Shown here: positions 1 through 64,000 of the stretch, one piece after another
Numbering within the stretch: the stretch's first letter is position 1
How the letters are laid out: each line of letters opens with the position of its first letter
NCBI GenBank assembly: GCA_965197525.1
Contig: OZ240211.1
Coordinates: forward strand, 544,001 to 608,000
Direction: 5' to 3'
Source of the DNA: Nitrosopumilus sp.
GTDB lineage: Archaea > Thermoproteota > Nitrososphaeria > Nitrososphaerales > Nitrosopumilaceae
Length of the DNA stretch: 64,000 bases
Made by a program: the position numbers and the translations under genes
Notes under the pieces: model-generated
What the model saw: the letters and a program-made list of their open reading frames with translations, nothing else
Databases searched by the model: none
What the model was told of the DNA's origin: nothing

Positions 1-63
1 CAGTGAATCCAACCTTACAAGAGGAGTATTTCCTATACGATTTATCACATCAGCAATTGCCAT
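1..63 (-). CDS. cysK: PLP-dependent cysteine synthase family protein, N-terminus (runs off window)
   Basis: Manual translation MAIADVINRIGNTPLVRLDSL contains the IGNTPLV motif; directly downstream of tusA. Confidence 0.7.
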   Translation of the reverse strand, partial: MAIADVINRIGNTPLVRLDSL

Positions 64-71
64 ACTAAGAA

Positions 72-335
72 CTATCTCACTTTTTTAATTTGAAACGTAA
101 TGGTGTTACCGTCTTTTGATAAATTCAGTAATTCATGACCGTTTCTAGTAACCCATCTTGAAATATCTTCCTCAGCTGCTGGATCATCAGCAGATACGGT
201 TATTACCTGACCTACCTGCATCTTTTCAATCTCAATTTTTGTTCTAAATACAGGTTCAGGACAGAACAGTCCGGTTGCATCTAGTGTTTTTTCAGGCGAT
301 TCTGACATGAACAGATGACAATATTGATTTGTCAT
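72..335 (-). CDS. tusA: TusA/SirA-family sulfur carrier protein (true start possibly at 308)
   Basis: LDATGLFCPEP (CPxP) motif and DDPAAEEDI. Confidence 0.88.
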   Translation of the reverse strand: MTNQYCHLFMSESPEKTLDATGLFCPEPVFRTKIEIEKMQVGQVITVSADDPAAEEDISRWVTRNGHELLNLSKDGNTITFQIKKVR

Positions 336-374
336 ATTAAAATCTATTTGAACGCTTTTGATGTCGCATTACAG

Positions 375-516
375 CCATCACCATCATCACCATCATCACC
401 ATCACCATCATCACCATCACCATCATCACCATCACCATCATCATCACCATCATCACCATCACCATCATCACCATCACCATCATCACCATCACCATCATCA
501 TCACCATCATCACCAT
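375..516. repeat. CAT/CAC microsatellite (CATCAC/CATCAT units)
   Basis: Direct reading; open in several frames (poly-His, poly-SP, poly-GD). Confidence 0.95.
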
Positions 517-616
517 TCAACACTAAAACAAGTAGACAAGTCATCAAGTTAACAAAATTCAGATCTAAAATACTATATACGTTATAAACAACAAAACGTG
601 ATTCAGTATTTTAAAT

Positions 617-1531
617 TTATAATGCCATTTTAAGGATGGTAGCAAGATTACGTTCCGCCATAAAACTAGGATCTTGATTTTGAAGATTAATCTTCTTGGA
701 TATTCGGCTCATTGCATAAACAGAGATCTGGTAAAACAACGACCATAGATAGCTGCTTTGGTTCAAGTTATAAAGTCGTAGTAAGAATGCAAAAAGCCGT
801 TTTTGTCGAGGGTAATGCTCAGAGACATACTCCAAGATATACTCTTTAGAATTATCAATCTTGTATTTGAGATGATCAAACACTTCAGTTTGTGATGTGT
901 AGCCTGTTTGTGCGATCTTGATCTTACCTCTTTGCATAGCATGTAATACATCATCAATGTTATTCTCAGAGTCGATAACATTTACGCATCTTCCAAGAGT
1001 TGACAATACATGCGAATCACTACCTGCAACTTGAATCATGCCATTATCATGCGCAAACTGTAAAGCGCGTACATTTGAAAAGATGTCAATATTATTACTG
1101 TTAAACACCTCTATCATATCACATTGGTTAGCATTATCACGTAATGCATTAATTAGACCAAATGGATGTGGCGCAGAAGATACTGCATCCTGATCTCGTA
1201 TTGCGTCTAGAATCTCCTCAAAAGACAGACAAGGGGCAATAGCATCGTGGAGTCCATATGCCAAAACATGTTCACCTAAATCAGTAGTAATTTCCTCAGC
1301 TGCAAAAACATCCATGTTTTTGAATTTTTCATGTGTGTTTTTATATTCTAAAAGTTGTTTATACCCGTCAAGAGTGTTATGGTTTGTGACAAAGACTGCA
1401 TCTAATCCTTGATTGTAAGAATACTCTAATTGATCACGAATAGAGATCGGGCAGTCGTACTGCGGCTCTTCATCACCAACATGAAAATTTGAAAAAGAGT
1501 TATGGCAATGTAACTCAGTATTAATTGGCAT
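617..1531 (-). CDS. PHP-domain metallophosphoesterase
   Basis: ELHCH, VTNHN, EEI, HPF and GSDSH motifs. Confidence 0.85.
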   Translation of the reverse strand: MPINTELHCHNSFSNFHVGDEEPQYDCPISIRDQLEYSYNQGLDAVFVTNHNTLDGYKQLLEYKNTHEKFKNMDVFAAEEITTDLGEHVLAYGLHDAIAPCLSFEEILDAIRDQDAVSSAPHPFGLINALRDNANQCDMIEVFNSNNIDIFSNVRALQFAHDNGMIQVAGSDSHVLSTLGRCVNVIDSENNIDDVLHAMQRGKIKIAQTGYTSQTEVFDHLKYKIDNSKEYILEYVSEHYPRQKRLFAFLLRLYNLNQSSYLWSLFYQISVYAMSRISKKINLQNQDPSFMAERNLATILKMAL

Positions 1532-1580
1532 TTATTAATAATATACGCTTTAAGATTATAACTTTTGTTAATTAAAAAAA

Positions 1581-3217
1581 GGGAATTACATACTTGGATT
1601 ACATTATACGCCACTTATTTATAATACACCGATTATTAACTGGATGGAAAAAGAAATAGGAGATTTTATTTATAGAACAGTGATTGTAAAACCAAGGCAG
1701 ACAAAAGAACTGTCATTGAAGGCACGCAGGATTGCAAACTTTCAGACGTATTTTTTCAACATGGACGTAGAGGCAGGACTGGTTGAAAAATATGACAAAA
1801 TCAAGACAAGCCGTACCATTACTGACATACATCACACCATGCCATGGAGCAACAAATACCACACCAATGTGGCAACAACTGCGTTCCAACAGGGGCATGA
1901 TACGGCAGACAAACATTTGAAATCTTGCGCAAAAAAACGTAGGGTACGAAACTGGGCAAAAAAGACTGGCGGTAAGAACCACAACTGGCACACATCATTT
2001 AAAAATCTCAAACCAAACAAATGGATTGACAGAAACAGTTTGTTCAGAAACGCCAAAAATGCAAAACATGCATCCATAACAGTAAACGGTCAGAATCCCT
2101 CGCTAAGGATGGGAAAGTGGAAAAAACTGTACATGAACCTGCCCGGTATGGGCCAGGTGGAGCTGTTGTCGTCTTTGAAGAGTCTTCCAAAGCAACTGGT
2201 ATGTGAAAGAGACAAAAACAATACCAACAAGTTCTACCAGACCAACATTGTGTCATACAGGCTTGTAGAGAACACCAAAAAAATCACTGTCAATACAAAC
2301 GATTCGAACCGCACGTTTGAGATCCATCTGACACTAAAAATACAGAGACCTAAAAATACGGATCGTGCAGTCGTATGCGGAATAGACATGGGAGTTAGGA
2401 AATCCCTGGTAGTTCATGACGGAATAAACACCGATTTTTACAGGACGCCTTATACCTGTAGGAGAAAAAAAGATGATGTGATCTCAAAACAACAGTCAAA
2501 AAGAGACGGTTACAAACTGCATAGTAACAGATGGAAACAAAATGATCGTAAATTGAAGAAGATGGAAAAAACACTCAGCAACAGAAGAACCGAGCACAAT
2601 AATTTCCTTGCCAAACAGATTGTGATGAGAACAGGAGTAATAGTCATGGAAAAACTAAACATTGGCAATATGACTGCAAAAAATGAAAAGTGGAAAAGCG
2701 GCCTTAACAGGGAGATTTACGGGGCAGGTATGGGAAGAATGGGAAAGAGAATAAAAATGACTGCCGAAAACCATGGAACCAAAACGCTTGAGATTGTTCC
2801 ACATTACACCAGCATAACGTGTAGTAGGTGCAATATGATCAACTGTGACTCTAGAACTACAAGGGATGTGTTTCAATGCGTATACTGTGGATTTCTGTGC
2901 GATGCAGACGATAACGCAGGCGCAAACATCAGACATTACGGACTTCCGTGCATACGAAGGCTCCCGCTTGTAGACAGATATGGAAACTACAGGTATGACA
3001 GCATGGAAAATATTATTTTAGCTAATAAAAATGGCACATCTAATAGTGTCAGTGTTATTAGTGGCGGTAGGGATTATCGTCACAAGACAGAAGAATCAAA
3101 ACATGGCTTACACCATGTTGTTTCTAAAAAAGACGGCAAGAACCAAGCTGTGAATGATTTGTTGGACTGTCAGAAAAAAACCTTGGTGCAGAAACGTAAC
3201 CTAGGTATATAATTCCC
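1581..3217 (+). mobile_element. TIR-bounded tnpB-only element, family A (1637 bp)
   Basis: 25-bp imperfect TIR (GGGAATTACATACTTGGATTACATT vs GGGAATTATATACCTAGGTTACGTT, 20/25); 8-bp TSD TAAAAAAA at 1573-1580 and 3218-3225; ends confirmed by second copy at 18158-18543. Confidence 0.9.
1644..3212 (+). CDS. tnpB: TnpB-family RNA-guided endonuclease, 522 aa
   Basis: RuvC-I GIDMG, RuvC-II VMEKL, Zn finger CSRC..CVYC, RuvC-III DADDNAGANI; long C-terminal tail. Confidence 0.9.
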   Translation: MEKEIGDFIYRTVIVKPRQTKELSLKARRIANFQTYFFNMDVEAGLVEKYDKIKTSRTITDIHHTMPWSNKYHTNVATTAFQQGHDTADKHLKSCAKKRRVRNWAKKTGGKNHNWHTSFKNLKPNKWIDRNSLFRNAKNAKHASITVNGQNPSLRMGKWKKLYMNLPGMGQVELLSSLKSLPKQLVCERDKNNTNKFYQTNIVSYRLVENTKKITVNTNDSNRTFEIHLTLKIQRPKNTDRAVVCGIDMGVRKSLVVHDGINTDFYRTPYTCRRKKDDVISKQQSKRDGYKLHSNRWKQNDRKLKKMEKTLSNRRTEHNNFLAKQIVMRTGVIVMEKLNIGNMTAKNEKWKSGLNREIYGAGMGRMGKRIKMTAENHGTKTLEIVPHYTSITCSRCNMINCDSRTTRDVFQCVYCGFLCDADDNAGANIRHYGLPCIRRLPLVDRYGNYRYDSMENIILANKNGTSNSVSVISGGRDYRHKTEESKHGLHHVVSKKDGKNQAVNDLLDCQKKTLVQKRNLGI

Positions 3218-3234
3218 TAAAAAAAAATAATGTA

Positions 3235-4002
3235 TCATCTAAAGAGATCTTCGTGCTCTGCACGAATCAGGTCGTTGATGCTAGGATGATACAAGTCATG
3301 ATCAGAATAATCATTGCCAAAATCATTTTTAAATTCAAAGCTGTGATTACGAATAATTGCAACTGGGCATCTCAGAGACTTACCCATTACCAACTCTGCT
3401 GCAGAAGATAGTTCATCTGCAATAGCGATTGCTGTAACACGCAATACTCTTTTAAAAGAGTCAATACACCCGGTATAGTCCAAAATCGGACCAAGGCCAG
3501 ATACGCCAATTGCATGATTAGTTTGACCGTTTCTAAAAGGTCGTCCAAAGGTATCAGATATTATTACTGCTACATTTTTGTTTGTCTGCTCAAAAATTTG
3601 TGTTCTGATTCTATTTGCAGAGTGATCAGAATTTACAGGTAACAGAGTAACATATCCTTGTGCAATGTTGCTCTCATCAACACCGGCGTTGGCGCAGATA
3701 AACCCATGCTTTGTCTCAACGATCAAGACACCGTTGTACATTCTAACAATTCGTTTTGATTCAGATAAAATGAGTTCTACAATTCTGGGATCCTTTTGGT
3801 ACTGGGAACCAATTCCTTGCGCCAATAATGAAGGAGTGACAGAAGATAGATCAATCAGACGACCTTTTTCTTGTTTTGAGATAATCTTTTGAGCAACAAC
3901 TAAAATGTCTCCATCACGTATTGGTTGAGCTTGGATTATCAAGCTAGAGATATCATCAGATGGTGTAATCTCCTTTTCAATGCAGAGTGGGATGATTTCC
4001 AA
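3235..4002 (-). CDS. cofE: Coenzyme F420-0:L-glutamate ligase
   Basis: VVAQKIISKQE, ICANAGVDESN, SDTFGRPFR motifs. Confidence 0.95.
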   Translation of the reverse strand: MEIIPLCIEKEITPSDDISSLIIQAQPIRDGDILVVAQKIISKQEKGRLIDLSSVTPSLLAQGIGSQYQKDPRIVELILSESKRIVRMYNGVLIVETKHGFICANAGVDESNIAQGYVTLLPVNSDHSANRIRTQIFEQTNKNVAVIISDTFGRPFRNGQTNHAIGVSGLGPILDYTGCIDSFKRVLRVTAIAIADELSSAAELVMGKSLRCPVAIIRNHSFEFKNDFGNDYSDHDLYHPSINDLIRAEHEDLFR

Positions 4003-4035
4003 GTATAATAAATAATAACATATACTAAAAAATTG

Positions 4036-4767
4036 TTACGTAGTGGTTGGGGTGGTAGTTGTAGCAGTAGCAGTGGCAGGAGAGAGGGTAGTAGACATAT
4101 CATCAGTAGTATTAGCATCAGTATTAGGCTCAGTATCTAACTTTAGATTATAGTGTCTGTTAATAATATGCAATATTTTGGAGAGGTCTTTGACTTCAAG
4201 AGTAGCATTAGCAAGATCCTTGACTATATCCTGTGCACGATAGGCAATTCCCAGACCACAGATATCAAATAGTTTTACATCATTTGCACCGTCAACAACA
4301 CATACAATATTCTCTTTCTTTTCGCTCCATTCTGCAATCTTTATCTTTGCAGAAGTTGATTTATTAGAATCAACGAGGATCTTCAAACCGTCTAACTTTC
4401 CATCTTTGAAGATTAGTTCGTTGGAATAGACATAGTCAAGATCTAACTCTTTTTGCAGTCTGTCCATCATTATTGTGAACCCACCAGATATTGCCATGAG
4501 TTTCCAACCTGCCGCCTTTAGCACTTTGCATGCCTGTTTTGCACCAGTCATAATTGGTAGCGAGTCTGATACATCTTGACAGGTTTTTTTATCAAGACCT
4601 TTTAGAGCATTAACTCGGGTTCTGAGTCCATCCTCCCAGTTAATCTTTCCCTGAATTCCTTGTTTTGTAATCTCCCAAATTTCATCTTCTTTGCTGAGTT
4701 TTTCAGCAAGTATGGGAAGGTATTCCTCATCATACAACACACCCTCAACATCAAAAATTATTAACAA
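4036..4767 (-). CDS. serB: Phosphoserine phosphatase (HAD) with Thr-rich C-terminal tail
   Basis: IFDVEGVL, ISGGF, VDGANDV motifs. Confidence 0.85.
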   Translation of the reverse strand: MLIIFDVEGVLYDEEYLPILAEKLSKEDEIWEITKQGIQGKINWEDGLRTRVNALKGLDKKTCQDVSDSLPIMTGAKQACKVLKAAGWKLMAISGGFTIMMDRLQKELDLDYVYSNELIFKDGKLDGLKILVDSNKSTSAKIKIAEWSEKKENIVCVVDGANDVKLFDICGLGIAYRAQDIVKDLANATLEVKDLSKILHIINRHYNLKLDTEPNTDANTTDDMSTTLSPATATATTTTPTTT

Positions 4768-4811
4768 TAGTCCTCGATCTGAAAAAAAATGTTAATTATA
4801 TTAAAGTTGGG

Positions 4812-5199
4812 GGTTCTGTGAAGTTATAGAGACCTGAAACATGGATGAATAAATATCGTTAATTATATCATAATTATGTTGAATCCAACAAACACGAACA
4901 CGCAATGTCCAGGATGCGGAAAGATATTCCAAGAGGACATGCAATACAGACGTAAAATATCGTGTACCAATTGTGGATTGTTCATGAACAGCAACAACAT
5001 TGTCATGAACACATCTCACAAGCTGTCCCCTAGATTTAGGGATAGTAGAGGTGACATACATGAAGCACAGACTAACACTTTTGAGTTAGCAATGTCGGAA
5101 CCCAGTACACAGGTAATCCGAATAGTCGATATGTCAAAGTCAAGTAATAGGAGAAACACACCTTGGTAAATCAACGGGTACCTATAACTTCACAGAACC
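4812..5199 (+). mobile_element. Non-autonomous family-B derivative (388 bp) retaining the tnpB 3' end
   Basis: Perfect 18-bp TIR GGTTCTGTGAAGTTATAG at 4812-4829 and 5182-5199; interior homologous to the 3' end of tnpB at 55021-56223; no TSD. Confidence 0.88.
4876..5169 (+). pseudogene. tnpB: tnpB 3' fragment (Zn finger, degenerate RuvC-III, tail)
   Basis: TQCPGCGK..CTNCG..PRFRDSRGDI..VIRIVDMSKSS matches family-B TnpB; RuvC-III Asp lost. Confidence 0.88.
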
Positions 5200-5237
5200 G
5201 GATAAAGCTAAAGCGTATTTTATCTACGACTAGTAGA

Positions 5238-8200
5238 TCAGTTCTCGGCTGTTGCCCAGAAAGGCTCGTCTAGCAGAGGATCTGGTTCTTGTGGTACAAA
5301 TTCTCCTCTAAGTGGCGCCTCGCCTAGCATCAAGGATTCCCAGTACTTGAAGGATGCAGTTCCTACAGCATCGCCAATCTCATCTATTACCTCTACAGAT
5401 GGCCAGAAATGAACTCCGGACCATACTCGACTAGCGCCACATTCGTAAGCATACTCAGTCCAAGTATCAAATTGGAGATGCACATCATTTGCTGGCGTAC
5501 CAACTTCCCACGCAGATGATCCTGCAGGAAGTAAGCCTTGGTAGGCACCTACCATATTACCGTTCGTGTCTACATATTGACCTATCTCATCAGTGCCGCT
5601 AAAGAGTCTCCACACTGCAGCATCGACTGCACAGAATGATGCAGTTGCCGATGGGTATTCACCATGACCTGCAGTGCCAACATATGAAGTCCATTGACTA
5701 GCTGGAACTTGGGTCAGTTCACCTCCTCCTCCTCCAGGTGGCCCCCCACGGGCAGTTATCAACTCATCACCATACAGGTGTGGGATTGCAGATACAGGAC
5801 GTACAGCGTCGTAACGATTTTTCTCCTGCCATACTACGATACCCATATCATAGTTTGCCATATTAACTAAAAAGTCCCATTGGATAAAATCGACGACATC
5901 GTGGTAATTGCTAAGAGCGGGTCGGAACAATCCACCACGGAGTTTATTATCAAAGAATTCTACAAGCATCTTTTGTTCATCTGTAATGTTAGCTGCAACT
6001 TCGATTACCTCGTCGGCCTGTGCCTTGTAGGCATCTATATTTGCATAGTTGCTAGCAGTTGGCGGAGGTACCCGGAGATCACGAGGATCAAAGTCAGAGT
6101 ATGGCTCTACATTTGCATACTGGGGTGTAAGAAACTTTTGTGGAGCAAGTTCGCCTTGAATGTTTGGTGCATTCAGAGGCTGCCAACGTGTTGGATCAAC
6201 TAACACATCAACTGTGTTTGTAGGAACGTAACCAGTGGTATCACCAAATGCAACGCCGTCAGTCTCAAGGCCAAGCTGATTAAAGCCATCGTGTCTGTGG
6301 GCATCCAGTACACATTTACCTGCAAAGTTGCCTATTGCTACCGGTGAAGATATGCTCTGAGGTACGCTACAATCAAGATCAATACCGCTGTTATCATCTG
6401 GGTCAAATCCGTGAACGGTCATCATGGATCGCCAATCGTCTGCACGGCCTGGTGCAAACTCGAGCATCATTTGGTACACAGCGTGCATGATTGAAGTGTT
6501 AGGATTCTCGTTTGTCTCAGACTCTGAGGCAGGCAAACGATCTATACGCGACTGTACACCTACTGCGGTCTCGTGGTATGGAGCTACAGCATCAAATGCA
6601 CCGTTAAGCAACAATGTAACAATACGGAAGATGGGAGGAGGGTCGTTAAAGTTAGAAGACACATCTTGTTTTATGAAGGGGGCAAGATGCGGAATGAATA
6701 CACCGTGTAGAGAATTACCGTTTACCATGTCAAATTCATGGTCACGACTCTCAAATGCTATGGGAGGATCTTCGACTACACCAAAGTCTGCCCATACACG
6801 TGTTGGGGCATAGTCAGACATGGTATATGGATCATCGATTACTGTGTCTTGAGAGTATATCAAGGGTGCAGACGAAATTGATGGGGAGCTAGATGACTGT
6901 GCGTCAGGGTGAGATATAAAGGCTGATTGATAGTAACCTGCTCCAAATATGTATCCGTCATGCATTACAAGCCAAGAACGCTTCTCTTCTGCATAATCTG
7001 AACCAGGTAGTGGGAATAGATAGTCAACCCAAACACCTTCGTTATTTGAAAGATCCTCAAGAATTTGATCAGGTGGGGTATCAATTGACCCATCAAAGAA
7101 TATTGAGGTAACACCGACTCTGTCAGGATTTGCTCCGTGTGCTACAATTAACGCACTAGATGAATCTACTACAAACGGATAATGTGGATCCAGTGAGGTT
7201 TGGGTCAAGAGTTTAAAGGCATCTTTATCTTGTTCATAAAGAGCAATGGCGTTGTTTACTACACGTTTGACCTTTTCTTCTGCAGGATATGTGTATCCAT
7301 GTGCAAGAATATATTCACCATAGTCATCTAGCATACCTGCAGCCTGAGCTGGTTCACCAGTTGCAGGATTAATTATCAACACATATGCCCTGATGGGTTC
7401 ATCTGTGTTACGAAGTATTTCTGCAAAGTCCATCCAAGGTATTGGCAATGGTGGAAGGGGACCGCCGACTCTATGAGGTTGCCTAGAATTGGCAACTTCT
7501 ATGCCGGCAACAGGATCAAAGACTGACGCATACTGTCCTCGATCACTTGCAGTCGTAATAATCTCAAATGCCTCATCGCCCTTCATATCAAGTAGATCAA
7601 TAGTATTTTGGATTCCGTCAGCTAATTTTTCGTCTATGGAATAGTAGTATCCAGAACCAAAGATATACCCATCATGCATTACAAGCCAAGAACGTTTTAG
7701 TTGATCCAAGTTGGTTACGGGATTTACAAAGACATAATCAGCCCAGACACCCTCACCAGTCTCTAATTGAGCAATGATCTCATCAGGTGGATTGGTTGCA
7801 AACTCACCAATAACTGCAGACTGCATGCCAATTACTCCAGGATTAGAACCATGAGATACAATGGTTCTAGTGTCAGGATCCAATACAAATGGATAATGAA
7901 GAACAGAGATATCAGATAGGGAATTTATGGTGTCAAAGGCGTTATCAGGGTCAGATTTGTACATCTCAACGGTTGCTGCTACTACCTGCTGTATATCAGA
8001 AGATCCTGCATCTTCAATTGAGATTATCAGATCACTTAACGTTGGGACACTCAGATCTATGCCATAGTCAGACAAAGTCTGATACGTTGATTGAGTAATA
8101 CATACCGGGAGTGGGACGGTATCAGAGTTTCGTATGTACAGATTTGTAGGTTCATTACACTGTACGCCATAAACAGAAACACCATCTCTTAGTTGCTGAT

Positions 8201-8297
8201 ACGGTGTCTGGTATTCAGCGTGTGCAAAGTCAACAGAATAAACACCAACAAACATCACTAGTATAATAAATATTGCAGGATGTGCAAATCTTGCCAT
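5238..8297 (-). CDS. Secreted protein: three Cache-like domains fused to a vanadium haloperoxidase-like (PAP2 superfamily) domain
   Basis: Signal peptide; repeats HYPFV..HG.NP..GVW.DY..KRSWLVMHDGYIFG.GYY; C-terminal KNRYDAVRP, HGEYPSATA, SRVWSGVHF. Confidence 0.8.
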   Translation of the reverse strand: MARFAHPAIFIILVMFVGVYSVDFAHAEYQTPYQQLRDGVSVYGVQCNEPTNLYIRNSDTVPLPVCITQSTYQTLSDYGIDLSVPTLSDLIISIEDAGSSDIQQVVAATVEMYKSDPDNAFDTINSLSDISVLHYPFVLDPDTRTIVSHGSNPGVIGMQSAVIGEFATNPPDEIIAQLETGEGVWADYVFVNPVTNLDQLKRSWLVMHDGYIFGSGYYYSIDEKLADGIQNTIDLLDMKGDEAFEIITTASDRGQYASVFDPVAGIEVANSRQPHRVGGPLPPLPIPWMDFAEILRNTDEPIRAYVLIINPATGEPAQAAGMLDDYGEYILAHGYTYPAEEKVKRVVNNAIALYEQDKDAFKLLTQTSLDPHYPFVVDSSSALIVAHGANPDRVGVTSIFFDGSIDTPPDQILEDLSNNEGVWVDYLFPLPGSDYAEEKRSWLVMHDGYIFGAGYYQSAFISHPDAQSSSSPSISSAPLIYSQDTVIDDPYTMSDYAPTRVWADFGVVEDPPIAFESRDHEFDMVNGNSLHGVFIPHLAPFIKQDVSSNFNDPPPIFRIVTLLLNGAFDAVAPYHETAVGVQSRIDRLPASESETNENPNTSIMHAVYQMMLEFAPGRADDWRSMMTVHGFDPDDNSGIDLDCSVPQSISSPVAIGNFAGKCVLDAHRHDGFNQLGLETDGVAFGDTTGYVPTNTVDVLVDPTRWQPLNAPNIQGELAPQKFLTPQYANVEPYSDFDPRDLRVPPPTASNYANIDAYKAQADEVIEVAANITDEQKMLVEFFDNKLRGGLFRPALSNYHDVVDFIQWDFLVNMANYDMGIVVWQEKNRYDAVRPVSAIPHLYGDELITARGGPPGGGGGELTQVPASQWTSYVGTAGHGEYPSATASFCAVDAAVWRLFSGTDEIGQYVDTNGNMVGAYQGLLPAGSSAWEVGTPANDVHLQFDTWTEYAYECGASRVWSGVHFWPSVEVIDEIGDAVGTASFKYWESLMLGEAPLRGEFVPQEPDPLLDEPFWATAEN

Positions 8298-8542
8298 GAT
8301 AATAGAGTATGGTTTACAGCAGATTAATAAATGAATCGAGGATATAAAGCGCTGCGCTATTCAATTTTATTTACCAACACAAGTACTAACTAATCTACGT
8401 TTGTTCCGATCAGGATAATAACACCAAGCACCATTCTTATCTCAAAGATGCTGTTTTAACTATAAATCTTGACATGTTCTATTATGGATAGGAACTCTTT
8501 TTGGTTGCTCTCCTCTCTATTAAATAAATACCCTATGCCAAC

Positions 8543-9199
8543 TTGCAGATATTATATCAAACAGGAATCGTTAATAATAAATCATGGACAGAACGCCTAC
8601 AAGATATGGCAGATGAATTAGAGTACAAACATGAGGTCAGCATACAAGAAAGAGAAGGAGATCATTTGATTCCAAATGAGATCAAAGACGAGTTAAGAAC
8701 ATCAGGAATGATGGATTTAAAAGGAAAATTGAAATTAAAGGGTGTAAGCCCCAAGATGCTAAAGAAGATGAAGCAAGAATATGTGGACTGTCCGGTGTGG
8801 GAAGACGATATTCATTTTATTCACTGTTTTGTTTGTCCAAACTTTCAAAGCAGGGTAACAGGCAAAGTGCTCTGCAAGGGCGATCCCATAAGTTCGGACA
8901 TGGATACAGTAGAGCACAAATTCAAAGTAGGAATCAAGATAAGCAAAGAGAAACAAAAGATCTCAAATAAACTCAAAGAGAGATTGAAGACTCTTGGAAT
9001 GATTGATGAGGATAAAAAGATACAATTAGAAGGAGTTGATCAAATGATGCTCAAAGGTATGAAACAAGAATATGTGGATTGTCCGGTGTTAAAAGAGAAA
9101 GTTCAACACATAGAATGCTCCATATGCCCAAATTTTCAAGCCAATGTAATGGGCAGAGTACTCTGTAAAGGCGAACCAATTTCAGATTTATCATTGTAA
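8543..9199 (+). CDS. Conserved hypothetical protein with tandemly duplicated Cys-rich domain
   Basis: Two copies of MKQEYVDCPV..HxxCxxCPNFQ..V.G.VLCKG.PI. Confidence 0.75.
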   Translation: MQILYQTGIVNNKSWTERLQDMADELEYKHEVSIQEREGDHLIPNEIKDELRTSGMMDLKGKLKLKGVSPKMLKKMKQEYVDCPVWEDDIHFIHCFVCPNFQSRVTGKVLCKGDPISSDMDTVEHKFKVGIKISKEKQKISNKLKERLKTLGMIDEDKKIQLEGVDQMMLKGMKQEYVDCPVLKEKVQHIECSICPNFQANVMGRVLCKGEPISDLSL

Positions 9200-9374
9200 A
9201 GTGATCTCCATTTTATGAATAGTCAAGACTCAAGAGAGGTTTTCACTAACTCTGTTGTTACCAGTAGTAATTAATTCGGTAAAATCAAAGTCTTTAACAA
9301 CTGGATATAACTTTTTGTAAATAATCCAATCACATACTAGAAAAACTCTTTAACTAAATTAATTTAGCAATATC

Positions 9375-10823
9375 GTGGGAAAAGAAAAAGTAGGAATTAC
9401 TGTTTCAAAAAAAACTGATTTTAGTGAGTGGTACACCCAAGTGGTACTAAAGGCAAGACTTGCAGATTATGCGCCAGTCAAAGGATTAATTGTGTTAAGA
9501 CCTGATGGGTATTCCATTTGGGAATCACTGCAAAAAACATTTGATAAAAAATTTGCAAAAAATGGAGTAAGAAATGGATTTTTACCAGTATTAATTCCGG
9601 AATCACTATTGGGAAAAGAGCAGAAACATTTTGCAGGATTTAACCCAGAGGTGTTCTGGGTAACACATTCAGGAACAAACAAGATTGGGGACAGACTTGC
9701 ACTAAGACCAACATCTGAGACATTAGCATACACCATGTATGCTAAATGGATTCAGAGTTGGAGAGATTTACCACTGAAGATCAACTTTTGGAATACAGCA
9801 TTAAGAGCTGAGATCAAGGCAACAAAACCATTCCTTAGGACGTCAGAATTTTTATGGCAAGAAGGTCACACAGTACACTCGACACAACAAGAAGCAGAGG
9901 ACGAGGTAATAACGATGCTAAAAATTTACAAAAATACCGTGGAAGAAGAACTAGCCGTGCCTGTAATAACTGGAACAAAGAGTGAGAAAGAAAAGTTTGT
10001 AGGCGCAGAATATACAACGACTATGGAGGCAATCATGCCAGATGGAAAGGCACTACAGATGGGCACATCGCATTTTCTAGGACAGAACTTTTCAAGACCG
10101 TTTGAGGTAAAGTTTGCAGATAAAGACAACGTTGAACATTTTGTATGGCAGACCTCGTGGGGCGTGTCTTGGAGATTGATTGGAGCGATGATTATGGTCC
10201 ATGGAGATGACAAAGGACTTGTATTACCGCCTAGAGTGGCACCAATACAGATAGTCATTGTTCCAATTTATAAAAACCAAGAAGAGAGAGACAAAATCAT
10301 ATCCAAAGCAGGAGAGATTAAAGATATGTTAGAGTTGGAGGGTGTGCGCCTTCATATAGACAGCAGGGAAGGAATATCCACAGGATACAAATTCAACGAC
10401 TGGGAACTGAAAGGAGTACCATTACGAATAGAGATAGGTCCCAAAGATATGGAAAAACAAAGTATGGTTGTTGTAAAGAGATACAACCGTGAAAAGACCA
10501 ATCTGGATTTTGCCAAAGTCAAAGAGATTACTGAGATACTAGAACATATACAAGATGAGATGCTAAAAAAAGCAAGAGAAGAGGCACAGAGTAATACGAT
10601 GCATGTGACAGATTATGACGAATTTAAATTAAAGATAGAGAACCAAGGGGGTTTTCTTTATGCGCCTTGGTGTGGCAGAACAGAGTGCGAAGAAGCGATA
10701 AAAGAAGAGACATCAGCTGAGATCAGAGCTATTCCGTTTGAGAACGACGAGTACAATGACAAAAAATGTATTTACTGCAAGGAACCAAATAAAACAGTGC
10801 CAATCTTTGCAAGAGGATACTAG
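9375..10823 (+). CDS. proS: Proline--tRNA ligase, archaeal type
   Basis: DFSEWY, LRPTSE, FLRTSEFLWQEGH, SWGVSWRLIG, C-terminal FARGY. Confidence 0.98.
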   Translation: MGKEKVGITVSKKTDFSEWYTQVVLKARLADYAPVKGLIVLRPDGYSIWESLQKTFDKKFAKNGVRNGFLPVLIPESLLGKEQKHFAGFNPEVFWVTHSGTNKIGDRLALRPTSETLAYTMYAKWIQSWRDLPLKINFWNTALRAEIKATKPFLRTSEFLWQEGHTVHSTQQEAEDEVITMLKIYKNTVEEELAVPVITGTKSEKEKFVGAEYTTTMEAIMPDGKALQMGTSHFLGQNFSRPFEVKFADKDNVEHFVWQTSWGVSWRLIGAMIMVHGDDKGLVLPPRVAPIQIVIVPIYKNQEERDKIISKAGEIKDMLELEGVRLHIDSREGISTGYKFNDWELKGVPLRIEIGPKDMEKQSMVVVKRYNREKTNLDFAKVKEITEILEHIQDEMLKKAREEAQSNTMHVTDYDEFKLKIENQGGFLYAPWCGRTECEEAIKEETSAEIRAIPFENDEYNDKKCIYCKEPNKTVPIFARGY

Positions 10824-10956
10824 ATAAATTTTTAATGGTTTCATACAAGGTAAGAGTTTATCTTAACAAAAATGTACACATTTAACTATACAGATTCAAA
10901 CAAGATAATAAAGTAATGGGATTTATCATATTTACAATGGCATTTTTGTATTATTG

Positions 10957-11790
10957 TTACTCTGCTGACAAATCCCAATAATTAGCATCTGGTTGTGTAT
11001 CAGTTGGCATCTCGTGTTCTGTCCAATCCTTAAAAGATTTAGAATACATTTTGACATTTGTAATGCCTGCCGATTTTAGTGCATAATATGCCAGACCAGA
11101 TAATGTACCAGCACTACCACAATATGTTATGATTTGTATGTTTTTTTCTGCTGTTATGTTACGATTCTCAAATAGTCGTTTAAGCTCTTTTGGTGAACGC
11201 AGTATAGAATTATTGTCCGGATCTGCTAATGTACGATAGGGTAAATTAACTGCACCAGGAATATGATTTTCTAGAAAGTTCAAGCGTTCTCTGTTATCTA
11301 GCAGTATGGCGCCATCTGCGTCTTTTACATCATTTAGATTAGCACCTATGTCGTAATTTGGATCAGATGCAAACTTTACGCTACTGCTATTATTATTATT
11401 ATTGTTATCATTTGCTTGAACCTCGCTTTGTTCTATTGGCAGACCTAATTTCTTCCAATCTGCAAAAGTCTTTGAAAGTAATGATATTGATTTGTGTCCT
11501 GCATGTTCTAACGTCCAAGCCACACGTGAGGCCACTGCACCAAAAGAGTCATCATAAACAACTGCGTGCTGTATACCATCAATACCTGCATCGCCTGCAA
11601 GTTTTGCCACTGTTTCGGGAGAGTCATCCTTAAGCAAGTCCCACAAGGGAAATGAAATTGCACCATGCAAATGACCTTGAATATAATCTTGTGTTCTACG
11701 TGCATCAATGACACATAGTGACTTGTCTTTAATTGCATCAAGTACCGCGTCTGGTTCCATAACACATGATGCAAGCGTCATATTGGACAT
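10957..11790 (-). CDS. Two-domain rhodanese / thiosulfate sulfurtransferase
   Basis: IDAR..YIQGHLHGA, HIPGAVNL, catalytic YCGSAG. Confidence 0.9.
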   Translation of the reverse strand: MSNMTLASCVMEPDAVLDAIKDKSLCVIDARRTQDYIQGHLHGAISFPLWDLLKDDSPETVAKLAGDAGIDGIQHAVVYDDSFGAVASRVAWTLEHAGHKSISLLSKTFADWKKLGLPIEQSEVQANDNNNNNNSSSVKFASDPNYDIGANLNDVKDADGAILLDNRERLNFLENHIPGAVNLPYRTLADPDNNSILRSPKELKRLFENRNITAEKNIQIITYCGSAGTLSGLAYYALKSAGITNVKMYSKSFKDWTEHEMPTDTQPDANYWDLSAE

Positions 11791-11982
11791 GGTATAAATT
11801 GCAAGTTAGGGATTAATATAATTACTGATATATTAACTGCCTATCAACAAATTTTCTAAATGAGGTTATATGTCATCAAGTTTGAATTAAATCTAGACTA
11901 GCAGTTAGTGCTTTTGCTTGTAATATGAAATCCACAGGAGCGGAAACAACGTGTACTAGAATTAACGACTAGCACATGAACG

Positions 11983-12168
11983 CTAGGGGTCAAAGGATTC
12001 GCCAAAGATCTTCTCAATTCTTGTAGGCTTGCCACACGAGTCACACTTGCCAATTTCAGCAAACAGAGTATCGCCTGTAGCAAACTTTCGTTTGCTCTGC
12101 AAATCGCAGCCAGTGCATTGCACCACGGTATATGCAATTGTAATCTTTTCTTTCTTTGAGAAGATCAT
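11983..12168 (-). CDS. Small Zn-ribbon hypothetical protein
   Basis: CTGC..CDSC; overlaps the DUF1512 stop codon. Confidence 0.65.
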   Translation of the reverse strand: MIFSKKEKITIAYTVVQCTGCDLQSKRKFATGDTLFAEIGKCDSCGKPTRIEKIFGESFDP

Positions 12169-13310
12169 TGTAAAACTCCAACAGTATTGCCCACACCAAT
12201 GACAAGAACTAGTTGACCTTGTACGGTGTTTTCTCTGATCATATCATACACCTGTTCTCTTACATCATCTGCTTGATCAGCAATCTCTTTGGTCATCAAA
12301 GTGATCGCATCTTTTACAGATTCTTTTACCACAATTGAGAATATCGGGATGTTGTTCTCAACGGCAACCGCTTCAATCTGAAACCGCTCAGTACCAATTC
12401 CTCCTATTGCAGCACCAAAACCTTGTGCAACGGATGCAGAATCCTCACCTTCAAGTTTTAATGCCGCATCAACCATAATTACTGCATCTAATTTATTATC
12501 AGAGATAGTCGCCTCTAAAGCATCTGCAGGTCGCCCTACAACAGACAGAGGACCTTGAGCTTTTAAAAGGAATAATTCTCGACCCTCAAAATCAGTCTTT
12601 GCAAGGACGGTCTGAAAAGAGGCAATCTCTTTTTTGTGTGAAAGCATCATCTTTCCTACAACCATAGGACCAATTCCATCACCTATTGGTTGACCAGTCT
12701 CAAATGCAGATAGTGCATCCTTCATGGCTTTGGCCTCCTCCATAATAAACGGAAGAATCATCTGTAATGGCAGAATCAGAGGATAGTTATTCTGTTTTTT
12801 TGCAGTCAAAAACATGTGATTGATGATTTTGTAGATCATCTGGAGGGACGAGGCAATCTCAAGCAGGGTTTGAACTTTTGCCAACTCTACATCACTCATC
12901 TCAGGAGAAGAGATGGATTTGATGCGCTCTCTGGTATGATCCTCCCTTGATCGTACAATATGTTGAACCTTTTGAACAATCCCATTAGGATCCATGTCAA
13001 CAGGCATGATTGTAAAGTAGTCAATGAATTGATCAATCTTTTTGATAGTATTACTACTGTCATGTATTGACAGATTATTGTCCTTTACATAGTCAATCAG
13101 CGCAGTTCTTGACTCTATTCTAAAATTATCGAGTTTTTTAATGTCTTTTTTGAGGTCTCGTGACGTAACAAATAGCTGAATACGTTGGCCATAAAATACA
13201 AAGAGAATTATCGGGAGAATCCATATCAGCATTATAAGCGGGTTGGAATCATCGCCTGTTGAGAATACCTGGTCTAGATCAAAATTTGTAAAATTCACTA
13301 ATATCAGCAT
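12165..13310 (-). CDS. DUF1512 family protein
   Basis: QPIGDGIGPMV, VDAALKLEGE, GVGNTVGV motifs. Confidence 0.85.
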   Translation of the reverse strand: MLILVNFTNFDLDQVFSTGDDSNPLIMLIWILPIILFVFYGQRIQLFVTSRDLKKDIKKLDNFRIESRTALIDYVKDNNLSIHDSSNTIKKIDQFIDYFTIMPVDMDPNGIVQKVQHIVRSREDHTRERIKSISSPEMSDVELAKVQTLLEIASSLQMIYKIINHMFLTAKKQNNYPLILPLQMILPFIMEEAKAMKDALSAFETGQPIGDGIGPMVVGKMMLSHKKEIASFQTVLAKTDFEGRELFLLKAQGPLSVVGRPADALEATISDNKLDAVIMVDAALKLEGEDSASVAQGFGAAIGGIGTERFQIEAVAVENNIPIFSIVVKESVKDAITLMTKEIADQADDVREQVYDMIRENTVQGQLVLVIGVGNTVGVLQ

Positions 13311-13413
13311 ATTTAAACCAAATTAAAGCATTCGTCTTCAAAAAATACCGTGCATATTAGTCATATTAGTAAAAAAACAGAAATCTAGGTCAAGCACGAG
13401 TGCTTTTATTATA

Positions 13414-13998
13414 GTGCAAATATTAAAAAAATCACAGATGCCACAAACAAAACCCATGATAAATATAGTAAATGTAGTAGCGTCAGCAGACGTAATGCAG
13501 AAGATGGATTTGAATGAGATCACAAGAACGTTTCCTGATGTAGAGTATCATCCGGATCAGTTTCCAGGATTGGTCTTTAGATTAAAGTCACCAAAGACTG
13601 CAACGCTCATCTTTACTTCAGGTAAGATGGTATGTACAGGTTCAAAATCAGAAGAGCTGGCACGAAGAGCGGTAAAGACGGTTGTACAGAAACTCAAAAA
13701 AGGAAAGATAAAGATAAAGAAAGACGCAGAGGTAACCATTCAAAACATTGTCGCGTCAATCACGCTAGGCGGAAAAATTCACCTAGAACAAGCAGCAAGG
13801 ACATTGCCACGAAGTATGTATGAACCAGAACAATTTCCAGGACTGATTCACAGAATGATAGATCCAAAGACAGTGATCCTGTTGTTCTCATCAGGAAAAC
13901 TTGTATGTACAGGAGCCAAGCATGAAACAGATGTATTCAGATCTGTAAACAATCTACATTCGCTACTTGAAGAAAAGAATTTGATGATTTATGACTAG
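13414..13998 (+). CDS. tbp: TATA-box-binding protein (start possibly 13438)
   Basis: Two repeats YxPxQFPGL..LIFxSGKxVCTGxK. Confidence 0.98.
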   Translation: MQILKKSQMPQTKPMINIVNVVASADVMQKMDLNEITRTFPDVEYHPDQFPGLVFRLKSPKTATLIFTSGKMVCTGSKSEELARRAVKTVVQKLKKGKIKIKKDAEVTIQNIVASITLGGKIHLEQAARTLPRSMYEPEQFPGLIHRMIDPKTVILLFSSGKLVCTGAKHETDVFRSVNNLHSLLEEKNLMIYD

Positions 13999-14258
13999 TA
14001 TAAAACATCATAAATACATCTTTAACAATTTTTAATTATATATTAGATTCAACATACATGAATACATAATGTCAAAATAATCATGACATGTGGATAGAGG
14101 TAACACATGAGAAATATTTGCGTACGTAGTAAATGGCAAGACAGATGGTAAAGAAGGTTTTGTGTAACTTAGATCAAATTAAATCAAATCAAAAAAAAAA
14201 AAAATAAAAAAGAGAGATATGTATTGCGTATTATTGATTTTGGTTGTTTAAAAAATAG

Positions 14259-14630
14259 TCATTTGACAATACTGCCCAAAGGAATACTGTCTCCTCTACC
14301 TTCTTCGTCTTCTTTTACTGTCAACCAAAACGGTTTATCATCAACATCTACTGCAAGTAACATTGCATTGGATTCAACACCTGCCATTTTTCTTGGCTCA
14401 AGATTTGCAACGACAATAACTATCTTGTCCAACATAGATTCAGGAGTAAAATACTGAGCGCCGCCAATTATAACATCACGCAGGTCATCATTACCTAGAT
14501 CAATTTTGCCTCGGATGATTCTAGATTTGCCGGGAATTGGTGCAGCTTCAATAACTTTTGCAACTCTAATATCCAGCTTTGCAAAATCATCATATGATAC
14601 ACTATTCATGGTAACCAAACAGAGTACCAA
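14259..14630 (-). CDS. tRNA-binding OB-fold protein (Trbp111/CsaA-like)
   Basis: FAKLDIRVAKV, VVANLEPRKMAGVESNAMLL. Confidence 0.9.
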   Translation of the reverse strand: MVLCLVTMNSVSYDDFAKLDIRVAKVIEAAPIPGKSRIIRGKIDLGNDDLRDVIIGGAQYFTPESMLDKIVIVVANLEPRKMAGVESNAMLLAVDVDDKPFWLTVKEDEEGRGDSIPLGSIVK

Positions 14631-14645
14631 CTAAAATAAATTTCG

Positions 14646-14747
14646 AATTAATTAATCAACAATCAATCAATTAATCAATCAATTAATCAACAATCAATCA
14701 ATTAATCAACAATAATCAATTAATCAACAATCAATCAATCAATCAAC
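14646..14747. repeat. Irregular AATC/AATTAATCAAC satellite
   Basis: Direct reading of the intergenic region. Confidence 0.9.
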
Positions 14748-14820
14748 ATTACCCATATTATTTAATTAAAGACGGAACGAATTGTAAAAAATAGACGTCA
14801 TCAGTGAGTCAAATATTCGT

Positions 14821-15018
14821 TTATTGCAACTCTTCTTTTGAGACTCCACTAGTCTCAATATCATATCGTAACGAGACATCAAGCTCCTGATAGCTCTTGT
14901 CGACTAGAATAATAATTTGATCCTCAGGCACATTGACTATCTTGAGCAATTTGCCTCTCTGGTGAGCGTATGCACTCTTCCAAAAACTAGAGGCGTCAAA
15001 AGTCTGTATTTTAACCAT
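14821..15018 (-). CDS. Small hypothetical protein
   Basis: 65-aa ORF filling an intergenic gap, non-repetitive composition. Confidence 0.7.
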   Translation of the reverse strand: MVKIQTFDASSFWKSAYAHQRGKLLKIVNVPEDQIIILVDKSYQELDVSLRYDIETSGVSKEELQ

Positions 15019-15057
15019 CTACTACCCCTATCTCAAGTATTCCCATTTAAATAAAGT

Positions 15058-15135
15058 GACTGTGACGGAAGAATGGCAAACGCCATTGGAACTGGAGTTA
15101 GTGTTCCGGATTTTAGGCATTTACCCATCACAGTC
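15058..15135 (-). ncRNA. Candidate structured RNA (multi-branch junction)
   Basis: 11-bp closing stem 15058-15068/15125-15135 with a G-U pair on the minus strand, enclosing hairpins AATGGC/GCCATT and GGAAC/GTTCC; GC-richer than its flanks. Confidence 0.35.
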
Positions 15136-15167
15136 TATTCAAAGAATAAAATGATCTAATATATTTA

Positions 15168-15611
15168 ATGCGGACGCATTCTCAAAATGTGGCCAAAATC
15201 AAGGTACAGCTAGAGATTGATGCAACAATTGACAAAGTATGGAGTGTTGTGTCTGATTTAGATAATGAACCAAAATTTTGGAAAGGGACAAAGACTGTAA
15301 AGAATATATCAAAAGAAGACGATGGGCATACCATTAACAGAGAAATTACAATTGCGTTCAGGGATCAGGTGTGTCATCAACAAGTAAAGCTTTATCCGAA
15401 AGAGAAGATAGTAGCTAAATTCACAAAAGGCATCATAGACGGCGAAAAAGAGATAACTCTGGTGCCAAAGGATAAAAAAACTATACTATATGCGTACTGG
15501 GACATAAGTTTAACCGGTATGATGGGCATCTTTACTGGAATGATTAAAAAACACATCAAGAACGGGACGCAACAAGCCTTGACAAACATCAAAGAGGAGA
15601 TAGAAAGATAG
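15168..15611 (+). CDS. SRPBCC/START-like (polyketide cyclase) family protein
   Basis: IDATIDKVWSVVSDL..PKFW signature. Confidence 0.85.
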   Translation: MRTHSQNVAKIKVQLEIDATIDKVWSVVSDLDNEPKFWKGTKTVKNISKEDDGHTINREITIAFRDQVCHQQVKLYPKEKIVAKFTKGIIDGEKEITLVPKDKKTILYAYWDISLTGMMGIFTGMIKKHIKNGTQQALTNIKEEIER

Positions 15612-15612
15612 T

Positions 15613-16830
15613 ATGGATAGCATCATACTGTTTACGGACATCTTCAACTATGTATTGACTGCAATTTTAATTGCAGTATCAGGTACATGGATATTTTTTA
15701 TAAAATCAATGATAGATTCATTTAGACTGTCACCACAGCTAGATAAATTCAAGAATACTTCAAAATCAGCACCCAAAGTATCAATAATTCTCCCCGCAAG
15801 AGATGAGGAGAAGTTCATAAGAAAATGTTTGGATTCACTGATTAAGCAAGATTACAAAAATTATGAAATAATAGTGATTGATGACTCTTCAAAAGATGCA
15901 ACTGGAAAAATAATTACAGAGTATGCAGAGGCGCATTCCAATATAATAGCAGTATCTGCAAGACCAAAACCAGATGGCTGGATGGGGAAAAATTGGGCAT
16001 GCATGGAAGGATATAAAAAAGTAACAGGAGACCTATTGCTGTTCACAGATGCTGATACTGTCCACGCTAAAAACGTAATATCGCTTGCGGTAGCACATTT
16101 GAACACTTTTGATTTAGATGCGTTATCTGTAATGCCAAAACTGCTGACATATGATTTCTGGACAAATATCACACTGCCGCTGATCTCTGCATTTTTGCAC
16201 ACAAGATTTTCACCATTAAATGTAAATAATCCCGCAAAGAAGACGGGTTACTTTTTTGGAAGTTTCTTCATTTTGAAAAATACAACGTATCAGGAGATTG
16301 GGACACACAAGGCAGTAAAACATGAGATTATCGAAGATGCCGCACTAGGAAGAAAAGTAAAAGAGTCAGGCTACAAACTAAAGATGGTGAGGGGAGAGCA
16401 CCTAATTGATGCCGTCTGGGCCAGAGAGAAAAATACGTTATGGCACGGATTGAAGAGACTGATAATTCCGTTATATATTCAAGATAAAAAGATTGGAGTA
16501 GGGGTGTTCCTTGCGGTGTTATTTCTGCTATTTGTTCCGTTTTTGGTATTTGGAGTATCAGTACTATTACAGGTAGAGTCCGCATCTGCCTACGTACTGT
16601 GTATCAGCTCAGCAGTTGCGTCAATTTTGGCCTACATTGGGACAATAATTGAGGTAAAGGTAGGATTAAAGTTAAAAAGCATCTACATATTTTTTGCGCC
16701 ACTAGGAGGTCTAGTAGTAGTTTCAGCATTTCTAAGTGGACTACTACAGGCTACGACGAACTCTGCAGTAGAATGGAGGGGAAGAAGTTACTCTATTGGC
16801 GACGGCAGTCACATGCAGAAAACAGTATAA
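15613..16830 (+). CDS. Membrane glycosyltransferase family 2
   Basis: VSIILPARDEE, VIDDSS, GWMGKNWAC, LLFTDAD, IIEDAALG. Confidence 0.92.
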   Translation: MDSIILFTDIFNYVLTAILIAVSGTWIFFIKSMIDSFRLSPQLDKFKNTSKSAPKVSIILPARDEEKFIRKCLDSLIKQDYKNYEIIVIDDSSKDATGKIITEYAEAHSNIIAVSARPKPDGWMGKNWACMEGYKKVTGDLLLFTDADTVHAKNVISLAVAHLNTFDLDALSVMPKLLTYDFWTNITLPLISAFLHTRFSPLNVNNPAKKTGYFFGSFFILKNTTYQEIGTHKAVKHEIIEDAALGRKVKESGYKLKMVRGEHLIDAVWAREKNTLWHGLKRLIIPLYIQDKKIGVGVFLAVLFLLFVPFLVFGVSVLLQVESASAYVLCISSAVASILAYIGTIIEVKVGLKLKSIYIFFAPLGGLVVVSAFLSGLLQATTNSAVEWRGRSYSIGDGSHMQKTV

Positions 16831-16903
16831 TCCATAGAATGCAAAAATGACATAAAATATGAGTAGTAATCCTTTTAGATAGAAAAATAAAAAAAATCAT
16901 CAC

Positions 16904-18154
16904 ATGGTAAATACAAATTCGGTTATAGGTGGAAGTATCGGGGCAATAATGATAATTGCGCTAGTTGTAACTGTGTTTGTTGCACCTCCAGAATCGATGA
17001 GAACGGTCATAAATGATTATGGTGATGATGATGATGATTATAATGATATAGACGATGTAACGGTTAATGCAATCAAAAATGAGAGCATGCTAAAAGATGA
17101 AATTAAAGCACTCAAAGGCGAGATTGAGGCATTAAGCAAAATAACAACAGTAACGGCAAAAGATGAAGGCAAATTATCGTTAATTGAGATCTTTGAGAGA
17201 TCAGAACCGAGCGTAGTCAGCGTCAATGTACATAGAAATCAGACTACAAACATAATAAATGACAATGGCGGTAACAGCCTAGGCTCAGGTTTTGTATTTG
17301 ACATAGAAGGGTACATAATAACAAACGAGCATGTTGTAACGAATGCAACAAAGATAGTAATAACATTTCTTGACGGCAGAGAATACAATGCAGAGATTAT
17401 AGGATATGATGCAGACACAGATATTGCAGTACTCAAAGTTAATTCAGAGTTAGCATCACTGCGTCCACTGATCATAGGAGATTCATCAGAGCTCAAAGTT
17501 GGAGAGACGATAGCTGCGATTGGAAATCCGTTTGGACTATCAGGTTCGATGACATCAGGGATTGTAAGTCAGTTAGAAAGACTGCTTCCGGCAGAATCAG
17601 GATTTTCAATTCCGGGCATAATCCAGACAGATGCTGCAATTAATCCAGGAAATTCAGGAGGGCCGCTGCTCAACTTGTACGGAGAGGTAGTTGGTATCAA
17701 CACTGCAATACAGTCAACTACAGGGGAGTTTACAGGCGTGGGGTTCGCAATACCTTCACAGACAGTCTCCAAGATTGTTCCCAGACTCATAGAGGAAGGA
17801 GAGTACAAACATCCATGGATCGGGATCTCAGGCAGAGATATTGATCCAGACCTAGCGAAAGCGTTGAATCTAAAAGAGGCAGTAGGGTTTCTCATAATTA
17901 CAGTCGTGGAGGATAGTCCTGCATACAAAGCAGGTTTGATAGGTTCTGACCAAACAGTAGAGATTGACGGAGTCGCTCATACAATAGGAGGAGATATAAT
18001 TATAGCAGTAGACGGAATCGAAGTAAGAAAGATTGATGATATCTTAGTTCATCTGCAGGGGACAAAGGCAGTAGGAGATGAGATGGTATTGGAGGTTCTC
18101 AGAGACGGAAGAACAACAGAGATTACAGTTTTGTTACAGGCAAGACCCGGTTAA
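16904..18154 (+). CDS. htrA: HtrA/DegP serine protease with PDZ domain
   Basis: ITNEHVV, DTDIAVL, QTDAAINPGNSGGPL; N-terminal TM anchor. Confidence 0.95.
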   Translation: MVNTNSVIGGSIGAIMIIALVVTVFVAPPESMRTVINDYGDDDDDYNDIDDVTVNAIKNESMLKDEIKALKGEIEALSKITTVTAKDEGKLSLIEIFERSEPSVVSVNVHRNQTTNIINDNGGNSLGSGFVFDIEGYIITNEHVVTNATKIVITFLDGREYNAEIIGYDADTDIAVLKVNSELASLRPLIIGDSSELKVGETIAAIGNPFGLSGSMTSGIVSQLERLLPAESGFSIPGIIQTDAAINPGNSGGPLLNLYGEVVGINTAIQSTTGEFTGVGFAIPSQTVSKIVPRLIEEGEYKHPWIGISGRDIDPDLAKALNLKEAVGFLIITVVEDSPAYKAGLIGSDQTVEIDGVAHTIGGDIIIAVDGIEVRKIDDILVHLQGTKAVGDEMVLEVLRDGRTTEITVLLQARPG

Positions 18155-18157
18155 CAT

Positions 18158-18543
18158 GGGAATTATATACCTAGGTTACGTTTCTGCACCAAGGTTTTTT
18201 TCTGACAGTCCAACAAATCATTCACAGCTTCCTGTTGGAACGCAGTTGTTGCCACATTGGTGTGGTATTTGTTGCTCCATGGCATGGTGTGATGTATGGT
18301 AGTAATGGTACGGCTTGTCTTGATTTTGTCATATTTTTCAACCAGTCCTGCCTCTACGCCCATGTTGAAAAAATACGTCTGAAAGTTTGCAATCTTGCGT
18401 GCCTTTAATGACAGTTCTTTTGTCTGCCTTGGTTTTACAATCACTGTTCTATAAATAAAATCTTTTATTTCTTTTTCCATCCAGTTAATAATCGGTGTAT
18501 TATATATAATTGACGTATAATGTAATCCAAGTATGTAATTCCC
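18158..18543 (-). mobile_element. MITE derived from family-A tnpB element (386 bp)
   Basis: Same TIRs as 1581-3217; perfect 8-bp TSD GTTAACAT at 18150-18157 and 18544-18551; corresponds to 1581-1893 joined to 3145-3217. Confidence 0.95.
18163..18480 (-). pseudogene. tnpB: In-frame internally deleted tnpB (105 aa, no RuvC)
   Basis: First 83 aa and last 22 aa match the 522-aa TnpB. Confidence 0.93.
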
Positions 18544-18552
18544 GTTAACATA

Positions 18553-19852
18553 CAGTAGTCGGAAATGTACCCATTAGGCAGGTTTTCCGACATCATACGG
18601 TTGACCCACCATCCTACATAATTCCAATGCAGCCATTGCTGTAGCATATACGACAAGTGCCAAAGTCACACGATCATAACTCGAATCTGCACGATACTGC
18701 TCCACTGCCCACGCGTTGTACATGAACAGCGAGACGTAAAACATGATTACCCTAAACGACGCATTGCGGCTTGTTGTCCTCGGGCGTACCTGCTCGACTT
18801 GCTTGTATCCTGTCTCTATCCCCCACCTTCTCCGGTACTCCTCCGGAAGCGTCTCAATCTCGTCTAGTGCCCTGGTAGGAGAAAGATTGGTGGCAAAGAC
18901 ATGATATCTTTCCGTGGTATTGACATCAGGATCGTCTATCTTTTTTGAGGGTGTGATTATCAATGTGAATGTGACAGACTGGCCTGCTGCGTTTCTGACG
19001 GTGTACTGCGAGACTGCCTTGCGTAATTTATCGTGATGCTCTTGTATCATCCTCTTTATCCCCGTGTTCTTGACTGCAGGCATCAGGAACTTGCGTCCGT
19101 GTTCTGATACAAGTTTGATTATCTCAGTCGAGTAAAACTCGCGGTCCATCAGCAGCAACCGGGCCCGTATCCTGTAATCCACGAGTTTTTGGACGAATTT
19201 ACGCACAAAGTCGGCGTCATCCACGCTGCGCGTGACCTGCATGCACTCTAAAATGGCCGGAACCTGTTCTGCTACCACATGCATTGTTGCGTAACACTCG
19301 AACTTGCTTGTACCGCCCTTTGGTTTGGATCTTGTCAGATGTGACATGTTGTCCTTGTCGTGCCTTGGTATCAGGTGTTTATCTATTGCTACTAGTACGC
19401 CCCCCTTGTACCGGCACGTATTCTTGGCAAGCCTTGCGGTGCGTGTGATCATATCCATGCAGAGCTCGTCTGCACTGTCTGATTCCAGCGAGTTTATCAT
19501 GTTGCGAAACCACTTGGGCGACGGCATCTTCTTTTTGGCGTGCTTGAGCAGCCGGATTGCCTCCTCAGAAGCTATGTTGGATTCAGACATCTTCATCAGT
19601 ATGGCTGCAAACTCGCTTACCCCGTATTGGGCATTGTTCCTCGTAGAGAATCCTATGGGTGCAGACTCTAGTATTCCTGACAAGGTATTAAGTATCCTTT
19701 CTCCAATCTTATTGTGGTGTACCTGCCCACCTTTTTGCGTTAACACTAAGGTGGGTAAGGGCACTGTAGGTAATAGATCAGTATGTTCGAAGAATGTTAA
19801 CATAATTGAGAACATCTGTTGGTTGATTTAGGGAGTACATTTCCGACTACTG
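18553..19852 (-). mobile_element. ISH3-family insertion sequence (1300 bp)
   Basis: 18-bp perfect TIR CAGTAGTCGGAAATGTAC; 5-bp TSD ACATA (18548-18552, 19853-19857); GC-rich interior. Confidence 0.92.
18574..19815 (-). CDS. ISH3/IS4-like DDE transposase
   Basis: AIDKH, LMDREF, YRRRWGIETGY, RPRTTS motifs. Confidence 0.92.
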   Translation of the reverse strand: MFSIMLTFFEHTDLLPTVPLPTLVLTQKGGQVHHNKIGERILNTLSGILESAPIGFSTRNNAQYGVSEFAAILMKMSESNIASEEAIRLLKHAKKKMPSPKWFRNMINSLESDSADELCMDMITRTARLAKNTCRYKGGVLVAIDKHLIPRHDKDNMSHLTRSKPKGGTSKFECYATMHVVAEQVPAILECMQVTRSVDDADFVRKFVQKLVDYRIRARLLLMDREFYSTEIIKLVSEHGRKFLMPAVKNTGIKRMIQEHHDKLRKAVSQYTVRNAAGQSVTFTLIITPSKKIDDPDVNTTERYHVFATNLSPTRALDEIETLPEEYRRRWGIETGYKQVEQVRPRTTSRNASFRVIMFYVSLFMYNAWAVEQYRADSSYDRVTLALVVYATAMAALELCRMVGQPYDVGKPA

Positions 19853-19897
19853 ACATAGAATACAAGCATAAATACGACCAAGCAAGAGAAGATTCTG

Positions 19898-21067
19898 TTG
19901 AACAATCTTGTCTTAAAATCAGAATATCTGAACAATGTCTTAGAAGATAAAGCAATATCCAAACAGCACATATTTGAGATCTATAGCAAAGCAGTAACTG
20001 ATCCTCAGGAGCTGTTCCTGACTGCACAGAATTTGAGAATAAAATTCAAAAATAGAACAGTGACATTCTCAAAGAAAGCATTTTTCAACATTGTAAATCT
20101 TTGCAGAGATACATGTACGTATTGCACATACAAAGCAGAGCCCAAAGATACAAAGCTCTCTCTGATGTCAAAACAACAGATATCGGATTTATTACACTTG
20201 GCAAAAAAATACAGATGTGTGGAAGCTCTATTTGTAACAGGAGAACGGCCAGAGCAGAGATACCAGCTAGCACGAGATTGGTTAAGAGATAATGGTTTTA
20301 AGACAACAGCAGAATATCTAATTCATGCATCAGAGATGGCATTAGAGGAGGGGTTATTCCCACATACAAATGCAGGTAATCTGAATTTTGAAGAGATGAA
20401 GGAGCTAAAGAAGACCAATGTATCGATGGGTATAATGCTTGAAAATACAAGCAAGAGACTAACCTACAAAGGAATGCCTCATCACATGGCACCTAGTAAG
20501 AGACCAGATACAAGATTAGAGATTTTAGAGAATGCGGGAAGATTGAAGATTCCAATGACTACAGGCGTCCTTGTAGGAATCGGTGAGACAGCCAATGAGA
20601 TAATCGATTCGTTATTTGAGATAAAGAGATTAGACAAAGAATACGGAAATATTCAAGAAGTAATTTTACAAAACTTTCAACCAAAGCCAGATACATTGAT
20701 GAATGACAAACAGGCAGCTGATCAAAATTACTTCAAAATAGTAGTTGCATTGGCAAGAATCATCATGCCACAGATGAACATACAAATTCCACCGAATCTA
20801 TCTCCTGAATCATATCATAGTTTTCTCTCAGTTGGAATAAATGACTGGGGAGGTATATCACCACTGACTCCAGATTTTGTAAATCCTGAATTTTCTTGGC
20901 CTGAGATAAACAGAGTTGACAGATATTCAAGGAAGGCAGGATTTGAACTCCAGTGCAGATTTCCAGTATATCCAGAGTTCTTTCCTCTAATCGGTAAAGG
21001 GTTGATGGAGAAGATATCAGTCATCAAAGATAATAAAGGATTTGTAAGGGAATCTTATTGGAGATGA
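19898..21067 (+). CDS. cofG: FO synthase subunit CofG (radical SAM)
   Basis: CRDTCTYC, HTNAG, IQIPPNL, GINDWGGISP. Confidence 0.95.
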   Translation: MNNLVLKSEYLNNVLEDKAISKQHIFEIYSKAVTDPQELFLTAQNLRIKFKNRTVTFSKKAFFNIVNLCRDTCTYCTYKAEPKDTKLSLMSKQQISDLLHLAKKYRCVEALFVTGERPEQRYQLARDWLRDNGFKTTAEYLIHASEMALEEGLFPHTNAGNLNFEEMKELKKTNVSMGIMLENTSKRLTYKGMPHHMAPSKRPDTRLEILENAGRLKIPMTTGVLVGIGETANEIIDSLFEIKRLDKEYGNIQEVILQNFQPKPDTLMNDKQAADQNYFKIVVALARIIMPQMNIQIPPNLSPESYHSFLSVGINDWGGISPLTPDFVNPEFSWPEINRVDRYSRKAGFELQCRFPVYPEFFPLIGKGLMEKISVIKDNKGFVRESYWR

Positions 21068-22338
21068 CAGTTAACATTGAGTCGCTGTTAAGGAATGCAG
21101 ATTCTAAGATAGCAGACATACTAAATGATGCACTAGCAGAAAAAGAGATAACAGTTAATGATGGATTGGTACTTCTTAACGCATCAGGAGTCGACTTTCA
21201 CCTAGTGGGCCTTGTTGCAGACGAATTAAGAAGGAGAAGGGTAGGAGATATCGTATCATATGTAGTCAATAGAAATATCAACTTTACAAATGTATGTATA
21301 AAACAGTGCGGTTTTTGCGCATTTAGTCGAGATTTTAGAGAAGAAGAAGGATACTTTCTGCCAACCAGTGAGATCGTTCGTAGAGCAAAAGAAGCATATC
21401 AGCTGGGAGCAACTGAAGTATGTATTCAGGCAGGACTTCCACCTGACATGGACGGTAGGCTGTATGAGAATATATGCAGAGATATAAAAAAAGAGATTCC
21501 AGATATTCATATTCACGGATTCTCTCCTGAAGAGATCTTGTATGGCGCAACAAGATCAAATGTATCGATAGAAGAGTTTCTCAAGAGAATGAAAGATGCA
21601 GGAGTAGATACATTGCCAGGAACGTCAGCTGAGATACTAGACCAAAGGCTCAGAGACAAGATATCACCTGGCAGAATTACCGTAAAAGACTGGGAGAAGG
21701 TAATCAAAACTGCACACAAGATAGGCATTAACACGACATCCACTATGATGTTTGGGCATGTAGAGACTCTGCAGCACAGAGTAGAGCATATCGGACGATT
21801 GCGAGAGATTCAAAAAGAGACGGGAGGATTTACAGAATTTGTTCCGCTGAATTTCATACATACAGAAGCACCAATGTACAAACACCAACTACATACAGGG
21901 ATAAGACGTGGAGGTAGTGGAAATGATGTCTTGTTGACACATGCAGTTGCACGGATAATGCTCAATAATCATATTGATAATATCCAGATGTCATGGGTAA
22001 AAGAAGGCCAAAAGATGTCCCAATTGTTGTTGATGTGGGGAGCAAATGATTTTGGAGGTACTTTGATCAATGAGAGCATCTCAACGTCTGCAGGTTCTCA
22101 ATACGGTCAATTGTTAAGACCAATGGAGATAAAGAGAATGATAAAGGAGATAGGCAGGATACCTGCAGAGAGAAGTACACAGTACAAGATCCTAAAAAAG
22201 TTTGACAGAGACGCATCGCATGATCAGATACAAGATAAACTAGACACAGTCTCAGATACACAGTTTGGATCATATATAGAATTGATAAAGATAAACAAGT
22301 TCAATTACAAAAATCCCAGACGGCCTAAACAAGGGTAA
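21058..22338 (+). CDS. cofH: FO synthase subunit CofH (radical SAM)
   Basis: NRNINFTNVCIKQCGFC, PGTSAEIL, GANDFGGTL. Confidence 0.95.
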   Translation: MEMTVNIESLLRNADSKIADILNDALAEKEITVNDGLVLLNASGVDFHLVGLVADELRRRRVGDIVSYVVNRNINFTNVCIKQCGFCAFSRDFREEEGYFLPTSEIVRRAKEAYQLGATEVCIQAGLPPDMDGRLYENICRDIKKEIPDIHIHGFSPEEILYGATRSNVSIEEFLKRMKDAGVDTLPGTSAEILDQRLRDKISPGRITVKDWEKVIKTAHKIGINTTSTMMFGHVETLQHRVEHIGRLREIQKETGGFTEFVPLNFIHTEAPMYKHQLHTGIRRGGSGNDVLLTHAVARIMLNNHIDNIQMSWVKEGQKMSQLLLMWGANDFGGTLINESISTSAGSQYGQLLRPMEIKRMIKEIGRIPAERSTQYKILKKFDRDASHDQIQDKLDTVSDTQFGSYIELIKINKFNYKNPRRPKQG

Positions 22339-22451
22339 GAATTCAAATGGAATGGATTGAAACGATACTAGACAGACAACACCAAAGAATTAATTTCTTA
22401 ATCGTCACAAACATAAATGAAACCATATGTTAGAGAAGAGTTAGCCTGTCA

Positions 22452-23435
22452 TTATTTGAAGAGTGTCACTGCCAAATACAATACATAGCAAGCAGATATG
22501 CAAATTCCCATCATTCTATTAATGATTCCGGTTTTCAAGGCAACTAACAGTGAAAGACTAAAGATGATCATGATTGCATAGTCAATGTATACATCAGGGG
22601 TGATAGCCACACTGCTAAGAACAGCACCAATGCCCATAATCATTAAAATGTTGTATATGTTACTGCCAATTATATTGCCAATACCAATATCAGTATGGCC
22701 TTTTCTAATTGCAATGATTGATGTTATTAGTTCTGGAAGGGATGTTCCAATTGCAATGACAGTCAATCCAATTATCTTCTCAGATAATCCAAACTCTTGA
22801 GCTAATACTATAGCATTATCAACGGTAAGTATTGCACCCACATACAGCAAAACTATGCCCAGGATTAGCAGTCCTACAGATTTAAGATAAAAATTATTTT
22901 TGGTAGTGGTCGCTTCTTTTTCTTCTTCTTTTTCTTCTTTCTCCACTTCTTCTTCTTCTTGTTTTTTGGTTTTTTCTCTATGTTTTATTATATCACGACA
23001 TGTGTAAAATGTAAACACACCTAATCCAGCTAGCAGTATGCCACCGTCATAGTAAGAGATTTCACCGTCGATGGAGACTAATACAAGCAGGAGTGAAACA
23101 CCCAGCATTATCGGAATTTCTTTTCGTAAGATAGACTTACTGACTGCAAGAGGAATAACTATTGCAGATATTGCAATGACCATTCCAATATTTGATATAT
23201 TACTCCCAATCACATTTCCAAGAATGATTGCACTATGCTCATTTATGGCAGCCACAACACTAGATGCAAGTTCTGGAGTAGAGGTGCCATAAGCTACAAC
23301 AGTCATTCCAATGATAATATTGCTTATGTGAAATTTCTTTGCGATTGCAACGCCACCGTTAACTAACCAATTACCACCAAAACACAACAGAGTCAGACCC
23401 ACTATGGTAAGTACTGCGCTTGTTAAAACTTCCAC
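22452..23435 (-). CDS. Ca2+/Na+ antiporter (CaCA, YrbG-like)
   Basis: GTSTPEL and GTSLPEL alpha repeats; GNVIGSN. Confidence 0.92.
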   Translation of the reverse strand: MEVLTSAVLTIVGLTLLCFGGNWLVNGGVAIAKKFHISNIIIGMTVVAYGTSTPELASSVVAAINEHSAIILGNVIGSNISNIGMVIAISAIVIPLAVSKSILRKEIPIMLGVSLLLVLVSIDGEISYYDGGILLAGLGVFTFYTCRDIIKHREKTKKQEEEEVEKEEKEEEKEATTTKNNFYLKSVGLLILGIVLLYVGAILTVDNAIVLAQEFGLSEKIIGLTVIAIGTSLPELITSIIAIRKGHTDIGIGNIIGSNIYNILMIMGIGAVLSSVAITPDVYIDYAIMIIFSLSLLVALKTGIINRMMGICISACYVLYLAVTLFK

Positions 23436-23477
23436 AAAGAAATTTCAGAGAAGGGTGGTTTAAAGGAAATGATCTAT

Positions 23478-24764
23478 GGTTCTGTGAAGTTATCAGGAGT
23501 TAACCCCTATAACTCGACTTTGACATATCGACTATTCGGATTACCAATGGTGTGCTGGGTTCCGTCATCGCAGGCTCAAAAGTGCCAGACTGTGCTTCAC
23601 ATATGTCACCTCTACTACCCCTAAACCTAGGGGGCAGTTTGCGTGATATGTTCATGGCAGCGATAATATCCCTATCCATAAACAAACCGCAATTATTACA
23701 CGACAATTTACGATGTTGTTGCATGTCCTCTTGGAGTCTCTTTCCGCATTGTGGACACTGCGTGCTCGTGTTTCTTGGGTCTACTATCTCGACTGGAGGT
23801 AGTCCGACCCATTGGGCTTTGTATTCTATTTGGCGTTGTAACTCGTAGAATTGCCACCCGTTCAATCTACGTCTGTACTTGTTACCTTGAGTGTTTCCTT
23901 TTCGGTACAATTTTCTTATTCCTTTCAGGTTTTCCATGACGATTGCAGTCTTGTTTTTGACTGCGTTGTCTACTATATCCTTTGAGATTCTGTGGATGTA
24001 CTGCTTTGCTCTGTTAGTCAGTCTTCTCTGTTTTTCCTTGTAGAACTGATTTTTCTTCCTGCGATCATTTCTGTGGAAGCCTGCCCTGGCGTGTATTGTG
24101 TTCTCCTTTATGGATAACAGTTTGTTTGTCTTGTAGACTGTCACCTCTTTCTCGTTCCCGCACGTCACATTTCTTAGGTTTCTGTCTATTCCCACTTTCT
24201 TGGTGCACTCTATCTCTTGTACTGTTTTTGAAACACAAAGACTGATGTTCAGAGCAGTCAATGAAAACGAGCGCACCGTCAAGGCAGGATCAGATAGGAT
24301 TTTTTGGGTGTGATCGTTGAGTAAAATGTTGATTGGGTTATGTTTCTTGTATGGGATTGTTAATAGTGCACCGTTGTGTTTTATGCCGTAACAGTTTGTC
24401 ATAAAGGGATTTTTGACTATTGGGTCTCTTATTCTGACACCTCGTTTGATTGATTGTTTTCTGTTTGATAATATGCCTGCAGCTCTTGATATTGCACATA
24501 TCTTGTATGTTGATAAAATGCCATAGTTACGTAATTCATGATAACATAACATGGACAACCTCTTCATATTGTGAGTGTCTTCTTTCAACCCTATCTTGAT
24601 GCAATGATTGACCATCTTTGTGAATATATCCATCATATCCATTAGATCAGAGTTCGGCGTATATTTCTGTGATATTGACTTTATCGCTTTCAACGAATAT
24701 CTTACGGTTTAGAGGTTATACATTTTAGGAATTGACATATAACTCACGATAACTTGACAGAACC
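23478..24764 (-). mobile_element. TIR-bounded tnpB-only element, family B (1287 bp)
   Basis: 25-bp TIR GGTTCTGTGAAGTTATCAGGAGTTA vs GGTTCTGTCAAGTTATCGTGAGTTA; perfect 8-bp TSD TGATCTAT at 23470-23477 and 24765-24772. Confidence 0.95.
23500..24693 (-). CDS. tnpB: TnpB-family RNA-guided endonuclease, 397 aa
   Basis: VGIDRN, IVMENL, CPQC..CNNC, DRDIIAAMNI. Confidence 0.93.
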   Translation of the reverse strand: MKAIKSISQKYTPNSDLMDMMDIFTKMVNHCIKIGLKEDTHNMKRLSMLCYHELRNYGILSTYKICAISRAAGILSNRKQSIKRGVRIRDPIVKNPFMTNCYGIKHNGALLTIPYKKHNPINILLNDHTQKILSDPALTVRSFSLTALNISLCVSKTVQEIECTKKVGIDRNLRNVTCGNEKEVTVYKTNKLLSIKENTIHARAGFHRNDRRKKNQFYKEKQRRLTNRAKQYIHRISKDIVDNAVKNKTAIVMENLKGIRKLYRKGNTQGNKYRRRLNGWQFYELQRQIEYKAQWVGLPPVEIVDPRNTSTQCPQCGKRLQEDMQQHRKLSCNNCGLFMDRDIIAAMNISRKLPPRFRGSRGDICEAQSGTFEPAMTEPSTPLVIRIVDMSKSSYRG

Positions 24765-24836
24765 TGATCTATCAAATTTTACAATTATAGAGAAAAAGAT
24801 GATCGTTTTGCAGTACAGTCTATTTGTTTTATACGA

Positions 24837-25187
24837 TTACAAAGTATTTTTATTGATAAAGAGATTCAGCATTGTTCTTCCTCTTTCCGTTAACTCGTAC
24901 ATTACATTTAGCCCTCTTGATTCCTTTCTAATAAAATTGTAATCTACACATAAATGCAGGTAATTTAAAAACGATCTCTTCATTCGAATCTTTGATTTTT
25001 GATACAAATCACTAAATGTCATAGGGCTTGTTTTAAGCTGATACAGCAATTTCAACAATGACAGTGTGCTATAATCCCTCGTCTTTGCCTTTATTGCATC
25101 AAGGATTTGCTCATCTTTTTTGATTATGAAATCGTCGAATTGCTCTGCCACATCTAGCGGGAGATATGTCAATCTTGCTTTTGGCAT
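24837..25187 (-). CDS. Winged-helix DNA-binding protein
   Basis: MTFSDLY..YLHLC..YELTERG wHTH pattern. Confidence 0.7.
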   Translation of the reverse strand: MPKARLTYLPLDVAEQFDDFIIKKDEQILDAIKAKTRDYSTLSLLKLLYQLKTSPMTFSDLYQKSKIRMKRSFLNYLHLCVDYNFIRKESRGLNVMYELTERGRTMLNLFINKNTL

Positions 25188-25330
25188 ACCGTATAGTACG
25201 GTACTATACCTTATTAATCTTTAGTTGTGTGGCAGCAGGATAGATAATTTAACGTTTCACTAAAAAAGATTAATGCGCGTATGCCAGAGTCAAAGTATAT
25301 AGTAGTTAATAGAATGAATCAGCGTAACAC

Positions 25331-26056
25331 ATGCAAGACAATTTTCCAGAAGCACAAGTATTTGAGATTAAAGAGAGGGAATTGAGCAGTCCAATAATCT
25401 TTGCAGGATTTGTTGGTGCAGGGCTAGTAGGACCTGTTGCAATAAATCACATCATTACACAATTAAAGATGGAAGAGATAGCAGTGATGAGATCAAGGCA
25501 TCTTCCTCCATCAACGGTATTTATGAGAGGAAGATTACGTCACCCATTTAGATTCTATGCAAATAAGGAAGGAACGGTATGCGCAATAGTCTGCGAGATA
25601 ACATTGAGACTAGAGGGATTATATTCGTTGGTTGCATCAATCTTGGACTGGGCAGAACAGAACGGATCAAAAGAGATCGTAATCTTGGATGGAGTTGCAA
25701 GTGATGAGCATGACGACAAGGCATACTGTGCGGCAGAAGAAGACCTAGTTAGAACGATGGCAGACAAAGACATCAGCATGATTCCACAAGGATTCATCAC
25801 AGGAATTCCGGGAGGGATACTAAATGAGTGTCTTGTAAGAAAGATTCAAGGATTAACGCTTTTGGCAAAAGCAAACAAAATGTACCCTGACTCTGCAGCA
25901 GCTGCCACGTTAATTGAAGCATTAAACCGATTCTACGATATGGATATAGATACATCAGAACTTCAGAAAGACAGCGAACAGATTAGTTCTGACTTTAGCG
26001 AACTGTCCCAGAAATATGTAGAGCATAGAGAAGAGATAGCTGGAATGTACATGTAA
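25331..26056 (+). CDS. PAC2-family proteasome assembly chaperone
   Basis: GFVGAGLVG, IVILDG, PDSAAAA motifs. Confidence 0.88.
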   Translation: MQDNFPEAQVFEIKERELSSPIIFAGFVGAGLVGPVAINHIITQLKMEEIAVMRSRHLPPSTVFMRGRLRHPFRFYANKEGTVCAIVCEITLRLEGLYSLVASILDWAEQNGSKEIVILDGVASDEHDDKAYCAAEEDLVRTMADKDISMIPQGFITGIPGGILNECLVRKIQGLTLLAKANKMYPDSAAAATLIEALNRFYDMDIDTSELQKDSEQISSDFSELSQKYVEHREEIAGMYM

Positions 26057-26105
26057 ATCACCAGAGAAGCAAATTCTTTTATTCACAAAATAAACGCATC
26101 AAAGT

Positions 26106-27128
26106 ATGGCATTAACATACAAGAAGGTAGGCGTCGATATCTCCAAGATAAAAGAGAGTCAGAAGACCATTGGTAGATTGATTGCATCAACTCACAGGCT
26201 CCAAAAAAAGGCAAAGATAGCACACGGATTTGGGCACTATGCAGGAATCGTAGAGATCCCAGGCAAGAAGCTTTTAGCTACACATACTGACGGCGTTGGA
26301 ACAAAGGTAATAATTGCAAACATGATGAAGAGATACGATACAATAGGAATCGATTGTGTTGCAATGAATGTCAATGATATAATATGTGTCGGTGCAACAC
26401 CTATATCGTTTGTAGATTATATTGCTGCAAACAGAAACGATCACCGTATATTTAAAAAGATTGTAGAAGGGCTAGTCAAAGGAGCAAAAAAATCTAGAAT
26501 GCCAATAGTTGGGGGAGAGACTGCAATAATGCCAGATGTGATAGAAGGAAAAGGATTTGCATTTGATTTGGCAGGAATGGTGGTAGGACTGTTAAACAAG
26601 AAAGATATGGTTCTAGGGAACAAGATAAAGAAAGGAGATGTGATCATTGGCGCAAATAGTTCAGGTATACACTCAAACGGATATTCCTTGGCAAGAAAGG
26701 CATTACTTACAAAGTACTCAGTCAGAGACAAAGTAAAAGGAGTGGGAAAGATAGGTGATGCATTACTAACACCTACAGAAATTTATACAAATCCAGTTCT
26801 AGAAATTATTCAGAGATGTAAAGTCAATGGTCTAGCACATATTACAGGAGGATCATTTACCAAATTGTTGCGGCTTAAGAATACAGGATACGATATTGAC
26901 TCATTGCCAAAGATTCCGCCAATCATGGAATTAGTTCAAGGACAAGGAGTAAGAGATGAGGAGATGTATAAAACATTCAATATGGGTGTAGGGTTTTGTG
27001 TAATTACACCAAAAGAGCAAGCTGCAACAGTCAAAGCAATATTCAAAAAGCATAAAATTTCAAGTCAAGAGATAGGACAAATAATACCAAAGAAAGGTGT
27101 TTTTATAAACTCGATGAAGATTGCTTGA
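26106..27128 (+). CDS. purM: Phosphoribosylformylglycinamidine cyclo-ligase
   Basis: TDGVGTK, VAMNVND, GGETA, SSGIHSNGYSL, FNMGVG. Confidence 0.97.
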   Translation: MALTYKKVGVDISKIKESQKTIGRLIASTHRLQKKAKIAHGFGHYAGIVEIPGKKLLATHTDGVGTKVIIANMMKRYDTIGIDCVAMNVNDIICVGATPISFVDYIAANRNDHRIFKKIVEGLVKGAKKSRMPIVGGETAIMPDVIEGKGFAFDLAGMVVGLLNKKDMVLGNKIKKGDVIIGANSSGIHSNGYSLARKALLTKYSVRDKVKGVGKIGDALLTPTEIYTNPVLEIIQRCKVNGLAHITGGSFTKLLRLKNTGYDIDSLPKIPPIMELVQGQGVRDEEMYKTFNMGVGFCVITPKEQAATVKAIFKKHKISSQEIGQIIPKKGVFINSMKIA

Positions 27129-27168
27129 TTTAACAGCGATGTAAAAGATTCCGATAGAATTCCCTTAT

Positions 27169-28455
27169 ATGACAGATCTTTTAACGATCACTAAGAAAAT
27201 GGCAGAAGAGCAGTTTATTGAGACAATTATTGGGGTAGGAATTCTTCTCTTTGCAGCCAAATTAATGGCAGAGCTGTTTCTGAGATTAAAGTTACCAATT
27301 GTTTTAGGAGAACTGCTAGCAGGAATGATAGTTGGACCGTTTGCGTTAGGGGTATTTATACAAGTTGACGGGAGGAATCTGCTACAAATCAATGAAGAGA
27401 TAAAGGTACTAGGCGAGATAGGCGCAATCGTAATATTATTTATGGCAGGCCTTGAGATGACTCCAAAAGAATTTCTCAAAGGAGGAAAGGCGTCGTTTAC
27501 AGTAGGGACGCTAGGCGTGGTAATACCGTTTTTTGCAGGTCTGGTGGTTTTTCAATGGTTTGGATTTGATGCACTGCAATCAATGTTGATTGCCACAGCA
27601 CTGACTGCAACAAGCATAGCAATATCTATTCAGGTCCTAAATGAGTTCGGTAAGATCAAAACTCCCGAAGCCAGATTAATTATCGGTGCAGCAGTAGTAG
27701 ATGATATTTTGGCAATTGCTGTGCTGTCTGTGGTATCATCAATAGCAGGAACTGACGCAGGGGTAGAGAACATAGAGATTACAAGTGTAATGATTACGAT
27801 TCTGCAAGTACTGGGATTCTTTGCAGTAATGCTCATAGTAGCAGTTGTTGTAATTCCAAAGATAATTACACCAAGGTTGTGGAAGGCAAAGGGTAGTGTT
27901 GAAGGTATTGCAACTGCATCGTTTTTTGGTGCAGCTGCGCTTGCAGGATCAATAGGACTATCACCGATTGTAGGCGCATTTGCAGTGGGAATGGCACTAT
28001 CAACTACTCAAGTGTTTGAAAAAATAGAGAATTACATTGGAAAGATAGGTTTGATCTTCGCACCGCTGTTCTTTGCAATTATTGGCGCGCAGGTAGACTT
28101 GAGGGCAGTGGACTTGAATATATTGATGTTAAGTGGGGTAGTAATTGTAATTGCTATTGTAACAAAACTCTTCGGATGCGGGTTGCCTGCAATATTGTTC
28201 TTGAAGAATAAGAGAAAAGGGATGATAGTAGGAATAGGAATGATCTCAAGAGGGGAGGTAGGATTAATTGTGGCAGGAGTAGGTGTGACTGCAGGAATAC
28301 TAACCTCAGAAGTATACTCTACTATAGTCATCATGGTAGCAGTCACGACTATAATTACGCCAATATGGTTAAAGATGGAATACCGCAAAGAGCAAAAAAA
28401 AGACAACGGTGGTGAGGATGAGACATCAAGTGTGATAACAGAAGAGCCAAAATAA
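27169..28455 (+). CDS. Cation:proton antiporter (CPA2)
   Basis: GELLAGMIVGP, ATSIAI, AAVVDDI, GMISRGEVGLI. Confidence 0.92.
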   Translation: MTDLLTITKKMAEEQFIETIIGVGILLFAAKLMAELFLRLKLPIVLGELLAGMIVGPFALGVFIQVDGRNLLQINEEIKVLGEIGAIVILFMAGLEMTPKEFLKGGKASFTVGTLGVVIPFFAGLVVFQWFGFDALQSMLIATALTATSIAISIQVLNEFGKIKTPEARLIIGAAVVDDILAIAVLSVVSSIAGTDAGVENIEITSVMITILQVLGFFAVMLIVAVVVIPKIITPRLWKAKGSVEGIATASFFGAAALAGSIGLSPIVGAFAVGMALSTTQVFEKIENYIGKIGLIFAPLFFAIIGAQVDLRAVDLNILMLSGVVIVIAIVTKLFGCGLPAILFLKNKRKGMIVGIGMISRGEVGLIVAGVGVTAGILTSEVYSTIVIMVAVTTIITPIWLKMEYRKEQKKDNGGEDETSSVITEEPK

Positions 28456-28738
28456 AAATAAAAATAAAGGTTCTGTTGCGTTCATGAGGGGTAATTCTTC
28501 CTGTTGCGTGTAGAGAGGTCAGGCTTGAAATCTCGGTTATGTTAACTATCGAGTGTTATTCCATGATCTTATTCATGTTAACTGTCTGATGTTTCGAGGC
28601 TAGCTAACTTTAAAAAGTTATACATGGTTTTTTTACATAAACGACATTGTCTGAAGCGCCGGATATCCAAACAAGTCAAAGCCCAACTTTTAAGGAAATT
28701 AATTTACTGGACAGGTTTCAGACCTCAATTATGATGGA

Positions 28739-28975
28739 ATGAAACTAGTAATTTTACATGATTCACCTGATCTTCAAAAGGCATTACAAGGCAATCAATT
28801 CAAAATGTCCAAAGCGATAATCAATAGAGAGATTGAGTGCACATTAAACTTGTCACCAATAAATCTCAAAGGTTGGTCAAGATTATTCCAAGCGGAATTG
28901 GCAAGATACAAAAAATTATTTGGTACAATATTATCCCCTGAAGAAATAAATGAAAAATTTAAGAATCCGATTTAG
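28739..28975 (+). CDS. Hypothetical cargo ORF
   Basis: 78-aa ORF converging on the transposase scrap. Confidence 0.4.
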   Translation: MKLVILHDSPDLQKALQGNQFKMSKAIINREIECTLNLSPINLKGWSRLFQAELARYKKLFGTILSPEEINEKFKNPI

Positions 28976-29043
28976 TTTTTCTTACTTGCATTTTGAATTA
29001 TGGTAAGTCATTTGTTGTCGCCCTTGATGTCAATTTCTGCCGC
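28972..29043 (-). pseudogene. IS6-like transposase C-terminal fragment
   Basis: Translates AAEIDIKGDNK*LTIIQNASKKN*, versus RAGIDIKGDNKWKTIIQNAS in the 40840 transposase. Confidence 0.85.
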
Positions 29044-29352
29044 ACTAACGTTAGTTTAGTATGATATAGAACTAAATGATCATCAATATTTGTCCTAGTA
29101 CTAAAATTGATCAATTGTTAGGTTTGAATAGATTATGCATAATCTAGATTACCCATAATCTCTAATATCAAATATGTCACATTTGTCCTAGAATATAATA
29201 TTGATGGAGATAAATATCTAGTATGTCAAATTCAGGCATGATCAAAAAATTTATCCCTCGACACGCAACAGGAAGAATTGCCCCTCATGAACGCAACAGA
29301 ACCTTATTTATAAAATAAATATAAATAATTTAATGTTATCTAAATAAACAAC

Positions 29353-30153
29353 ATGAAATTAAAAATCAATCCACAAATAAAACCAATATTAAATAATCTT
29401 GTAGATCAAATAAAAAAAAATGAATCTCATGTAATACAATTAATTTTGTTTGGGTCTCAAGCTAATATGAGTGCTAATGAATCAAGTGATATTGATTTAT
29501 TGGTTATTATAGATGAAAGTCCTCCTAAAGGTAAAAAAGTCCATGAACAGTCTGACATATCTGAATACACTGAATATAGACTACAGACATGGTGTGACAT
29601 AAAAGATATGATTAATGGAAAAAATACAGATGTAGTAGTTGAAACGCCTAACACTATAAAACAACATGGAAAAATACCAGGAACCGTTCAATATTATGCT
29701 ATACGTGAAGGCATAGTATTATACGAACGTGATAATTCTGATCAGCTTATTGGTAACGTTGATAATAAAATAGCAGGACATAATGAACAAACAGAATACT
29801 GGATTGCAAAGGCAAAATCACAACTGAAAGATGCGATAAGATTTGATAACCATATATTGTCATGTCCTATGATTTATAATTCTATCAATTCATCAATAAA
29901 GGCAATGTTGACATATGAACATACTAATTATGAATTTATGCGTGATTTGGACAAAATGAATAAATTGTTATTAAATAAATTTGATTATGATTTTAGTAGG
30001 ATATCTACATGGAGAGGATCATTCAAATCGTCAAAAACATGTAATAATAATAATAATAATAATAAAGTTACAGACCAGGATATAAAGGACGGCATAACAA
30101 TGGCAGCTGAAATATATAACAAAGTTGAAAATAAATATGTAATTAAAAATTAA
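29353..30153 (+). CDS. Minimal nucleotidyltransferase (MNT) fused to a HEPN-like domain
   Basis: LFGSQA..SDIDLLVI motif; C-terminal YWIAKAKSQL..SIKAML..RDL helical domain. Confidence 0.7.
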   Translation: MKLKINPQIKPILNNLVDQIKKNESHVIQLILFGSQANMSANESSDIDLLVIIDESPPKGKKVHEQSDISEYTEYRLQTWCDIKDMINGKNTDVVVETPNTIKQHGKIPGTVQYYAIREGIVLYERDNSDQLIGNVDNKIAGHNEQTEYWIAKAKSQLKDAIRFDNHILSCPMIYNSINSSIKAMLTYEHTNYEFMRDLDKMNKLLLNKFDYDFSRISTWRGSFKSSKTCNNNNNNNKVTDQDIKDGITMAAEIYNKVENKYVIKN

Positions 30154-30343
30154 ATTGAGTTAATTTCTTTTTTTTTTCAAGTGTACGTCTTCTTTCGTTT
30201 AAAATATCTATTTTTGGGTTTATTTTTAGAATCCAATCACTACCGTAATTAATTAATTCTCTATATTCGTATAGTCGTTTATCAATTGATTCAACATCCC
30301 ATAAATCATCTATGTTTAATAATTTTCTTAATTTTTCTGACAT
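30143..30343 (-). CDS. Small hypothetical protein
   Basis: 66-aa ORF only. Confidence 0.35.
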   Translation of the reverse strand: MSEKLRKLLNIDDLWDVESIDKRLYEYRELINYGSDWILKINPKIDILNERRRTLEKKKKLTQFNF

Positions 30344-30437
30344 AATATAAATAATATAATTTCTTATTTTAATGTTATTTGTTTATACACTGTTTCAAAC
30401 TCAGAATATTTCTATCTATTAAATTTAACAGTGTAAA

Positions 30438-31380
30438 CAGTTAGCTCAGAAGTAACTGGAATATCGGATGATTGTATGCAAGTATTATGAAGAAGCGCAA
30501 GAAGAAGAAGAAGAAGAGCGAGAGTGAGTCCTGTGTGGAAAAACCAGAAGAAAAATACATTGCGTTTGCTACAAACAGACTTGACATCGATGTCAAACGC
30601 TACGCCGAGAGATGTATGATAGAGACGGGTTTTAGAATGGTAGAAAACCAAAGGGTAAGAACGCGCAGCAGGAGTGTCACTGTCCGGACACTGTGTTTTA
30701 TGTATTCACTTGTCTTGTTCAACTCTTGGGTTCTTGCAAACGCCGAGCTGACCAACAATTAATCCGTATCAGGCGGCATCTATTCTAAAATCACGCAGAC
30801 TGACATGAAGATAATTATAATGATGCACACTCTTTTATGGAACGGTAGATATGAAGAACCACCGCCTGAGGCCTCTCTTGCAGGTTCCAAAGATGTCACT
30901 TGTTGTGACATCGCCACTACCATGTCATATATGCAATAACTCACTAGACTGTCTGCTGCAACTTGGGTTTTTTGTGTGGTCCAAGCTCCGTATTCCATAA
31001 TGACCTTTACAGTCTCAAATTCTCTTTCTCTAACTTTGCCATCTTGAATTCAAACACTACATTTGATTTCTGCTGTCGCTTTCTGATACACATCAACAGA
31101 CTCATGGAAATGTCTCCCTGCCTGCCATCCTCCATCTGCACGCCTTGAATTTTGATTTTATTGCATCGTCTAACAACTATGGAAATGTCTCCCTGCCTGC
31201 AATTCATATCTGCACGTTTTTTGCCGCCTGTGAGAATCGTATGTAGCACACTATACTGTTCTGACATTCAGATGGTGTATGATCGTATAGAATGATCTTC
31301 GTCTTAGTTTTAAACATGTGATCTGCCACAGATTCTCCATTTGACAGGTGTCCAGATTTCATCTACTTCTGAGCTAACTG
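30438..31380 (+). mobile_element. Internally deleted ISH3-family element (943 bp)
   Basis: Perfect 17-bp TIR CAGTTAGCTCAGAAGTA; transposase C-terminal remnant inside; no TSD. Confidence 0.85.
30472..30762 (+). pseudogene. ISH3 transposase C-terminal remnant
   Basis: YIAFATN..YAERCMIETGF..RVRTRSRS..FNSW parallels the 18574 transposase. Confidence 0.85.
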
Positions 31381-31428
31381 AGAACCCCATAAATCTTAAA
31401 TTAGATAAAATATTTTACATGTCAACGT

Positions 31429-32133
31429 ATGTCAAAAACAAGCAATATCATGAATAAAATGAACATTAAAGCAGAGATAGAATCCATATATCAAGAATTA
31501 CTGGAATTAAAGAAAGAACTAGCAGAACAAGAAACTATTGAAAAAGATGCAGTAGTAGAAAAATCAGTAAAGAAGAAAAAGGTAAAACATGCAAAAAAGA
31601 CAACTCAGAATTACTGGAATTAAAGAAAGAAAAGCAAAGTAAAAAAGACAACTGCCAAAGCAAAGCAGTCAAAGACCAAAAAAGCAGTAAGAGGAAAAAA
31701 GACAACTGCCAAAGCAAAGCAGTCAAAGACCAAAAAAGCAGTAAGAGGAAAAAAGACAACTGCCAAAGCAAAGCAGTCAAAGACCAAAAAAGCAGTAAGA
31801 GGAAAAAAGACAACTGCCAAAGCAAAGCAGTCAAAGACCAAAAAAGCAGTAAGAGGAAAAAAGACAACTGCCAAAGCAAAGCAGTCAAAGACCAAAAAAG
31901 CAGTAAGAGGAAAAAAGACAACTGCCAAAGCAAAGCAGTCAAAGACCAAAAAAGCAGTAAGAGGAAAAAAGACAACTGCCAAAGCAAAGCAGTCAAAGAC
32001 CAAAAAAGCAGTAAGAGGAAAAAAGACAACTGCCAAAGCAAAGCAGTCAAAGACCAAAAAAGCAGTAAGAGGAAAAAAGACAACTGCCAAAAAAGCAGCA
32101 CCAAAAAAGAAGACCAGATCAAAAAAGAGATAA
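31429..32133 (+). pseudogene. Lys-rich histone-H1-like repeat protein interrupted by an in-frame TAA (31621-31623)
   Basis: N-terminal coiled coil, then in the same frame (KKTTAKAKQSKTKKAVRG)x8 and KKAAPKKKTRSKKR*. Confidence 0.7.
31642..32091 (+). repeat. 54-bp perfect tandem repeat, 8 units plus a partial unit
   Basis: GACAACTGCC recurs every 54 bp from 31647 to 32079. Confidence 0.97.
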
Positions 32134-32193
32134 GCCTAAAATCTGATCCCAAATTATTTATGGAATCTATATTCATGTATAACGAACGCATCT

Positions 32194-33786
32194 ATGAACA
32201 GATTAGATCCAGTTTTATCCAAAGCATGTTATGAAATAACCCAAAATATCCTGACAATAAAAGAACCAAACAAGAGACAAGTAAAAGAAGAGATCAATAA
32301 AGTTTGCACAAAATACGCACTAGTTAGAATTCCAAAAAATTATGAAATTTTGTCTGTAGCAAAAAAAACAGATTTTGACAAACTAAAAAAGGTGTTAATA
32401 CGAAAACCAGCAAAGACGGCATCAGGAGTTGCAGTAATAGCATTAATGCCAAAGCCGTATGCATGCCCGCATGGTCGCTGTACCTATTGTCCGGGAGGAA
32501 TAGAGTTTAACTCACCTAATAGCTACACTGGAAAAGAACCATCATCATTAAATGCCATCGAGAATGCGTTTGATCCTAGATTACAGATCACATCAAAACT
32601 TGAAAAACTGATTGCGTTTGGGCATGACCCAACCAAGATGGAGATTGTCATAGTTGGAGGAACGTTTCTGTTTATGCCAAAAGACTATCAAAGAAATTTC
32701 ATAAAATCATGTTATGATGCACTCAACGGAACAATCTCGACAAGCTTAGAGGAGGCAAAATCCAACAACGAACATGCAACAATAAGAAACGTAGGATTCA
32801 CGATAGAAACAAAACCTGATTATGCAAAAAAAGAACATGTGGATCTAATGCTAAACTACGGAGTCACCAGAGTAGAGATAGGAGTTCAGTCATTACAAGA
32901 GCGAGTATACAAGATAGTCAACAGAGGCCACACATACAAGGACGTCACAGAATCGTTTCAGATATCAAAGGATGCAGGATACAAAATTGTAGCACATATG
33001 ATGCCGGGACTGCCCACAGTTACACCAGATGAAGACATTGCAGATTTTAGGAAATTATTTACAGATTCGCAACTATGTCCTGACATGCTAAAGATTTATC
33101 CATCGCTAGTAATTGAGAATACACCGCTGTACAAAGAGTACAAAGAAGGCAGATACGCACCATACTCGGATAAAGACATGATTAATGTGCTAACAGAGGC
33201 AAAGAAGAATATTCCAAAATGGGTAAGAATTATGAGAGTGCAAAGAGAGATATCGCCACAAGAGATAGTTGCAGGACCAAAGTCAGGAAATCTACGACAA
33301 ATTGTACAGCAGAATCTAACTAAACAGAATTTATCATGCAGATGTATCAGGTGCAGAGAGGCAGGATTATCAAACAAGATAACAAAAAACAGCAACGACA
33401 TAAGACTGGACAGAATTGATTACAGATCATCTGGAGGTGACGAGGTGTTTCTATCATTTGAAGACAAAAACGAGTCAATTTACGGATTTCTACGACTGCG
33501 AAGACCAAGTATTGATGCCCATAGAGACGAAATTAAACAAGAGAACACATCTATTGTAAGGGAGATTCACGTATATGGACAGTCATTGAAGATAGGTGAG
33601 AAAAGAGACGACCAGATACAGCATTCAGGATTAGGAAGAAGGTTGATGGAGCAAGCAGAGACAATCTCAAGAGAGGAGTGGGATGCAAAAAAGATTCTAG
33701 TTATCAGCGCAATGGGCACAAGAGAATACTATCAAAAGCTAGGGTATTCGTTATATGGGCCATACATGGGAAAAATACTGAATTAG
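32194..33786 (+). CDS. elp3: Elp3 tRNA U34 acetyltransferase (radical SAM + GNAT)
   Basis: CPHGRCTYCPGG, ETKPD, LKIYP, QHSGLGRRLM. Confidence 0.96.
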   Translation: MNRLDPVLSKACYEITQNILTIKEPNKRQVKEEINKVCTKYALVRIPKNYEILSVAKKTDFDKLKKVLIRKPAKTASGVAVIALMPKPYACPHGRCTYCPGGIEFNSPNSYTGKEPSSLNAIENAFDPRLQITSKLEKLIAFGHDPTKMEIVIVGGTFLFMPKDYQRNFIKSCYDALNGTISTSLEEAKSNNEHATIRNVGFTIETKPDYAKKEHVDLMLNYGVTRVEIGVQSLQERVYKIVNRGHTYKDVTESFQISKDAGYKIVAHMMPGLPTVTPDEDIADFRKLFTDSQLCPDMLKIYPSLVIENTPLYKEYKEGRYAPYSDKDMINVLTEAKKNIPKWVRIMRVQREISPQEIVAGPKSGNLRQIVQQNLTKQNLSCRCIRCREAGLSNKITKNSNDIRLDRIDYRSSGGDEVFLSFEDKNESIYGFLRLRRPSIDAHRDEIKQENTSIVREIHVYGQSLKIGEKRDDQIQHSGLGRRLMEQAETISREEWDAKKILVISAMGTREYYQKLGYSLYGPYMGKILN

Positions 33787-33794
33787 TGAAAAAG

Positions 33795-35384
33795 ATGCCA
33801 GAGCAAAAAATCATCGGCAAGGGAACATGGATAGATAAACTAGCTTTTGAATTATTAGAGCGGGAGAAGAGACTAGGCAGAAAGACCGATATTCTAAAGG
33901 TGGAGAGCGGATTAGGTGCGTCAGGAATTCCACATATAGGAAGTTTAGGCGATGCAGTAAGAGCATACGGGGTAAAACTAGCATTAGAGAATTTAGGCTA
34001 CAAATCAGAACTGATTGCGTACTCAGACGACCTAGACGGATTAAGAAAGGTTCCAGAAGGGCTGCCTGATTCGCTTAACGAGCATATTGCAAAACCAGTG
34101 TCACTGATTCCTGACCCATACGGATGTCACGATTCGTACGGTATGCATATGAGCAGCATTCTTTTAGACGGGCTAGACAGGATCGGAATAAAATACAAGT
34201 TTAAAAGAGCAATTGATACGTACAGGCAGGGACTTTTACAGGAACAAATTCACATCATACTTCAAAACAGTGCAGAGATTGGAGACCAGATCTCAGAGAT
34301 GGTAGGACAAGAAAAATATCAAAAATACCTACCCTACTTTCCAGTTTGTACAAATTGTAATCGCCTATACACAGCAGAAGCAATAGAGTACATACCAGAT
34401 GAAAAGAAAATAAGGTACAACTGTCATGATACAACGATTGGCTCGAATATCATCAAAGGATGTAACCATCAAGGAGAGGCAGATATTACAAAAGATCTCG
34501 GAAAATTAGCATGGAAGGTAGAATTTGCAGCAAGATGGGCAGCATTTCAAATAAGGTTTGAAGCCTATGGAAAAGATATCATGGATTCAGTCAAAGTAAA
34601 CGACTGGGTTTCAGAGAATATTCTAAAAACTCCGTCCCCACATCACGTAAAATATGAGATGTTTTTAGACAAGGGCGGAAAAAAGATCTCAAAATCTCTA
34701 GGAAATGTAATTACTGCACAAAAATGGTTGGAATTTGGCACGCCTGAATCGATTCTGTTGTTATTGTACAAGAGAATTACAGGTGCAAGAGAGTTAGGAT
34801 TCGAGGACATTCCATCATTAATGAATGAATACAATGAATTAGAGGACATTTACTTTGGACGAATCAAGATAGATAATCAAGCAAAGTTGATAAAAGCAAA
34901 AGGGCTTTACGAATATGTAAATTTACTGAACCCTCCAAAACAAGCCAGTACACATATTAATTATAGATTGATAGTAGAACTTGCAAAAATTTTCAAAGAA
35001 GACAGAGTACAAAGAATAACTAAAAAGCTATTAGACTATAATGTGATTAAAAATCCGGAACCAAAAGTAAAAGACACGATTGAACTTGCAGGTAATTTTT
35101 CAGACGAGTTTGACTTGAAAGAAGAGATACAGATACAGATTGACGATTCAACAAAAAAGGCATTACATCTACTAGTAGAGGCGTTAAGGAAACAAGACAT
35201 GTCTGAAGATGTACAAAATACAATATATCAGATTGCAAAATCAAATGATATACAACCAAAAGATTTCTTTAAAATATTATACCAGATAATACTAGGAACG
35301 TCAAGAGGTCCGAAGATAGGACCGTTTATCACAGATATTGGGCTAGAACAAACAGCAAATATACTCTCAAAACATATAACATAG
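33795..35384 (+). CDS. lysS: Lysine--tRNA ligase, class I
   Basis: SGIPHIGS, GKLAWKVEFAARW, KISKSLGN; ATG at 33795 preferred to the overlapping upstream start. Confidence 0.96.
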   Translation: MPEQKIIGKGTWIDKLAFELLEREKRLGRKTDILKVESGLGASGIPHIGSLGDAVRAYGVKLALENLGYKSELIAYSDDLDGLRKVPEGLPDSLNEHIAKPVSLIPDPYGCHDSYGMHMSSILLDGLDRIGIKYKFKRAIDTYRQGLLQEQIHIILQNSAEIGDQISEMVGQEKYQKYLPYFPVCTNCNRLYTAEAIEYIPDEKKIRYNCHDTTIGSNIIKGCNHQGEADITKDLGKLAWKVEFAARWAAFQIRFEAYGKDIMDSVKVNDWVSENILKTPSPHHVKYEMFLDKGGKKISKSLGNVITAQKWLEFGTPESILLLLYKRITGARELGFEDIPSLMNEYNELEDIYFGRIKIDNQAKLIKAKGLYEYVNLLNPPKQASTHINYRLIVELAKIFKEDRVQRITKKLLDYNVIKNPEPKVKDTIELAGNFSDEFDLKEEIQIQIDDSTKKALHLLVEALRKQDMSEDVQNTIYQIAKSNDIQPKDFFKILYQIILGTSRGPKIGPFITDIGLEQTANILSKHIT

Positions 35385-35388
35385 TATT

Positions 35389-35583
35389 ATGGTTCACGGC
35401 GATCATAACAGATCAAGAAATAATGGAGGATTTGCCCTCATCATACTAGGCGCATTGCTACTATTTTTGGCGCCAAATATCTACGGAGATATGCGTGAGC
35501 TAGGCACGATTGCGCTAATTGGAGGAATAATCATCGGAATCATAGGATTTTACTTGAAGTTCTTCAAATGGCGCAGAAAATAA
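35389..35583 (+). CDS. Small two-TM membrane protein
   Basis: Two hydrophobic segments; co-oriented with lysS. Confidence 0.65.
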   Translation: MVHGDHNRSRNNGGFALIILGALLLFLAPNIYGDMRELGTIALIGGIIIGIIGFYLKFFKWRRK

Positions 35584-35625
35584 AGATAGAGAAAGGTTAT
35601 CTTTAAAGAAATAGAGAGAAAGGAT

Positions 35626-36633
35626 ATGAGATTTTTTAAAAGAGATAGATCAGATGAGACGGTATCAAAAAATAAACAAGGTAACAAAAAAGATTACAAA
35701 ACAATAGAAGAGCAAAATAGGGAAGAAAGAGAGAATCAACAGCAAGAGATAGAGATACAAAAAAGACAACAAGAGATGGAAGAAATCAGTAATAAATTGC
35801 AGATAATAAAAGACGAGTACAATACGACAGTCAGCAATTTGATGCTGGTAAAAAAAGAGCTTAATCAAAAAAAGATCGAGTTGGAAATTGCCCAAAAAGA
35901 ATACAAGGAAACCAGAGAGAAGAACAAGAGAGAAGAGATAGAGAAGGGTTTAAAATTAAATGAACAATTTTACAAAACAGAAGAAGAATGTACAAAGATT
36001 AAAGATGAGCTAGAAGAGATCACAAATAGATACAATGAGGCCGTAAAAAAGAATCAACAAGCTGCAGAGAATTATAATAGAATTTCAAAAGGATATGAAG
36101 AGGTTATACTAAAAAATGAAAAAAGTACAAAAGAGTATAACGAGGCAGTTAAAAAACATGACCAAATCGTAAAAGAATACGACAAAGACGAGAAGAGATA
36201 CAAGGAGATAAAAGAACAGATCAAGCAAGAAGTAGAGAGATTAGCAAGAATAAAACAGCAGCAAGATCAAATCAAAGCAGAACAGAGTAAAATAGATTCC
36301 AAACTACAAATTACGCAAAAAGAGATGGTAGAAACAAAAGATGTTATTGAGAATGAGGCGAAAAAAGAGGATAGCAAGAAGGATAAAAGCAAGGATGCAG
36401 AAACAGCAACAATAGAAAAACCAAAAAAAGACAATGTGTTGGAGAATCAACAGAGCTCTGCAGGAGTGATAAAAGCGGCAAGCATAGTGGTAAAATCACT
36501 AAAGGTAAAACTGGGTGTAGCACAAAAAGAGCTAGAGACGCTTCAGATAATATTAAAGAAAGAGAGAGAAGCTCACGAGAAGACAAAAGCAGAGTTGAAG
36601 AGATTAATTAACAAAAAGACGGATAAATCATAA
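35626..36633 (+). CDS. Long coiled-coil protein
   Basis: E/K/Q-rich heptads throughout. Confidence 0.75.
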   Translation: MRFFKRDRSDETVSKNKQGNKKDYKTIEEQNREERENQQQEIEIQKRQQEMEEISNKLQIIKDEYNTTVSNLMLVKKELNQKKIELEIAQKEYKETREKNKREEIEKGLKLNEQFYKTEEECTKIKDELEEITNRYNEAVKKNQQAAENYNRISKGYEEVILKNEKSTKEYNEAVKKHDQIVKEYDKDEKRYKEIKEQIKQEVERLARIKQQQDQIKAEQSKIDSKLQITQKEMVETKDVIENEAKKEDSKKDKSKDAETATIEKPKKDNVLENQQSSAGVIKAASIVVKSLKVKLGVAQKELETLQIILKKEREAHEKTKAELKRLINKKTDKS

Positions 36634-37089
36634 ATTTGTAAAATGCGTTCTCCACCTCAGCCTCATTTCATCCTCTGAGATGCCCATATCATATAGTGGA
36701 GAGGTGACAGAAGATACGCGTGAGACATCAACTAGAACGATGGAACTGATGGGGCTTTTAATTCCATGTGTTCTATAGTAGCGCAAGATGTCAGAGTATG
36801 TAGGAGTGTCACTATCAAGGATTGTGGCGGTTCCTTCAAATAGATAGCCTTTACGAAGGATAGGGTCAATGACGTTTATCTCTACATGGGGATTATCTTG
36901 CAGATTCTGCACGGTGTCAGGGGAGCGAATGTTTGCGAATGCCAAGAAATTAGATGTCCAACCAATTATAGTGCCCTTGGGTGAGATATTGGGCCTGCCA
37001 TCAGGCGTAACTGTTGCCACATAACCTAGCTTCTGCGAATTGATAAAATTCTTAATTTCAATGGTTATCATGATATAATGATTTAACAC
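36628..37089 (-). CDS. Pyridoxamine 5'-phosphate oxidase-like FMN-binding protein
   Basis: YVATVTPDGRPNISPKG..TVQNLQDNP. Confidence 0.88.
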   Translation of the reverse strand: MLNHYIMITIEIKNFINSQKLGYVATVTPDGRPNISPKGTIIGWTSNFLAFANIRSPDTVQNLQDNPHVEINVIDPILRKGYLFEGTATILDSDTPTYSDILRYYRTHGIKSPISSIVLVDVSRVSSVTSPLYDMGISEDEMRLRWRTHFTNL

Positions 37090-37232
37090 CGAATTTATCT
37101 AGTTGTTATTGCTACTTTTTCATGTTGTTTTATTAGTTTAAGGGGAATTTTTGGACTGGATTTCATACTGGATGTATGTAAAATCATGTACCTTATTACT
37201 CTTGCGTAGATTTTGGTGCACAAAACGGGTCG

Positions 37233-37448
37233 TTATTTTTCATTAATAGTTATTTCAGATTCATTTTGAGTCATTTGACTCAATAATTTTATGCAAGCCA
37301 AGATTTCATCAGCTGTAATATTGATCGCTTCTTCCGTATTGAATCTGCTGCAACCGATACGAATAGATGAATGAGCCTGCTCTTCTTTTAAGATCATGGC
37401 CAATAGTACGTGTGAGGGTTTGACTGCTTGTGTAGTGCATGTGGCACT
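37233..37448 (-). pseudogene. Cysteine desulfurase (IscS/NifS/DndA family) C-terminal fragment
   Basis: Manual translation SATCTTQAVKPSHVLLAMILKEEQAHSSIRIGCSRFNTEE; in-frame stop just upstream, no start codon. Confidence 0.8.
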
Positions 37449-37512
37449 GCGTTATAAAGGATAACTGTCATAAAATACAAAAATGTTATTCCATTAAATA
37501 AAAAAATAGATT

Positions 37513-38592
37513 TTATTTTCCAGAACGATTACACGCCAAACAAAGCATTTGACAGTTATCCTGTTCTGTTTTTCCACCTTTACTCCAGGGTATGATATGA
37601 TCACCTTCCATTTTTGAAAACTCAAATTCTTCTTTACACATGGTACACACACCGTTTTGTGTCTCATATGCTAGTCGTTTTTCTTCATCTGAAAATGTAC
37701 GCAGTGAAAGATGTTTTTCATCACGTGTCAACAAATATGTATAAATTCCTTTATTTTTGTGTACTTCTGGATCTTTGACTAGTTTTTGTGTCTCTTCTTC
37801 TATTTTATTAGTATCAAACAACGTATCTTTGTATTTGTCATATAGTGGACCCCATTCAATGCCATTCATCATTTTCTCTCTCTTTACAGTAAATGTGCTT
37901 TCAACCCAATTAATCACTCCTTGAAAATAATTCCATAATTCGTTGGCATTTTGGTCATGTTGGTGCTTACCCATATAGTCTTCTATGTTATTTTTTGATT
38001 TCCATTTTATAGCTGTTTCCAAATAATCTTGTTGGATAGGCACGCCTTTCATATAATCACTAGCCAAATTATAGGCAGCACAACCGTTTTTGCTAAAATG
38101 TAGTTTTGCATCAGTAACCCATGCTCCAGAGTAAACAGCATTTCTAAGTTCTTGTGGTTTTAGTTCTACGCCTGCAATATTTATTATCTTAAACCATTCT
38201 AACTTTTCACTATCGTCTCCTTCACATTGATAAACAGTAAATTCATAATCAAGAATCTTGTCTTGTTCATCTTTTTTTAAGTTATCAAAATATTTTTTAT
38301 TAAATGAGAATACACCATTAACATATTGACATATTGATATTGTTCTTTGTTGCCCGTCAATAATCTCAAATTTTCCATCATCTTGAACAAACCAATACAT
38401 GACATTAAGTGGAAAGTTTTTGGTAACTGTGTCTATTACTAGGTCGCGTTGTTTTTCTTTGTAAACAAACTCTCTTTGGTACGGTGGTCTAATGTCTAGT
38501 TTTCCATCAAATCCAAAAACACCATCGTTTCCTTTATCCTCATAATTTTCTGACAGTTCTCTAATGGTTATTTCTTTTAGGTCTATTTTCAT
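37513..38592 (-). CDS. DUF262 (GmrSD-like) plus HNH endonuclease
   Basis: RPPYQREFVY, IIDGQQR, FKIINIAG; CTMC..EGDHIIPWSKGG..NCQMLCLACN. Confidence 0.9.
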   Translation of the reverse strand: MKIDLKEITIRELSENYEDKGNDGVFGFDGKLDIRPPYQREFVYKEKQRDLVIDTVTKNFPLNVMYWFVQDDGKFEIIDGQQRTISICQYVNGVFSFNKKYFDNLKKDEQDKILDYEFTVYQCEGDDSEKLEWFKIINIAGVELKPQELRNAVYSGAWVTDAKLHFSKNGCAAYNLASDYMKGVPIQQDYLETAIKWKSKNNIEDYMGKHQHDQNANELWNYFQGVINWVESTFTVKREKMMNGIEWGPLYDKYKDTLFDTNKIEEETQKLVKDPEVHKNKGIYTYLLTRDEKHLSLRTFSDEEKRLAYETQNGVCTMCKEEFEFSKMEGDHIIPWSKGGKTEQDNCQMLCLACNRSGK

Positions 38593-39560
38593 TTTTTGAA
38601 CCTCTTGTGTTTAATCATAATTCTCATGTAGACATCTTTTCCACTAACAGCAAGATCTTCACAATGATCATATCCATGTTTAAAATAACGACTTAGACCT
38701 AAAATTTCAAACTGGTCAGGGTTGTATTGATTCATAAAAGTTATTGGTACACCCATAACACCATCATAATCCATAGGTATCTCTTTTGTTTTATTTACAT
38801 TAATAGCATCATAATTATCATATTTTGGGTATTCAGATTCACTGTATTTTTTGTATAAAATAATATCTTCATGTCGTTTGTCATAATCTAAATTAGTGAA
38901 CCATACTGCACCAATAGAAACTAAATCTATTTTATTGTCAATTTTACCATTAATGTTCACTTGAGTTTTTTTCATAAAACTCATTCCACCTTTACTAGTA
39001 TATCCAAGCCAAATTTTATTGTCTTTAATTAATGGAAATATTTCTTTATATGATATTGCATTTTTATTTCCAATAATTAAAAATTTTTTGTGGCATTCTA
39101 TTAATTGTGCAACATATTCTCTAAATAGAGAAAATGGTGGATTAGTAACTACAATATCAGCTTGTTTTAACAAATCAACGCATTCTTTAGAACGAAAATC
39201 TCCATCTTCTTTTAATGGTATAACATCAATTTCATTAATATCAGGCACACGATTATCGTTTTTATCTCCATTATATTCTAAATAAATAGCACGTTTAGAA
39301 TCATGTTTACTAAACAATGACATTTGTTGATTTTTGTAACAAGTCGCAATTATTTTTTTCAATTTTAGAGTTTCAAATTGATGTGAAAAATAGTGAAAAA
39401 AATTTGATACAGTAGGATCATCACAATTACAATAAACTATTTTATTTTCAAAATGTTTTCTATAATGGTATAATTCGTTTTCAATATCTGTTAGTTGAGT
39501 ATAAAATTCATCATTTTTCTTAGCTTTTGCAATATGAAATGAAGTATTGTCTAATGTCAA
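38589..39560 (-). CDS. Adenine-specific DNA methyltransferase, EcoRI family
   Basis: KNDEFYT, VYCNCDDP, GDFRS, VVTNPPFSLFREY, GVMGVPIT. Confidence 0.92.
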   Translation of the reverse strand: MTLDNTSFHIAKAKKNDEFYTQLTDIENELYHYRKHFENKIVYCNCDDPTVSNFFHYFSHQFETLKLKKIIATCYKNQQMSLFSKHDSKRAIYLEYNGDKNDNRVPDINEIDVIPLKEDGDFRSKECVDLLKQADIVVTNPPFSLFREYVAQLIECHKKFLIIGNKNAISYKEIFPLIKDNKIWLGYTSKGGMSFMKKTQVNINGKIDNKIDLVSIGAVWFTNLDYDKRHEDIILYKKYSESEYPKYDNYDAINVNKTKEIPMDYDGVMGVPITFMNQYNPDQFEILGLSRYFKHGYDHCEDLAVSGKDVYMRIMIKHKRFKK

Positions 39561-39856
39561 TACTCACGGTGTTCAATTTGTTTAAAAGCCCGATTTTTTG
39601 TACAAAAGTTGTAATAATTCAGAAATTCTGCAAGTTCTTTGCGGAACTATTTAGCATAACAATTCCTTGTTATCTTTTTTGATCGAATTAGTATTTGAGA
39701 AAATTAGTGTTGTTTTTTAATTCTTAGGTTCTGTTAACTTACCGTCACCTGATTAATCGTGTTAAGTGTCGTCACCTGAGATCTGGTTCGAAAGAGGAGG
39801 ATAAAATATGATGGAAACGCAGATTAACTCTATATCTAGATCATACTTCATAAGAA

Positions 39857-40828
39857 ATGCAAAAAAGAGATTGGATTCTATGGACGATAGTCGCAGGTAT
39901 ATTCATATCTCTGTCATTGCCAATAATATTACCAGACGTAAACGAATTTACAACTGTAGTAATTGCACCTGTAGCAGCTGGAGTCATGATGCTTATTTTT
40001 AAGCAGTATTTTTTTGACGGCATACCATATAGTACGAAAGAAGAACACACGAAAAATATTTGTAAAGTCTACATGTTACTTACACGTGTTGGAATTAAAC
40101 AAGGTAGGCGGAACGATTCACTATGGAAACGTTTTCTAAGGTTTCCAACAGAATATAAACCAGTGGCGGGCCAGATTGTGGAAGAATTATTAGATGGTGT
40201 GCATGTTGAGCAAATATATGAAGATCAACTAGGAGATCATCCTGCTTATCTTCACTATGACTCTGCATTAGAACATCTTAAGAAGCATAGGAAATACAAG
40301 CCTATCTACAAGCATTGGGAAAACACAAAAACCATGTTGGACGAACTCAACAGCAAAACTGGTATTGAGGAAAGGCTTGAAGGCGTAATAAAGGAAAAAA
40401 TGCATCGCTACTTTCCTGCCCTGCAAAGTTTCGCACTAGGAAAAAAATCTTCAGATTTTTACGACATGGATTATATCGTGAAATTTATGATGAAATATTT
40501 CAATAATCTAGACGGCTTTTCAAGACATGCTTTGGACTCTTTGGTTTGTAATAAATCAGGCAGAAACAAATTCGTTTATTCGCAGTGGTATGTTGACAAT
40601 CCTCACATCACCGTGAACTCTGACAGTAAGATAGATTTTAAGACATACAAAAAGTTAGTGAAAGAGATGCAAGAAGATGATTCACTGAATGATTTTTACA
40701 ATGAGTATGAAAATGAACGCTGTAATATCATAAAAGAATTGACTTACTTTCAAGATGAATTAGAAGAACTTGTAAAAGATCTAAAAAGAGGGAAACTGAT
40801 AGAAGGTAAATGCGATGTGGGGTTTTGA
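39857..40828 (+). CDS. Membrane-anchored hypothetical cargo protein
   Basis: Two N-terminal TM segments; no recognised motif. Confidence 0.7.
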   Translation: MQKRDWILWTIVAGIFISLSLPIILPDVNEFTTVVIAPVAAGVMMLIFKQYFFDGIPYSTKEEHTKNICKVYMLLTRVGIKQGRRNDSLWKRFLRFPTEYKPVAGQIVEELLDGVHVEQIYEDQLGDHPAYLHYDSALEHLKKHRKYKPIYKHWENTKTMLDELNSKTGIEERLEGVIKEKMHRYFPALQSFALGKKSSDFYDMDYIVKFMMKYFNNLDGFSRHALDSLVCNKSGRNKFVYSQWYVDNPHITVNSDSKIDFKTYKKLVKEMQEDDSLNDFYNEYENERCNIIKELTYFQDELEELVKDLKRGKLIEGKCDVGF

Positions 40829-40839
40829 TCTCTATCAAC

Positions 40840-41989
40840 TTATTGAGGGATAAGCGAGGCGAAATTTTCCCTATAAAGCGAAGCGTTCTGAATGATAGTT
40901 TTCCATTTATTGTCGCCCTTGATGTCGATTCCTGCTCTAAGAGCTGGCGTATCTCCATCCAAACTCATGTGGGGTCTTATGTAGTTATGATATAATTTGA
41001 TGCCGTCTATTGCAGGAGAATCATCTTTTTTGAGTCCACGAAACACTTTCTCACGGTCTCTGAACTCCCCGTTTAGCCTTTCCTGTATGTTGTTGTTTGC
41101 TACTTGGTTTTTGAAATGTACCTCTTTGATGTGTTTGCTTGGCTTGTGTAAAAAATTCTTTGGTGCAAACTCTTTTTTGAAAGCGTCATTATACGCTGGT
41201 AGACCATCCGTTACAAAAACACTTGGAGTTTTCTTTGTTACATCTTTACCCATCTTTAACAAACTTTGTGCATCATGTTTGAACTTGCTATCAGCTACCT
41301 CTTGAGCAATCCAAAATCTTGTCTCGTTATCCATCATGGCAAACAAATATTTGCGATCTCCTTTGACTTTGAGCCATACCTCATCTGCGTGCCATTTCTC
41401 ACCTACTTGCGGTGTAATAGTGGACAAGTAATTATCCATAAGTTTGGTGTATTTTTTTACCCAGTTGTATATTGAGATATGGCTCATGTTGACACCTTGT
41501 AACTTTAGAAATTTTTGTACTCCTCTAATGGATTCGCCTGTAAAGTACAGTTGCATGGCACTTGTAATAACCTGGGGTGAGGCGTGCATCTTTTCAAATC
41601 CAAGATTGAATGAAAAATATTTTTTGCATTTCATACATTGGTATTTCTGTATAGAGTGGGTCTTGTTCTTTCTGATGCCTTTCTTTTTGATGTCTTCTGA
41701 CTTGCAGAACTGGCAACATGTAACTGTAATCTCATCAACTACTGTAATATTCTGTCTTACCTCTTCTCTAATCTTAAGACTAATTTCAACTGCGTGTATA
41801 TGTTTACAACATACTTTACAGAACTGATGATCTGGACACTGACATGTCCAACCTGCCTCTGTGGATACTATCTCATAGGTATTCTCTGATGACTGTGATT
41901 TTACAAAGTAACGGCTATCATCAACCCTTTCTATCTGGTTTTGTCTCTCTGCTATGATTTGACCTCTAGCCTGTCTTCGATTCGTACAT
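40840..41989 (-). pseudogene. SWIM Zn finger + Zn ribbon + IS6/IS240-type DDE transposase with a +1 frameshift near the start
   Basis: Frame is open upstream of 41634 (CQCPDH..CCKHIHAV; CQFC..CMKC); WHADEVW, VTDGLPAY, NNIQERLN, YHNYIRPH; ATG at 41989 is out of frame by one base (span 1150 bp). Confidence 0.85.
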
Positions 41990-42039
41990 TATAGGCATAT
42001 TAATGCCTATATAACTTATGCCCTTTAATATAGGCATAA
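41990..42039. promoter_or_regulatory. Paired palindromic operator-like sites in a divergent promoter
   Basis: TATAGGCAT-N4-ATGCCTATA (41990-42011) and TTATGCC-N10-GGCATAA (42016-42039). Confidence 0.55.
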
Positions 42040-42063
42040 ATATAACAGGTCATAATACCTAGT

Positions 42064-42237
42064 ATGAAAAACCTAGTAAAGTATTCAAATGTTGTAATTG
42101 CAAACAAGAACCAGACGGTACGGTGTACGATTCCCAAGGACATTGCAGAGATGCTAGATATAACCACTGACAACAGAATAAAATGGACTTTGGAAATTAA
42201 AACTGGTCAGATAGTATTAGAGCTTGTAAAGGAATAA
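42064..42237 (+). CDS. AbrB/SpoVT-like DNA-binding protein (57 aa, below ORF-track cutoff)
   Basis: VRCTIPKDIAEMLDITTDNRIKW matches the AbrB-like xTIPKxIxxxLxIxxGDxxxW pattern. Confidence 0.75.
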   Translation: MKNLVKYSNVVIANKNQTVRCTIPKDIAEMLDITTDNRIKWTLEIKTGQIVLELVKE

Positions 42238-42247
42238 TCATGATAAG

Positions 42248-42508
42248 TCATGGGATTGATGAGGGCTTGCAGTATTCACAATCACGGGGTGGGTTTTCAT
42301 ACCCATATTTTTCAGCTAAACACTCTGCTATCTTGTAGACCTTTTGAAGGGTTGATGCAGTATGCCAATCTGAATTTTTAGCTGTAGGTTGTTTTCTGCG
42401 TGTATAGTAAGGACACGTTCTTTTATGAATCTTGATATCTCCAACTTTTGGTTTGTTGCGATAAACTGCAAATCCATCTAAATTATGATTCAATATCACT
42501 GAATTCAA
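42248..42508 (-). CDS. Small Cys/His-containing hypothetical cargo protein
   Basis: HKRTC..CEYC. Confidence 0.55.
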   Translation of the reverse strand: MNSVILNHNLDGFAVYRNKPKVGDIKIHKRTCPYYTRRKQPTAKNSDWHTASTLQKVYKIAECLAEKYGYENPPRDCEYCKPSSIP

Positions 42509-42712
42509 TTACGGTTAATATATAATCGTAGTTATTGTAGAAAAAAGGATTTGATCGGTCAAGGGATTTGATCTGTTCAGCATCTACACTGAATTTTTAA
42601 ATAATTGGTACATTTTTTTGATTTATGCTTCCTAATCAAGAAAAAGAACCTGAAACGTAAACGTTTACACTTCCTTTTTCAATAAAATAAATGTTAAATA
42701 CAGTTTCGTTAG

Positions 42713-44140
42713 TGTATTGTCCTGAAAGTAGTTCACCCCTCACATCAGGCTCATAACCTAGGTGGGCGCGTTCCATGACCGATTTTTTCAGCGGCATGGC
42801 ATCCCATGTAAAATCTATGAAAGACACAGCCAACTTGTCCATTACTGGAAACAGTGGTGTGTGGGTCCGCAGATGGAGACGCTCTACTGTGTGGCGTTAT
42901 ATAGGAAGACGGAGAGTACGAGTAATGAAAAAACTTGATCAAGCCAAAGTGGAATGGATTATCAAAGAAAAGCGTAAAGATACTGCAAATAACAAAGAGA
43001 TTGCAGCAAAGATGAACGTCTCTGTCAGATGGGTTCAAAAGCTGCACAAGAGATACAAAGATGCAGACAAGATAGTATATCCTGTCCCAATGGGAAGACC
43101 AAAAAAGAGTGCACCCGGACGACTAGAACACTCTGTGATTCTCTCAGCAATATCAAACGAGATTCGAGGAGCTGCAACCTTGGAGCGCGTCATAAGATCA
43201 TCTGTAGGAATGTATATTGCGCACAACTTTATACACAAAGTATTGAAAGATGCAGATTATGTAGATGCCAGTACAAACAAGGGCAAGAGGCGCAAGTGGG
43301 TTAGGTGGGAACGAGATTACTCCAATTCCCTGTGGCATACTGATTTCAAACATCTTGACGATGGCAGATGGTTCCTGTGTTACCAGGATGACGCTTCACG
43401 TTTTGTGACTGGTTTTGGGGTATTTGCAGAGGCAACCACAGAAAACGCCCTAAAGGTACTTGATGAGGCCATAAAAAATCACGGCAAACCAGCATCAATC
43501 CTGACAGATCGTGGTACCCAGTTCTATGCCACAGAGTCTGAGGTCAAGAAGAAGGGAGTCTCCAAATTTGAACAAAGACTGGTGGAACTTGACATCAAAC
43601 ACATATTGGCACGTGTACGACATCCACAGACAAATGGCAAACTAGAACGCCTGCACGGAGAGATACAGCGCAAACTAGGCCACTTTGAAGGTGCTTCAGC
43701 TGGCAAGACTCGACGTGATACCTCAGAGAACTCTAGCGTGGGAGGACCGTTTTACACCGCATCTGCAAAGGATCCCGTGGAACGGTTCATGGAATGGTAC
43801 AACTACAACAGGCCGCATATGTCACTTGACTGGGACAATCTAGAGACTCCGGTACAGGCATTTAAGAGAAAGATGCCGCCTGCTGGCAAGACGGTGACAG
43901 ATAGTCAAACAGGTCAAAAGTACAGTGTAGAGTAACATTATGACATTAAAACGGATGTTTTATTCTTAGTGGACACTACATAATTTTTTGAATAGTTGTC
44001 ATGCGTGGAGTGGAAATGAATAAAATTCATGAATTGTACAGCAGAATTTAGCGCAAGAGAGTTATACATCACTCTAGAACATCATACATGCAAACATCTC
44101 CAAGTTTTGAAGAGGGGCGAACTACTTTTGGGATCCCACA
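42713..44140 (+). mobile_element. IS481-family insertion sequence nested in the cargo transposon
   Basis: 29-bp imperfect TGT-starting TIRs; 14-bp TSD TACAGTTTCGTTAG at 42699-42712 and 44141-44154. Confidence 0.9.
42925..43935 (+). CDS. IS481-family DDE transposase
   Basis: LWHTDFK, ILTDRGTQF, HPQTNGKLER, YNYNRPHMSL; N-terminal HTH. Confidence 0.92.
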   Translation: MKKLDQAKVEWIIKEKRKDTANNKEIAAKMNVSVRWVQKLHKRYKDADKIVYPVPMGRPKKSAPGRLEHSVILSAISNEIRGAATLERVIRSSVGMYIAHNFIHKVLKDADYVDASTNKGKRRKWVRWERDYSNSLWHTDFKHLDDGRWFLCYQDDASRFVTGFGVFAEATTENALKVLDEAIKNHGKPASILTDRGTQFYATESEVKKKGVSKFEQRLVELDIKHILARVRHPQTNGKLERLHGEIQRKLGHFEGASAGKTRRDTSENSSVGGPFYTASAKDPVERFMEWYNYNRPHMSLDWDNLETPVQAFKRKMPPAGKTVTDSQTGQKYSVE

Positions 44141-44168
44141 TACAGTTTCGTTAGACTAATGACAAAGT

Positions 44169-44735
44169 ATGTCAGAACCGCCAAAAAACTCAAAGGCTTG
44201 GTATCTCTTACCAGTGTTTCTATTTGCTCTAGGCGGAGTAATTATGTTTTTGGTATTACGTAAAAAGAACTCACAGATGGCGAAACAGGGCCTTATTCTA
44301 GGAGTTACCATATCAGTGGTTTGGTTTTTGGCTCCAATTCTTAGCGGAGCAGCATCACCTCTATGGTTTCTGGAAGATATAGAAGAATATGAATACGAAT
44401 CTAATAATTTTGAAAAGTCTCCAGATAAGCAGAAGCTTGAGATAGATAAGCAGAAGCTTGAGATAGATAAGCAGAAGCTTGAGGCAGAGTTAGCAAAACT
44501 TGAGGTAGTGAAGCAGATGCTTGAGGCAGAGAATTCTGATAGGATAGTGTCTAATGATCAATGTTCATTATTTTGTGATTCAAACAACTATGAACCAGTT
44601 TGGGCCAAGTCTATGGGTAAATATCAAGCTACGAGTAAATGTCAATCTATAGTCATTGAGAACTTTCAATCTAAAGACGGAAAATGGTGTATTGAATTAC
44701 TAGGCAAAATTCTAGATGATCAATATGCACCGTAA
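44169..44735 (+). CDS. Membrane protein with 21-bp coiled-coil repeats (DKQKLEI)
   Basis: AWYLLP..GG TM hairpin; repeats at about 44424-44483. Confidence 0.7.
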   Translation: MSEPPKNSKAWYLLPVFLFALGGVIMFLVLRKKNSQMAKQGLILGVTISVVWFLAPILSGAASPLWFLEDIEEYEYESNNFEKSPDKQKLEIDKQKLEIDKQKLEAELAKLEVVKQMLEAENSDRIVSNDQCSLFCDSNNYEPVWAKSMGKYQATSKCQSIVIENFQSKDGKWCIELLGKILDDQYAP

Positions 44736-44743
44736 TACGGTAT

Positions 44744-44821
44744 CTATACCTCAAGTTTTGCTAACTCTGTCTCAAGCTTCTGCTTCTCTTGCCATTCTAC
44801 CTCTTTCTTCTCTAGTTGTCT
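44744..44821 (-). pseudogene. Inverted paralog fragment abutting the right TIR
   Basis: RQLEKKEVEWQEKQKLETELAKLEV*; 38/39 nt match to 44469-44507. Confidence 0.65.
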
Positions 44822-45068
44822 AGGTGACGACAGTTAACAGCAAGAGTCAGGTGACGGTAAGTTAACAGAACCCATCTAACAATATGTTAATATGCTATAG
44901 TATATAACATATCTATATCATGAATGAAAGAACATTTCAACAACAATGGGGAGAAAGACATGATGCTGTAGTGAAAAAGTATGAAGACAAAAAGAGAGAT
45001 GGAACCATGAGAAAAATAGTGGTTGTGGACATAGAGGATTAGGCTATCACTCTAAATTTTTATTCAAG

Positions 45069-45389
45069 ATGTTGATGATTATGAAATATTGGAGAGTCAG
45101 TTATGGAGTTGATTTTATCAAACAGACATCCATACTTGTTGTCAGCACACAAGCCAAAATCCATAATGCAGTATCAAAGGTGGCAAACCATGAAGATCCT
45201 CGAGATGCTGGACGCTATGTTGATTGCGGAAGAGATGGTGGTGGTGCTGACTGTCATTACATAGCTCAAATTTATGCGGGATTAGCATTTGAATTCATCT
45301 ATGAAATAAATGAAAAGGACAAAGAATTGACATATATTGATTGCCATGAACTTGATTTTCTCAAACATGGTCAGGAACAAAATATTTGA
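45069..45389 (+). CDS. Hypothetical protein, possibly RelE/ParE-like
   Basis: WRVSYGVDFIKQ..YEINEKDKEL layout resembles the RelE fold; weak. Confidence 0.35.
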   Translation: MLMIMKYWRVSYGVDFIKQTSILVVSTQAKIHNAVSKVANHEDPRDAGRYVDCGRDGGGADCHYIAQIYAGLAFEFIYEINEKDKELTYIDCHELDFLKHGQEQNI

Positions 45390-46236
45390 TAAATTCATGT
45401 CCCATATTTTTTATGAATTCTTCTGAAAAGTTTCATGTTAGTTAATGCGTTGTGGGGTTAGTGAGAATTATTTGTGATCTATTTTGATATATCCAAGTTT
45501 TGTATTCTCATATAATCCAAGTATAATCCTGTGATCCGATAAATCAGTCATATACTTGCATGTCTAATTCTTTTAGATGAGATTAATTTTAGATTGATCT
45601 TTGATATGCCAGAGTATTTTGAAACTACCACGCAGTATGGCGGATTGATTCCAGAATTACATATGCAGAGTATATTTGGGCAGTCAATTATATGGAATAC
45701 AAGCATGTTATCCCAACATGCTCTTCATTATCATTAGTTCAGTCAAGCAACCACATGGAGAACTATATCAAAGAACTAGATGAGATAGATTGAATGGAGG
45801 ATAAAAACCAACATAGGATCAATGTGCCTACCACTCTAAGATTGCACAGACCCTGTTTTAGATATTAACGCATGAGTTCTGCCATCTCTATAGAAAAGAA
45901 GAAGAATCCAATACCGCCTCCAATGATGGCAATCCAGGCGGCAACTTGTTTGAGTTTAGTCATGATATAGTTAATTACAGAGTTTGATGTTGGTTTTGTA
46001 ATAATTAATTGTAAAAGATAATGAACTGTTTTGATGCATACATCTATGATATTTGCGGATTTTTTAAATGTTTCTCAAAAAAATTTTTGACGATTGATAT
46101 GAAGTATATTTATAAAAAAATTATGCCTTTTATTTTTACACTGTTCAAAATTCGGGACTTTGCAACGAATGTTAACTTGGGTGCTTTTTTTGCCAAGCGC
46201 GGTAATGGAATTATTAGGTTCATCTGGAATTTTAAT

Positions 46237-47526
46237 TTACCCGACAACGTAGGCTAAGTTAGGAACTGTTTGTCCATAAGCCGAAGGCAAAATCCAATTA
46301 AAGACAGGCATAAAGGATTGTGTATTAGGTCGGTATTGAGGATATGCTTTAAAGAATTTCTCAATGTATGCATCATCCAATCCTAATCTTGGCATGAGTT
46401 CTACCGGATCCGTGTTTATGAACGGTTCAGTCTCCAACGATTCTGCTATCCATTCAAAGGGGACTGTAGAGTATGTATCGTTTATGGATCTTTGGTTTCT
46501 AGACTCGATTTCAGTATGATTGATAGGAGGCATAATATAATAAAACGTATGCTCGGTTTCATATGGAATAAACTGTCTATTTGGATCGGATTCATCTCTA
46601 GTTTCAATACTGGATCTTGTAGGTTCATGTTCTGATAAAGTTACATACCCGTCACTAATGGATGTGAAGATTGTACTAACTGGACGCGATGTTGAATCTC
46701 TAGCATATATCTGAAAATTACCGAAATCATATTTGTAATAATCATCATTATCAGGATCATATATATCACTCATCCTGTACACGATAGGCTCTGAGATGGT
46801 CATCTGAAAAGTTACTGATGGATCATCGATCTCAGGATTAATGTGAACGCCATGGTAGTATATGTTGTAAGGCGGATAGAATCCAGTTTCTATACGAGTA
46901 CTATTACTTTGAATTGTACTGTTACCTGATAGTTCATAATTATAAGGCGTTCCTATGCCAAAACTCTTGTACCGACACCCTTTTGCACCATTCCATATCT
47001 CATCAACACTCATAAAATTAGTTCCATGATGTTCGTTAAAGTCATCTATCTCTTCTTGCGTCAATTCAAAAGAGGATGTGATTGTGGCATTAAATGATTC
47101 ACCAACCTTTGCTGTATTTGGAACCTGTATGGAAAAAGCACTTGGTAAGTTGCAATATGGGGCAGTATTAGGCACATAAACATTGCCAATTCCAGTAATG
47201 TTGTTAATCTGATTTGAAGACTGTTGTGAATGGATTATAATTGGGGTTGGATCGTTTACATCAGGTGTTGTTGCACCTGCCATGTGAACTATATTCCATC
47301 CACGTTCTTGTATATTCTGGGACGAGTCTACAAAGAAACATGCCAACGTACCAGAGGGCGACTGCATTAGTATCCTATCATCACGGCATTGTATCTCTTC
47401 AATCGGCACTCCTGATTCAAATTGTGCATTTGGGGATTGTATGTCATTGGTATTTGCAAGTGCGGGAGTCACACCTACACTGAGTATCAGAATTACCATC
47501 ATGGTAATCTGGGGTGTAGATGTCAT
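46237..47526 (-). CDS. Secreted/surface protein with N-terminal thaumarchaeal two-Cys module; possibly truncated
   Basis: Signal peptide; SPNAQFESGVPIEEIQC..LAC; ends shortly after ILPSAYGQ. Confidence 0.7.
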   Translation of the reverse strand: MTSTPQITMMVILILSVGVTPALANTNDIQSPNAQFESGVPIEEIQCRDDRILMQSPSGTLACFFVDSSQNIQERGWNIVHMAGATTPDVNDPTPIIIHSQQSSNQINNITGIGNVYVPNTAPYCNLPSAFSIQVPNTAKVGESFNATITSSFELTQEEIDDFNEHHGTNFMSVDEIWNGAKGCRYKSFGIGTPYNYELSGNSTIQSNSTRIETGFYPPYNIYYHGVHINPEIDDPSVTFQMTISEPIVYRMSDIYDPDNDDYYKYDFGNFQIYARDSTSRPVSTIFTSISDGYVTLSEHEPTRSSIETRDESDPNRQFIPYETEHTFYYIMPPINHTEIESRNQRSINDTYSTVPFEWIAESLETEPFINTDPVELMPRLGLDDAYIEKFFKAYPQYRPNTQSFMPVFNWILPSAYGQTVPNLAYVVG

Positions 47527-47867
47527 GTTAGATTAAAGACAATATATCGTATAATACTAGTGACACTAGTCCAAATACAAGTTTATCGATGTACTCTGTC
47601 AGATAACTCTGCCTCCTAATCCAATACAAGTAGGCAATGGCGGCGGTTTTGATCTACATATACAGTATCAGTCATTGTATACAGTCAAATCTGTGCTTGC
47701 GTTGATATATTTTTCAGAGTCAAGATTTTCCAAAATCTGTATAATGTACTATAATTATGATTGATGATTTGTAACTTTAACACTGGATTTATCAGTAGTT
47801 TGAAAAGCGCCTAAGTTAGCAGGTAGCGAAAAGTCACAAATTTGACAAACAAAACAACCTAAGTTAA

Positions 47868-49635
47868 CAGGGTGTTGAAAAACGCCGAAGATTTAGCAGT
47901 ATATTTTTTGAGTACTTTGCACATAGAACATCTGACATCATATCTGCAAAGCTACGCAGGCAGCATGTCAGAATCTCCCAAACGGTAGATACTATTCTGC
48001 CCTGTTTACATTGCCATTCTTGGTGTAATGGAGCCGAAAAATGCTACATAATAGGATCAGATTTGATATGTTCCACCCTTGACATACCATTGATTACAAG
48101 GCTATCATTGTATCTGTCTGTGCCTGTGAGTGGGATCATGTGTTTGTATGGGGCCTGCATACAGTAGATTCGTTCTTGCACACATATAACAGGACTAGAC
48201 AACATCTAGATTTTTGATTCAAAATCAACGAGAGATTGGATCACAATTTGCGTGTCGTTCAATGTACAGAAGACACGGCAGGAACACAGAGATGGAAAAA
48301 ATAACTACAACCAGCAACTGCGCGTACATGTCGGGTACACATACCACTAGGTCAGGATGCGTCTGACAGCAGACGCCCCCCGGTTATCTCCTAAACATTG
48401 ACATGTCCGGCATCGGGTTGCTTACCCTGATGTAGTCCTTGACAGATAGTGTCTGATCCGCCCCTACAATCATGGTAAGTCGGGTGGTGCCAATATAGGC
48501 CCTGTGTTGATCTGCTTCATATAGTGCGCCGCCGCCTGCAACCCATGCAGACCCCTCAGATACAGCCCTGACCGTGGCAGACATCGCATCGATCTGGTTT
48601 TGTTCAAGCGGTATGAACGGTTCGGTGTACTCGTAAAAAGTTACCTTCTCGCGTCTGTTGGTGTGTGTGAACGTTCTCTTCGTCCACGCCCACGAACTCA
48701 AAGTTTGGTGAAATCCTGATGCTCTTCAGCACATTTGAGGGGATGTTGCTGTACTCGTGTAAATGTGTGTATCTCATGGTAATCTCGGCAGTTTTCCCTA
48801 TCTTGGGCATGTTCGACAGGATGACTTCTGCCTCAGAGTATGTCTCTCCGTTGATGACTCTCGTATGTTTTGAGGACTGCTGGGGGTCATAGACTACATG
48901 TCTGCTTGGCCCGTCTGACTGATACTCCCTCATGTCAAAGATGTCCCAGACCTTCTTTTCTGCGGTAGACGGCTTGACGCATGCAAGCCTGTCGCTCTCA
49001 CGCAGTACTAGGACATGGTCTGGATTGGAGCATGGGTTGTCTTTGGGAGGAGGAAATCCGTAAATCCTTTCAAAATGGTCAAAAAAATCGTCGGGGAGCG
49101 TCCAGTATCCTCCGTCATTTACCTTTGATGTCCCTATGCCGCATGCGCCGTGAGATATTATGTTCCCGTTACTGTCGGTAATGTAAAAAACCTCGGAACC
49201 CAGCGTGTAGTGATCCGCGCCTTCCGTATAAAATCCATTCTGGCGATCCGTCTCCGGCGGGACATGGTACTGCCACGACGTGTGTTGTGGGTAGCCCTTT
49301 AGGACGTGTTCCAGCTCAAAATCGATTCTGACACTGCGTTCCACATCCACATCAGCTGTACCGTCACCGCCCTGCGAGCGGTCAGGTTGCTGTGGGGTTA
49401 CTGCCACGACTTTGCCTGTGTAGATGTTATCGGATGCAAGCCATGTCATGTCAAGATCGTGTATAGCACAGGGTACAGTCGCATCGACCTGTCCGGAGGT
49501 CATCATCAGGATTACAACAGCAAATATTCCAGACAGCAAGAGAGGTATCTTCAACGCCTAAGATAAGGAAGGCAAGATAATGAAGGTTACTGCTGCAAGT
49601 ACACTGTTCAATATTCGGGGTTTTTCAGAAGACTG
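47868..49635. mobile_element. Possible non-autonomous element carrying a GC-rich gene
   Basis: Imperfect 26-bp IR (20/26) CAGGGTGTTGAAAAACGCCGAAGATT / CAGTCTTCTGAAAAACCCCGAATATT; GC step; TSD unconvincing. Confidence 0.4.
48384..49554 (-). pseudogene. Secreted protein gene split by a frameshift (ORFs 48604-49554 and 48384-48701)
   Basis: Signal peptide; overlapping ORFs switch frame near a (CA)n run at about 48661-48670. Confidence 0.6.
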
Positions 49636-50007
49636 TAAAGTTAGGGAGATAATTATTGCATGTTTCCAGATTTTTTCATATTGTTAAAAATTCAGGTAAT
49701 AATGTTGTCATTTTACACTTAAAAATTCAGGAGATTGCAAGTTATTGTTAAATTGGAGAATTATACTATTTAATCTATGAGAGTATGCAGAGAGAGTTAT
49801 AATCGGATAGGTACAATATAGTATATGGCAGATATCAAGGATATAGGAAGATTCTTTGTGTTTATTGTTGGAGGAATCGTGGCCATAATAGTTGGGGCTT
49901 TTATGATTAGAGGCACTATGCATCTGTGGGACAACAAACCAAAGAGAAAAAACAATTCAGAGAAAGAAGAAAAAGACAAGTAATAGTGCTACTCAGATTA
50001 TACAATT

Positions 50008-50307
50008 ATGTTAGCAGATTCTGCAATCAGACGTTCACTTGATCAGTACATTCAAAACAGAATAAAAGAGATACCAACTGAGATAAAACAGACGTTCCCT
50101 TGGGTCAAACAGATTTGGAAGTGTAGTAGTGAAACAGATTTTCTTTATGGGTATTATGTAGGAAAGATTGAAGAAGGAGCACTACACTACTTGTTAAAAG
50201 CAACACGCGCATCAGCTGGAGGATATGTAGATGCCTTTGAGATACGAGGAATAATCGAGATTCATAAAAAAGAGCTAAAAGACACAATAGAGTCTGTAAT
50301 GAATTAG
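50008..50307 (+). CDS. Conserved hypothetical protein
   Basis: 99-aa ORF, DFLYGYYVG motif. Confidence 0.7.
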   Translation: MLADSAIRRSLDQYIQNRIKEIPTEIKQTFPWVKQIWKCSSETDFLYGYYVGKIEEGALHYLLKATRASAGGYVDAFEIRGIIEIHKKELKDTIESVMN

Positions 50308-50341
50308 AGAAGTAAAAATAGAGCGTTGATTTAGCAGATGT

Positions 50342-50515
50342 ATGGTAGGACCTAAAGATGGAGGATTTGGTTTTGATCAATCCAAGAAATATACGAGTGT
50401 ATCAAACATTGATGAGATCTGCGTACAGTGTCAGGCAGGTCAACACAAAAAATGCTTAAAAAAATCAAAAGAAGTAGAGAACTGTGAGTGTGAGCACTGT
50501 ATGATTTATGGTTAA
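50342..50515 (+). CDS. Small Cys-rich protein (57 aa, below ORF-track cutoff)
   Basis: Manual translation MVGPKDGGFGFDQSKKYTSVSNIDEICVQCQAGQHKKCLKKSKEVENCECEHCMIYG. Confidence 0.6.
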   Translation: MVGPKDGGFGFDQSKKYTSVSNIDEICVQCQAGQHKKCLKKSKEVENCECEHCMIYG

Positions 50516-50590
50516 GACTTTAAAGAAAAAAAATCAAACACAGGTAATGAAACTGAATCGGGTCAAAGAAAAGATTACAAGATAGAAAAA

Positions 50591-50923
50591 TTACAGACTA
50601 GATAGCTTGTGCTCTAGTTCTTGAATCTTGTTTTGGTGTGCGTTTGAGATGTTTTCTGCAAAAGCTTTGTGAGCTGAAATTATAGCAATCAAAGCATCCC
50701 TATAATTTGGATGGCCTTTCTTAATTACATCACATGATTCAAGTGATGTAATATGTCCTGTGACAGTGGCAACCGCACCCTTTTGATTGAATTTTACAAT
50801 ACCGCCAAACGCTTCAATCAGCATAAAAGATGACTCTGCTTTACACTTGTAGGTAACTCGGCCTGTGTCAGTATTGAACAGTTGAGTAACACCGCCTGGT
50901 TTTCGAGTAACTATAACAGTCAT
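50591..50923 (-). CDS. Hypothetical protein
   Basis: 110-aa ORF. Confidence 0.6.
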   Translation of the reverse strand: MTVIVTRKPGGVTQLFNTDTGRVTYKCKAESSFMLIEAFGGIVKFNQKGAVATVTGHITSLESCDVIKKGHPNYRDALIAIISAHKAFAENISNAHQNKIQELEHKLSSL

Positions 50924-50988
50924 AAAACAACTAAAAATTATGTGCTATTAATTATTTTAGAAACGATGTAATAATAGAATCGGTGAAG

Positions 50989-51501
50989 TTATTCGGATGC
51001 AGTTGGTAATGTTCCTAGAATTTTATCAATCTCGTGTATTGCAAGCTTGTCTCGGCCTAACAAGTCAAACTTTTGCAAGATTGTTTCAAACTGCTTCTCT
51101 TCTTCGACTTGCTCATTTACAAACCATTCAACAAAGGCAAAAGTGGAATGATCCCGATCTTTTTGTGCAATATCAACAATGCTATGAATTGCTTTTGTAA
51201 CTATCTTCTCGTTGTTTAGTGCAGTCTTTATTATCGTCTCAAGTGATTTAAAATCAGATGCAGGAGGTTTTGTGCCAGGAATAGTAGCAGTGCTGCCAAC
51301 ATCATTAAGATAGTGAATAAACTTGATCATGTGTTGACGCTCCTCTTCGGCTTGATTATAAAAGAATGCAGCAGAGCCATCATATCCTGTTCGCTCACAC
51401 CATGATGCCATAGATAGATATGTGTTTGACGCGTTAGATTCTAACGCAATTTGTGCATCTAAACTCTTCTTGATTTTAGGGGAAATTTTCATGCAAATCA
51501 T
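50989..51501 (-). CDS. ftnA: Non-heme ferritin
   Basis: QIALE..YLSMASW, EEERQHM, WFVNEQVEEE ferroxidase residues. Confidence 0.95.
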   Translation of the reverse strand: MICMKISPKIKKSLDAQIALESNASNTYLSMASWCERTGYDGSAAFFYNQAEEERQHMIKFIHYLNDVGSTATIPGTKPPASDFKSLETIIKTALNNEKIVTKAIHSIVDIAQKDRDHSTFAFVEWFVNEQVEEEKQFETILQKFDLLGRDKLAIHEIDKILGTLPTASE

Positions 51502-51524
51502 AAAAAAATGATGAATTTAAATGC

Positions 51525-52790
51525 TTAGAAAACAAATTTGAGGATTAGAAATATTGCCGCAAATACGGTTAGAAATACAATTCCCGAGATGCTCAGAATT
51601 TTTAGAAATTTAGATGGTTGATCGTCTTTTGGCAAACAAGTTCCCGTAACTAGTTTGAAATTAAAGATGGCAATGATTGGCGCTACAAGAAACGATAGAA
51701 CGGTTGCAAAATCAACTAGCTCTTTTAGATTATTGTGAAAATTAGATACGACTACAAAAGATCCGCTTGTAATAATAATTAAAAAGACGACATAGAGTAG
51801 TCTAAACTTGGAGTGTATTTTGAGTTCGTGACGAGAGAATAACAGTTCCACGGTTCGTTGCAATGACCTAGAATAACCATCAAGAACTGCAAGAATTGTC
51901 CCAAACATTATAGTAAATGCAGAAGCTGCAATGATTACATAGCTCCACTCACCGATAGTTGTAGTGTATAATGTAACTATTTTGTTTGCAAATAACGAGT
52001 TATTATTTGGCAACTCTTCACCTGAACCATAGAAGATAAAGGTGCCAAGGGTTACAAACATCGCAGCTAGTATCCCAGTTATTATGTATGATAGTTTAAA
52101 CTCGAACAGAGTCTCTCTGAGCTTTGGCATGTATTTGGTCTGTTTAATTCTCTCCAAGGTCCACAAACTATTCCAAGTAGAGAGATCGATTGCAGTAGGC
52201 ATCCAGCCCATCAACGCAAGCAGAAAGAACATGCCAGAAACAGTCCACAGATCAGCAGGTACAAAATCAGGTACCGGGTCTATAGGCCCATTATACAACG
52301 CAAACAATACTGCAGATGTTGTAGATACAACCAAAACGATGGCAATAACCTTGATAAGACTATCAAAGACTCGATATCTCCCAACTCCTAAAATTACAAC
52401 ACATACTGCAAACAAGACAATTAACGTGTATGCACCAAAGTGATCAAGATTAAATAGATTCTCAAAAAATCCTGCAGTAACAAACCCAACGGCGCCTGTA
52501 ACAAACAGCATGGTAGTTACAGTGATTAGAAAATATAGCCATAATGCAGGTTTGCCAAGTTTTTTGTAACCGTCAATCAAACTAGTTTGAGTAGAGTTAG
52601 CGTAACGAGATCCATATTCAAAGAAAGGATACTTGATCACTGTTACTAGAATTACAAATCCCAAAATTAGTAGGCCGTAATCAGCACCTGCTCTTGTGGA
52701 TTGTACTAGATGAGAGACACCTATAGCAGTACTTGCAAACAAGATACCGGGTCCTGCAGTCTTTGAAAACTGTGATAGCCTGGCATGCAT
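51525..52790 (-). CDS. NRAMP-like divalent metal transporter
   Basis: GPGILFASTAIGVSHLVQSTRAGA, GWMPT; about 11 TM segments. Confidence 0.85.
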   Translation of the reverse strand: MHARLSQFSKTAGPGILFASTAIGVSHLVQSTRAGADYGLLILGFVILVTVIKYPFFEYGSRYANSTQTSLIDGYKKLGKPALWLYFLITVTTMLFVTGAVGFVTAGFFENLFNLDHFGAYTLIVLFAVCVVILGVGRYRVFDSLIKVIAIVLVVSTTSAVLFALYNGPIDPVPDFVPADLWTVSGMFFLLALMGWMPTAIDLSTWNSLWTLERIKQTKYMPKLRETLFEFKLSYIITGILAAMFVTLGTFIFYGSGEELPNNNSLFANKIVTLYTTTIGEWSYVIIAASAFTIMFGTILAVLDGYSRSLQRTVELLFSRHELKIHSKFRLLYVVFLIIITSGSFVVVSNFHNNLKELVDFATVLSFLVAPIIAIFNFKLVTGTCLPKDDQPSKFLKILSISGIVFLTVFAAIFLILKFVF

Positions 52791-52873
52791 TATATGATTA
52801 TGCTAAAAACACGATATAATTGAGTAACGCAGGCCAAGATTAGATTTAATAGTCATATATTTTATAGAAATTC

Positions 52874-53182
52874 ATGCTGTTTGGAATATTTGCAACACAC
52901 AGTCCAGAATCATGTCCAATGCACAATAAGACAAGTCAAAAAATATTCGTAGAGTTAAAAGACAAGATAGACCTAGAGATGAAAAAATACAACATTACAA
53001 AAGTCGTTGATTTTTACATGTCAGTTCTAGAACACGATTGGATAATAATTGTTGATGCAGTGCATGCCCACGAAGTAGAACAATTGTGTATAGGTATAGG
53101 AATTGGATCTATGAGCACAATCAAGATTGTTCCAATGAACTTGTATGAAACTGCAAGGAAAAAGATGGTCGAAAAAAAATAG
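52874..53182 (+). CDS. Hypothetical protein (GYD/DUF3303-like)
   Basis: HSPESCP..EH..IIVDA pattern. Confidence 0.55.
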   Translation: MLFGIFATHSPESCPMHNKTSQKIFVELKDKIDLEMKKYNITKVVDFYMSVLEHDWIIIVDAVHAHEVEQLCIGIGIGSMSTIKIVPMNLYETARKKMVEKK

Positions 53183-53189
53183 AAACAGG

Positions 53190-53765
53190 TTATGATTCGT
53201 TATATCTAAAGCAATCGACTGTATGATCGTTTACCATCCCTATTGCTTGCATAAGGGCATAACAGATTATTGGGCCTACAAAGGTAAATCCACGTTTTTT
53301 GAGATCGTGGCTTAATTTTATAGAAATGTCGTTTGTTGCAGGTATATCAGACGCGTTACGGAACTTGTGTTTAATAGGTACATGATTAACAAACCCCCAA
53401 AGATAGTTATCAAAAGATCCAAATTGAGTTTGAATTTTGAGGAACTGTTGTGCATTATTAACTGCAGAGTTGATCTTTAGTTTATTATGAATAATACCGT
53501 TATCGTCTTTGAGGAGTTTTTGTACACGTTTTTGAGAGTATTTTGAGACTTTATTTACGTCAAAATCAGCAAATGCTTTTCGATAGGCAGATCTGCGTTT
53601 GAGAATTGTAGTCCATGATAGACCTGCTTGGGCCCCCTCTAATATTAAAAACTCGAATAGTATTTTATCCTCATGCTTTGGTACACCCCACTCTTTGTCA
53701 TGATAAGCGATGCTTGGTTCATCTTTTGCCCAAGAGCATCTCTCCTTCATAGTTGGGTTTATCAA
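53190..53765 (-). CDS. tag: DNA-3-methyladenine glycosylase I
   Basis: RCSW, YHDKEWG, LEGAQAGLSW, GMVNDH..C. Confidence 0.96.
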   Translation of the reverse strand: MINPTMKERCSWAKDEPSIAYHDKEWGVPKHEDKILFEFLILEGAQAGLSWTTILKRRSAYRKAFADFDVNKVSKYSQKRVQKLLKDDNGIIHNKLKINSAVNNAQQFLKIQTQFGSFDNYLWGFVNHVPIKHKFRNASDIPATNDISIKLSHDLKKRGFTFVGPIICYALMQAIGMVNDHTVDCFRYNES

Positions 53766-53792
53766 ATGGTGTAAAATATTAGTTGCTGGGCC

Positions 53793-54218
53793 ATGAGATT
53801 AAACTCACAATTACTAAAAATTAATAGAAATTTCATAATATGTTTTATTGCATCAGCTATACCAACTACAATAGCAGCTCACCTGTTAGGCGAATACGAG
53901 AACTATCTTAATACAACTATCACAATAGGTATCGGATATGCTAGTTTTTTTGGCACCTTTGCGTTATTATTTTATTTTGACAACAAAGAACGCTACAAAG
54001 AAATGGGCTTAAGACTAATTAAAAAAGAGCTACTAGTTTTAATCTCATCATTGGGTACAGGCGAGATAATTTATCTTGTAATACGATGGCCGACAATGTA
54101 CTATTTTCTTGAGATTGGAGTAGAAGCATATTTAGCATCATTGTTATCTGAGATAATAGCAACAGCATGTTATATGATAGCAGTTACCACGATATTGAAA
54201 ACCACGAAAACATTCTAG
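53793..54218 (+). CDS. Four-TM membrane protein
   Basis: Hydrophobicity pattern. Confidence 0.65.
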   Translation: MRLNSQLLKINRNFIICFIASAIPTTIAAHLLGEYENYLNTTITIGIGYASFFGTFALLFYFDNKERYKEMGLRLIKKELLVLISSLGTGEIIYLVIRWPTMYYFLEIGVEAYLASLLSEIIATACYMIAVTTILKTTKTF

Positions 54219-54289
54219 ATAATAGACAGGTTTTGAATACATGCAGACACAGAGTCAGATAATATAATTGGTAAATCAGGAAAAAGATA

Positions 54290-54463
54290 CTATTGTATAA
54301 ACTCGGTTAGTCCACACTTTCCACAGGTATGTCTATCTTTATGTTGGGACATAAATATACCTCGTCCACATCGTGAACAATTTTTTTTGAGTCTAGAGAT
54401 TTTATCGTTATCAATTTTAAAATATTTGTAGACACTAGGACTAGAGCCTTTCTTACCCGTCAT
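54290..54463 (-). CDS. rps27ae: 30S ribosomal protein S27ae (below ORF-track cutoff)
   Basis: Manual translation ..[27 protein letters not shown]; follows rps24e. Confidence 0.95.
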
Positions 54464-54465
54464 TA

Positions 54466-54930
54466 TTATGAACCATCCTCTGGTTTTGATGTTTTATCTT
54501 TTGCAGTGTCAGCGTTATCTTTTGCAGTGTCAGTAGCACTATCTTTTGCAGTGTCAGCACTAGCAGCGTCACTAGCATCAGCGTCAGCAGATGCTTTTTC
54601 TTCTTCTGCCATATTTGCTTTTATCTTGTCGAGTCGTGAGAATATTGTAGGATTGACATGTTTTTTAGCCAAATTTTCATCATCATAGACATAAAATGTA
54701 CCTGTAACAAGAGATTTACCAACATGTGTTTTTAACTTCATCGAGATTACAATCTTGTCATCTAGATTGAATTGTTTTTTAATCATGTCTACTGCCTGTA
54801 GGGTCTTGAGCTTGCCAGCAAGTCCAGCAAAGTTGCATGTAAGTTCTCGTCTAGATAGAAAACTATTATCAACGTCCGCAACAGTCTCAATTATAGCAGT
54901 CATGTAATCGAAACTCTCTATATATTTCAT
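54466..54930 (-). CDS. rps24e: 30S ribosomal protein S24e with Ala/Asp repeat tail
   Basis: [18 protein letters not shown]; adjacent to rps27ae. Confidence 0.88.
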
Positions 54931-54948
54931 ATAAACCTTGATTGAGTA

Positions 54949-56235
54949 GGTTCTGTGAAGTTATCGGGAGTTATATGTCAATTCCTAAAATGTATAAACC
55001 TCTAAACCGTAAGATATTCGTTGAAAGCGATAAAGTCAATATCACAGAAATATACGCCAAACTCTGATCTAATGGATATGATGAGTACATTCACAAAGAT
55101 GGTCAATCATTGCATCAAGATAGGGTTGAAAGAAGACACTCACAATATGAAGAGGTTGTCCATGTTATGTTATCATGAATTACGTAATTATGACATCCTG
55201 TCTTCATACAAACTAAATGCAATATCACGAGCTGCAGGCATGTTATCAAACAGAAAACAATCAATCAAACGAGGTGTCAGAATAAGAGATCTAATAGTCA
55301 AAAATCCCTTTATGACAAACTGTTACGGCATAAAACACAACGGTGCACTACTAACAATCCCATACAAGAGACATAACCCAATCAACATTTTACTCAACGA
55401 TCACACCCAAAAAATCCTATCTGATCCCGCCTTGACGGTGCGCTCGTTTTCATTGACTGCTCTGAACATCAGTCTTTGTGTTTCAAAAACAGTGCAAGAG
55501 ATCGAGTGCACCAAGAAAGTGGGAATAGACAGAAACCTAAGAAATGTGACGTGTGGGAATGAGAAAATGGTAACATTCTACAAGACAAACAAGTTACTGT
55601 CAATCAAAGAGAACACAATACATGCAAGAGCAGGATTCCACAGAAATGATCGCAGAAAGAAAGGTCAATTCTGGAAACAAAGACAGAGACGAATGAGCAA
55701 TAGAACAAAGCAGTACATCCACAGAATCTCAAAACATATTATTGACAATGCAGTCAAAAACAAGACTGCAATCGTCATGGAAAACCTGAAAGGAATAAGA
55801 AAACTGTACCGAAAAGGAAACAGTCAAGGTAACAAGTACAGACGTAGATTGAACGGGTGGCAATTCTACGAGTTACAACGCCAAATAGAATACAAAGCCC
55901 AATGGGTCGGGCTACCTCCAGTCGAATTTGTAGATCCAAAACGCACGAGCACGCAGTGTCCGCAATGCGGAAAGAAACTCCAAGAGGACATGCAACAACA
56001 TCGTAAAATGTCGTGCAATAATTGCGGTTTGTTTATGGACAGAGATATTATCGCTGCCATGAACATATCACGCAAACTGCCTCCTAGGTTTAGGGGTAGT
56101 AGAGATGACATATATGAAGCGCAGTCTGGCACTTTTGAGCCGGCGATGACGGAACCTAGCACACCATTGGTAATCCGAATAGTCGATATGTCAAAGTCAA
56201 GTTTAGGGGTTAACTCCCGATAACTTCACAGAACC
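54949..56235 (+). mobile_element. TIR-bounded tnpB-only element, family B (1287 bp)
   Basis: Perfect 25-bp TIR GGTTCTGTGAAGTTATCGGGAGTTA; same length as the 23478 copy; no TSD. Confidence 0.95.
55021..56223 (+). CDS. tnpB: TnpB-family RNA-guided endonuclease, 400 aa
   Basis: Close paralog of 23500-24693; D/E/D residues intact. Confidence 0.93.
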   Translation: MKAIKSISQKYTPNSDLMDMMSTFTKMVNHCIKIGLKEDTHNMKRLSMLCYHELRNYDILSSYKLNAISRAAGMLSNRKQSIKRGVRIRDLIVKNPFMTNCYGIKHNGALLTIPYKRHNPINILLNDHTQKILSDPALTVRSFSLTALNISLCVSKTVQEIECTKKVGIDRNLRNVTCGNEKMVTFYKTNKLLSIKENTIHARAGFHRNDRRKKGQFWKQRQRRMSNRTKQYIHRISKHIIDNAVKNKTAIVMENLKGIRKLYRKGNSQGNKYRRRLNGWQFYELQRQIEYKAQWVGLPPVEFVDPKRTSTQCPQCGKKLQEDMQQHRKMSCNNCGLFMDRDIIAAMNISRKLPPRFRGSRDDIYEAQSGTFEPAMTEPSTPLVIRIVDMSKSSLGVNSR

Positions 56236-56236
56236 C

Positions 56237-56797
56237 ATGGAACGATACATGATCCACTTGAAGAATACAGGATTTGCACCTGAAAATGCTCGTGAGATAG
56301 TATACAAAGCTCGAGAACTAGCAGTAGATATGAATGCATCTGTAAGAATTGCCAGAGTTGCAAAAAAATTCGTAGAGCTTGATGTTGCAATAGAAAAAGA
56401 AGATCTCGATGAATTAGTTGCCAGATTTGCACCAATTGGCCCAATTGATAATGTCAGACACGTAATAGAAGAAGAGATCGACAAAGAACAAGGAATTCAA
56501 GATGGAATATTTTATTTTAACAGTGAGCGATTCTGGGAGAGTCATGAAGCGTTTGAGGGAGTATGGAAACAATGTTTTGGACGAGAGAAGGAACTGGTAC
56601 AAGGAATTATCTTGATGGCAGTGGCGTTTGCGCATGCACAAAAAAACGATGTCCCCATTGGAATAGGAATGCTTCGGAGAGTTTTAGAGAAACTAAATGA
56701 TTCTCCATCAATGTATCACCGCATTGATATAGACAGAATGAGAGATAAAGCACTGAATATGCAAAAGACAAACAGTTTGGCTATATTTGAGATTTAA
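56237..56797 (+). CDS. DUF309 family protein
   Basis: FWESHEAFEGVW..QGII..AVAFAH. Confidence 0.88.
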   Translation: MERYMIHLKNTGFAPENAREIVYKARELAVDMNASVRIARVAKKFVELDVAIEKEDLDELVARFAPIGPIDNVRHVIEEEIDKEQGIQDGIFYFNSERFWESHEAFEGVWKQCFGREKELVQGIILMAVAFAHAQKNDVPIGIGMLRRVLEKLNDSPSMYHRIDIDRMRDKALNMQKTNSLAIFEI

Positions 56798-58079
56798 TCA
56801 ACTCAATGGCAGTAGGAACTACCTGAGCACCTTCAAGCATACCGATACTTCCTTGTTTTGCCTGCTTTTCAGTCATTCTTGTAGTTCCATCATTTTTAAT
56901 AAAATCAGCAGAGATCAAAACTGGGACAGGATCATCGCTATGTCCTTTGTTAATACACGGTGTAGAGTGATCAGCTGATATAACAATTGCAACCTTGCTA
57001 GTATCAATACTCTCAACAAGAGGTTTAAAGAATCGCCTATCGATCTCCTCAATATTCTTCATTTTGCCTATAGCATCTCCATCATGGCCAAACTCATCTG
57101 GTCCTTTAAGATGAACATAAATCGAGTTCTGTGTTTGCATTGCCTCTGCAGCAACTCGTGCTTTCTCTTCATAATCAGTCAACCCACCTGCCTCAAATGC
57201 TTTCATCTCTAAGACTTTTGAGATTCCAATCTCAACTGGCATATCAACAATACAGGAAAAACGCATGTTGTATTTTGTATTAATTGGAACAACATCAGGA
57301 TAGTGATTGCCAGCATCTCTTAACAGGATACAGCTGAGTTGCTTTTGGTTATCTGCCCTTCGTTTTTCATTAACTGGGCTGTTTTTCATGATACTCTGGG
57401 ATTTTTCGGATAACTCATTAACCAGATCAGCTGTAAGCTTTGATATTTCAGTACCGTCTAGAGGCAGACATTTTTCAATCTTTAAGAAATCACCTACTGC
57501 TTTTGCAACACCCATTCCTCCAATATTGCTATATGCAGGATCGGTGTTTGTAATCTTAGAAGACAGATCAGTATCGGCAGTTCTAATTCTAACTGTTACC
57601 CTATGATCAATAGTTGGTGCAATTACAACTGATGTGCCAGGAACGGACATCACAATATTTTCCTCGATCTCTTTTGCAATTGCCATAGCATCTGTTTTTT
57701 CAACATGCCGTCCTGCTCGCCTATCAACAATTATACCATCATCATCCAGTGTTGAATAATTTCCTCTTAATGCCAAATCGCCATCATTAAAATCAATTCC
57801 GATACCTATGGCCTCAATAACACCACGTCCAGAGTACTGAGCGTGATTAAATTTGTAACCTAGCATATTAAACACTGCGATATCAGATTCTGGCGCTATC
57901 CCCTTTCCAACTGATATCACTTCTCCAATAACACCATTGTGTGCAATTTTGTCTAATATCGGTGTCTTGGCAGCCTCTAATGGGGTTTTTCCATCTAAGT
58001 CAGGATGAGGAAGATCGCCTACGCCATCTAAAAGAACGTAAATCATGCGAATATCAGAACTCTCCAAGATATACCCCAT
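56781..58079 (-). CDS. apgM: 2,3-BPG-independent phosphoglycerate mutase (start probably near 58051)
   Basis: LLDGVGD, PESD, HLKGPDEFGHDG, ADHSTP, HSDDPVP. Confidence 0.95.
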   Translation of the reverse strand: MGYILESSDIRMIYVLLDGVGDLPHPDLDGKTPLEAAKTPILDKIAHNGVIGEVISVGKGIAPESDIAVFNMLGYKFNHAQYSGRGVIEAIGIGIDFNDGDLALRGNYSTLDDDGIIVDRRAGRHVEKTDAMAIAKEIEENIVMSVPGTSVVIAPTIDHRVTVRIRTADTDLSSKITNTDPAYSNIGGMGVAKAVGDFLKIEKCLPLDGTEISKLTADLVNELSEKSQSIMKNSPVNEKRRADNQKQLSCILLRDAGNHYPDVVPINTKYNMRFSCIVDMPVEIGISKVLEMKAFEAGGLTDYEEKARVAAEAMQTQNSIYVHLKGPDEFGHDGDAIGKMKNIEEIDRRFFKPLVESIDTSKVAIVISADHSTPCINKGHSDDPVPVLISADFIKNDGTTRMTEKQAKQGSIGMLEGAQVVPTAIELIKSQI

Positions 58080-58149
58080 TTACCAGATAGGACTCTCTCC
58101 TTTAAATCTTGCAACAAAATACGTGTAACAGTTAAACACAACAATTCAA

Positions 58150-59313
58150 ATGATGAAAAGTCATCGACTAAAAAAATATGTTTTCTACAAATCCGAATTG
58201 CATAATATTTGTAGAACCTTTTTGCGTTTATTTCCAAATTTTCTTATTTTGAAGATTTCCGTAAACGTTTTAACAGAGATGAATGGTAAATCAACCATTA
58301 TGGGAGATATGCGTAAAGACTACATCTCTGAACGTTTCATGATTGTTTCAAAAAAATACAAAGCTGTGAATTCGAAAAAATCACCCTTTGCGCCAGGAAA
58401 TGAATCTATGACAAATCCGTCTATACTATCGCTTGTTGAAAAAAATGGCATGCTGCAACGTCTTCAAGATAACGAAGATTCCTTTGTAAAAGATTGGGTA
58501 ATCAGGGTTTTTGAAAGTAAAAACCCTATTGTATCTGTAGACGTTGAAAACAATTACAGTGATAAACCATTTTACAGCGAACCTACATACGGATACCATT
58601 ACATCATCGTTGCATCACCTAATGAGAAAGACACGTTTGCAACAATCGATACAGAACAATGGTCAAACGTTCTAGTTGTAGTGCAGGATAGATTAAGATG
58701 GTTATACACACAAAAAGGAGTAACGTATGTCGCAATTTATGGGGATTATGGAGAGTTGACAGGTAACTCTAATTCACATCCACATCTCAATCTTTTGACA
58801 TTCTCTACGATTCCACCAGTAATTGATACTGAAGCTGACGCGTTTCACAGAATTTCAAATGAGAGAGGCATATGCCCCATGTGTCAGACTATAAGTGAGG
58901 AGATGTCAGGCCCTAGACAAATTCTTCAAACGGAAGGATTTGTTGCATTCTGCCCTTGGGCACCAACATATCCCTATGAATTTTGGATCACGCCGAAAAA
59001 ACACACGACAAGTTTTGCAAAGATTACCCAAAAAGACATCAACGATCTGTCATTGATTTTAAGAGCAACGTTAGGTGGTTTGACAAAAATTCTCAAAAAT
59101 GTATCATATACAATGGTATTTCACCTATCTCCCGAAAAAAAGAATAGTAGACAGATTCACTGGCATATTGAGATATATCCAATTATGAAGCCATGGTCGG
59201 GACTTGAACGGGGTTATGGCATATTCCTAAATGATGTATCACCGGAGAAATCTGCTGAGGAGCTTGGGACAGCTTGTAGGAAAGAGCTAGCTCATCTAGT
59301 TGGAATAGATTAA
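58150..59313 (+). CDS. galT: GalT-family (HIT-like) uridylyltransferase; start probably later (MGDMRKDY)
   Basis: SPFAPGNE, HPHLNL, CPMC, HWHIEIYP. Confidence 0.82.
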   Translation: MMKSHRLKKYVFYKSELHNICRTFLRLFPNFLILKISVNVLTEMNGKSTIMGDMRKDYISERFMIVSKKYKAVNSKKSPFAPGNESMTNPSILSLVEKNGMLQRLQDNEDSFVKDWVIRVFESKNPIVSVDVENNYSDKPFYSEPTYGYHYIIVASPNEKDTFATIDTEQWSNVLVVVQDRLRWLYTQKGVTYVAIYGDYGELTGNSNSHPHLNLLTFSTIPPVIDTEADAFHRISNERGICPMCQTISEEMSGPRQILQTEGFVAFCPWAPTYPYEFWITPKKHTTSFAKITQKDINDLSLILRATLGGLTKILKNVSYTMVFHLSPEKKNSRQIHWHIEIYPIMKPWSGLERGYGIFLNDVSPEKSAEELGTACRKELAHLVGID

Positions 59314-59482
59314 GTCACAAAATTGCATCACGCATAATAATAATGCATTTTTTATCAAGTTTTCTGTTGCTTATTAGAATTAAAAGACAAGATAAATTTA
59401 CATAAACAAGTCACATATTTTTTATATAATTATGAATTTTTTTAATAACAAGTTTTATAGATAAACATACGCAGTAGTAAAT

Positions 59483-59914
59483 ATGGCAACATATAGCAGA
59501 ATCTTCAATGACGCTAAAAAATTTGAAAAGAAGGTAGGACTTGATCTCAAAGTGTTCAACTACCTGTACAATCTAGTTGAGACAGAATATGAACACCAAA
59601 CAAAGTTAAAGAAAGCAAAGAAGAAGAAGAATGTTGCAAATGCAGGAGGGCGTAAATACAGCCTACAACTAAAAAACAGACTACTGATGTTACTGTTGCG
59701 CTATGAAACAAATGTTACTTACAACAAATTAGCATCACAGTTCGGTCTGAACCAATCAAATGCGTATAGAAATATCAAAAGCTTAGAACCAATACTGAAA
59801 AAATGTGTTAACAACAACCCCAAAAACTCAAGCAGACGAATCAAGACTGTTAGAAAGTATCTCATAAATAATCTTCCTGCAACACGCAGTGTAATCACAG
59901 AGAAGCGTAGATAG
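59483..59914 (+). CDS. Stand-alone IS5-type transposase HTH (HTH_Tnp_4-like) protein
   Basis: GGRKYSL..RLLMLLL..TYNKLASQFGLNQSNAYRNI..LEPIL; no DDE domain. Confidence 0.7.
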   Translation: MATYSRIFNDAKKFEKKVGLDLKVFNYLYNLVETEYEHQTKLKKAKKKKNVANAGGRKYSLQLKNRLLMLLLRYETNVTYNKLASQFGLNQSNAYRNIKSLEPILKKCVNNNPKNSSRRIKTVRKYLINNLPATRSVITEKRR

Positions 59915-60457
59915 ACAACACTCAAAGTAGAATACAAAACTATATTTTCCTAACAATATTCCCGATTAAACACGATTATTATTTGATATAGGAAATAACA
60001 GAAAAGATGAGAATAGAAAATGCATAGTGTTAATAGTAAATCAGCGCGCAATTCAAGATAAGATAACACGTTACAGCATCAAGGCCATCTAGCAGTATCT
60101 AATTTTATGGCATCTATAGTTTAGATTACTCACAAAGCAATCTAAAGACTAGTAGTAAAAAACTACATGATTGTGTAAAACATTCATGTTAGAATCTTAA
60201 TAGATTATACACTTTAAGAAGAAAAACATCATAACAATTATCAAATCAGACAACAAATGAATAATGATGATGATAAGAATAATGCGCAGCATTAAAAATA
60301 CTACACTAGATCAAAGTAAATGAAATGATACGCTAAAATAGCACAACTGCATAATAGCATATAACTAATATTATTAAAAACCAAAATGAATTTAAAAATA
60401 ATGAAAAAACAACAAACGCATAAAATTATTTCTAAATGCAAGAAATCACTTGAGTTT

Positions 60458-60653
60458 AATTAGGTGTATCTAATTAGGTGTATCTAATTAGGTGTATCTA
60501 ATTAGGTGTATCTAATTAGGTGTATCTAATTAGGTGTATCTAATTAGGTATGTCTAATTAGGTGTATCTAATTAGGTATGTCTAATTAGGTGTATCTAAT
60601 TAGGTATGTCTAATTAGGTGTATCTAATTAGGTATGTCTAATTAGTCGCATCT
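60458..60653. repeat. 14-bp minisatellite AATTAGGT(GTA/ATG)TCT, 13 units plus 1 degenerate unit
   Basis: Unit order AAAAAABABABAB; palindrome CTAATTAG at each junction. Confidence 0.97.
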
Positions 60654-60695
60654 AATTTTAGGATCATTTATTAGCACAAAATAGTAACAATACAC

Positions 60696-60992
60696 ATGAA
60701 CTTATGGAATAAATTTTGGCATTGGTATGAAAACAAAATACTTGGCAGCATAGTAATAATTGCAGTAATTCAGTTCATTCAGGTTCCACACATGGTATGG
60801 AATGCCGATATAATGCTAGAGGCAGGAATTGTGTCAAGAGTACACCCAATACTTGATTGGTTTTTGTATGGAGTTGATTTGATTGAGATTGTCTCGATTG
60901 TTAATGTTGGAATGATCATGTTTAGTCTCATCAAACAAAGATCAGAGAAAAAGAAGAAATATGTAGATGCTACAACAAAGCAAAGTGCATAG
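60696..60992 (+). CDS. Small membrane protein
   Basis: Two hydrophobic segments. Confidence 0.65.
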   Translation: MNLWNKFWHWYENKILGSIVIIAVIQFIQVPHMVWNADIMLEAGIVSRVHPILDWFLYGVDLIEIVSIVNVGMIMFSLIKQRSEKKKKYVDATTKQSA

Positions 60993-61820
60993 CTATTCTT
61001 CTTCTTCTTTGGATTTCCAAATTACGCGTTGTGGAAAGGGGATCTCTATACCTGCTTTGTCCAAAGCGCGTTTTATCACTTTGAGCATGAGGGGTTGGGC
61101 CTGACTCCAATCAGATACAGGGTGCCAAACAAATACACGAATATTGACACTCGAATCAGCTAATTCTTCGATTCTAAACTCAGGTGCAGGTATAACCAAA
61201 ACAAAAGGCATTGAGAGCCTAATCTCGGTCTTGATTGCAGATATGGCATCATCAATATCATGATTGTAGGCGATTCCTACTACAGCGTCAGACCGCCTGA
61301 CGACTGACAAGGCAAAGGAACGAATATTGGCCGTAAAGAATTTTTCGTTGGGAATTCTAATTACAGTTCCATCAAACATTCGAACTCTGCTAGAAAAGGT
61401 TGCAATATCCAACAGAGTTCCGGTGACTCCCATATCTGGAATCTGTATGGAATCTCCATGTTTGGCAGGTTTTTCAATCATCAAAAAGACCCCGGATATC
61501 AAATTTGATATTACAGATTGCGTTGCAAATCCTATCACAACTGCAAAGATTCCGCCTGCTACCAGCAAGCCAGAAAAGTCAATACCCTGACTAGATGTAA
61601 ATACTAAAAATGAGATAATGATTATTCCAAAATAAATAATCTTGCCGAAATTTTTTGCAGTGTCTTTAGGAAGTGTGGGAGCATAATATCTAAAAAACAA
61701 CATCTGGATAATTTTTGCAATGGTTATTCCAACTGCCATAATTATTCCACCAAGCAATAAAGAGAGAACAGTTAATCCGCCTGTAATCTCCATTGCAGAT
61801 AAACTTTGGAATATGTCCAT
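60993..61820 (-). CDS. mscS: Small-conductance mechanosensitive channel
   Basis: IGFATQSVISNLISG, IPNEKF, IEIPFPQR. Confidence 0.93.
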   Translation of the reverse strand: MDIFQSLSAMEITGGLTVLSLLLGGIIMAVGITIAKIIQMLFFRYYAPTLPKDTAKNFGKIIYFGIIIISFLVFTSSQGIDFSGLLVAGGIFAVVIGFATQSVISNLISGVFLMIEKPAKHGDSIQIPDMGVTGTLLDIATFSSRVRMFDGTVIRIPNEKFFTANIRSFALSVVRRSDAVVGIAYNHDIDDAISAIKTEIRLSMPFVLVIPAPEFRIEELADSSVNIRVFVWHPVSDWSQAQPLMLKVIKRALDKAGIEIPFPQRVIWKSKEEEE

Positions 61821-61821
61821 A

Positions 61822-62589
61822 CTAGTCTAGCTCCATCTCCATAATAGTGTTAGATGTACTCTTCTCCCAAGTAGGGGATTTTGTCCAATCAGTATCAAGT
61901 GGTTCAACTTTGATGTCAGCAATATTAACTAGTCCTCGTTTCCGCATTATAACTTTGATACTGCCAATAACAGATTCGGAATTTTTATAGTAAATGGAAT
62001 TATCAGTAATTGGAAAGACAACTTTGTCTACCGCTTGATCAGAATTTAACTGATTTTCTATGGTTATCTTCATCATTGCCTTAAGATATGCAGTATTATC
62101 AAAACTCTCAAATGTGCGTACAGTAGTGTTAGCATACCTGCATAAAAATCCAGTATCAGTAGATCCATGCAAGGCAAATCTAGAATTTACAGGATCGCAG
62201 GTTATACAATCAAGTGAATCATGATTAGAGTCATGCATCAAAAATACGCCTATCTCAATGGGGCATTCAACGAAGATATTGATGACAGACTTGTCACGCA
62301 GATAGATCTCTTTGTCAAATTGTAAAAAGACATAATTGCCACGCCTAGCAGGATAGTTCAACGGTCTAATAGGCGCAACCTCGATGCCAAGATTATCAGT
62401 TGCTACAGGGATAATCTTTTCTACTGTTGTGCCTTGAGCATCTTCTCTAGAGTAGGAGAATGTGTGCTTGTCAATTCGTTTTATCGCTATTGTGGCGTTT
62501 AGAAGATTTAAATCCAAAGTATCGCTTATCTTATAAACACCGTATGGGGAAGAACCATCCTTCTCTTTCCCATTTAGATTCTCATCCAT
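61822..62589 (-). CDS. DUF432 family protein
   Basis: PIRPLNYP, PIEIGVF, LHGSTDTG.LCRY; usual mscS neighbour. Confidence 0.8.
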   Translation of the reverse strand: MDENLNGKEKDGSSPYGVYKISDTLDLNLLNATIAIKRIDKHTFSYSREDAQGTTVEKIIPVATDNLGIEVAPIRPLNYPARRGNYVFLQFDKEIYLRDKSVINIFVECPIEIGVFLMHDSNHDSLDCITCDPVNSRFALHGSTDTGFLCRYANTTVRTFESFDNTAYLKAMMKITIENQLNSDQAVDKVVFPITDNSIYYKNSESVIGSIKVIMRKRGLVNIADIKVEPLDTDWTKSPTWEKSTSNTIMEMELD

Positions 62590-62655
62590 CTCTTTGATTA
62601 TGTTCCAAGCGTTAATTTATGCTATGCTATGCCAATGTGTGACCCTATACCAGAA

Positions 62656-63864
62656 TTAAAAAAAATCAGATAACAGTCGCTGACGCATCAGCTCAAAGAT
62701 ATTACAGTGCAAAAACCACTGGGTCTTGTCAATACCTGTTTGGGTACATGCGTATGTTATTGCATCTGTAAGATCATCTCTAATTACAGGGTCTTGAGTC
62801 ATGGCCTCACGAACACCTTCTCTGACTTGCCATACACCAACAGGAATAATGTATTCAGGCTTTATCTCTCGCAGTATGATAACGCCTGCTTGAATTTGAT
62901 GTTTAGATAGATACTCTAAAACACCTAATCTGGCAGCATGAAAAGCGCCTGCTGTTTGAGGTGGATTATGATTAATGCCGCGGGCATTCTCACAGTCTGA
63001 ACCAAATCCCAAAATACCATTATCAGAGTGCCATGCCTCAACGAACTCGTATATCCATCTATGAGGAAACAAGACTATACAAAAAATATTTCCATAATGT
63101 GTATAATAGAAAACGCGAAATGAATCTATAAGAGGATAGTCAAGTATGTCATTTACAAGAGATTGGCATATGATACTATCAGTTGCAGTAATACTCCATC
63201 TAGTAGGGACGAGTTTCCTCTCTTTACCCAACATCCCCACACTAAAACATTTTTGAATCTTTGAGACATCCACCCCGGCATTGTATAAATTTAAAACAGC
63301 ATCTGATGCCCCAAGATCAGAGTCATAGTATGTGTTCTCAATTGCATTAAGAGGTGATGCTGCAGAGAATTTTGCAGACTTTATTTCGCCTACGGGTCCA
63401 AAAGGCGCACTATGAGCATCAAAGGTGATATTGTTGGAAGATACGGGTTTTTGAAATACCAGATCAGAGTCAATAGACTTGGATGACATTACCATCTCTT
63501 GTAAATTCTCAATGTAGCGCCCGTCAGTGGCATCGGCCCGAATCTTTTGAATGCCACGTACAAGATTTAACCTAAAATTGATTATATCCCTAAGCGACAT
63601 GCCTTTCCACCTCTCAGGACTGTCAAACATACTGGTATCATCACCGTGAATTGGCGGAACAAGTGGACCCACCGTAACTTGAGGATAGTTATATGATCCT
63701 ACAAATACTGAAGGAGGACTAGTGCCACTAAGGGAGTCAGATGAGAATCTAGTACTTGAATTAGACAAAGTCTCATACCATCTGGCTTGAAGCATATGTC
63801 GTATATCTTTGGAATCAGATGACATTATACTTGTATAGAAAACAGTCTTAATAACATATGTCAT
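62656..63864 (-). CDS. nreA: Nre-family archaeal DNA repair protein
   Basis: SPPSVFVG..YP, LVPTRWSITA.D, PVGVWQVRE.VR, C-terminal PIP box QRLLSDFF. Confidence 0.92.
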   Translation of the reverse strand: MTYVIKTVFYTSIMSSDSKDIRHMLQARWYETLSNSSTRFSSDSLSGTSPPSVFVGSYNYPQVTVGPLVPPIHGDDTSMFDSPERWKGMSLRDIINFRLNLVRGIQKIRADATDGRYIENLQEMVMSSKSIDSDLVFQKPVSSNNITFDAHSAPFGPVGEIKSAKFSAASPLNAIENTYYDSDLGASDAVLNLYNAGVDVSKIQKCFSVGMLGKERKLVPTRWSITATDSIICQSLVNDILDYPLIDSFRVFYYTHYGNIFCIVLFPHRWIYEFVEAWHSDNGILGFGSDCENARGINHNPPQTAGAFHAARLGVLEYLSKHQIQAGVIILREIKPEYIIPVGVWQVREGVREAMTQDPVIRDDLTDAITYACTQTGIDKTQWFLHCNIFELMRQRLLSDFF

Positions 63865-63915
63865 AAATGTACAAATTATAGTATGATCTTAAAGAATGAA
63901 GAAGAAAAAGAAGGT

Positions 63916-64000
63916 ATGCCAATAAACAGAATAGTCTCCTTATTACCTAGTGCAACAGAACTAGTGTACGCATTAGGAGTGCAAGACAAACTGTATGGGG
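63916..64000 (+). CDS. Cobalamin/iron ABC substrate-binding protein, N-terminus (runs off window)
   Basis: MPINRIVSLLPSATELVYALG motif. Confidence 0.8.
   Translation, partial: MPINRIVSLLPSATELVYALGVQDKLYG

What the first reader, a model, noticed from the sequence alone, without database searches (positions are those of the whole stretch)
1581..3217. A second, independent TIR+8-bp-TSD tnpB element (family A, GGGAATT ends)
Seen: a different 522-aa TnpB sits between 25-bp imperfect TIRs (all five mismatches are transitions) with TSD TAAAAAAA, and its stop codon lies inside the right TIR. It shows no obvious similarity to family B beyond RuvC and Zn-finger motifs. Inference: TIR capture of TnpB occurred at least twice in this lineage, which suggests a general strategy. 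An 8-bp TSD is compatible with IS6, IS1 or IS1595 enzymes; no transposase with GGGAATT ends is in this window.
Basis: partly seen in the sequence, partly recalled or inferred. Interest (0 to 1): 0.85.

Follow-up and report, generated by a model that had tools for sequence, protein, structure and literature searches.

The report
TnpB cassette on IS1595 transposon ends
A 1.6-kb jumping cassette in a Nitrosopumilus-type archaeon carries only the RNA-guided nuclease TnpB and a likely guide-RNA scaffold, but it has the inverted ends and 8-bp target duplication of IS1595-family transposons, so a borrowed DDE transposase most likely moves it; the general arrangement was published in 2023, and only this partner family appears to be unnamed.

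Summary
Window 1581-3217 is a 1637-bp element with 25-bp inverted ends (20/25 identical, all five mismatches transitions), the duplication TAAAAAAA, and one ORF. That ORF is an intact 522-aa TnpB whose stop codon lies in the right end.

- **It is mobile.** The genome holds 7 full-length copies (two interrupted by other insertions), one truncated copy and a 386-bp deletion derivative (window 18158-18543). All eight elements with both ends have perfect, different 8-bp duplications. A public run holds the empty site.
- **The ends belong to an IS1595-family IS group.** In a congener (G111), homologues of an IS1595 transposase lie inside elements with the same GGGRATTATATAC termini and perfect 8-bp duplications. 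This genome encodes an intact homologue (P0113), 7 kb beyond the window.
- **Other movers are unlikely.** No Y1, serine, IS1 or ISL3 transposase was found in the genome.
- **TnpB looks functional.** dN/dS between copies is 0.2-0.3, and the last ~195 nt form a conserved, covarying RNA structure.
- **Two captures are supported.** Family B uses IS6-like ends.

The concept (TnpB in DDE transposons, solo copies moved in trans) is published (Altae-Tran 2023). I found no paper naming IS1595 as a partner. This scan has already reported the same thing, on another copy in this genome and in other genomes.

The parts
1573..1580 (.). Left copy of the 8-bp target-site duplication TAAAAAAA
   Evidence: The empty site in run X4 keeps only one copy.
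1581..1605 (+). Left terminal inverted repeat (GGGAATTACATAC...), an IS1595-type end
   Evidence: The same terminal 13-mer bounds transposase-bearing IS1595 elements in G111.
1618..1625 (+). TTTATAAT, a TATA-box-like motif about 19 nt upstream of the tnpB ATG, suggesting a leaderless transcript
   Evidence: Read. This is an inference from the usual archaeal promoter layout and was not tested.
1644..3212 (+). tnpB, 522 aa (P0001), with catalytic D248/E336/D422 and zinc-finger C393/C396/C412/C415 present
   Evidence: dN/dS between genomic copies is 0.22-0.50. A distant homologue of ISDra2 TnpB 8EXA.
3022..3217 (+). Candidate omega-RNA (guide-RNA) scaffold, overlapping the 3' end of tnpB and ending at the right end of the element
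   Evidence: Consensus fold on five sequences down to 42% protein identity. 90.7% of cells are paired against 26-45% when partners are slid, and 20 compensatory pairs against 1-5. Synonymous divergence drops in this stretch. An RNA-library contig covers 3032-3218 and runs on into a flank. There is no Rfam match.
3193..3217 (-). Right terminal inverted repeat (GGGAATTATATAC... on the minus strand); it contains the tnpB stop codon
3218..3225 (.). Right copy of the target-site duplication TAAAAAAA
18158..18543 (-). 386-bp internal-deletion derivative (MITE) of the same element: bases 1-313 joined to bases 1565-1637, flanked by the duplication GTTAACAT (18150-18157 and 18544-18551)
   Evidence: It shows that the ends suffice for movement and that a non-low-complexity 8-bp duplication is made.

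Best explanation
The element is a non-autonomous member of an IS1595-family insertion-sequence group. It is a mobile insertion cassette whose only passenger is tnpB together with a structured RNA at its 3' end.

**How it moves.** It has no transposase. A trans-acting IS1595-family DDE transposase recognises the GGGRATTAYATAC termini. This would be P0113 or a relative; P0113 is encoded 7 kb beyond the window at genome 615175-616176. The transposase inserts the cassette with staggered cuts 8 bp apart, mostly into A/T-rich DNA.

**What is shown.**
- The ends, the duplications and the empty site.
- Multiple copies and deletion derivatives.
- The same termini and 8-bp duplications on transposase-bearing elements in a congener.
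- No Y1 or serine transposase found in the genome.

**What is inferred.** P0113 is the enzyme that acts here.

**What TnpB may do (inferred, about 40% confidence).** By analogy with IS605/IS607, TnpB would load the RNA transcribed across the right end, so that its guide is the duplication plus downstream flank. It would then cut copies of the site that lack the cassette, so that recombination restores or spreads it. Purifying selection on TnpB, and constraint on synonymous sites in the RNA region, argue that both are used.
For: **Mobility.**
- Copies and perfect 8-bp duplications.
- Empty site, and a further insertion with duplication GCCATATG, in run X4.
- MITEs of 386 and 165 bp with the same ends.

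**IS1595 link.**
- P0113 matches the NCBIfam IS1595 transposase model at 154 bits (cut-off 75). It also matches the Pfam DDE_Tnp_IS1595 domain at full length, and the zinc-ribbon domain below its cut-off (19.8 against 25.4 bits).
- G111 elements L063 (2810 bp, duplication GACAGGTC) and L064 (8757 bp, duplication GAACGGCC) carry P0113 homologues between GGGRATTATATAC ends. L065 (1513 bp, first 32 nt of each end identical) does so too.
- Across 121 genomes of the genus, 6 of the 8 genomes with two or more such ends have this transposase, against 1 of the other 113.
- A/T-rich 8-bp duplications and inverted ends are family traits (PMC12561309).

**Deep association of this TnpB clade with these ends.**
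- Metagenome relatives at 42% and 55% protein identity (L020, L062) have the same termini and perfect 8-bp duplications.
- A 443-aa sister clade (A2) shares the ends and the ATA-TAA stop in the repeat.

**Other movers.**
- No Y1, serine, IS1 or ISL3 transposase found.
- IS6-like elements have different ends.

**TnpB and RNA in use:**
Against: - P0113's own element looks crippled. The end-like 25-mer lies about 1 kb upstream of the gene instead of about 58 bp as in relatives. IS6-type material lies in between, and no matching right end was found within 25 kb.
- Identity between the cassette ends and that 25-mer is 17-18/25 by my count, and solid only over the terminal 13 nt.
- G002 and G144 have such ends but no P0113-type gene at E <= 1e-20.
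- No two copies are identical (the closest pair is 98.5%), so current activity is not shown.
- No element with both the transposase and tnpB inside one pair of ends was found.
- No conserved motif lies 5' of the duplication in 10 family-A insertions. A TAM-dependent homing role therefore has no support from the flanks.
- The RNA evidence comes from assembled contigs of one metatranscriptome. These cannot show strand or ends, and may include DNA.
Confidence: 0.8

Rival explanations
1. The cassette is moved by the IS6-like (PF13610) DDE transposases of this genome. They also make 8-bp duplications and appear to move the 45-copy family B TnpB elements.
For: Seven PF13610 genes are present, one of them in this window. 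The IS6-like element at genome 746475-748444 has perfect inverted ends and the 8-bp duplication CTATTGTG. IS6-type ends abut the IS1595-type 25-mer at two loci.
Against: The IS6-like and family B termini start GGTTCTGT and share only the first GG with GGGAATTA. The GGGRATTATATAC termini are found on IS1595-transposase elements in G111. They also co-occur with that transposase across the genus.
Confidence: 0.06
2. All copies are fossils. The cassette was mobile in an ancestor or in another host, no enzyme in this genome can move it now, and P0113 is an unrelated or inactive remnant.
For: Copies are 95-98.5% identical and none are identical. Two copies are interrupted and one is truncated. P0113 lacks a recognisable right end.
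Against: - Five copies keep full-length ORFs with dN/dS 0.2-0.3.
- The site is polymorphic between related strains.
- The P0113 ORF is intact with a full-length DDE domain.

This rival concerns present activity only. It does not dispute what the element is.
Confidence: 0.1
3. It is an ordinary IS200/IS605 (IS1341-group) or IS607 tnpB-only element, moved by a Y1 or serine TnpA, and the inverted ends and direct repeats are coincidental.
For: The TnpB family membership itself. tnpB-only elements are conventionally filed under IS1341.
Against: All eight elements of this genome with both ends, and two metagenome relatives, have inverted ends and perfect 8-bp duplications. The empty site differs by exactly the element plus 8 bp. 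No Y1 or serine recombinase gene was found in the genome.
Confidence: 0.01

Closest known systems
DDE-transposase-associated TnpB branches (DDE-1 to DDE-6), and solo TnpBs within the same ends, Altae-Tran et al. 2023 PNAS (PMC10691335)
   Same: Inverted terminal repeats. The 3' end of tnpB lies within 250 bp of the transposon end. Solo TnpBs sit between ends like those of transposase-bearing elements, implying mobilisation in trans.
   Different: The paper's main text names IS630 as a partner family. A 2026 review (PMC13565253) lists ISL2, IS630 and IS1031. Neither names IS1595. Whether TnpB-A falls inside one of the six branches could not be tested, because the paper's supplementary files are not held.
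IS1595 family insertion sequences with passenger genes (Siguier, Gagnevin and Chandler 2009, cited in PMC12561309); mobile insertion cassettes
   Same: Inverted ends, A/T-rich 8-bp direct repeats, and passenger genes next to or instead of the transposase. In G111 the same ends carry a methylase-like gene or about 7 kb of cargo.
   Different: The cassette has no transposase, and its passenger is an RNA-guided nuclease with an RNA scaffold that runs into the right repeat.
IS200/IS605 family, IS1341 group (tnpB-only), with ISDra2 TnpB as the studied example
   Same: The protein family, the RuvC D-E-D triad with zinc finger, and a structured RNA overlapping the 3' end of the gene and ending at the right end of the element.
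   Different: IS200/IS605 elements have no inverted ends, make no duplications and insert 3' of a fixed 4-5-nt motif that serves as the TAM. Here there are inverted ends, 8-bp duplications and no fixed flanking motif. The genome also has no Y1 TnpA.
Fanzor in eukaryotic DDE transposons (Tc1/mariner, hAT and others)
   Same: A TnpB homologue riding inside inverted-repeat, duplication-making DDE transposons.
   Different: This is a prokaryotic TnpB with the canonical catalytic layout. Fanzor-bearing families often have fixed short duplications that form part of the TAM, whereas these 8-bp duplications are variable.
Family B TnpB elements of the same genome (window 23478-24764 and about 45 copies)
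   Same: A tnpB-only cassette with inverted ends, 8-bp duplications and the stop codon near the right end.
   Different: A different TnpB clade (26% identity over the core only), different termini (GGTTCTGT) and a different partner, the IS6-like PF13610 elements.

Membership tests
TnpB RNA-guided endonuclease | Profile matches above the curated cut-offs | tested here: met
   PF01385 46.4 against 30.5 bits and PF07282 46.5 against 26.3 bits. NF040570 110.5 against 100 bits.
TnpB RNA-guided endonuclease | RuvC D-E-D triad and a CxxC...CxxC zinc finger | tested here: met
   D248, E336, D422, C393, C396, C412 and C415 are invariant in 15 clade members.
TnpB RNA-guided endonuclease | Omega RNA encoded at the 3' end of the gene, ending at the right end of the element | tested here: inconclusive
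   A conserved, covarying structure lies at 3022-3217, with reduced dS there and an RNA-library contig over it. Only five sequences were available, the structure was derived from the same alignment, and RNA ends and binding are not shown.
TnpB RNA-guided endonuclease | Guide- and TAM-dependent DNA cleavage | not testable with these tools
   This needs biochemistry. No conserved flank motif was seen in 10 insertions.
IS200/IS605 (IS1341 group) | No terminal inverted repeats and no target duplication; subterminal hairpins; insertion 3' of a fixed tetra- or pentanucleotide | tested here: not met
   25-bp inverted ends and 8-bp duplications in all eight elements of this genome that have both ends. 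No fixed flank motif.
IS200/IS605 (IS1341 group) | A Y1 (HUH) TnpA available in cis or in trans | tested here: not met
   PF01797 was not found in the 99%-complete single-contig genome.
IS607 | A serine recombinase TnpA; no inverted ends or duplication | tested here: not met
   PF00239 was not found. Inverted ends and duplications are present.
IS1595 family (as a non-autonomous derivative) | Terminal inverted repeats and 8-bp, A/T-rich direct repeats | tested here: met
   The family trait is taken from PMC12561309.
IS1595 family (as a non-autonomous derivative) | Ends shared with elements that encode an IS1595-type DDE transposase | tested here: met
   G111 elements L063, L064 and L065 carry P0113 homologues between GGGRATTATATAC ends, two of them with perfect 8-bp duplications. 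Co-occurrence across 121 genomes.
IS1595 family (as a non-autonomous derivative) | Encodes its own DDE transposase with an N-terminal zinc ribbon | tested here: not met
   tnpB is the only gene-sized ORF with a family match, and no DDE domain is in the element. That is why it is filed as a non-autonomous cassette. The genome encodes P0113 elsewhere.
DDE-associated TnpB branches (Altae-Tran 2023) | Inverted terminal repeats, with the 3' end of tnpB within 250 bp of the end | tested here: met
   The stop codon lies 5 bp from the element end.
DDE-associated TnpB branches (Altae-Tran 2023) | Phylogenetic placement inside one of the branches DDE-1 to DDE-6 | not testable with these tools
   The tree and supplementary files are not held.

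The most novel reading that the evidence does not exclude
TnpB-A and its RNA are a working retention or homing module for a DDE transposon that makes variable 8-bp duplications. The nuclease would work with no fixed TAM or a very relaxed one, with a guide that starts in the duplication. That would explain why selection keeps it in a genome where about 50 TnpBs ride on two DDE families and no Y1 or serine transposase exists. It would extend 'restorative homing' to duplication-making cut-and-paste elements and point to a near TAM-less natural TnpB.
Probability: 0.12. Interest if true: 0.75.

Novelty: new member of a known kind. Interest (0 to 1): 0.4.

Why it matters
TnpB is the ancestor of Cas12, and its natural role has been worked out only for IS605 and IS607. 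Those excise without scars next to a fixed motif that doubles as the nuclease's TAM.

This genome is different. It has about 50 tnpB genes and no Y1 or serine transposase. Two unrelated TnpB clades ride on two different DDE transposon families (IS1595-like and IS6-like), both making 8-bp duplications. Family A shows purifying selection on the nuclease and constraint on the overlapping RNA, yet no TAM-like flank motif.

That makes one question testable: what does an RNA-guided nuclease do for a transposon that leaves duplications and picks variable targets?

The partnership with IS1595 seems not to be named in the papers I could search. The principle is published, and this scan has met it repeatedly, so it is a useful added case rather than a discovery of kind.

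Tried and rejected
- **Related loci in GTDB representative genomes.** A scan with the clade alignment gave only one unrelated weak hit, so the clade is rare there.
- **Contigs of four metagenome relatives** (P0003, P0005, P0009, P0013) came without DNA. Their gene tables show solo tnpB; a 105-aa IS1595 fragment lies upstream of P0003.
- **Second IS1595-type gene** of the genome (338464-339318). It is only 25% identical to P0113 and has no GGGRATT ends, so I rejected it as the partner.
- **IS3-type element beside a GGGAATTATATAG end** (genome 1604343), and IS630/IS3 fragments beside the end at 52607. These are later insertions next to decayed ends, not partners.
- **TAM search.** The 5' flanks and the duplications of 10-12 insertions gave no consensus.
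- **Rfam** has no match in 1400-3400.
- **A mis-set coordinate.** My first fold alignment included a wrong row from a tandem repeat outside the element. I redid it.
- **Supplements of PMC10691335** are not held, so the DDE families of branches DDE-1 to DDE-5 could not be read there.
- **My guess at the family B autonomous element** (L019) was off target. I replaced it with a direct scan of the IS6-like genes.
- **RNA run X5.** Parts of the ORF have no contig cover. This says nothing about expression.

Full report
**Observation**

- Two 25-bp inverted ends are 20/25 identical, and all five mismatches are transitions.
- TAAAAAAA lies on both sides.
- One ORF of 522 aa (1644-3212) has its stop codon (ATA TAA) inside the right repeat.
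- The protein is a TnpB. It passes Pfam OrfB_IS605 and Cas12f1-like_TNB, and NCBIfam guided_TnpB, above their cut-offs.
- In an alignment with 14 relatives down to 42% identity, the RuvC residues D248, E336 and D422 and four zinc-finger cysteines are invariant.
- It is a distant homologue of the solved ISDra2 TnpB.

**Is it a mobile element?**

The window lies in a 2.21-Mb single-contig genome, described in earlier scan notes as a sponge-associated Nitrosopumilus type.

BLAST of the element against the genome finds the following:
- five contiguous full-length copies;
- two full-length copies interrupted by other insertions, one of 16.8 kb and one by a 1.3-kb IS;
- one truncated copy;
- a 386-bp deletion derivative inside this window (18158-18543).

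All eight elements that have both ends carry perfect, mutually different 8-bp duplications. The derivative's is the non-repetitive GTTAACAT.

A contig from public run X4, about 92% identical in the flanks, joins window 1572 directly to 3218. It skips 1645 = 1637 + 8 bases, which is the unoccupied site. The same run holds the element at another place with duplication GCCATATG.

So the low-complexity duplication at this copy is real, and the element inserts with an 8-bp stagger.

**Who moves it?**

The genome has about 50 tnpB matches but no Y1 transposase, serine recombinase, IS1 or ISL3 transposase. Two kinds of DDE gene known to give 8-bp duplications are present: IS6-like (PF13610) and IS1595-like (PF12762).

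*In this genome:*
- None of the 16 GGGRATTAYATAC ends encloses a transposase.
- One such end, GGGGATTATATAC..., lies 1 kb upstream of an intact 333-aa IS1595-family transposase, P0113 (genome 615175-616176, 7 kb beyond the window). It scores 154 bits against NCBIfam (cut-off 75), with a full-length DDE domain and a below-cut-off zinc-ribbon match.
- The same end lies upstream of a truncated second copy of the gene.

*In other genomes of the genus:*
- Homologues of P0113 (65-75% identity) lie about 58 bp inside a GGGRATTATATA end.
- Three G111 elements are complete:

| Element | Length | Ends | Duplication | Contents |
|---|---|---|---|---|
| L063 | 2810 bp | 25 identical terminal nt | GACAGGTC | transposase plus a methylase-like gene |
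| L064 | 8757 bp | 37/40 identical | GAACGGCC | transposase plus several cargo genes |
| L065 | 1513 bp | first 32 nt identical | none | transposase |

*Across 121 genomes of the genus:*
- 6 of the 8 genomes with two or more such ends carry this transposase, against 1 of the other 113.
- Fisher p is about 5e-8, but related genomes are not independent.

Inverted ends with A/T-rich 8-bp repeats, and passenger genes, are traits of the IS1595 family (PMC12561309 and the Siguier 2009 paper it cites).

I conclude that the cassette is a non-autonomous IS1595-family element, a mobile insertion cassette.

**How old is the association?**

Metagenome relatives of TnpB-A have the same terminal 13-mer and perfect 8-bp duplications:
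- L062, at 55% protein identity, has TTTTATTT.
- L020, at 42% protein identity, has TCATGTCT.

A sister clade of 443-463-aa TnpBs (A2) has about 30% identity to A. It occurs in this genome at 1984842-1986191 and in G018, G002 and G144. It uses the same ends and even the same ATA-TAA stop in the repeat.

A 165-bp MITE with these ends lies at genome 891809-891973 with duplication TTTCATAT.

**Is TnpB in use?**
- Five copies keep the full ORF.
- Pairwise dN/dS between copies is 0.22-0.50, and 0.2-0.3 for all but the two closest pairs.
- In comparisons with the window's copy, synonymous divergence is 0.13-0.15 in the first 1290 nt but 0-0.055 in the last 276 nt. That fits a second constraint on that stretch.
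- The last ~195 nt (3022-3217) fold into a consensus structure in five sequences. 90.7% of cells are paired, against 26-45% when partners are slid. There are 20 compensatory pairs against 1-5, and no shuffle of 500 reaches the observed values.
- The structure was derived from the same small alignment, so this is support, not proof.
- A contig from a sponge metatranscriptome covers 3032-3218 and runs on 250 nt into another flank, at higher depth than the ORF pieces. Contigs show neither strand nor ends, so this is only a hint.
- There is no Rfam family.
- The 386-bp derivative lacks most of this region, so the RNA and TnpB are not needed in cis for movement.

**What TnpB does here**

By analogy with IS605/IS607, the guide would be the duplication plus downstream flank. 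The TAM would be the bases 5' of the left duplication. In 10 family-A insertions I see no conserved base there, nor within the duplications.

Either the nuclease has a very relaxed TAM, or only some insertions are protected, or it has another role. This part of the mechanism is inference, at about 40% confidence.

**Two captures**

Family B elements (about 45 copies, 397-aa TnpB, for example window 23478-24764) have termini GGTTCTGTGAAG and 8-bp duplications. IS6-like elements of this genome start with the same GGTTCTGTG. One example is 746475-748444, with perfect ends and duplication CTATTGTG.

TnpB-A scores against the other clades as follows:

| Compared with | Score |
|---|---|
| Family B | 37 bits |
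| An ordinary HTH-bearing TnpB (P0020) | 108 bits |
| A2 | 114 bits |

**Known or new?**

Altae-Tran et al. 2023 described six DDE-associated TnpB branches with inverted terminal repeats. They also described solo TnpBs between the same ends, implying mobilisation in trans. A 2026 review lists the DDE partners as ISL2, IS630 and IS1031. A search for TnpB with IS1595 found no paper describing the pairing.

The scan itself has already reported TnpB on IS1595-type ends. One report was on another copy of this very family in this genome, and several were in other genomes.

I therefore rate it a new member of a known kind, of moderate interest.

**Weak points**
- P0113's own element looks crippled. 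Its end is displaced by about 1 kb of IS6-type material, and no right end was found.
- Identity between the cassette ends and that 25-mer is 17-18/25 by my count.
- No identical copies exist, so current activity is unproven.
- G002 and G144 have such ends without the transposase.

Noticed in passing
window 18552-19870: A 1.3-kb IS lies directly beside the 386-bp derivative. It has inverted ends CAGTAGTCGGAAATGTAC and a 413-aa DDE_Tnp_1 (IS4/IS5-type) transposase (18577-19815, minus strand). Another copy of the same IS interrupts family A copy c7 at genome 1331426-1332729.
   Followed up: partly
genome G000:C1:33773-50591 (L001, L031): One family A copy is split by a 16.8-kb insertion bounded by inverted ends AGTTAACCCAAA and a short duplication. 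It carries IS4/IS5-type DDE genes at both ends and two giant repeat proteins (1255 and 1842 aa). It looks like a composite transposon.
   Followed up: partly
L014:251-290 (genome 614150) and L016 (genome 1395933, minus strand): At two loci the IS1595-type terminal 25-mer is followed at once by an IS6-type end (GGTTCTGT...). About 0.9 kb of different sequence then precedes the 5' part of the IS1595 transposase gene. IS6-type elements may target this end, or the two end types may have fused.
   Followed up: partly
L014:1180-1225: A tRNA-like fragment (T-arm, GGTTCGAATCC) lies just upstream of the P0113 gene.
   Followed up: no
L018 (genome 891809-891973): A 165-bp MITE with GGGGATTATATA ends and the perfect duplication TTTCATAT.
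   Followed up: partly
whole genome G000: About 21.6% of the genome (477 kb) is repeated at 250 bp or longer. There are about 50 tnpB matches, yet no Y1, serine, IS1 or ISL3 transposase was found.
   Followed up: partly
L067 (G144:C1:2315662-2321533): A 5.9-kb element with the same ends and duplication AGATTATA carries a 452-aa TnpB plus other genes, including one that looks like an IS110-type transposase. The ends therefore also move larger TnpB-bearing cargo.
   Followed up: no
window 40981-41397 (genome 584981-585397, minus strand): An IS6-like (PF13610) transposase gene lies inside this window, with a GGTTCTGTTAAC end about 1.2 kb away (genome 583727).
   Followed up: no

Follow-up and report, generated by a model that had tools for sequence, protein, structure and literature searches.

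The window analysed here, a stretch of 64,000 nucleotides from Nitrosopumilus sp., contains an open reading frame (ORF) in which an array of sensor-like repeats precedes a vanadium haloperoxidase (VHPO) domain. The question raised by this locus is what such an enzyme might do outside the cell of an ammonia-oxidising archaeon, and whether the array in front of it might control it.

Architecture of the encoded protein

The ORF is complete and encodes, in order, a predicted signal peptide, a WING-49 module, three single Cache domains, a linker and a VHPO domain of the selective clade, as listed in Table 1. An assembly artefact or chimera was ruled out, because the genome is a single contig (99% complete) and full-length homologues, 47–81% identical to the 1019-aa protein, were found in at least 10 clusters. 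The earlier note on this DNA had described a secreted protein with a two-cysteine surface module, three tandem Cache-like repeats and VHPO motifs, and this outline was borne out. By hydropathy and by eye, the sole hydrophobic stretch covers residues 4–22 and is followed by A-x-A at 25–27, a pattern repeated among the homologues, and no C-terminal membrane helix was seen in the protein. The surface module was identified as WING-49, with cysteines C47 and C66, invariant in the alignment, probably forming a disulfide. The TATA-like octamer ahead of the ATG is possibly an archaeal promoter with a short or absent leader; a scan for bacterial promoters gave no signal over chance.

Table 1. Features of the ORF and its upstream region, with positions counted from the first letter of the window.
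Feature	Residues	Positions	Strand	Basis or equivalent
TATA-like octamer, ending 26 nt ahead of the ATG (candidate)		8324..8331	(-)	Sequence
Complete ORF, 1019 aa		5238..8297	(-)	ATG start, no internal stops
Predicted Sec signal peptide, A-x-A cleavage site	1-27	8217..8297	(-)	Hydropathy
WING-49 module	32-80	8058..8204	(-)	NCBIfam NF058652, above cut-off
Cache repeat 1	99-220	7638..8003	(-)	AF2 model, structure match
Cache repeat 2	222-338	7284..7634	(-)	Fold retained in model
Cache repeat 3	340-458	6924..7280	(-)	AF2 model, structure match
Ser/Pro-rich linker	462-510	6768..6914	(-)	Variable length, mostly pLDDT < 50
VHPO domain, DUF6851 + VCPO_2nd, NapH1/esVHPO type	511-1019	5241..6767	(-)	Pfam, above cut-off
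Anionic gate and haloamine lysine	D783, K785	5943..5951	(-)	esVHPO E327, K329; NapH1 K324
K-x6-R vanadate ligands	K826, R833	5799..5822	(-)	esVHPO K373, R380
H878..S883-A884-T885	878-885	5643..5666	(-)	esVHPO S427, A428, S429 (for 883-885)
Arginine and vanadate-binding histidine	R957, H963	5409..5432	(-)	esVHPO R490, H496

The VHPO domain and its active site

The best PDB sequence match of the enzyme domain was esVHPO (E 7e-110 over residues 518–991, far past chance), with further matches to XhnO11 (E 6e-90), NapH1 (7e-75) and NapH3 (9e-74). Foldseek, which the earlier note had proposed as a check, put the model close to XhnO11 (TM 0.93) and NapH1 (TM 0.87), with fungal VCPO no higher than 0.46, and the two-bundle fold (DUF6851 with VCPO_2nd) of the NapH1/esVHPO clade was found. 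A structure search of the ESM Atlas returned bacterial VHPO clusters only, and a feature search of the same resource returned no match. The motifs K-x6-RP, HGEYPSATA and SR-x5-H begin at 826, 878 and 956, and all five vanadate ligands of esVHPO are matched here. D783, K785, K826, R833, H878, S883, R957 and H963 are invariant across 106 homologues, position 783 being Asp in every one of them (106/106; Glu in esVHPO).

The earlier note had observed that the acid-base His is missing and had offered a phosphatase as one reading. The first observation stands, as Thr885 occupies the position of His404 of CiVCPO, but not as an anomaly: 76 of the 106 homologues have Thr at position 885, the other 30 have Ser and none has His, and esVHPO, NapH1 and XhnO11 carry Ser there, so the lack of His is usual for the clade and is rejected as a sign of a phosphatase. 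In esVHPO, S429 pairs with K329 as a catalytic dyad, and the roles of K329, E327 and the vanadate ligands have been described (PMC12633397). The hydroxyl residue at 885 together with the dyad lysine K785, which had gone unremarked, makes a plain phosphatase unlikely, and no PAP2 Pfam match was found at the ORF. No characterised enzyme with a dyad Thr was found in the literature searched. Judged from these residues, the domain is quite probably an active halogenating enzyme and, by analogy with its characterised relatives, would most likely be a selective bromo/iodoperoxidase. The monochlorodimedone assay suggested in the earlier note would probably be falsely negative here, since esVHPO and HZ11-VHPO leave this compound unbrominated (PMC11312541).

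Comparison with characterised VHPOs

The protein shares with esVHPO (Enhygromyxa salina, PDB 9PTR/9PTS) the signal peptide, vanadate ligands, haloamine Lys, acidic gate and lack of a biosynthetic cluster. It differs in its archaeal host, in the added WING and Cache front end of 460 residues, in the replacement of S429 by Thr and of E327 by Asp, in an extra Cys pair (C643/C662) and a C-terminal extension, and in its place in a distinct sponge-symbiont clade of the tree. The quinolone pocket is half kept: D355 and N359 have equivalents in D808 and N812, whereas H436 is replaced by D892, T358 by V811, and the L333/G334 segment corresponds to G789/L790, with G334 aligned to L790 in a register good to within one residue. 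Mutation of H436 or of L333/G334 in esVHPO nearly abolishes quinolone bromination (PMC12633397). The substrate pocket of the AQ-VHPOs is thus not reproduced. The signal peptide and the absence of a cluster are shared with these secreted enzymes, which lie outside biosynthetic clusters and act on foreign substrates (PMC11312541).

NapH1 (3W35/3W36), XhnO11 (9L8X) and NapH3 (8CXL) share the two-bundle fold (TM 0.87–0.93) at 33–36% identity, and none of them contains Cache domains. The dyad Lys is common to NapH1, XhnO11 and the present protein, while NapH3 lacks the Lys-Ser dyad. NapH1 and NapH3 are enzymes of Streptomyces biosynthetic clusters; no paper on XhnO11 was found in the literature. 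The non-selective VHPOs CiVCPO and ZgVIPO1 have the K-x6-R, Ser and R-x5-H vanadate site in common with the protein, but non-selective VHPOs and PAP2 phosphatases carry His where Thr885 stands, and CiVCPO, with an open site that releases HOX, is a much weaker structural match (E ~1e-8, 16% identity).

Cache repeats and their putative carboxylate pocket

The AF2 model of the repeats (pLDDT 90.6) has the single Cache fold of the sCache_2 type, common to the carboxylate sensors Adeh_3718 (4K08; Z 12.1, rmsd 2.8, 123 aligned), PscD (5G4Y; Z 12.0) and 4EXO (Z 11.4). The Pfam dCache_2 match on the protein itself lies below the gathering cut-off, so the assignment depends on structure and on homologues, sCache_2 matches being present in 37 of 64 aligned relatives; profiles of the repeats gave no useful match to PDB sequences. 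Repeats 1 and 3 are 44.5% identical (E 5e-36), with repeat 2 at 26–33%.

A Y/H/Y/K set with two aromatics, as in acetate/pyruvate sensors, is present in repeats 1 (Y135, F137, H149, Y188, F190, K201) and 3 (Y373, F375, H387, Y426, F428, K439) and absent from repeat 2. These residues match the PscD pocket (Y90/W92/H103/Y143/W145/K156), both Trp being replaced by Phe, in a mapping made by sequence alignment without coordinate superposition (weak pairwise match, E 0.065, first Tyr shifted one residue by eye). The Y/F/H/K residues of repeat 3 are retained in all 10 aligned full-length homologues. The pocket of repeat 1, complete here, is eroded in several homologues, and repeat 2 has lost the pocket His and Lys, its sequence being 63–88% conserved among close homologues. 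In sCache_2 sensors the pocket His marks the pyruvate type, and repeats 1 and 3 carry the same His. From the pocket residues, repeats 1 and 3 probably bind small carboxylates.

Cache domains are usually sensors. Sensors of the PscD, Adeh_3718 and 4EXO type are single domains on membrane chemoreceptors, and in Cache membrane receptors (MCP, kinase, cyclase) the Cache domain is followed by a membrane helix, the output domain being cytoplasmic; here the repeats form tandem arrays, with neither membrane helix nor signalling domain. No Cache protein of the genome has a C-terminal membrane helix, and no MCPsignal domain and no serpin were found in the genome. Haber et al. reported, for sponge-associated archaea, an enrichment of Cache Pfams, which they described as surface proteins (PMC7848895); that study is silent on haloperoxidases, vanadium, the fusion and the Cache ligand.

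Distribution, fusion history and locus

A survey of 401 Nitrosopumilaceae genomes detected the VHPO in 16, each of which has LIV-type permeases, Cache repeats and a sponge-symbiont marker; 15 of the 16 carry expanded Cache arrays. It occurs in 15 of the 17 genomes with at least 8 Cache matches and in one of the 384 others, counts made among kin and with a Cache profile built from relatives of the query. The archaeon is probably sponge-dwelling. The VHPO probably reached the archaea from sponge bacteria.

The Cache-VHPO fusions do not form one clade (AU p 3.85e-57), and the fusion arose at least twice independently; monophyly of the WING-type fusions gave p 0.35, on SH-aLRT trees in which many tips carry no label. 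The order of VHPO and Cache is reversed in P0016/P0232/P0234, and in genome G125 the array and the VHPO are unfused adjacent genes. The neighbours of the ORF are housekeeping genes and vary between homologues. The ORF lies within the serB-CxxC gap, and this gap is vacant in Nitrosopumilus G254, G406, G402, G183 and G229; a biosynthetic cluster was looked for at this place and none was found. No signal of recent foreign DNA was seen (GC3 0.33; long ORFs average 0.38).

Proposed mechanism and alternative explanations

The reading that we prefer, to which we give an even chance on what the residues and models suggest, is that of an exported, probably dimeric, site-selective VHPO to which a carboxylate-binding Cache array is flexibly tethered. 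Sec export would place the protein outside the membrane, where vanadate would be bound on H963 and held by K826, R833, S883 and R957, as in esVHPO. With H2O2 and seawater bromide, the oxidised halogen would be kept as a bromamine on K785, with T885 assisting and D783 acting as the gate, Thr and Asp being variants of the Ser and Glu of esVHPO. The halogen would then pass, in the distal pocket, to some external organic molecule (an alkyl quinolone is improbable), much as secreted AQ-type enzymes disarm foreign signal or toxic molecules. Cache repeats 1 and 3 would bind C2–C3 carboxylates such as acetate and pyruvate, and would keep them near the enzyme or position the enzyme at the cell surface, without acting as an allosteric switch; such control, like a catalase role, is less probable. 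A carboxylate-coupled form of extracellular halogenation, in which the array would capture a (keto)carboxylate and feed or gate the VHPO, so that archaea make sponge organobromine or organoiodine with otherwise harmful peroxide, is rather doubtful.

Incidental shuffling, by which an active VHPO gained a common secreted array that gives bulk, spacing or an anchor and whose ligand is unrelated to halogenation, is an unlikely account. The genome holds 10 Cache-repeat ORFs, three of which have the WING and three-Cache front end without an enzyme; arrays are also joined to LVIVD, cupredoxin, DUF285 and SBP domains, so recurrence may merely reflect how abundant the module is. The VHPO family is joined elsewhere to Ig, HYR, RTX, SH3, GDSL and PBP1 domains, and the majority of archaeal VHPO copies are not fused to Cache domains, which makes the array dispensable. 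However, the fusion is intact across three genera at identities as low as 47%, fusions and gene adjacency recur, and the repeat-3 pocket is kept in the fusions, whereas, among 391 repeats from unfused arrays, only 148 have Y/H/Y/K complete.

Peroxide removal is quite unlikely as the main role. A catalase-negative archaeon would here clear H2O2 outside its membrane by halide oxidation, with free HOI or with turnover of the haloamine, and by Cache-held pyruvate, pyruvate being a chemical scavenger of H2O2. The pyruvate-type His of the pockets fits this, as does the lack of haem catalase, catalase-peroxidase and Mn catalase from the 99% complete genome, which agrees with the earlier note; but catalase absence is common in the group, while only 16 of the 401 genomes searched have the VHPO, and the genome encodes four AhpC/TSA proteins that score above cut-off. 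Alpha-keto acids do relieve oxidative stress in catalase-negative ammonia-oxidising archaea (PMC10432482), and esVHPO lets oxidised iodide go freely (PMC12633397). Selective VHPOs, however, hold oxidised bromide with a half-life of 5 h on ice without an acceptor (PMC12633397), and so long-lived an intermediate is ill suited to a peroxide sink.

The earlier note had favoured a ligand-modulated enzyme, and a switch of halogenation by a carboxylate on Cache 3 or Cache 1 would suit domains that are usually sensors, the best-kept pocket lying in the repeat beside the enzyme, and the recurrence of the fusion. The linker, however, is about 45 residues long, length-variable and predicted to be disordered (model pTM 0.59), the arrays vary both in size (3, 5 or 6 repeats) and in place (before the enzyme, after it or on a gene of their own), and they also occur joined to many unrelated domains or without any output domain, so that ligand modulation is unsupported and appears improbable. 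A complex prediction for the VHPO domain and the Cache module scored 0.29 against a mark of 0.32 and was counted neither way.

A non-halogenating homologue, either a NapH3-like rearrangement enzyme or a phosphatase or phosphate binder with the same site, is decidedly improbable: NapH3 is a close match, the VHPO site is homologous to that of type-2 phosphatases, and Thr885 and Asp783 are variant residues, but K785 is invariant and 885 always a hydroxyl residue, unlike in dyad-less NapH3, and the His that protonates the leaving group in phosphatases is absent.

Significance

The characterised selective VHPOs found in the literature search are all bacterial, and no paper was found on a selective VHPO in ammonia-oxidising archaea or on its fusion to Cache domains. 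The large sponge-symbiont clade, with its Thr/Asp active-site variants and varied pockets, may hold potential for biocatalysis. C2–C3 carboxylates would be the likely ligand class for the Cache arrays enriched in sponge archaea, and such arrays appear to be used outside signalling. If the enzyme is active, the archaeal symbionts of sponges would own a halogenating chemistry, which bears on who makes or modifies the halogenated compounds of sponges.

Organization and recurrence of the Cache-VHPO fusion

The fusion of Cache repeats with a vanadium haloperoxidase (VHPO) is real, and its enzyme part is single-copy in the source Nitrosopumilus genome (G000; 2.21 Mb, one contig, 99% complete). The only hydrophobic stretch of the protein is found at residues 4-22, with no later membrane helix, and the protein carries a WING-49 module (WING) with two cysteines, both invariant, three repeats of ~120 residues each, and a Ser/Pro-rich linker followed by the DUF6851 and VCPO_2nd domains. 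All the motifs quoted in the earlier note were recovered.

Coordinates of the fusion gene, its neighbours and related loci
Feature	Location	Strand	Remarks
Long trinucleotide-type repeat	window ~370-520		between two genes
TnpB-like gene, 522 aa (Cas12f1-like TNB, OrfB_IS605)	window 1580-3218		between 26-nt inverted ends
388-bp element	window 4812-5199		23-nt inverted ends (91% complementary); same gap as fusion gene, 39 nt past VHPO-gene stop
Cache-VHPO fusion ORF	window 5238-8297	minus	intact, 1019 codons
Cys-rich protein, 218 aa	window 8543-9199	+	internal tandem duplicate
Stand-alone Cache arrays	G000:C1 212425-215025, 251624-252886, 278139-279578, 734641-736059, 2005338-2006810, 2156300-2159192
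Overlapping VHPO and seven-Cache gene (genome G383)	L042:130-3533
Two VHPO and two six-Cache genes (genome G125)	L041:1920-14961		within 13 kb, near purK
TauE-family anion exporter gene and three-Cache gene beside fusion	L001/L045:2181-7533, L074:4405-9921, L034:4625-7176
HYR-Ig-VHPO, then second VHPO	L073:3038-7605

The architectures found were WING-3 Cache-VHPO, WING-5 Cache-VHPO, 6 Cache-VHPO and VHPO-6 Cache, and the reversed order of the last needs a separate event. A single clade for all fusions was rejected (AU p 3.85e-57). In G125, an unfused VHPO is directly followed by a six-Cache gene, and at two loci a three-Cache gene lies 1-2.4 kb away from the fusion. In G383, the C-terminal half of a VHPO is overlapped in a different frame by the seven-Cache gene, which points to either a deleted remnant of a VHPO-Cache pair or an assembly join. 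In the homologue P0269, VHPO is fused instead to an ANF_receptor/PBP1 (periplasmic-binding-protein) ligand-binding domain. Unfused copies are the majority of archaeal VHPOs, Cache arrays are also joined to LVIVD, cupredoxin, DUF285 and SBP domains, and the VHPO family often bears surface accessory domains, all of which weigh against over-reading of the pairing. Set beside the repeated fusion, incidental shuffling of a Cache array onto VHPO is nonetheless unlikely.

Further arrangements were also observed. One of the two six-Cache genes at L041 has an LVIVD front end, and P0011, a five-Cache fusion, is also placed between purE and purK. The TauE-exporter/three-Cache pair is repeatedly found beside the fusion in relatives; in the source genome it occurs elsewhere, apart from VHPO. 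The fragment P0003 bears three tandem VHPO units.

Genomic context

The fusion gene occupies the gap between serB and the Cys-rich gene, where several other Nitrosopumilus have nothing; the end sequence of the 388-bp element occurs seven times in the source genome. The Cys-rich protein duplicates a ~100-aa protein of other Nitrosopumilus that always adjoins proS, and the trinucleotide-type repeat has poly-His, poly-Ser/Pro and poly-Asp/Gly reading frames. The homologues have differing housekeeping genes or transposases as neighbours. In such varied settings the homologues resemble the alkyl-quinolone (AQ-type) VHPOs, secreted enzymes whose substrates are produced by other organisms (PMC11312541). 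None of three catalase families was found in the source genome, which encodes four AhpC/TSA proteins; a peroxide sink as the main role is rather improbable.

Cache repeats

The repeats form three alpha/beta units (model of residues 28-462, pLDDT 90.6), with the single Cache domains 4k08, 5g4y, 4exo and TlpB as top structural matches (Z 10-12), so the Cache fold proposed earlier holds in the predicted model. In PscD (5g4y), C2-C3 carboxylates are bound by Y90, H103, Y143 and K156, between W92 and W145, and the pocket residues of Adeh_3718 (4k08) are identical (PMC5062169). Through an alignment to 4k08, which is weak and was shifted one residue by eye at the first Tyr, repeat 3 places Y373, F375, H387, Y426, F428 and K439 on this pocket. 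Repeat 1 carries all six residues; His and Lys are missing from repeat 2. The Y, F, H and K of repeat 3 are kept in 10/10 aligned full-length homologues, and repeat 1 decays in some. A His at this position of the Cache pocket distinguishes pyruvate binders from lactate binders (PMC12415202). Judged from residues and models, repeats 1 and 3 probably bind carboxylate.

No MCP domain was found in the source genome and all of its ten Cache-repeat ORFs lack a C-terminal membrane helix, so these proteins cannot be ordinary receptors; both fold and pocket assign the repeats to sCache_2, outside any receptor. The linker falls below pLDDT 50 in the full-length model, whose pTM is 0.59, and a fixed Cache-VHPO arrangement is thus not predicted. 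Ligand gating of the enzyme, as the earlier note proposed, appears quite improbable.

The stand-alone secreted arrays of the source genome have 3-6 repeats, no output domain and mostly intact carboxylate-type pockets; the copy at 734641 has 51.5% GC, far above the genome. One WING-SBP_bac_3-Cache gene is split over two frames.

Haloperoxidase domain

The closest solved relatives are esVHPO of Enhygromyxa salina (E 7e-110), XhnO11, NapH1 and NapH3. The AF2 model superposes on XhnO11 (TM 0.93) and NapH1 (0.87), and weakly on fungal chloroperoxidase or ZgVIPO1. By sequence alignment with esVHPO, in the numbering of PMC12633397, K373, R380, S427, R490 and H496 correspond to K826, R833, S883, R957 and H963, the haloamine lysine K329 to K785, the gate E327 to D783 and the dyad S429 to T885; Thr thus replaces the dyad Ser and Asp the gate Glu. 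K826, R833, S883, R957, H963, K785 and D783 are invariant across 106 homologues. The acid-base His reported as missing is indeed absent, but this is no defect: position 885 is always Thr (76/106) or Ser (30/106) and never His, hence a mark of the selective clade. Sequence and fold place the enzyme in the selective NapH1/esVHPO clade, whose mode of action it would share, with a variant residue, Thr, at the dyad Ser position. Membership of the non-selective VHPO/PAP2 enzymes was rejected on the His, and that of the AQ subfamily on the pocket.

Half of the quinolone pocket of esVHPO is kept, with D355 and N359 present (D808 and N812), whereas H436 is Asp here and, with the register uncertain by one position, G334 matches a Leu. 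In esVHPO, quinolone bromination is almost lost in the mutants H436A and G334F (PMC12633397), and both positions are highly variable across the clade; therefore, an acceptor other than alkyl quinolone is likely. Halogenating activity is likely from the aligned residues and the model, and a non-halogenating homologue is very unlikely.

Distribution and origin

Those close homologues that have a name belong to Cenarchaeum sp. SB0661/SB0675, Ca. Poriferisocius and Acidimicrobiia, known as sponge symbionts. A search of 401 Nitrosopumilaceae genomes recovered VHPO from 16; these span three genera and have at most three copies per genome. All 16 harbor LIV-type permeases (92/401 overall), a marker of ~80% of sponge and 7% of free-living ammonia-oxidising archaea (PMC13552627), and Cache repeats (52/401 overall). 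Among genomes with at least eight Cache matches, 15/17 contain VHPO, a co-occurrence overstated by its p-values as the genomes are kin and the Cache profile is biased towards them. From the permease marker, the Cache repeats and the symbiont homologues, we infer a sponge origin for the source genome.

In a tree with Microbulbifer-type enzymes as outgroup and many tips unlabelled, archaeal VHPOs nest among bacterial ones (SH-aLRT 94 for the group containing the labelled archaeal rows), suggesting transfer from bacteria to archaea. The partial sequence P0197 is nearly identical to the fusion and carries the name of a bacterium, Ca. Palauibacter, yet it falls inside the archaeal cluster and reflects either a misbinned contig or a transfer.

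Proposed function

Cache enrichment in sponge archaea has already been published, without ligand or partner (PMC7848895). Our literature search, which covered few subscription papers, returned no publication joining haloperoxidases with Nitrosopumilaceae or Cache domains, and none relevantly joining them with Thaumarchaeota. The residues, folds, distribution and repeated fusion are what the data show directly. Beyond these, the fusion protein would be exported and its VHPO domain would use vanadate; a selective bromo/iodoperoxidase, the halide being presumed, would trap oxidised halide on K785 and hand the halogen to an outside acceptor. The tethered Cache array probably binds acids of the size of acetate or pyruvate and would not act as a switch on the enzyme; the dimeric state, host and purpose of the protein are likewise presumed. 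As a whole, an exported selective bromo/iodoperoxidase with a tethered carboxylate-binding, non-switching Cache array stands at about even chances.

Follow-up and report, generated by a model that had tools for sequence, protein, structure and literature searches.

In IS605 and IS607 elements, the accepted role of TnpB is repair of the site left by scarless excision. Members of IS200/IS605 rely on a Y1 transposase, TnpA, which itself inserts beside the TAM, with insertion occurring 3' of a tetra- or pentanucleotide. According to a recent review, excision-site repair should benefit DDE elements little (PMC13565253). Altae-Tran et al. (2023) describe six DDE-associated TnpB branches (DDE-1 to DDE-6) with inverted terminal repeats, together with solo TnpBs, presumably mobilized in trans, whose ends are those of transposase-bearing elements (PMC10691335); the DDE partner families that a 2026 review names for that work are ISL2, IS630 and IS1031 (PMC13565253). 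Marks of the IS6 family are a GG tip, a CTGT motif, 8-bp duplications and an IS240-type DDE domain, and among its members are clades h and i, which are long and have a zinc finger (Varani et al. 2021, PMC7986276). Transposition in this family is believed to proceed by copy-in, with no excision; the same review lists a single member with a passenger and two miniature elements, and makes no mention of TnpB (PMC7986276). TnpB-family nucleases also ride on duplication-making cut/copy transposons as the Fanzors, the eukaryotic TnpBs, of DDE elements with inverted ends, where the target-site sequence is tied to the TAM (PMC3627910, PMC13565253). A related miniature nuclease, AsCas12f1, uses an NTTR PAM (PMC10821844).

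The element compared here with these systems lies at positions 23478-24764 of a 64,000-nucleotide stretch of a Nitrosopumilus sp. genome (OZ240211.1:544001-608000), which from this point on we will call the window; its family is referred to as family B. The element is non-autonomous, 1287 bp long and oriented on the minus strand in the sense of tnpB, its sole long ORF (23500-24693, 397 aa, with the RuvC D/E/D residues and the zinc ribbon intact). The inverted end on the tnpB-upstream (5') side, 24740-24764, has the minus-strand tip GGTTCTGT and matches the opposite end at 22 of 25 positions; the end on the downstream (3') side, 23478-23502, holds the tnpB stop codon (23500-23502). An 8-bp duplication, TGATCTAT, is present in identical form on the left (23470-23477) and on the right (24765-24772), and is itself abutted, upstream in the tnpB sense, by a TAM-like TTG at 24773-24775 (CAA on the plus strand). 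An omega-RNA-like structured region occupies 23478-23642 on the minus strand; it comprises a stem-loop and a multibranch domain, which a long-range stem closes, as well as a tail that base-pairs with the inner portion of the 3' inverted end. A second copy of 1287 bp at 54949-56235 (plus strand) is inverted relative to the first, 93% identical to it and also intact in tnpB; comparison of its flanks revealed no 8-bp duplication, and a TTG is found at 54938-54940, 8 bp upstream of its 5' end. Both copies, the restriction of the gene content to tnpB with intact D/E/D between 25-bp inverted repeats, and the perfect duplication around copy 1 had been proposed in a first-pass annotation, and all hold.

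An empty site is decisive for the position of the ends. An 11.6-kb contig from DNA run X6, which represents a related population with flanks about 94% identical to the window, runs from 23469 straight on to 24765, so that 1295 bases are passed over and 8 letters fit either side of the joint. The missing bases are exactly 1287 + 8, and a single TGATCTAT is left. The TTR motif next to the duplication is also present in the empty site, and is part of the target rather than of the element. The stretch 23478-24764 is confirmed as a true transposon with these exact ends.

The genome searched consists of one contig of 2.21 Mb (39.6% G+C, 99% complete) and contains 34 near-full copies at 76-100% identity, along with about 10 miniature derivatives of 208-497 bp that keep only the tnpB 3' end. 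One such derivative, of 388 bp, lies in the window at 4812-5199 (plus strand), with both inverted ends, the tnpB 3' end with its RNA scaffold, and a TTA at 4801-4803. The copies form at least five subfamilies, the inverted ends of which vary internally and all begin GGTTCTGT. Perfect 8-bp duplications flank most copies, every one with a different sequence. That an IS605-type tnpB element, its ordinary IS200/IS605 ends still within, landed on a single occasion in a dead IS6 shell deserves next to no credence: copies number in the dozens, their 8-bp duplications differ, their ends form several subfamilies, miniature derivatives exist, the empty site ends exactly at the inverted ends, and the genome is without Y1 or serine TnpA. 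The copy census and the empty site refute this one-off reading, and likewise exclude the TCAA-type end without duplication that had been named beside it; the copy collection, duplication count and empty-site comparison proposed as a check on the annotation thus came out in its favor.

As for the copies that lack a duplication, a by-eye comparison of those in this genome revealed no reciprocal duplication halves. In Nitrosopumilus sp. OZ245003.1, two TnpB copies (L063 and L066) have swapped halves, the 5' flank of each being the 3' flank of the other. Such a swap is what an inversion between inverted copies leaves behind, and accounts for copies without a duplication; being compatible with recombination and with intramolecular events alike, it has no power to discriminate a copy-in/cointegrate route. 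Elsewhere in the same genome as the window, an 851-bp element (G000:C1:883991-884841) ends in perfect 30-nt inverted repeats (GGTTCTGTAACATTATCG...), is flanked by an 8-bp duplication and has TTA at one side but not the other; it has no blastn-level similarity to the family B element.

The gene content recalls IS1341-type members of IS200/IS605 such as the ISDra2 OMEGA module: tnpB is the sole gene and shares its 3' end with a structured RNA, and a short T-rich motif lies on the tnpB-upstream flank, with the presumed guide on the downstream flank. IS200/IS605 elements, however, have neither inverted ends nor duplications and depend on Y1 TnpA, whereas 25-nt inverted ends and, in most copies, 8-bp duplications occur here in a genome without Y1. 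Profile searches of this 99%-complete, single-contig genome returned no match to Y1 TnpA (PF01797) and none to serine TnpA (PF00239, Resolvase), while the positive controls matched. DDE_Tnp_IS240 (PF13610), on the other hand, matched seven loci at 42-61 bits, against a cut-off of 27. The IS240-type DDE transposase is encoded not by 23478-24764 but by separate autonomous elements of 1970 bp or longer that have the same end tips as the TnpB elements, and the intact enzymes, 378-383 aa in length, have an N-terminal CxC...CxH zinc-finger region preceding the DDE domain. The autonomous element of 1970 bp has inverted ends matching at 29 of 30 positions and an 8-bp duplication, and its first 18 end nucleotides are those of one TnpB subfamily; overall, TnpB subfamilies and autonomous elements share 18-21 nt of their ends. 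Autonomous elements bearing the family B end itself occur in other genomes of the genus (L099 and L109), where the transposase was present in 46 of 120 genomes. Among the autonomous elements and copies inspected, none combined tnpB with a DDE transposase.

Since the IS240-type DDE enzymes are the only matching transposases and the autonomous elements share the end tips, mobility would be supplied in trans. The lack of Y1 and serine TnpA matches, together with seven IS240-type loci, some of them in elements of about 2 kb with the same tips and 8-bp duplications, makes movement in trans by an IS6-like (IS240-type) DDE transposase well supported. The first-pass annotation, which had already described a non-autonomous IS6-type element moved in this way, is borne out by the duplications of many copies, the empty site and the IS240-type autonomous elements with the same tips. 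Like IS26, IS257 and IS240, the family has a GG tip and CTGT in its inverted ends and makes 8-bp duplications, and its presumed enzyme shares with the IS6 family the IS240-type DDE domain and, with some of its clades, an N-terminal zinc-finger extension (PMC7986276). Classical IS6 elements, by contrast, are 0.7-0.9 kb long with an enzyme of 220-250 aa, whereas the autonomous partners here reach about 2 kb or more with enzymes of 378-383 aa, and the inner 'caaa' motif of the family logo is absent from family B ends (PMC7986276).

Several other elements and repeats were noted alongside. In the window, an 835-bp element at 28469-29303 has GGTTCTGTTGCG-type inverted ends (29/30) and no transposase, and a 5146-bp element at 39727-44872 with GGTTCTGTTAAC-type inverted ends contains an IS240-type DDE transposase frame (40840-41985, minus strand) and an inserted rve-type IS. 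Taken over 40840-41994, this frame, which includes the N-terminal CxC...CxH zinc-finger region, is open for 382 codons and has a Cys codon at the position of its relatives' start Met; its first in-frame ATG would yield merely 264 aa. The rve-type (IS481/IS3-like) integrase ORF within this element, 386 aa at 42775-43935 (plus strand), is probably a nested IS. Outside the window, an element of 3190 bp (L084, G000:C1:699962-703151) has perfect 30-nt GGTTCTGTTAAC-type inverted ends and encodes a zinc-finger DDE transposase, intact at 383 aa, next to an HNH-like ORF and an ORF that resembles a DNA methyltransferase and has a DPPF motif; this IS6-type transposon thus appears to carry restriction-modification-like cargo. 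In the window the tip GGTTCTGT was counted 10 times, in five pairs facing inward, where 1.7 occurrences are expected; none of 100 shuffles reached 10. These pairs bound copy 1, copy 2, the 388-bp derivative, the 835-bp element and the 5146-bp element. Unrelated to the GGTTCTGT elements are two sets of inverted repeats, each about 15-16 kb apart (316 nt, 97% identical, at 1578-1893 and 18231-18546; 73 nt, 100% identical, at 3145-3217 and 18158-18230). The window further contains a tandem array at 31530-32177 (54-bp unit, about 12 copies, the middle ones identical), another at 60412-60705 (14-bp unit, TAATTAGGTGTATC-like, about 15-20 copies), and CAT/CAC repeats at 351-543 that would encode a long histidine run.

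The TnpB ORF matches Pfam model Cas12f1-like_TNB at 9.5e-21, has a weak match to OrfB_IS605, and matches solved chains of both TnpB and Cas12f in the PDB, with AsCas12f1 among its closest solved relatives by sequence. An alignment of the copies with their relatives has invariant GIDRN, ENL and DRD motifs, four invariant zinc-ribbon cysteines, and invariant D170, E254 and D340/D342; with about 400 aa, a RuvC D-E-D triad and a zinc ribbon, the protein has the features expected of a TnpB/OMEGA effector. Of 33 full-length tnpB ORFs, 32 are free of stops. Between subfamilies, dN/dS is 0.07-0.16 at dS 0.6-1.5, and TnpB is under purifying selection, with dN/dS of about 0.1. The value of dS drops once the last 55 tnpB codons are counted in.

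A conserved RNA core sits in the last 165 nt or so in the tnpB sense, where it overlaps the tnpB 3' end and reaches the inverted end. RNAalifold, run on 43 distinct sequences (the genome's own copies plus relatives from two other genomes), supports 30 pairs, of which 18 show compensatory double changes, and the miniature derivatives retain exactly this conserved region. The stem that joins the tail 3' of the core (AAGTC[AG][AG]GT...) to the inner portion of the 3' inverted end accommodates insertions of variable length (0-90 nt) and leaves 6-9 nt (...ACAGAACC) unpaired. Cognate tail/end pairs average -12.7 kcal/mol against -9.7 for non-cognate pairs (permutation p<1e-4), in a test weakened by overlapping segments and related sequences, and the pairing is weak in some subfamilies. 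An Rfam scan of the element at E<=1 returned no omega-RNA family, only a single chance lncRNA match. Contigs from two sponge metatranscriptome runs fall mostly on 23467-23870, and are of a kind that cannot show starts, ends, strand or a guide and may reflect DNA carry-over; one extends 255 nt past the 3' end at another copy. Judged by its covariation, the structured region is under selection, and we regard it as a putative guide scaffold, conserved structure being what the comparison records.

A further pattern lies outside the element. When the flanks of all copies were aligned after orientation by tnpB, TTR was found at positions -11 to -9, abutting the duplication on the tnpB-upstream side, at 30 of 44 ends (background 4.4%, p ~1e-30), and WTR at 37 of 44 (background 8.8%). 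At the mirror position on the opposite flank, TTR is not enriched (7/48). WTR precedes every one of the 25 copies with an intact duplication, and seven of ten miniature derivatives have TTR. A further 17 ends from other genomes gave TTR in 10, WTR in 13 and NTR in 16. Ends of autonomous elements with the same tips had TTR in none of 20 cases, in what is a small control set of 10 elements; a seed-and-extend inverted-repeat search of 30 loci for more autonomous controls returned none that was clean, most ends lying beyond the 1.5-kb flanks. A second TnpB lineage, about 33-44% identical to the first and associated with the same end type and 8-bp duplications, has TAY (TAT or TAC) at this position in six of six usable ends; its census in other genomes was reduced to these six as most matches were decayed or were one locus repeated (L129, L136 and L138, which share flanks). 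The motif follows the nuclease lineage, not the transposase. At the three repeated loci, found in genomes G002 and G136, the last 183 nt of the second lineage (RNA scaffold plus 3' end) are fused to the same upstream sequence within identical flanks; present at three places in two genomes, this fusion may be part of a larger repeated unit.

The one-sided TTR (or WTR) fits a TAM, with a guide that would be read from the duplication and the flank beyond, for a TnpB that would be an RNA-guided, TAM-dependent nuclease. Its form is of the (N)TTR type used by AsCas12f1, an enzyme close by sequence that, unlike TnpB, is CRISPR-associated, works with crRNA/tracrRNA and is not transposon-borne; the likeness of the motifs is one of analogy (PMC10821844). 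Comparison with the Fanzor systems is instructive in another respect. There, too, a TnpB-family nuclease accompanies a duplication-making transposon, but the duplication is fixed (e.g. TA or TTAA) and forms part of the TAM (PMC3627910, PMC13565253), whereas here its sequence varies from site to site, the motif stands beyond it, and the first 8 guide nucleotides would come from the duplication itself.

All this would need another explanation if the tnpB module were cargo and nothing else, of no aid to the spread of the element, with TTR arising from an oriented target preference of the transpososome or from a requirement of tnpB expression for a particular flank. Mobility in trans works without TnpB, IS6-type copy-in leaves no empty donor site for repair (PMC7986276), and a flank could in principle supply an archaeal promoter element. 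Against the last point, the motif has an exact position next to the duplication and a G or A at -9, in which it departs from a TATA box, and the element already contains a TATA-like stretch, 5' of the tnpB start codon; position and composition both make a promoter origin of the motif unlikely. A preference of the transpososome is difficult to reconcile with the absence of TTR from the autonomous elements with the same end tips (0/20) and with its replacement by TAY when the TnpB lineage changes. Nor would mere cargo be expected to be under strong purifying selection, in TnpB and in the overlapping RNA, across subfamilies separated by dS of about 1. We therefore judge a purely passive tnpB to be a rather unlikely account. 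The annotation's wording of a sole passenger stands insofar as tnpB is the sole gene, and 'passenger' is probably too passive a term in light of the one-sided TTR and of the scaffold that extends into the inverted end. That the motif abuts the duplication on one side and the RNA scaffold runs into the inverted end suggests that the nuclease module is adapted to this transposon type.

The bias might also arise at the insertion step itself. A TAM-bound TnpB-RNA complex would then open the adjacent base pairs, mark the 8 bp by means of TTR and fix the orientation, much as RNA-guided effectors direct the transposases of CRISPR-associated transposons. Such steering would account for the great strength of the bias, seen in 25 of 25 copies with an intact duplication, and for a duplication that begins exactly at the TAM-proximal base. 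It would also call for an adaptor protein or a contact between TnpB and a DDE transposase, neither of which is known here, and for an asymmetric contact by which to control orientation, to which nothing in these data points; a TnpB that still cuts would not be expected to keep its target in place for a second enzyme, and the guide cannot match new sites because it derives from the previous flank. We consider active steering of insertion by TnpB improbable. As the transposase itself shows no preference for TTR, the bias would come from the survival of those insertions that happen to land beside a TAM, and this source of bias is favored here, with steering the less likely one.

The explanation that we prefer, and hold to be probably correct as a whole, is that of a trans-mobilized OMEGA module with IS6-type ends, in which the guide comes from the duplication and flank and TnpB cuts empty alleles in a homing-like fashion. 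Its steps, proposed from sequence comparison, would be as follows. The guide scaffold would extend across the 3' inverted end, the inner portion of which would form its last stem, so that the guide would be transcribed from the 8-bp duplication and the flank beyond. Surviving copies nearly always have TTR upstream of the duplication, on the side opposite the guide; an unoccupied site would thus consist of TAM, duplication sequence and flank, a perfect target. The occupied site would be shielded from TnpB, because the 3' junction has ...AACC where a TAM would be needed and the 5' junction offers a match of just 8 nt. TnpB could then cut empty alleles, be they on a sister chromosome, on incoming DNA or in revertants by precise loss, and repair templated by the occupied copy would restore or spread the insertion. 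The homing logic of IS605/IS607 would in this way have been moved onto a duplication-making DDE transposon, and we infer that the module is a homing or retention device adapted to a transposon of this kind. Should these elements move by copy-in without excision, classical 'restorative' homing would find no site to repair, and any gain would have to stem from empty alleles on sister chromosomes or foreign DNA.

The 5' junction admits one other use. A TAM plus an 8-nt match is present at every 5' junction with an intact duplication, and an exapted TnpB-RNA might bind there to regulate the element, or might kill cells that lose the element, with no role in copying; TnpB-derived repressors have been reported (PMC13622181). 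Nuclease-dead repressors would not be expected to keep an invariant catalytic D/E/D, as these proteins do, and intact ORFs persist in copies whose duplication was lost by rearrangement. A regulator or addiction module of this sort has, in our estimation, only a slim chance of being the right description.

Returning to the homing-like reading, a more detailed version can be put forward tentatively, at somewhat short of an even chance for all of its parts together. The TnpB/omega-RNA module would have evolved for a duplication-making DDE transposon, with the inverted end as the last scaffold stem, the variable 8-bp duplication as the first 8 guide nucleotides, and the TAM outside the duplication on its other side, TTR or TAY according to the nuclease lineage; it would drive the homing of a transposon that moves by copy-in and is never excised, or TnpB would even steer the IS6-like insertion.

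Set against the DDE-associated TnpB branches, the family conforms in several ways: TnpB is enclosed by inverted terminal repeats, the tnpB 3' end lies near the transposon end, and the solo copies share their ends with transposase-bearing elements (PMC10691335). Some members of those branches join tnpB and a transposase in one element, a pairing not seen among the elements inspected here. The family differs in that a partner of IS6/IS240 type is absent from those named for that work (PMC13565253), and in that a TAM-like motif outside a variable 8-bp duplication is not described in the part of the original paper considered (PMC10691335). The earlier suggestion that the arrangement had not been described as a class must be abandoned, DDE-associated and solo TnpBs having been published by Altae-Tran et al. 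(2023, PMC10691335). Because of those systems the general kind is already known; what appears to be added is a partner of IS6/IS240 type and a TAM position beyond a variable duplication.

The present system makes testable the role that an RNA-guided nuclease plays in DDE transposons. It is a compact and highly replicated natural case: independent insertions number in the dozens, an empty site is known, and both autonomous partners and miniature derivatives with the RNA alone are present. The fixed geometry of landing-site motif, duplication and guide leads to definite predictions: that the guide starts at the duplication, that the TAM is TTR, and that the empty site is cut and the occupied site is not. 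With this family, an IS6/IS240-type partner with a zinc-finger extension joins the transposases that mobilize TnpB, and such elements can reach more than 30 copies in an archaeal genome of 2.2 Mb.

What the first reader, a model, noticed from the sequence alone, without database searches (positions are those of the whole stretch)
39727..44872. 5.1-kb single-TIR-pair cargo transposon with a SWIM/Zn-ribbon/IS6 transposase: candidate mobiliser type for family B
Seen: perfect 26-bp TIRs starting GGTTCTGT, each followed by a second copy of the core TGTTAA.T..CGTCACCT; a roughly 380-aa transposase with two extra N-terminal Zn modules; a divergent AbrB-like gene; three cargo ORFs; a nested IS481. Known: classical IS6 elements are about 0.8 kb with roughly 230-aa enzymes and mobilise cargo as two flanking copies. 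Inference: an enlarged archaeal IS6-related transposon class whose shells carry varied cargo, including TnpB. The inner TIR differs from family B, so the exact cognate enzyme may be a paralog elsewhere.
Basis: partly seen in the sequence, partly recalled or inferred. Interest (0 to 1): 0.72.

Follow-up and report, generated by a model that had tools for sequence, protein, structure and literature searches.

The report
Disabled archaeal IS6-like cargo transposon
This 5.1-kb stretch of a Nitrosopumilus genome is a real IS6-type jumping gene that carries passenger genes between a single pair of two-part inverted ends, one member of a widespread and apparently undescribed archaeal group, but this copy has lost its transposase start codon and is probably stranded.

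Summary
Window 39727-44872 is bounded by a 51-nt inverted repeat (26 nt perfect). The 24-nt end sequence occurs only at these two places in the 2.21-Mb genome.

- **Contents:** a transposase with SWIM, Zn-ribbon, HTH and IS240-type DDE parts; a divergent AbrB-like gene; three passenger ORFs; and a later IS481-like insertion with its own 15-bp duplication.
- **The class is real.** Sister elements of 2 to 12 kb, here and in other Nitrosopumilaceae and a Bathyarchaeia genome, have one transposase, the same two-site ends and perfect 8-bp target duplications. Their cargo is mostly DNA methylases and restriction-modification genes.
- **Two-site ends.** The outer and inner site of each end co-vary (6.1 of 8 bases within elements, 4.2 of 8 between; 0 of 10000 permutations). 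This argues for two transposase-binding sites per end.

- There is no frameshift. The start codon ATG of sister copies is ACG here.
- This copy has no target duplication.
- Its ends match TnpB 'family B' no better than other end types in this genome do.

The closest described relative is ISCpe7 (31% identity, no SWIM domain). This scan had already reported the same class on other DNA, including two elements in this genome. Verdict: a new variant of a known kind, and this copy is probably inactive.

The parts
39727..39777 (+). Left terminal inverted repeat, in two parts. The outer site is at 39732-39750 and the inner site at 39760-39777. Each is a TGTTAA(C/G) heptamer followed by the octamer CGTCACCT.
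39857..40828 (+). Passenger ORF of 323 aa with an N-terminal membrane segment and no known family. It is convergent with the transposase.
   Evidence: No Pfam, NCBIfam or PADLOC hit. A 48-50% identical paralog sits in the same position beside the P7 transposase. The family has 27 proteins, and elsewhere they are not next to IS6 transposases.
40840..41985 (-). IS6-like transposase gene (SWIM, Zn ribbon, HTH, DDE). All conserved Cys/His and D-D-E residues are kept, but the start codon position reads ACG (41983-41985). The next in-frame start is at 41634.
41997..42043 (.). Palindrome-rich region between the divergent transposase and AbrB-like genes, with repeated ATGCCTATA half-sites. It is a putative operator overlapping both promoters. 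A TATA-like TTATATA lies at 42014-42008 on the minus strand.
   Evidence: Inverted repeat I19. The region is nearly invariant across E1, L005 and L013 although the flanking coding sequence differs. Sequence read. The operator role is inferred.
42064..42237 (+). AbrB/MazE-like small DNA-binding protein of 57 aa, divergent from the transposase.
   Evidence: Pfam MazE_antitoxin E 9e-4, below the cut-off. It is 84-91% identical and in the same divergent position in L005 and L013.
42248..42508 (-). Passenger ORF of 86 aa, Cys/His-containing, function unknown.
   Evidence: A 55% identical paralog lies at genome 1605772-1605996. No family hit.
42713..44139 (+). Nested IS481-like insertion sequence. 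Its transposase is at 42775-43935. It is flanked by the 15-bp direct repeat ATACAGTTTCGTTAG (42698-42712 and 44140-44154).
44169..44735 (+). Passenger ORF of 188 aa: membrane segment, 21-nt (7-aa) tandem coiled-coil repeats, and a Cys-containing C-terminal domain that has paralogs.
44747..44789 (.). 43-nt inverted copy (95%) of part of the ORF188 repeat region (44465-44507), just downstream of the ORF188 stop codon.
   Evidence: I2
44822..44872 (-). Right terminal inverted repeat, in two parts, with the same octamer CGTCACCT in both sites.
39662..39724 (-). Lies outside the element. A 63-nt relic resembling the 5' end of a P7-type IS6-like transposase gene, abutting the left end.

Best explanation
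E1 is a unit transposon (an insertion sequence with passenger genes) of an archaeal clade related to the IS6 family.

**How the clade works**
- Its roughly 375-aa transposase has an N-terminal SWIM-type zinc module, an IS1-like zinc ribbon, an HTH and an IS240-type DDE domain.
- I infer that it binds two sites on each end: an outer site at positions 6-24 and an inner site from about position 34. Each site is a conserved TGTTAAC-like heptamer followed by an element-specific octamer.
- It joins the GG-tipped ends to a target cut with an 8-bp stagger. By analogy with IS6 this would go through a replicative cointegrate that host recombination resolves. The analogy is not tested.
- Everything between the two ends moves with the transposase.
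- I infer that the small AbrB-like protein represses the divergent promoters through the conserved palindromes.

**State of this copy**
- It carries unknown passengers rather than the restriction-modification genes common in its sisters.
- An IS481-like element inserted into it later.
- It has lost the transposase start codon (ATG to ACG).
- It lacks a target duplication.
- It is most likely a recently immobilised copy whose flank was rearranged.
For: **Shown**
- The end pair is unique in the genome and the 51-nt inverted repeat is real.
- Invariant residues across 38 homologs are C47/C49/C59/H61 (SWIM), C90/C93/C116/C119 (ribbon) and D200/D259/E301 (catalytic).
- The N-terminal domain was modelled at pLDDT of about 85-90. 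Its match to ZSWIM8 is weak on its own: Z 6.5, rmsd 2.7, 71 residues aligned, below the level the tool treats as meaningful. The HTH matches homeodomain and Myb folds.
- Seven sister elements with one transposase each have perfect 8-bp duplications.
- Outer and inner octamers co-vary: 6.14 of 8 within elements against 4.15 of 8 between, with 0 of 10000 permutations reaching the observed value. The heptamer co-varies too, for example TGTTGCG in L005 and TGTCAAC in L014.
- An E1-type end lies beside a 76%-identical transposase in L007.
- The AbrB-like gene and the intergenic palindromes are conserved in L005 and L013.
- ACG replaces ATG with no indel. An in-frame TAA lies two codons upstream.
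- The database gene call for this genome is a truncated 249-aa protein (P0049).
- The nested IS has its own 15-16-bp duplications in three copies.
- More than 4800 homologs of about 370-385 aa exist, mostly Nitrosopumilales, and some are named 'IS6 family transposase' by NCBI.

**Inferred**
- Binding of the two sites, the cointegrate pathway, the repressor role and the leaderless transcript.
Against: - E1 has no 8-bp duplication, so its own insertion as a unit is not directly shown.
- No empty site was recovered.
- Transposase identity and end type are only loosely coupled: L005 is 77% identical but has a different end type, and the Mantel-type correlation is weak.
- The NCBIfam IS6 model scores 118.3, just under its cut-off of 125.
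- ACG could support some initiation, or it could be an assembly error.
- No activity, binding or transcription has been measured.
Confidence: 0.82

Rival explanations
1. The two ends belong to separate events. On this reading the 5.1 kb is a chance or compound assembly between two solo ends or two truncated elements, and never moved as one piece.
For: - No target duplication flanks E1.
- Solo ends are common in this genome: 781099, 780890, 780991, 917309 and 1587561.
- E1-type relic ends exist at 781099 and 1610404.
- A transposase-gene relic abuts the left end.
Against: - Both ends carry the same octamer four times, and that octamer is otherwise unique in the genome. They are 26 of 26 identical at the tips.
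- A transposase of the matching clade lies inside, in the family's usual layout.
- Sister elements of 2-12 kb with the same layout have perfect duplications.
- Loss of a duplication is expected after intramolecular IS6-type events or recombination between copies (IS6 review, PMC7986276).
Confidence: 0.07
2. E1 is still mobile. Either ACG serves as a weak start codon, or another IS6-like enzyme in the cell acts on its ends.
For: - The frame is otherwise intact with all catalytic and zinc ligands present.
- The ends are nearly perfect.
- Intact paralogs P2, P3, P4 and P7 exist in the genome.
Against: - No paralog-bearing element in this genome shares the CGTCACCT octamer.
- There is a single full copy and only two decayed relic ends.
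- ACG is not among the usual archaeal start codons (my own knowledge).
Confidence: 0.18
3. E1 or its enzyme type is the specific mobiliser of the TnpB-only 'family B' elements.
For: - Family B has GGTTCTGT tips and perfect 8-bp duplications but no transposase of its own.
- Subfamily B2 ends match E1 best among local end types: 20 and 18 of 26.
Against: - Main family B ends match E1 at 17-18 of 26. That is the same as or below the solo 't3' ends (18-20) and E2 (18-19).
- Family B octamers (CGGGAGTT, CGAGGGTT) resemble the t3 and E2 inner sites, not CGTCACCT.
- E1's enzyme lacks a start codon.
- Family B ends show no second site with the family's heptamer-plus-octamer form (read directly from the end sequences printed).
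Confidence: 0.1

Closest known systems
IS6/IS26 family insertion sequences (IS26, IS257/IS431, IS6100, IS240), as reviewed in PMC7986276 and PMC6807381
   Same: - IS240-type DDE domain.
- HTH in front of the catalytic core.
- Ends that start with GG and contain cTGTt; GGTTCTGTT is also how IS257 begins (my own recollection).
- 8-bp target duplications in sister elements.
   Different: - Classical members are 0.7-0.9 kb with one gene of 220-250 aa and 15-20-bp repeats. They move cargo only as pseudo-compound transposons between two direct IS copies.
- The ends are about 50 nt and carry two sites.
- An extra SWIM module and an extra zinc ribbon are present.
- The NCBIfam IS6 score falls just under its cut-off.
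Long clostridial IS6 clades (ISCpe7 group, clade h/VII; ISTet2 group, clade i/VIII)
   Same: - Best described relative by sequence: 31% identity over residues 92-358, covering the zinc ribbon, HTH and DDE domain.
- N-terminal zinc-finger extension.
- 8-bp duplications.
   Different: - The ISCpe7 N-terminus has two CxxC...CxxC ribbons and no CxCxnCxH SWIM motif.
- These are simple 1.2-1.8-kb IS from bacteria, without passengers, and with TIRs of 12-32 bp (PMC6807381).
ISDsp3, the only IS6-family member listed with a passenger gene (PMC7986276)
   Same: It carries a passenger gene inside a single TIR pair.
   Different: It is 1456 bp with one hypothetical passenger, is bacterial, and lacks an intact zinc finger (PMC6807381). 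It is not a multi-kb carrier of defence genes.
DDE-transposase-associated TnpB branches, and solo TnpBs with matching ends (PMC10691335)
   Same: The family B elements beside E1 are TnpB-only units with inverted ends of the same type as DDE elements in the same genome.
   Different: That paper does not use the term 'IS6' in its main text (0 whole-word hits). E1 itself carries no TnpB.

Membership tests
IS6 family (ISfinder sense) | DDE transposase of the IS240/IS6 type | tested here: met
   Pfam PF13610 scores 52.9 bits against a cut-off of 27. D200, D259 and E301 are invariant.
IS6 family (ISfinder sense) | NCBIfam equivalog NF033587 at or above its cut-off | tested here: not met
   118.3 bits against a cut-off of 125; P2 scores 120.6 and P7 105.1. 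It is the best-scoring family by far, but below threshold.
IS6 family (ISfinder sense) | Terminal inverted repeats starting with GG and containing a cTGTt motif | tested here: met
   Both ends read GGTTCTGTTAAC. The consensus is taken from PMC7986276.
IS6 family (ISfinder sense) | 8-bp target-site duplication | tested here: inconclusive
   Absent at E1 (AATTCTTA against CATCTAAC). Perfect in seven sister elements.
IS6 family (ISfinder sense) | Compact single-gene element of about 0.7-0.9 kb with a 220-250-aa enzyme | tested here: not met
   E1 is 5146 bp with a 381-codon gene and at least four other genes.
IS6 family (ISfinder sense) | Replicative cointegrate formation resolved by host recombination | not testable with these tools
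   Needs a transposition assay.
Long clostridial IS6 clade (ISCpe7-like) | N-terminal extension of about 90 aa forming a zinc finger of CxxC motifs, in a simple 1.2-1.35-kb IS | tested here: not met
   One CxxC...CxxC ribbon is shared, but E1 has a SWIM module in place of the second ribbon, identity is 31%, and E1 carries cargo.
tIS (insertion sequence with passenger genes) | Passenger genes inside one TIR pair together with one transposase | tested here: met
   The class behaviour is shown by sister elements with duplications.
SWIM zinc-finger domain (PF04434) | CxCxnCxH signature and a Pfam score above the cut-off | tested here: inconclusive
   E1 scores 17.1 bits against a cut-off of 19.6; paralog P2 scores 25.2, which is above it. 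C47, C49, C59 and H61 are invariant in 38 homologs. The fold match to ZSWIM8 has Z 6.5, rmsd 2.7 and 71 residues aligned.
IS481 family (nested element) | rve-type DDE transposase with an N-terminal HTH, and a direct target repeat | tested here: inconclusive
   NCBIfam IS481 is the best family at 169 bits but below its cut-off of 224. Pfam rve scores 52.6 bits. Target repeats are 15-16 bp in three copies.

The most novel reading that the evidence does not exclude
The SWIM and zinc-ribbon IS6-like elements may form a distinct archaeal family of unit transposons. In this reading, each end carries two transposase-binding sites whose element-specific octamers define mutually exclusive enzyme-end pairs. 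That would let many lineages coexist in one small genome without cross-mobilisation: defence carriers, TnpB-only shells, RNA-only shells and short non-autonomous elements. The AbrB-like repressor and its conserved operator would act as a portable off-switch.
Probability: 0.3. Interest if true: 0.7.

Novelty: new variant of a known kind. Interest (0 to 1): 0.5.

Why it matters
- The main survey of thaumarchaeal mobile elements states that transposons carrying passenger genes had not been detected in archaea (PMC6563490). The IS6 reviews list only one passenger-carrying member and no thaumarchaeal ones (PMC7986276, PMC6807381).
- A large clade of single-transposase carriers that move restriction-modification and other genes through ammonia-oxidising archaea fills that gap.
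- The clade offers a candidate explanation for how TnpB-only elements with DDE-type ends move.
- The co-varying two-site ends give a concrete, testable code for which transposase acts on which end.
- This particular copy adds the repressor-operator module and an example of how such elements decay. It is not the first or the best example of the class.

Tried and rejected
- **Frameshift repair idea.** Rejected. The alignment with L005 and L013 has no gap at the start of the gene.
- **Empty-site search.** 827 nt of the left flank and 1028 nt of the right flank were searched in 40 relatives. Only short or distant matches came back, so there is no empty site.
- **Simple insertion into a P7-like gene.** The left flank holds a 63-nt relic of a P7-like transposase 5' end, but the right flank shows no matching upstream sequence. 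The idea could not be supported.
- **ORF323 as a dedicated transposase partner.** Rejected. It was not found in 200 genomes of the family. In three other contigs its homologs have no IS6-type neighbour.
- **Function of the cargo genes.** Pfam, NCBIfam and PADLOC gave nothing for ORF323, ORF86 or ORF188 beyond sub-threshold hits. The protein atlas gave only a weak lead, DUF4760 at 0.88.
- **Which transposase region tracks end similarity.** The HTH region gave rho 0.42 with p of about 0.03, other regions 0.26-0.31, on 11 related elements. This is too weak to use.
- **Full-length structure model.** Poor overall (mean pLDDT 62). Only the N-terminal domain and the HTH were usable.
- **TIR search around P5 and P7.** My seed-based search found none. 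I only looked at its ends.
- **Literature.** Searches for SWIM together with IS6 transposases found no relevant paper.
Full report
**Setting.** The window is bases 544001-608000 of a single-contig 2.21-Mb genome with 39.6% G+C. Protein and locus searches place it among Nitrosopumilus-type ammonia-oxidising archaea.

**Observation.** Window 39727-39777 and 44822-44872 form a 51-nt inverted repeat, 88% complementary, with the first 26 nt perfect. The 24-nt tip sequence occurs exactly twice in the genome, at these two places. Two decayed relatives differ at 3 positions, and the control pattern gave no hits. Each end holds two related sites. The outer site is TGTTAAC, then 4 nt, then CGTCACCT. The inner site starts at position 34 and is TGTTAA(G/C), then TGT, then CGTCACCT. 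No direct repeat flanks the element: AATTCTTA lies on the left and CATCTAAC on the right.

**Contents, from left to right.**
- An ORF of 323 aa on the plus strand.
- The transposase frame on the minus strand.
- A palindrome-rich spacer.
- A 57-aa AbrB/MazE-like gene, divergent from the transposase.
- An 86-aa ORF on the minus strand.
- A 1427-bp IS with an rve-type transposase.
- A 188-aa ORF with 21-nt tandem repeats.

The three unknown ORFs are probably real genes, because each has a protein-level paralog in the genome at 48-55% identity. The nested IS is best matched by the NCBIfam IS481 model (169 bits, below its cut-off). It has 95% identical copies elsewhere. It makes 15-16-bp target repeats in all three copies examined, so it is a later, separate insertion.

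**The transposase.**
- Pfam DDE_Tnp_IS240 is well above its cut-off (52.9 against 27). The NCBIfam IS6 model is the best family but just below its cut-off (118.3 against 125).
- SWIM is sub-threshold in E1 (17.1 bits) but above threshold in the 79%-identical paralog P2 (25.2 against 19.6).
- In an alignment of 38 homologs the CxCxnCxH residues (C47, C49, C59, H61), the four ribbon cysteines (C90, C93, C116, C119) and D200, D259 and E301 are invariant.
- A structure model was poor overall. It was confident for residues 1-78, whose match to ZSWIM8 (Z 6.5, rmsd 2.7, 71 residues aligned) is weak support at best, since the tool treats Z under 8 as possibly a common arrangement. Residues 127-189 match homeodomain and Myb HTH folds.

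**The start of the gene.** The gapless alignment of E1 with two sister loci that share the AbrB-like gene (L005, L013) shows otherwise. The sisters read TATAAT(A/G)T-ATG-AAT, whereas E1 reads TATAATGT-ACG-AAT. The ACG lies at 41983-41985 on the minus strand. An in-frame TAA sits two codons upstream, and the next in-frame ATG, GTG or TTG is codon 119, inside the zinc ribbon. The database gene call for this genome is a truncated 249-aa protein. A TATA-like TTATATA lies about 26 nt upstream, which suggests a leaderless transcript; that is an inference. I conclude that the full-length enzyme is probably not made from this copy.

**Is the class real?** Yes. tblastn and a Pfam-model search find seven full-length paralogs in the genome.
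- Elements with perfect 8-bp duplications in this genome: E3 at 917093-923763 (6671 bp, CATTATTT), E4 at 746475-748444 (1970 bp, CTATTGTG) and E6 at 1956395-1960520 (4126 bp, TTTAATAG).
- E2 (699962-703151, 3190 bp) has identical 51-nt ends but no duplication.
- In other genomes: L009 (about 12.1 kb, CGAAAAAG), L012 (5664 bp, TTTATTGG), L017 (4.85 kb, TATCAGCA) and a Bathyarchaeia element, L016 (3959 bp, CTTTTTTC), all have perfect duplications. L011 (4085 bp) matches at 7 of 8.

Each has one transposase, usually close to one end, with cargo upstream of it. The cargo includes an N6/N4 methylase-HNH fusion (E2, E3), type IIG-like methylase-nuclease genes (L006, L009), two methylases (L012), the candidate defence gene PDC-S18 (L009) and unknowns. 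The sisters that share E1's AbrB-like gene carry methylase-like genes.

**Two-site ends.** Across 21 elements or solo ends, the octamer of the outer site matches that of the inner site at 6.14 of 8 positions within an element and 4.15 of 8 between elements. None of 10000 permutations reached the observed value. The 'constant' heptamer also changes in step: TGTTGCG in L005, TGTTGCC in L015, TGTCAAC in L014 and TGTTAAG in E3 and L012. This is what two binding sites for one cognate protein would produce. Binding itself is inferred. E1's octamer is shared by the end next to a 76%-identical transposase in L007 and by relic ends at genome 781099 and 1610404.

**Regulation.** The spacer between the transposase and the AbrB-like gene is almost invariant among E1, L005 and L013, although the flanking coding sequence differs. 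It contains repeated ATGCCTATA half-sites, including a perfect palindrome. I infer an operator through which the AbrB-like protein controls both promoters.

**Passengers.** The ORF323 family has only 27 members in 5.8 billion proteins. It was absent from 200 genomes of the family. In three other contigs it has no IS6-type neighbour. It is therefore a passenger rather than a transposition factor, even though a paralog occupies the same convergent, end-proximal position beside the distant P7 transposase.

**Family B.** The window holds 1287-bp elements (23478-24764 and 54949-56235) and a 388-bp derivative (4812-5199) with GGTTCTGTGAAG tips. Their only gene is a TnpB. E1's ends match main family B at 17-18 of 26 positions, the solo 't3' ends at 18-20 and E2 at 18-19. 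Subfamily B2 matches E1 best, at 20 and 18 of 26. The differences are small, and E1's enzyme lacks a start codon. E1 is of the right type of element, but it is not shown to be the cognate mobiliser and is probably not.

**Comparison with what is known.** The reviews describe IS6 members as 0.7-0.9 kb with 220-250-aa enzymes and 15-20-bp repeats, and with cargo moved only between two direct copies. They list long zinc-finger clades from Clostridia (340-450 aa), small archaeal members, and one element with a passenger, ISDsp3. ISCpe7 is the best described match: 31% identity over residues 92-358. Its N-terminus has two CxxC ribbons and no SWIM motif. The thaumarchaeal mobilome survey says passenger-carrying transposons had not been detected in archaea. 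DDE-associated TnpBs, and solo TnpBs with matching ends, are described in general. I found no paper on SWIM-bearing IS6-like enzymes.

**Earlier notes of this scan.** The same class was already reported on other DNA. In this genome that includes the 6.7-kb element E3 and a 17.65-kb element that holds P7. It was also reported in Bathyarchaeia, DPANN and other archaea. I re-derived the E3 duplication and the family B features independently. The other notes I used only as context.

**Verdict.** This copy is a decayed member: it has lost its start codon, has no duplication, contains a nested IS, and has a rearranged flank that abuts a relic of another IS6-like gene. Its role as mobiliser of family B is not supported.

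Noticed in passing
window 23478-24764, 54949-56235 and 4812-5199: TnpB-only 1287-bp elements and a 388-bp derivative with GGTTCTGTGAAG inverted ends. The genome holds about 20 of the 1287-bp units, with perfect 8-bp duplications and no transposase of their own.
   Followed up: partly
window 28469-29303: An 835-bp element without a transposase. Its two-site ends are of the TGTTGCG type, the same heptamer as the L005 sister, whose transposase is 77% identical to E1's.
   Followed up: partly
window 39662-39724: A 63-nt relic resembling codons 4 to about 24 of a P7-type IS6-like transposase gene lies directly against E1's left end. The right flank shows no matching partner.
   Followed up: yes
window 37513-39560: E1's left neighbours are an EcoRI-like adenine methylase (Pfam E 4e-127) and a GmrSD-N/HNH nuclease. 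E1 therefore sits at the edge of a restriction-type island.
   Followed up: no
window 44465-44507 and 44747-44789: A 43-nt stretch of the ORF188 coiled-coil repeat is repeated in inverted orientation (95%) just after the stop codon. This would allow a long hairpin in the transcript.
   Followed up: no
genome 703092-703151 (L034) and 780890-781150 (L040): Ends of different IS6-like subtypes pile up. E2's right end lies 8 bp from a solo 't3' end. Three solo left ends also follow each other about 100 bp apart, one of them of the E1 type.
   Followed up: partly
genome 917309 (L035) and 1610404 (L039): Hybrid ends. At 917309 the outer octamer is E1-like (CGTCGCTT) and the inner one E2-like (CGAGGGGT). 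At 1610404 a family-B-like outer site is followed by an E1-type inner site and 20 nt of E1's interior.
   Followed up: partly
   Followed up: partly
genome 921818-922420 (L035): A long run of tandem repeats lies inside E3, between the methylase-HNH gene and the transposase. It reads as repeated LGSWFLV or NQEPRTK in opposite frames.
   Followed up: no
window 44873-45040: E1's right end lies about 20 nt upstream of a TATA-like box and about 48 nt upstream of a 40-codon ORF. Earlier notes of this scan claim promoter-edge targeting for this class. I did not test that here.
   Followed up: no

Follow-up and report, generated by a model that had tools for sequence, protein, structure and literature searches.

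Introduction

TnpB is understood to act by cutting the scarless donor joint that is left behind by Y1 or serine transposases, and this role has been thought poorly suited to DDE transposons, which make target duplications. In the TnpB–omegaRNA systems of the ISDra2/IS608 type, including the solo-tnpB elements termed 'IS1341', a small DRDxN-type RuvC/zinc-finger nuclease is paired with a guide RNA that overlaps the 3' end of its gene. The flank-derived guide of these systems comes after a terminal hairpin and a short single-stranded tail, and the target is the element-free allele, with the TAM on its 5' side (PMC13565253).

TnpBs associated with DDE transposons are known from published work only in outline. 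The main text of Altae-Tran et al. 2023 (PMC10691335) reports six DDE-associated TnpB branches with inverted terminal repeats, naming IS630, and suggests related ways of guide acquisition for them; there, inverted terminal repeats flank TnpB, no more than 250 bp separate the 3' end of tnpB from the element end, and solo TnpBs share their ends with transposase-bearing relatives. A 2026 review lists ISL2, IS630 and IS1031 (PMC13565253). Fanzor, found in eukaryotic TIR/TSD transposons, is an RNA-guided TnpB homologue on DDE transposons whose RNA likewise extends through the transposon end, and the duplication on its 5' side, a fixed TA or TTAA, counts towards the TAM, with the 3' duplication in the scaffold (PMC13565253). 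Among DDE transposons, the IS6 family is characterised by MITEs and by short TIRs that have a GG tip and contain a CTGT motif, with target duplications of 8 bp; copies lacking a duplication are expected from intramolecular events, and a single passenger-carrying member is known (PMC7986276).

Here, we describe in silico a TnpB element from a window of 64,000 nt, part of a single-contig 2.21-Mb Nitrosopumilus genome whose close relatives are Nitrosopumilus MAGs. The element resembles ISDra2/IS608-type systems in its nuclease, in the overlap of guide RNA and gene, in its terminal hairpin and single-stranded tail and, as predicted here, in its TAM and its element-free target. It differs from them in having true 25-bp inverted repeats and 8-bp duplications in a genome without a Y1 transposase, in that the duplication would fall within both guide and target, and in a TAM that would not be set by the transposase's own target site. 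It has the TIR-bounded TnpB of the DDE-associated branches, whereas the folding of the TIR into a scaffold hairpin, the placement of a TAM beside the duplication and the miniature elements reported below are not described in the main text of that study (PMC10691335). Unlike the fixed duplication of Fanzor elements, the duplication here is variable and lies between the TAM and the remaining target, and it must therefore be part of the guide. The element shares duplication length, GG tip, CTGT motif, duplication-less copies and miniatures with the IS6 family and its MITEs, but encodes no transposase and carries TnpB as cargo; moreover, local IS6-type enzymes are 375–480-codon open frames around the DDE domain, and IS1595-type enzymes are an alternative mobiliser. 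For TnpB, the literature searched made no mention of the hairpin or the flank rule, of Nitrosopumilaceae or of ends of the IS6 type. We consider it probable that the omegaRNA of this DDE-type element takes the right TIR into its scaffold and that the sequence adjoining the TIR on the outside serves as its guide, directed against the empty site.

Results

Two 1287-bp elements in the window, copies 3 and 2 (Table 1), are bracketed by the 25-bp TIR GGTTCTGTGAAGTTATCGGGAGTTA, an arrangement with a chance expectation of 0, and tnpB is the sole gene of copy 3, whose inverted repeats are perfect. The motif GATATGTCAAAGTC(A/G)AGT occurs at exactly three sites in the window (56185–56202 and 5128–5145 on the plus strand, 23512–23529 on the minus strand), compared with 0.01 matches expected from shuffles. 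In copies 3 and 2, a spacer of 8 or 9 nt separates it from the right TIR, so that the conserved tnpB 3' region runs into the TIR with no flank between. The first-pass annotation had credited all three sites with this arrangement; it holds for the two full copies and fails for the third, a 388-bp miniature of a sister family in which the inner TIR differs (..GAAGTTATAGAGACC) and about 31 nt separate the motif from the right TIR. Likewise, the sequence ATATGTCAA does occur just inside the left TIR at 54973–54981 in copy 3, and in copy 2, as had been noted, but it is not a conserved feature because ATCTGTTAA takes its place in the copies elsewhere in the genome that make up the larger subfamily of this element, and we rejected it as a functional twin of the right-end motif. 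Copy 3 occupies the entire intergenic space between the genes for ribosomal protein S24e, whose start lies 18 bp from the left end on the opposite strand, and, at 56236–56240, for a DUF309 protein, whose ATG (56237) is separated from the right end by one base. Just past the left end of copy 2, a gene at about 24849–25223 is inverted relative to its neighbours and lies on the opposite strand in ~25 genomes of the same genus.

Table 1. Positions of the TnpB elements, their predicted RNA features and a neighbouring transposase gene in the window.
Feature	Position	Strand	Basis
Copy 3, full element	54949–56235	+	
Left 25-bp TIR of copy 3, with GG tip and CTGT motif	54949–54973	+	~35 TIR matches in the genome, control pattern 0
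Right 25-bp TIR of copy 3; last 6 nt AGAACC (56230–56235) predicted single-stranded	56211–56235	+	
tnpB of copy 3, 400 codons; stop codon 56221–56223 within the right TIR	55021–56223	+	
Putative full-length omegaRNA scaffold, under RNA-level constraint	55936–56235	+	Synonymous suppression; miniature content
Scaffold helix 1, 56077–56082 paired with 56094–56099	56077–56099	+	Compensatory changes in 5/6 pairs
Scaffold helix 2, long-range, TGACATA (56106–56112) with TATGTCA (56187–56193)	56106–56193	+	Compensatory changes in 6/7 pairs
Terminal hairpin; 5' arm, scaffold end GT.AAGTT...GGG; 3' arm, inner right TIR CCC...AACTT.AC	56196–56229	+	
TAM-like TTG just 5' of the 8 nt abutting the left end of copy 3	54938–54940	+	Sequence; W-T-R at 43/46 insertions
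Predicted guide of copy 3, first 20 nt of the right flank	56236–56255	+	Flank motif position
Copy 2, full element, with intact tnpB (23500–24693)	23478–24764	-	
8-bp duplication of copy 2, ATAGATCA (minus-strand reading)	24765–24772 and 23470–23477	-	
TAM-like TTG of copy 2	24773–24775		
Predicted guide of copy 2	23458–23477		
388-bp miniature of the sister family; retains the TIRs and, of tnpB, just the final ~300 nt (omegaRNA region); TTA at 4801–4803	4812–5199	+	
IS6-type DDE transposase gene inside the 5.1-kb GGTTCTGT-ended element	40840–41634	-	Best NCBIfam hit transpos_IS6

The protein encoded by copy 3 has the RuvC-like D-E-D triad (GID, D170; MENL, E254; DRD, D340) and the C4 zinc finger (CPQC..CNNC) of an OMEGA nuclease, exceeds the cut-off of the TnpB profile NF040570 (124 bits against 100), matches PF07282 at 3e-20 and matches Cas12f/TnpB structures at 1e-8 to 1e-12. 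Across copies, the first D and the E of the catalytic triad are present in 25/25 each and the second D in 24/25, and the conserved residues therefore make it likely that TnpB serves as a nuclease; a nuclease-dead regulator is unlikely for the same reason.

The element family numbers 16 full copies in the genome, 12 of them with perfect 8-bp target duplications. Copy 3, which has the TTG without the duplication, is among the remaining four, for which partners were looked for and none found. These duplication-less copies, together with swapped duplications in a relative, are compatible with a replicative cointegrate mechanism and are also explained by recombination between copies. A blind search of the genome for GGTTCTGT..ACAGAACC pairs with identical 8-bp flanks recovered 29 GGTTCTGT-ended elements with perfect 8-bp duplications; TnpB is carried by 23, is 61–95% identical to that of copy 3 and is associated with at least six different inner TIR sequences. 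Relatives down to 34–50% protein identity in other genera of the same family as Nitrosopumilus have the same kind of ends and duplications. The copies here are all old, with the nearest differing at 10–71 nt positions.

In their 25-bp TIRs, 8-bp duplications and hairpin at the right end only, these elements depart from IS200/IS605 (including the IS1341 group), whose members lack terminal inverted repeats and duplicate no target sequence, carry subterminal hairpins at both ends and are moved by a Y1 TnpA, and no Y1 transposase (PF01797) was found in the 99%-complete genome, on which grounds an IS605-type right end was rejected. Instead, their duplication length of 8 bp and their short TIRs, GG-tipped and bearing a CTGT motif, are those of the IS6 family, with tnpB in place of an encoded IS6 (DDE_Tnp_IS240) transposase, and they show the bounding of TnpB by DDE-transposon inverted terminal repeats that defines the DDE-associated TnpB branches; the guide geometry of Fanzor, in which the duplication serves as TAM on the 5' side and as scaffold on the 3' side, does not apply. 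Elsewhere in the genome, the IS6-type DDE domain PF13610 has seven matches over the cut-off and one weaker, including the gene listed in Table 1, whose product scores 119.6 bits against NF033587 (transpos_IS6), below the cut-off of 125. The first 18 end bases of a 1970-bp element that has an 8-bp duplication and carries one of these DDE domain matches are common to two TnpB carriers, and two IS1595-type DDE genes adjoin similar ends. Enzymes of the IS6 and IS1595 types are thus candidate mobilisers in trans; the genomic regions that hold their genes are nested and ambiguous, and a cognate transposase for the window family, sought among them, was not pinned down. The IS6-type gene of the window lies in a 5.1-kb element (39727–44872) with 26-bp GGTTCTGTTAAC.. 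TIRs and no target duplication, which also holds an rve-type integrase gene (42775–43935, plus strand) and therefore looks like a nested or cargo-carrying transposon. A further transposase family is represented in the window by a 413-codon open reading frame with a DDE_Tnp_1 (IS4/IS5-like) domain (18574–19815, minus strand).

A structured RNA scaffold overlaps the 3' end of tnpB, as in other OMEGA systems. An alignment of 30 sequences from this and other genomes over 125 nt ending in a conserved ..AAGT resolved two helices with compensatory changes in 11 of 13 pairs. Across these helices, 98.7% of cells were paired versus 64% in shuffles (0/500 as high) and 38–51% when partners were slid. Synonymous differences between families fall from 0.3–0.5 to 0.05–0.13 over the last ~270 nt of tnpB, with a single rebound over the RuvC-III motif. 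No Rfam family matched, either at the gathering threshold or at E<=1. The resemblance of ..TATGTCAAAGTCAAGT to TCAA-type IS605 right ends, which had suggested where the scaffold might stop, dissolves on this evidence: the motif comprises the 3' strand of helix 2 and the 5' arm of the terminal hairpin. Since both helices covary, ATATGTCA is the 3' strand of a long-range helix and no transposon end, and ..GTCAAAGTCAAGT was wrongly taken for an IS605-like scaffold end, as it belongs to two RNA helices.

Miniature elements of 378–388 bp keep exactly the stretch in which synonymous differences are suppressed. A second copy of the 388-bp miniature, with an 8-bp duplication, is present elsewhere in the genome. 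Two shorter GGTTCTGT-ended miniatures were also seen, one of 208 bp (genome positions 1385894–1386101) that keeps ~120 nt from the last part of the omegaRNA scaffold on the minus strand, and one of 171 bp (338241–338411) beside an IS1595-type transposase gene.

The tail between ..AAGT and the element end is 26–100 nt long and unrelated in sequence between families, and it forms a hairpin in the minimum-energy fold of all 24 family representatives. Within it, TIR positions ~7–20 are paired (about 75%) with the scaffold end or with inserted sequence, and the terminal AGAACC is free. The 5' arm covaries with the TIR, reading AAGTTAT/ATAACTT in the window family; its counterparts are GTCGGGT/ACCCGAC in a different family and, in a relative, GCGAG/CTCGC. 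Right ends have a mean energy of -13.2 kcal/mol versus -6.3 for mirrored left ends and are the more stable in 23/24 representatives; in 23/24, the left end lacks the palindrome. The tnpB-sense strand folds more stably than the antisense strand in 26/34 cases (Wilcoxon p=0.002), a moderate asymmetry whose significance is overstated because the sequences are related to each other; in these folding models, the advantage of the sense strand is consistent with G-U pairs in an RNA. As the hairpin is also palindromic DNA, an action at the DNA level is conceivable.

Flanks were compared across 46 independent insertions with 8-bp duplications, oriented by tnpB (24 from this genome and 22 from relatives, representing at least eight genomes). 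At positions -11 to -9, directly 5' of the left duplication copy, 43/46 have W-T-R (TTG 19, TTA 11, ATA 8, ATG 5), with T at -10 and a purine at -9 each in 45/46. The mirrored right side has the motif in 3/46, shifted registers in 0–7, and its genome-wide frequency is 0.088. It lies beside 15 of the 16 copies of the window family, at a fixed distance of 0 bp. The 8 duplicated bases themselves show no conservation, in contrast to the 3 nt before them, and the other flank signals are a weak A/T enrichment at -20 to -15 and an A inside the duplication. A small control comprised four elements that carry a DDE gene between like TIRs and have 8-bp duplications, and W-T-R was present on 0/8 of their sides. 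In miniatures with TIRs and the omegaRNA region only, the motif is present in the omegaRNA orientation and absent in the other. All members of the sister family ..TATAGAGACC, miniatures included (window 4812–5199; genome 226216, 428042 and 803351), have TTA rather than TTG before the duplication, which, in this small sample, may reflect a lineage-specific TAM preference.

Because an empty site reads W-T-R, then 8 bp, then the right flank, a guide starting after the TIR fits a TAM-flanked target, and by the same geometry no such target exists in an allele that contains the element. In every copy, the predicted self-site at the occupied right end has ACC instead of W-T-R where the TAM would lie, and at the occupied left end 8 nt only match the guide. 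Together with the modelled folding of the TIR into the scaffold, the TAM-like motif in register leads us to infer a guide derived from the DNA just outside the right end. Exact matches of the predicted 16-nt guides fall in their own flank alone, as chance predicts. No paralogue of the reconstructed empty sites was found in the genome, and genomes of the same genus, only 70–80% identical around copy 2, are too diverged for its empty site to be read.

Discussion

We envisage the element as a non-autonomous DDE-type transposon with GG..CTGT-tipped 25-bp TIRs and an 8-bp duplication, whose sole cargo would be an intact TnpB nuclease gene and its omegaRNA. This RNA would be a tnpB-strand transcript overlapping the last ~140–300 nt of the gene and running on through the TIR, its last structure being a hairpin between the scaffold 3' end and the inner two-thirds of the right TIR, with AGAACC free. 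The guide would then consist of the right copy of the 8-bp duplication and the next ~8–12 nt, and the cognate target would be the unoccupied site, in which a W-T-R TAM (mostly TTG) precedes the 8 bp, themselves followed by the right flank. Once occupied, the site would be safe at both ends, at the left through a match limited to 8 nt and at the right through ACC at the TAM position. TnpB could thus cut element-free alleles, both those from which the element has excised precisely and those it never entered, and after the cut the element would be restored or spread by recombination with a copy that contains it. If such alleles were cut and restored, TAM-adjacent copies would therefore be those retained; under a strictly replicative mobiliser, such as a classical IS6 enzyme, there would be no excision to repair, and the benefit would lie in spread into empty alleles. 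From the anatomy, folds and flanks described above, we infer the 3' end of the RNA, cleavage and a role in homing or retention.

The first-pass annotation had offered two options for the guide, and three independent lines (the hairpin, the one-sided W-T-R and the ACC before the self-site) speak for the one in which the TIR has joined the scaffold, with the guide taken from the flank at each new site. Under the other, the scaffold would end at ..AAGTCAAGT and a fixed guide would comprise the next ~20 nt, mostly TIR, with the ribonucleoprotein acting on or regulating TIR-bearing elements. Such a guide would suit the position of the TIR directly after the conserved block, and on the bottom strand of the copy 3 left end the TIR sequence is preceded by ATA, a triplet that conforms to W-T-R, whether by accident or by design; the corresponding triplet is, however, AGA in the larger subfamily. 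The would-be guide is, moreover, sequestered in a conserved hairpin, the TIR-proximal region is wholly different between TnpB families that share 77–95% protein identity, and neither the hairpin nor the one-sided motif at 43/46 sites is explained, so that we regard a fixed guide as extremely improbable. W-T-R could instead reflect a target preference of the DDE transposase or transpososome, with the right-end palindrome a transposase or regulatory site at the DNA level. The weak A/T enrichment upstream and the A inside the duplication would be in keeping with this, a hairpin would also form in DNA, and the transposase-carrying controls number only four. Yet the motif is strictly one-sided relative to tnpB and the omegaRNA although the TIRs are symmetric, it is missing from 8/8 sides of the DDE-carrying elements, the palindrome is absent from 23/24 left ends and the sense strand is favoured, making a pure transposase preference a quite unlikely explanation.

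A near-universal motif that a DDE transposase should not select therefore implies either retention beside a TAM or a part for the nuclease in target choice. That TnpB and its RNA help to choose the insertion site, with TAM binding tethering the DDE transposase at the moment of insertion, would account for a motif at fixed distance beside 15/16 family copies and 43/46 insertions overall. Before insertion, however, no guide for the new site exists, no protein–protein link is known, miniatures would need TnpB in trans, and, as the copies are old, filtering after insertion is sufficient to explain the motif; we hold such a choice at insertion to be rather improbable. More broadly, where the DDE transposon ends up could be set by TnpB, either through its recognition of the TAM or through its cutting of alleles that are unprotected, an unlikely proposition. 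In one form, the nuclease would tether the transposase, so that integration occurs beside W-T-R; in another, a 'hop until anchored' ratchet, only TAM-adjacent copies would be restored after excision and hence accumulate. If true, the tethering form would represent a CRISPR-free precursor of RNA-guided-nuclease-assisted transposition.

If, as we favour, the scaffold includes the TIR and the new flank provides the guide, a clade of archaeal TnpBs would have solved the geometry of DDE transposition, with the duplication supplying the first 8 guide nt and the TAM lying outside it. That nearly all surviving copies are TAM-adjacent, though the transposase should not care, would be evidence from nature for an influence of the nuclease on what becomes of each copy. 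With a 1.29-kb element, a 3-nt TAM and guide-RNA-only miniatures, the system would offer a simple setting in which to compare homing and targeting.

Copies in a related Nitrosopumilus MAG (OZ245003.1) provide two further observations. Two of its elements, L002 and L004, each bear the other's 8-bp duplication (TAGAAACT, TTATGTTA), which shows that the copies have recombined since insertion; the result is a rearrangement, either inversion or translocation, of that chromosome between 1.32 and 1.45 Mb. A third version of the element, L011, measures 2399 bp and probably holds a nested insertion; its 8-bp duplication CAGAAATC is intact, and TTG is present.
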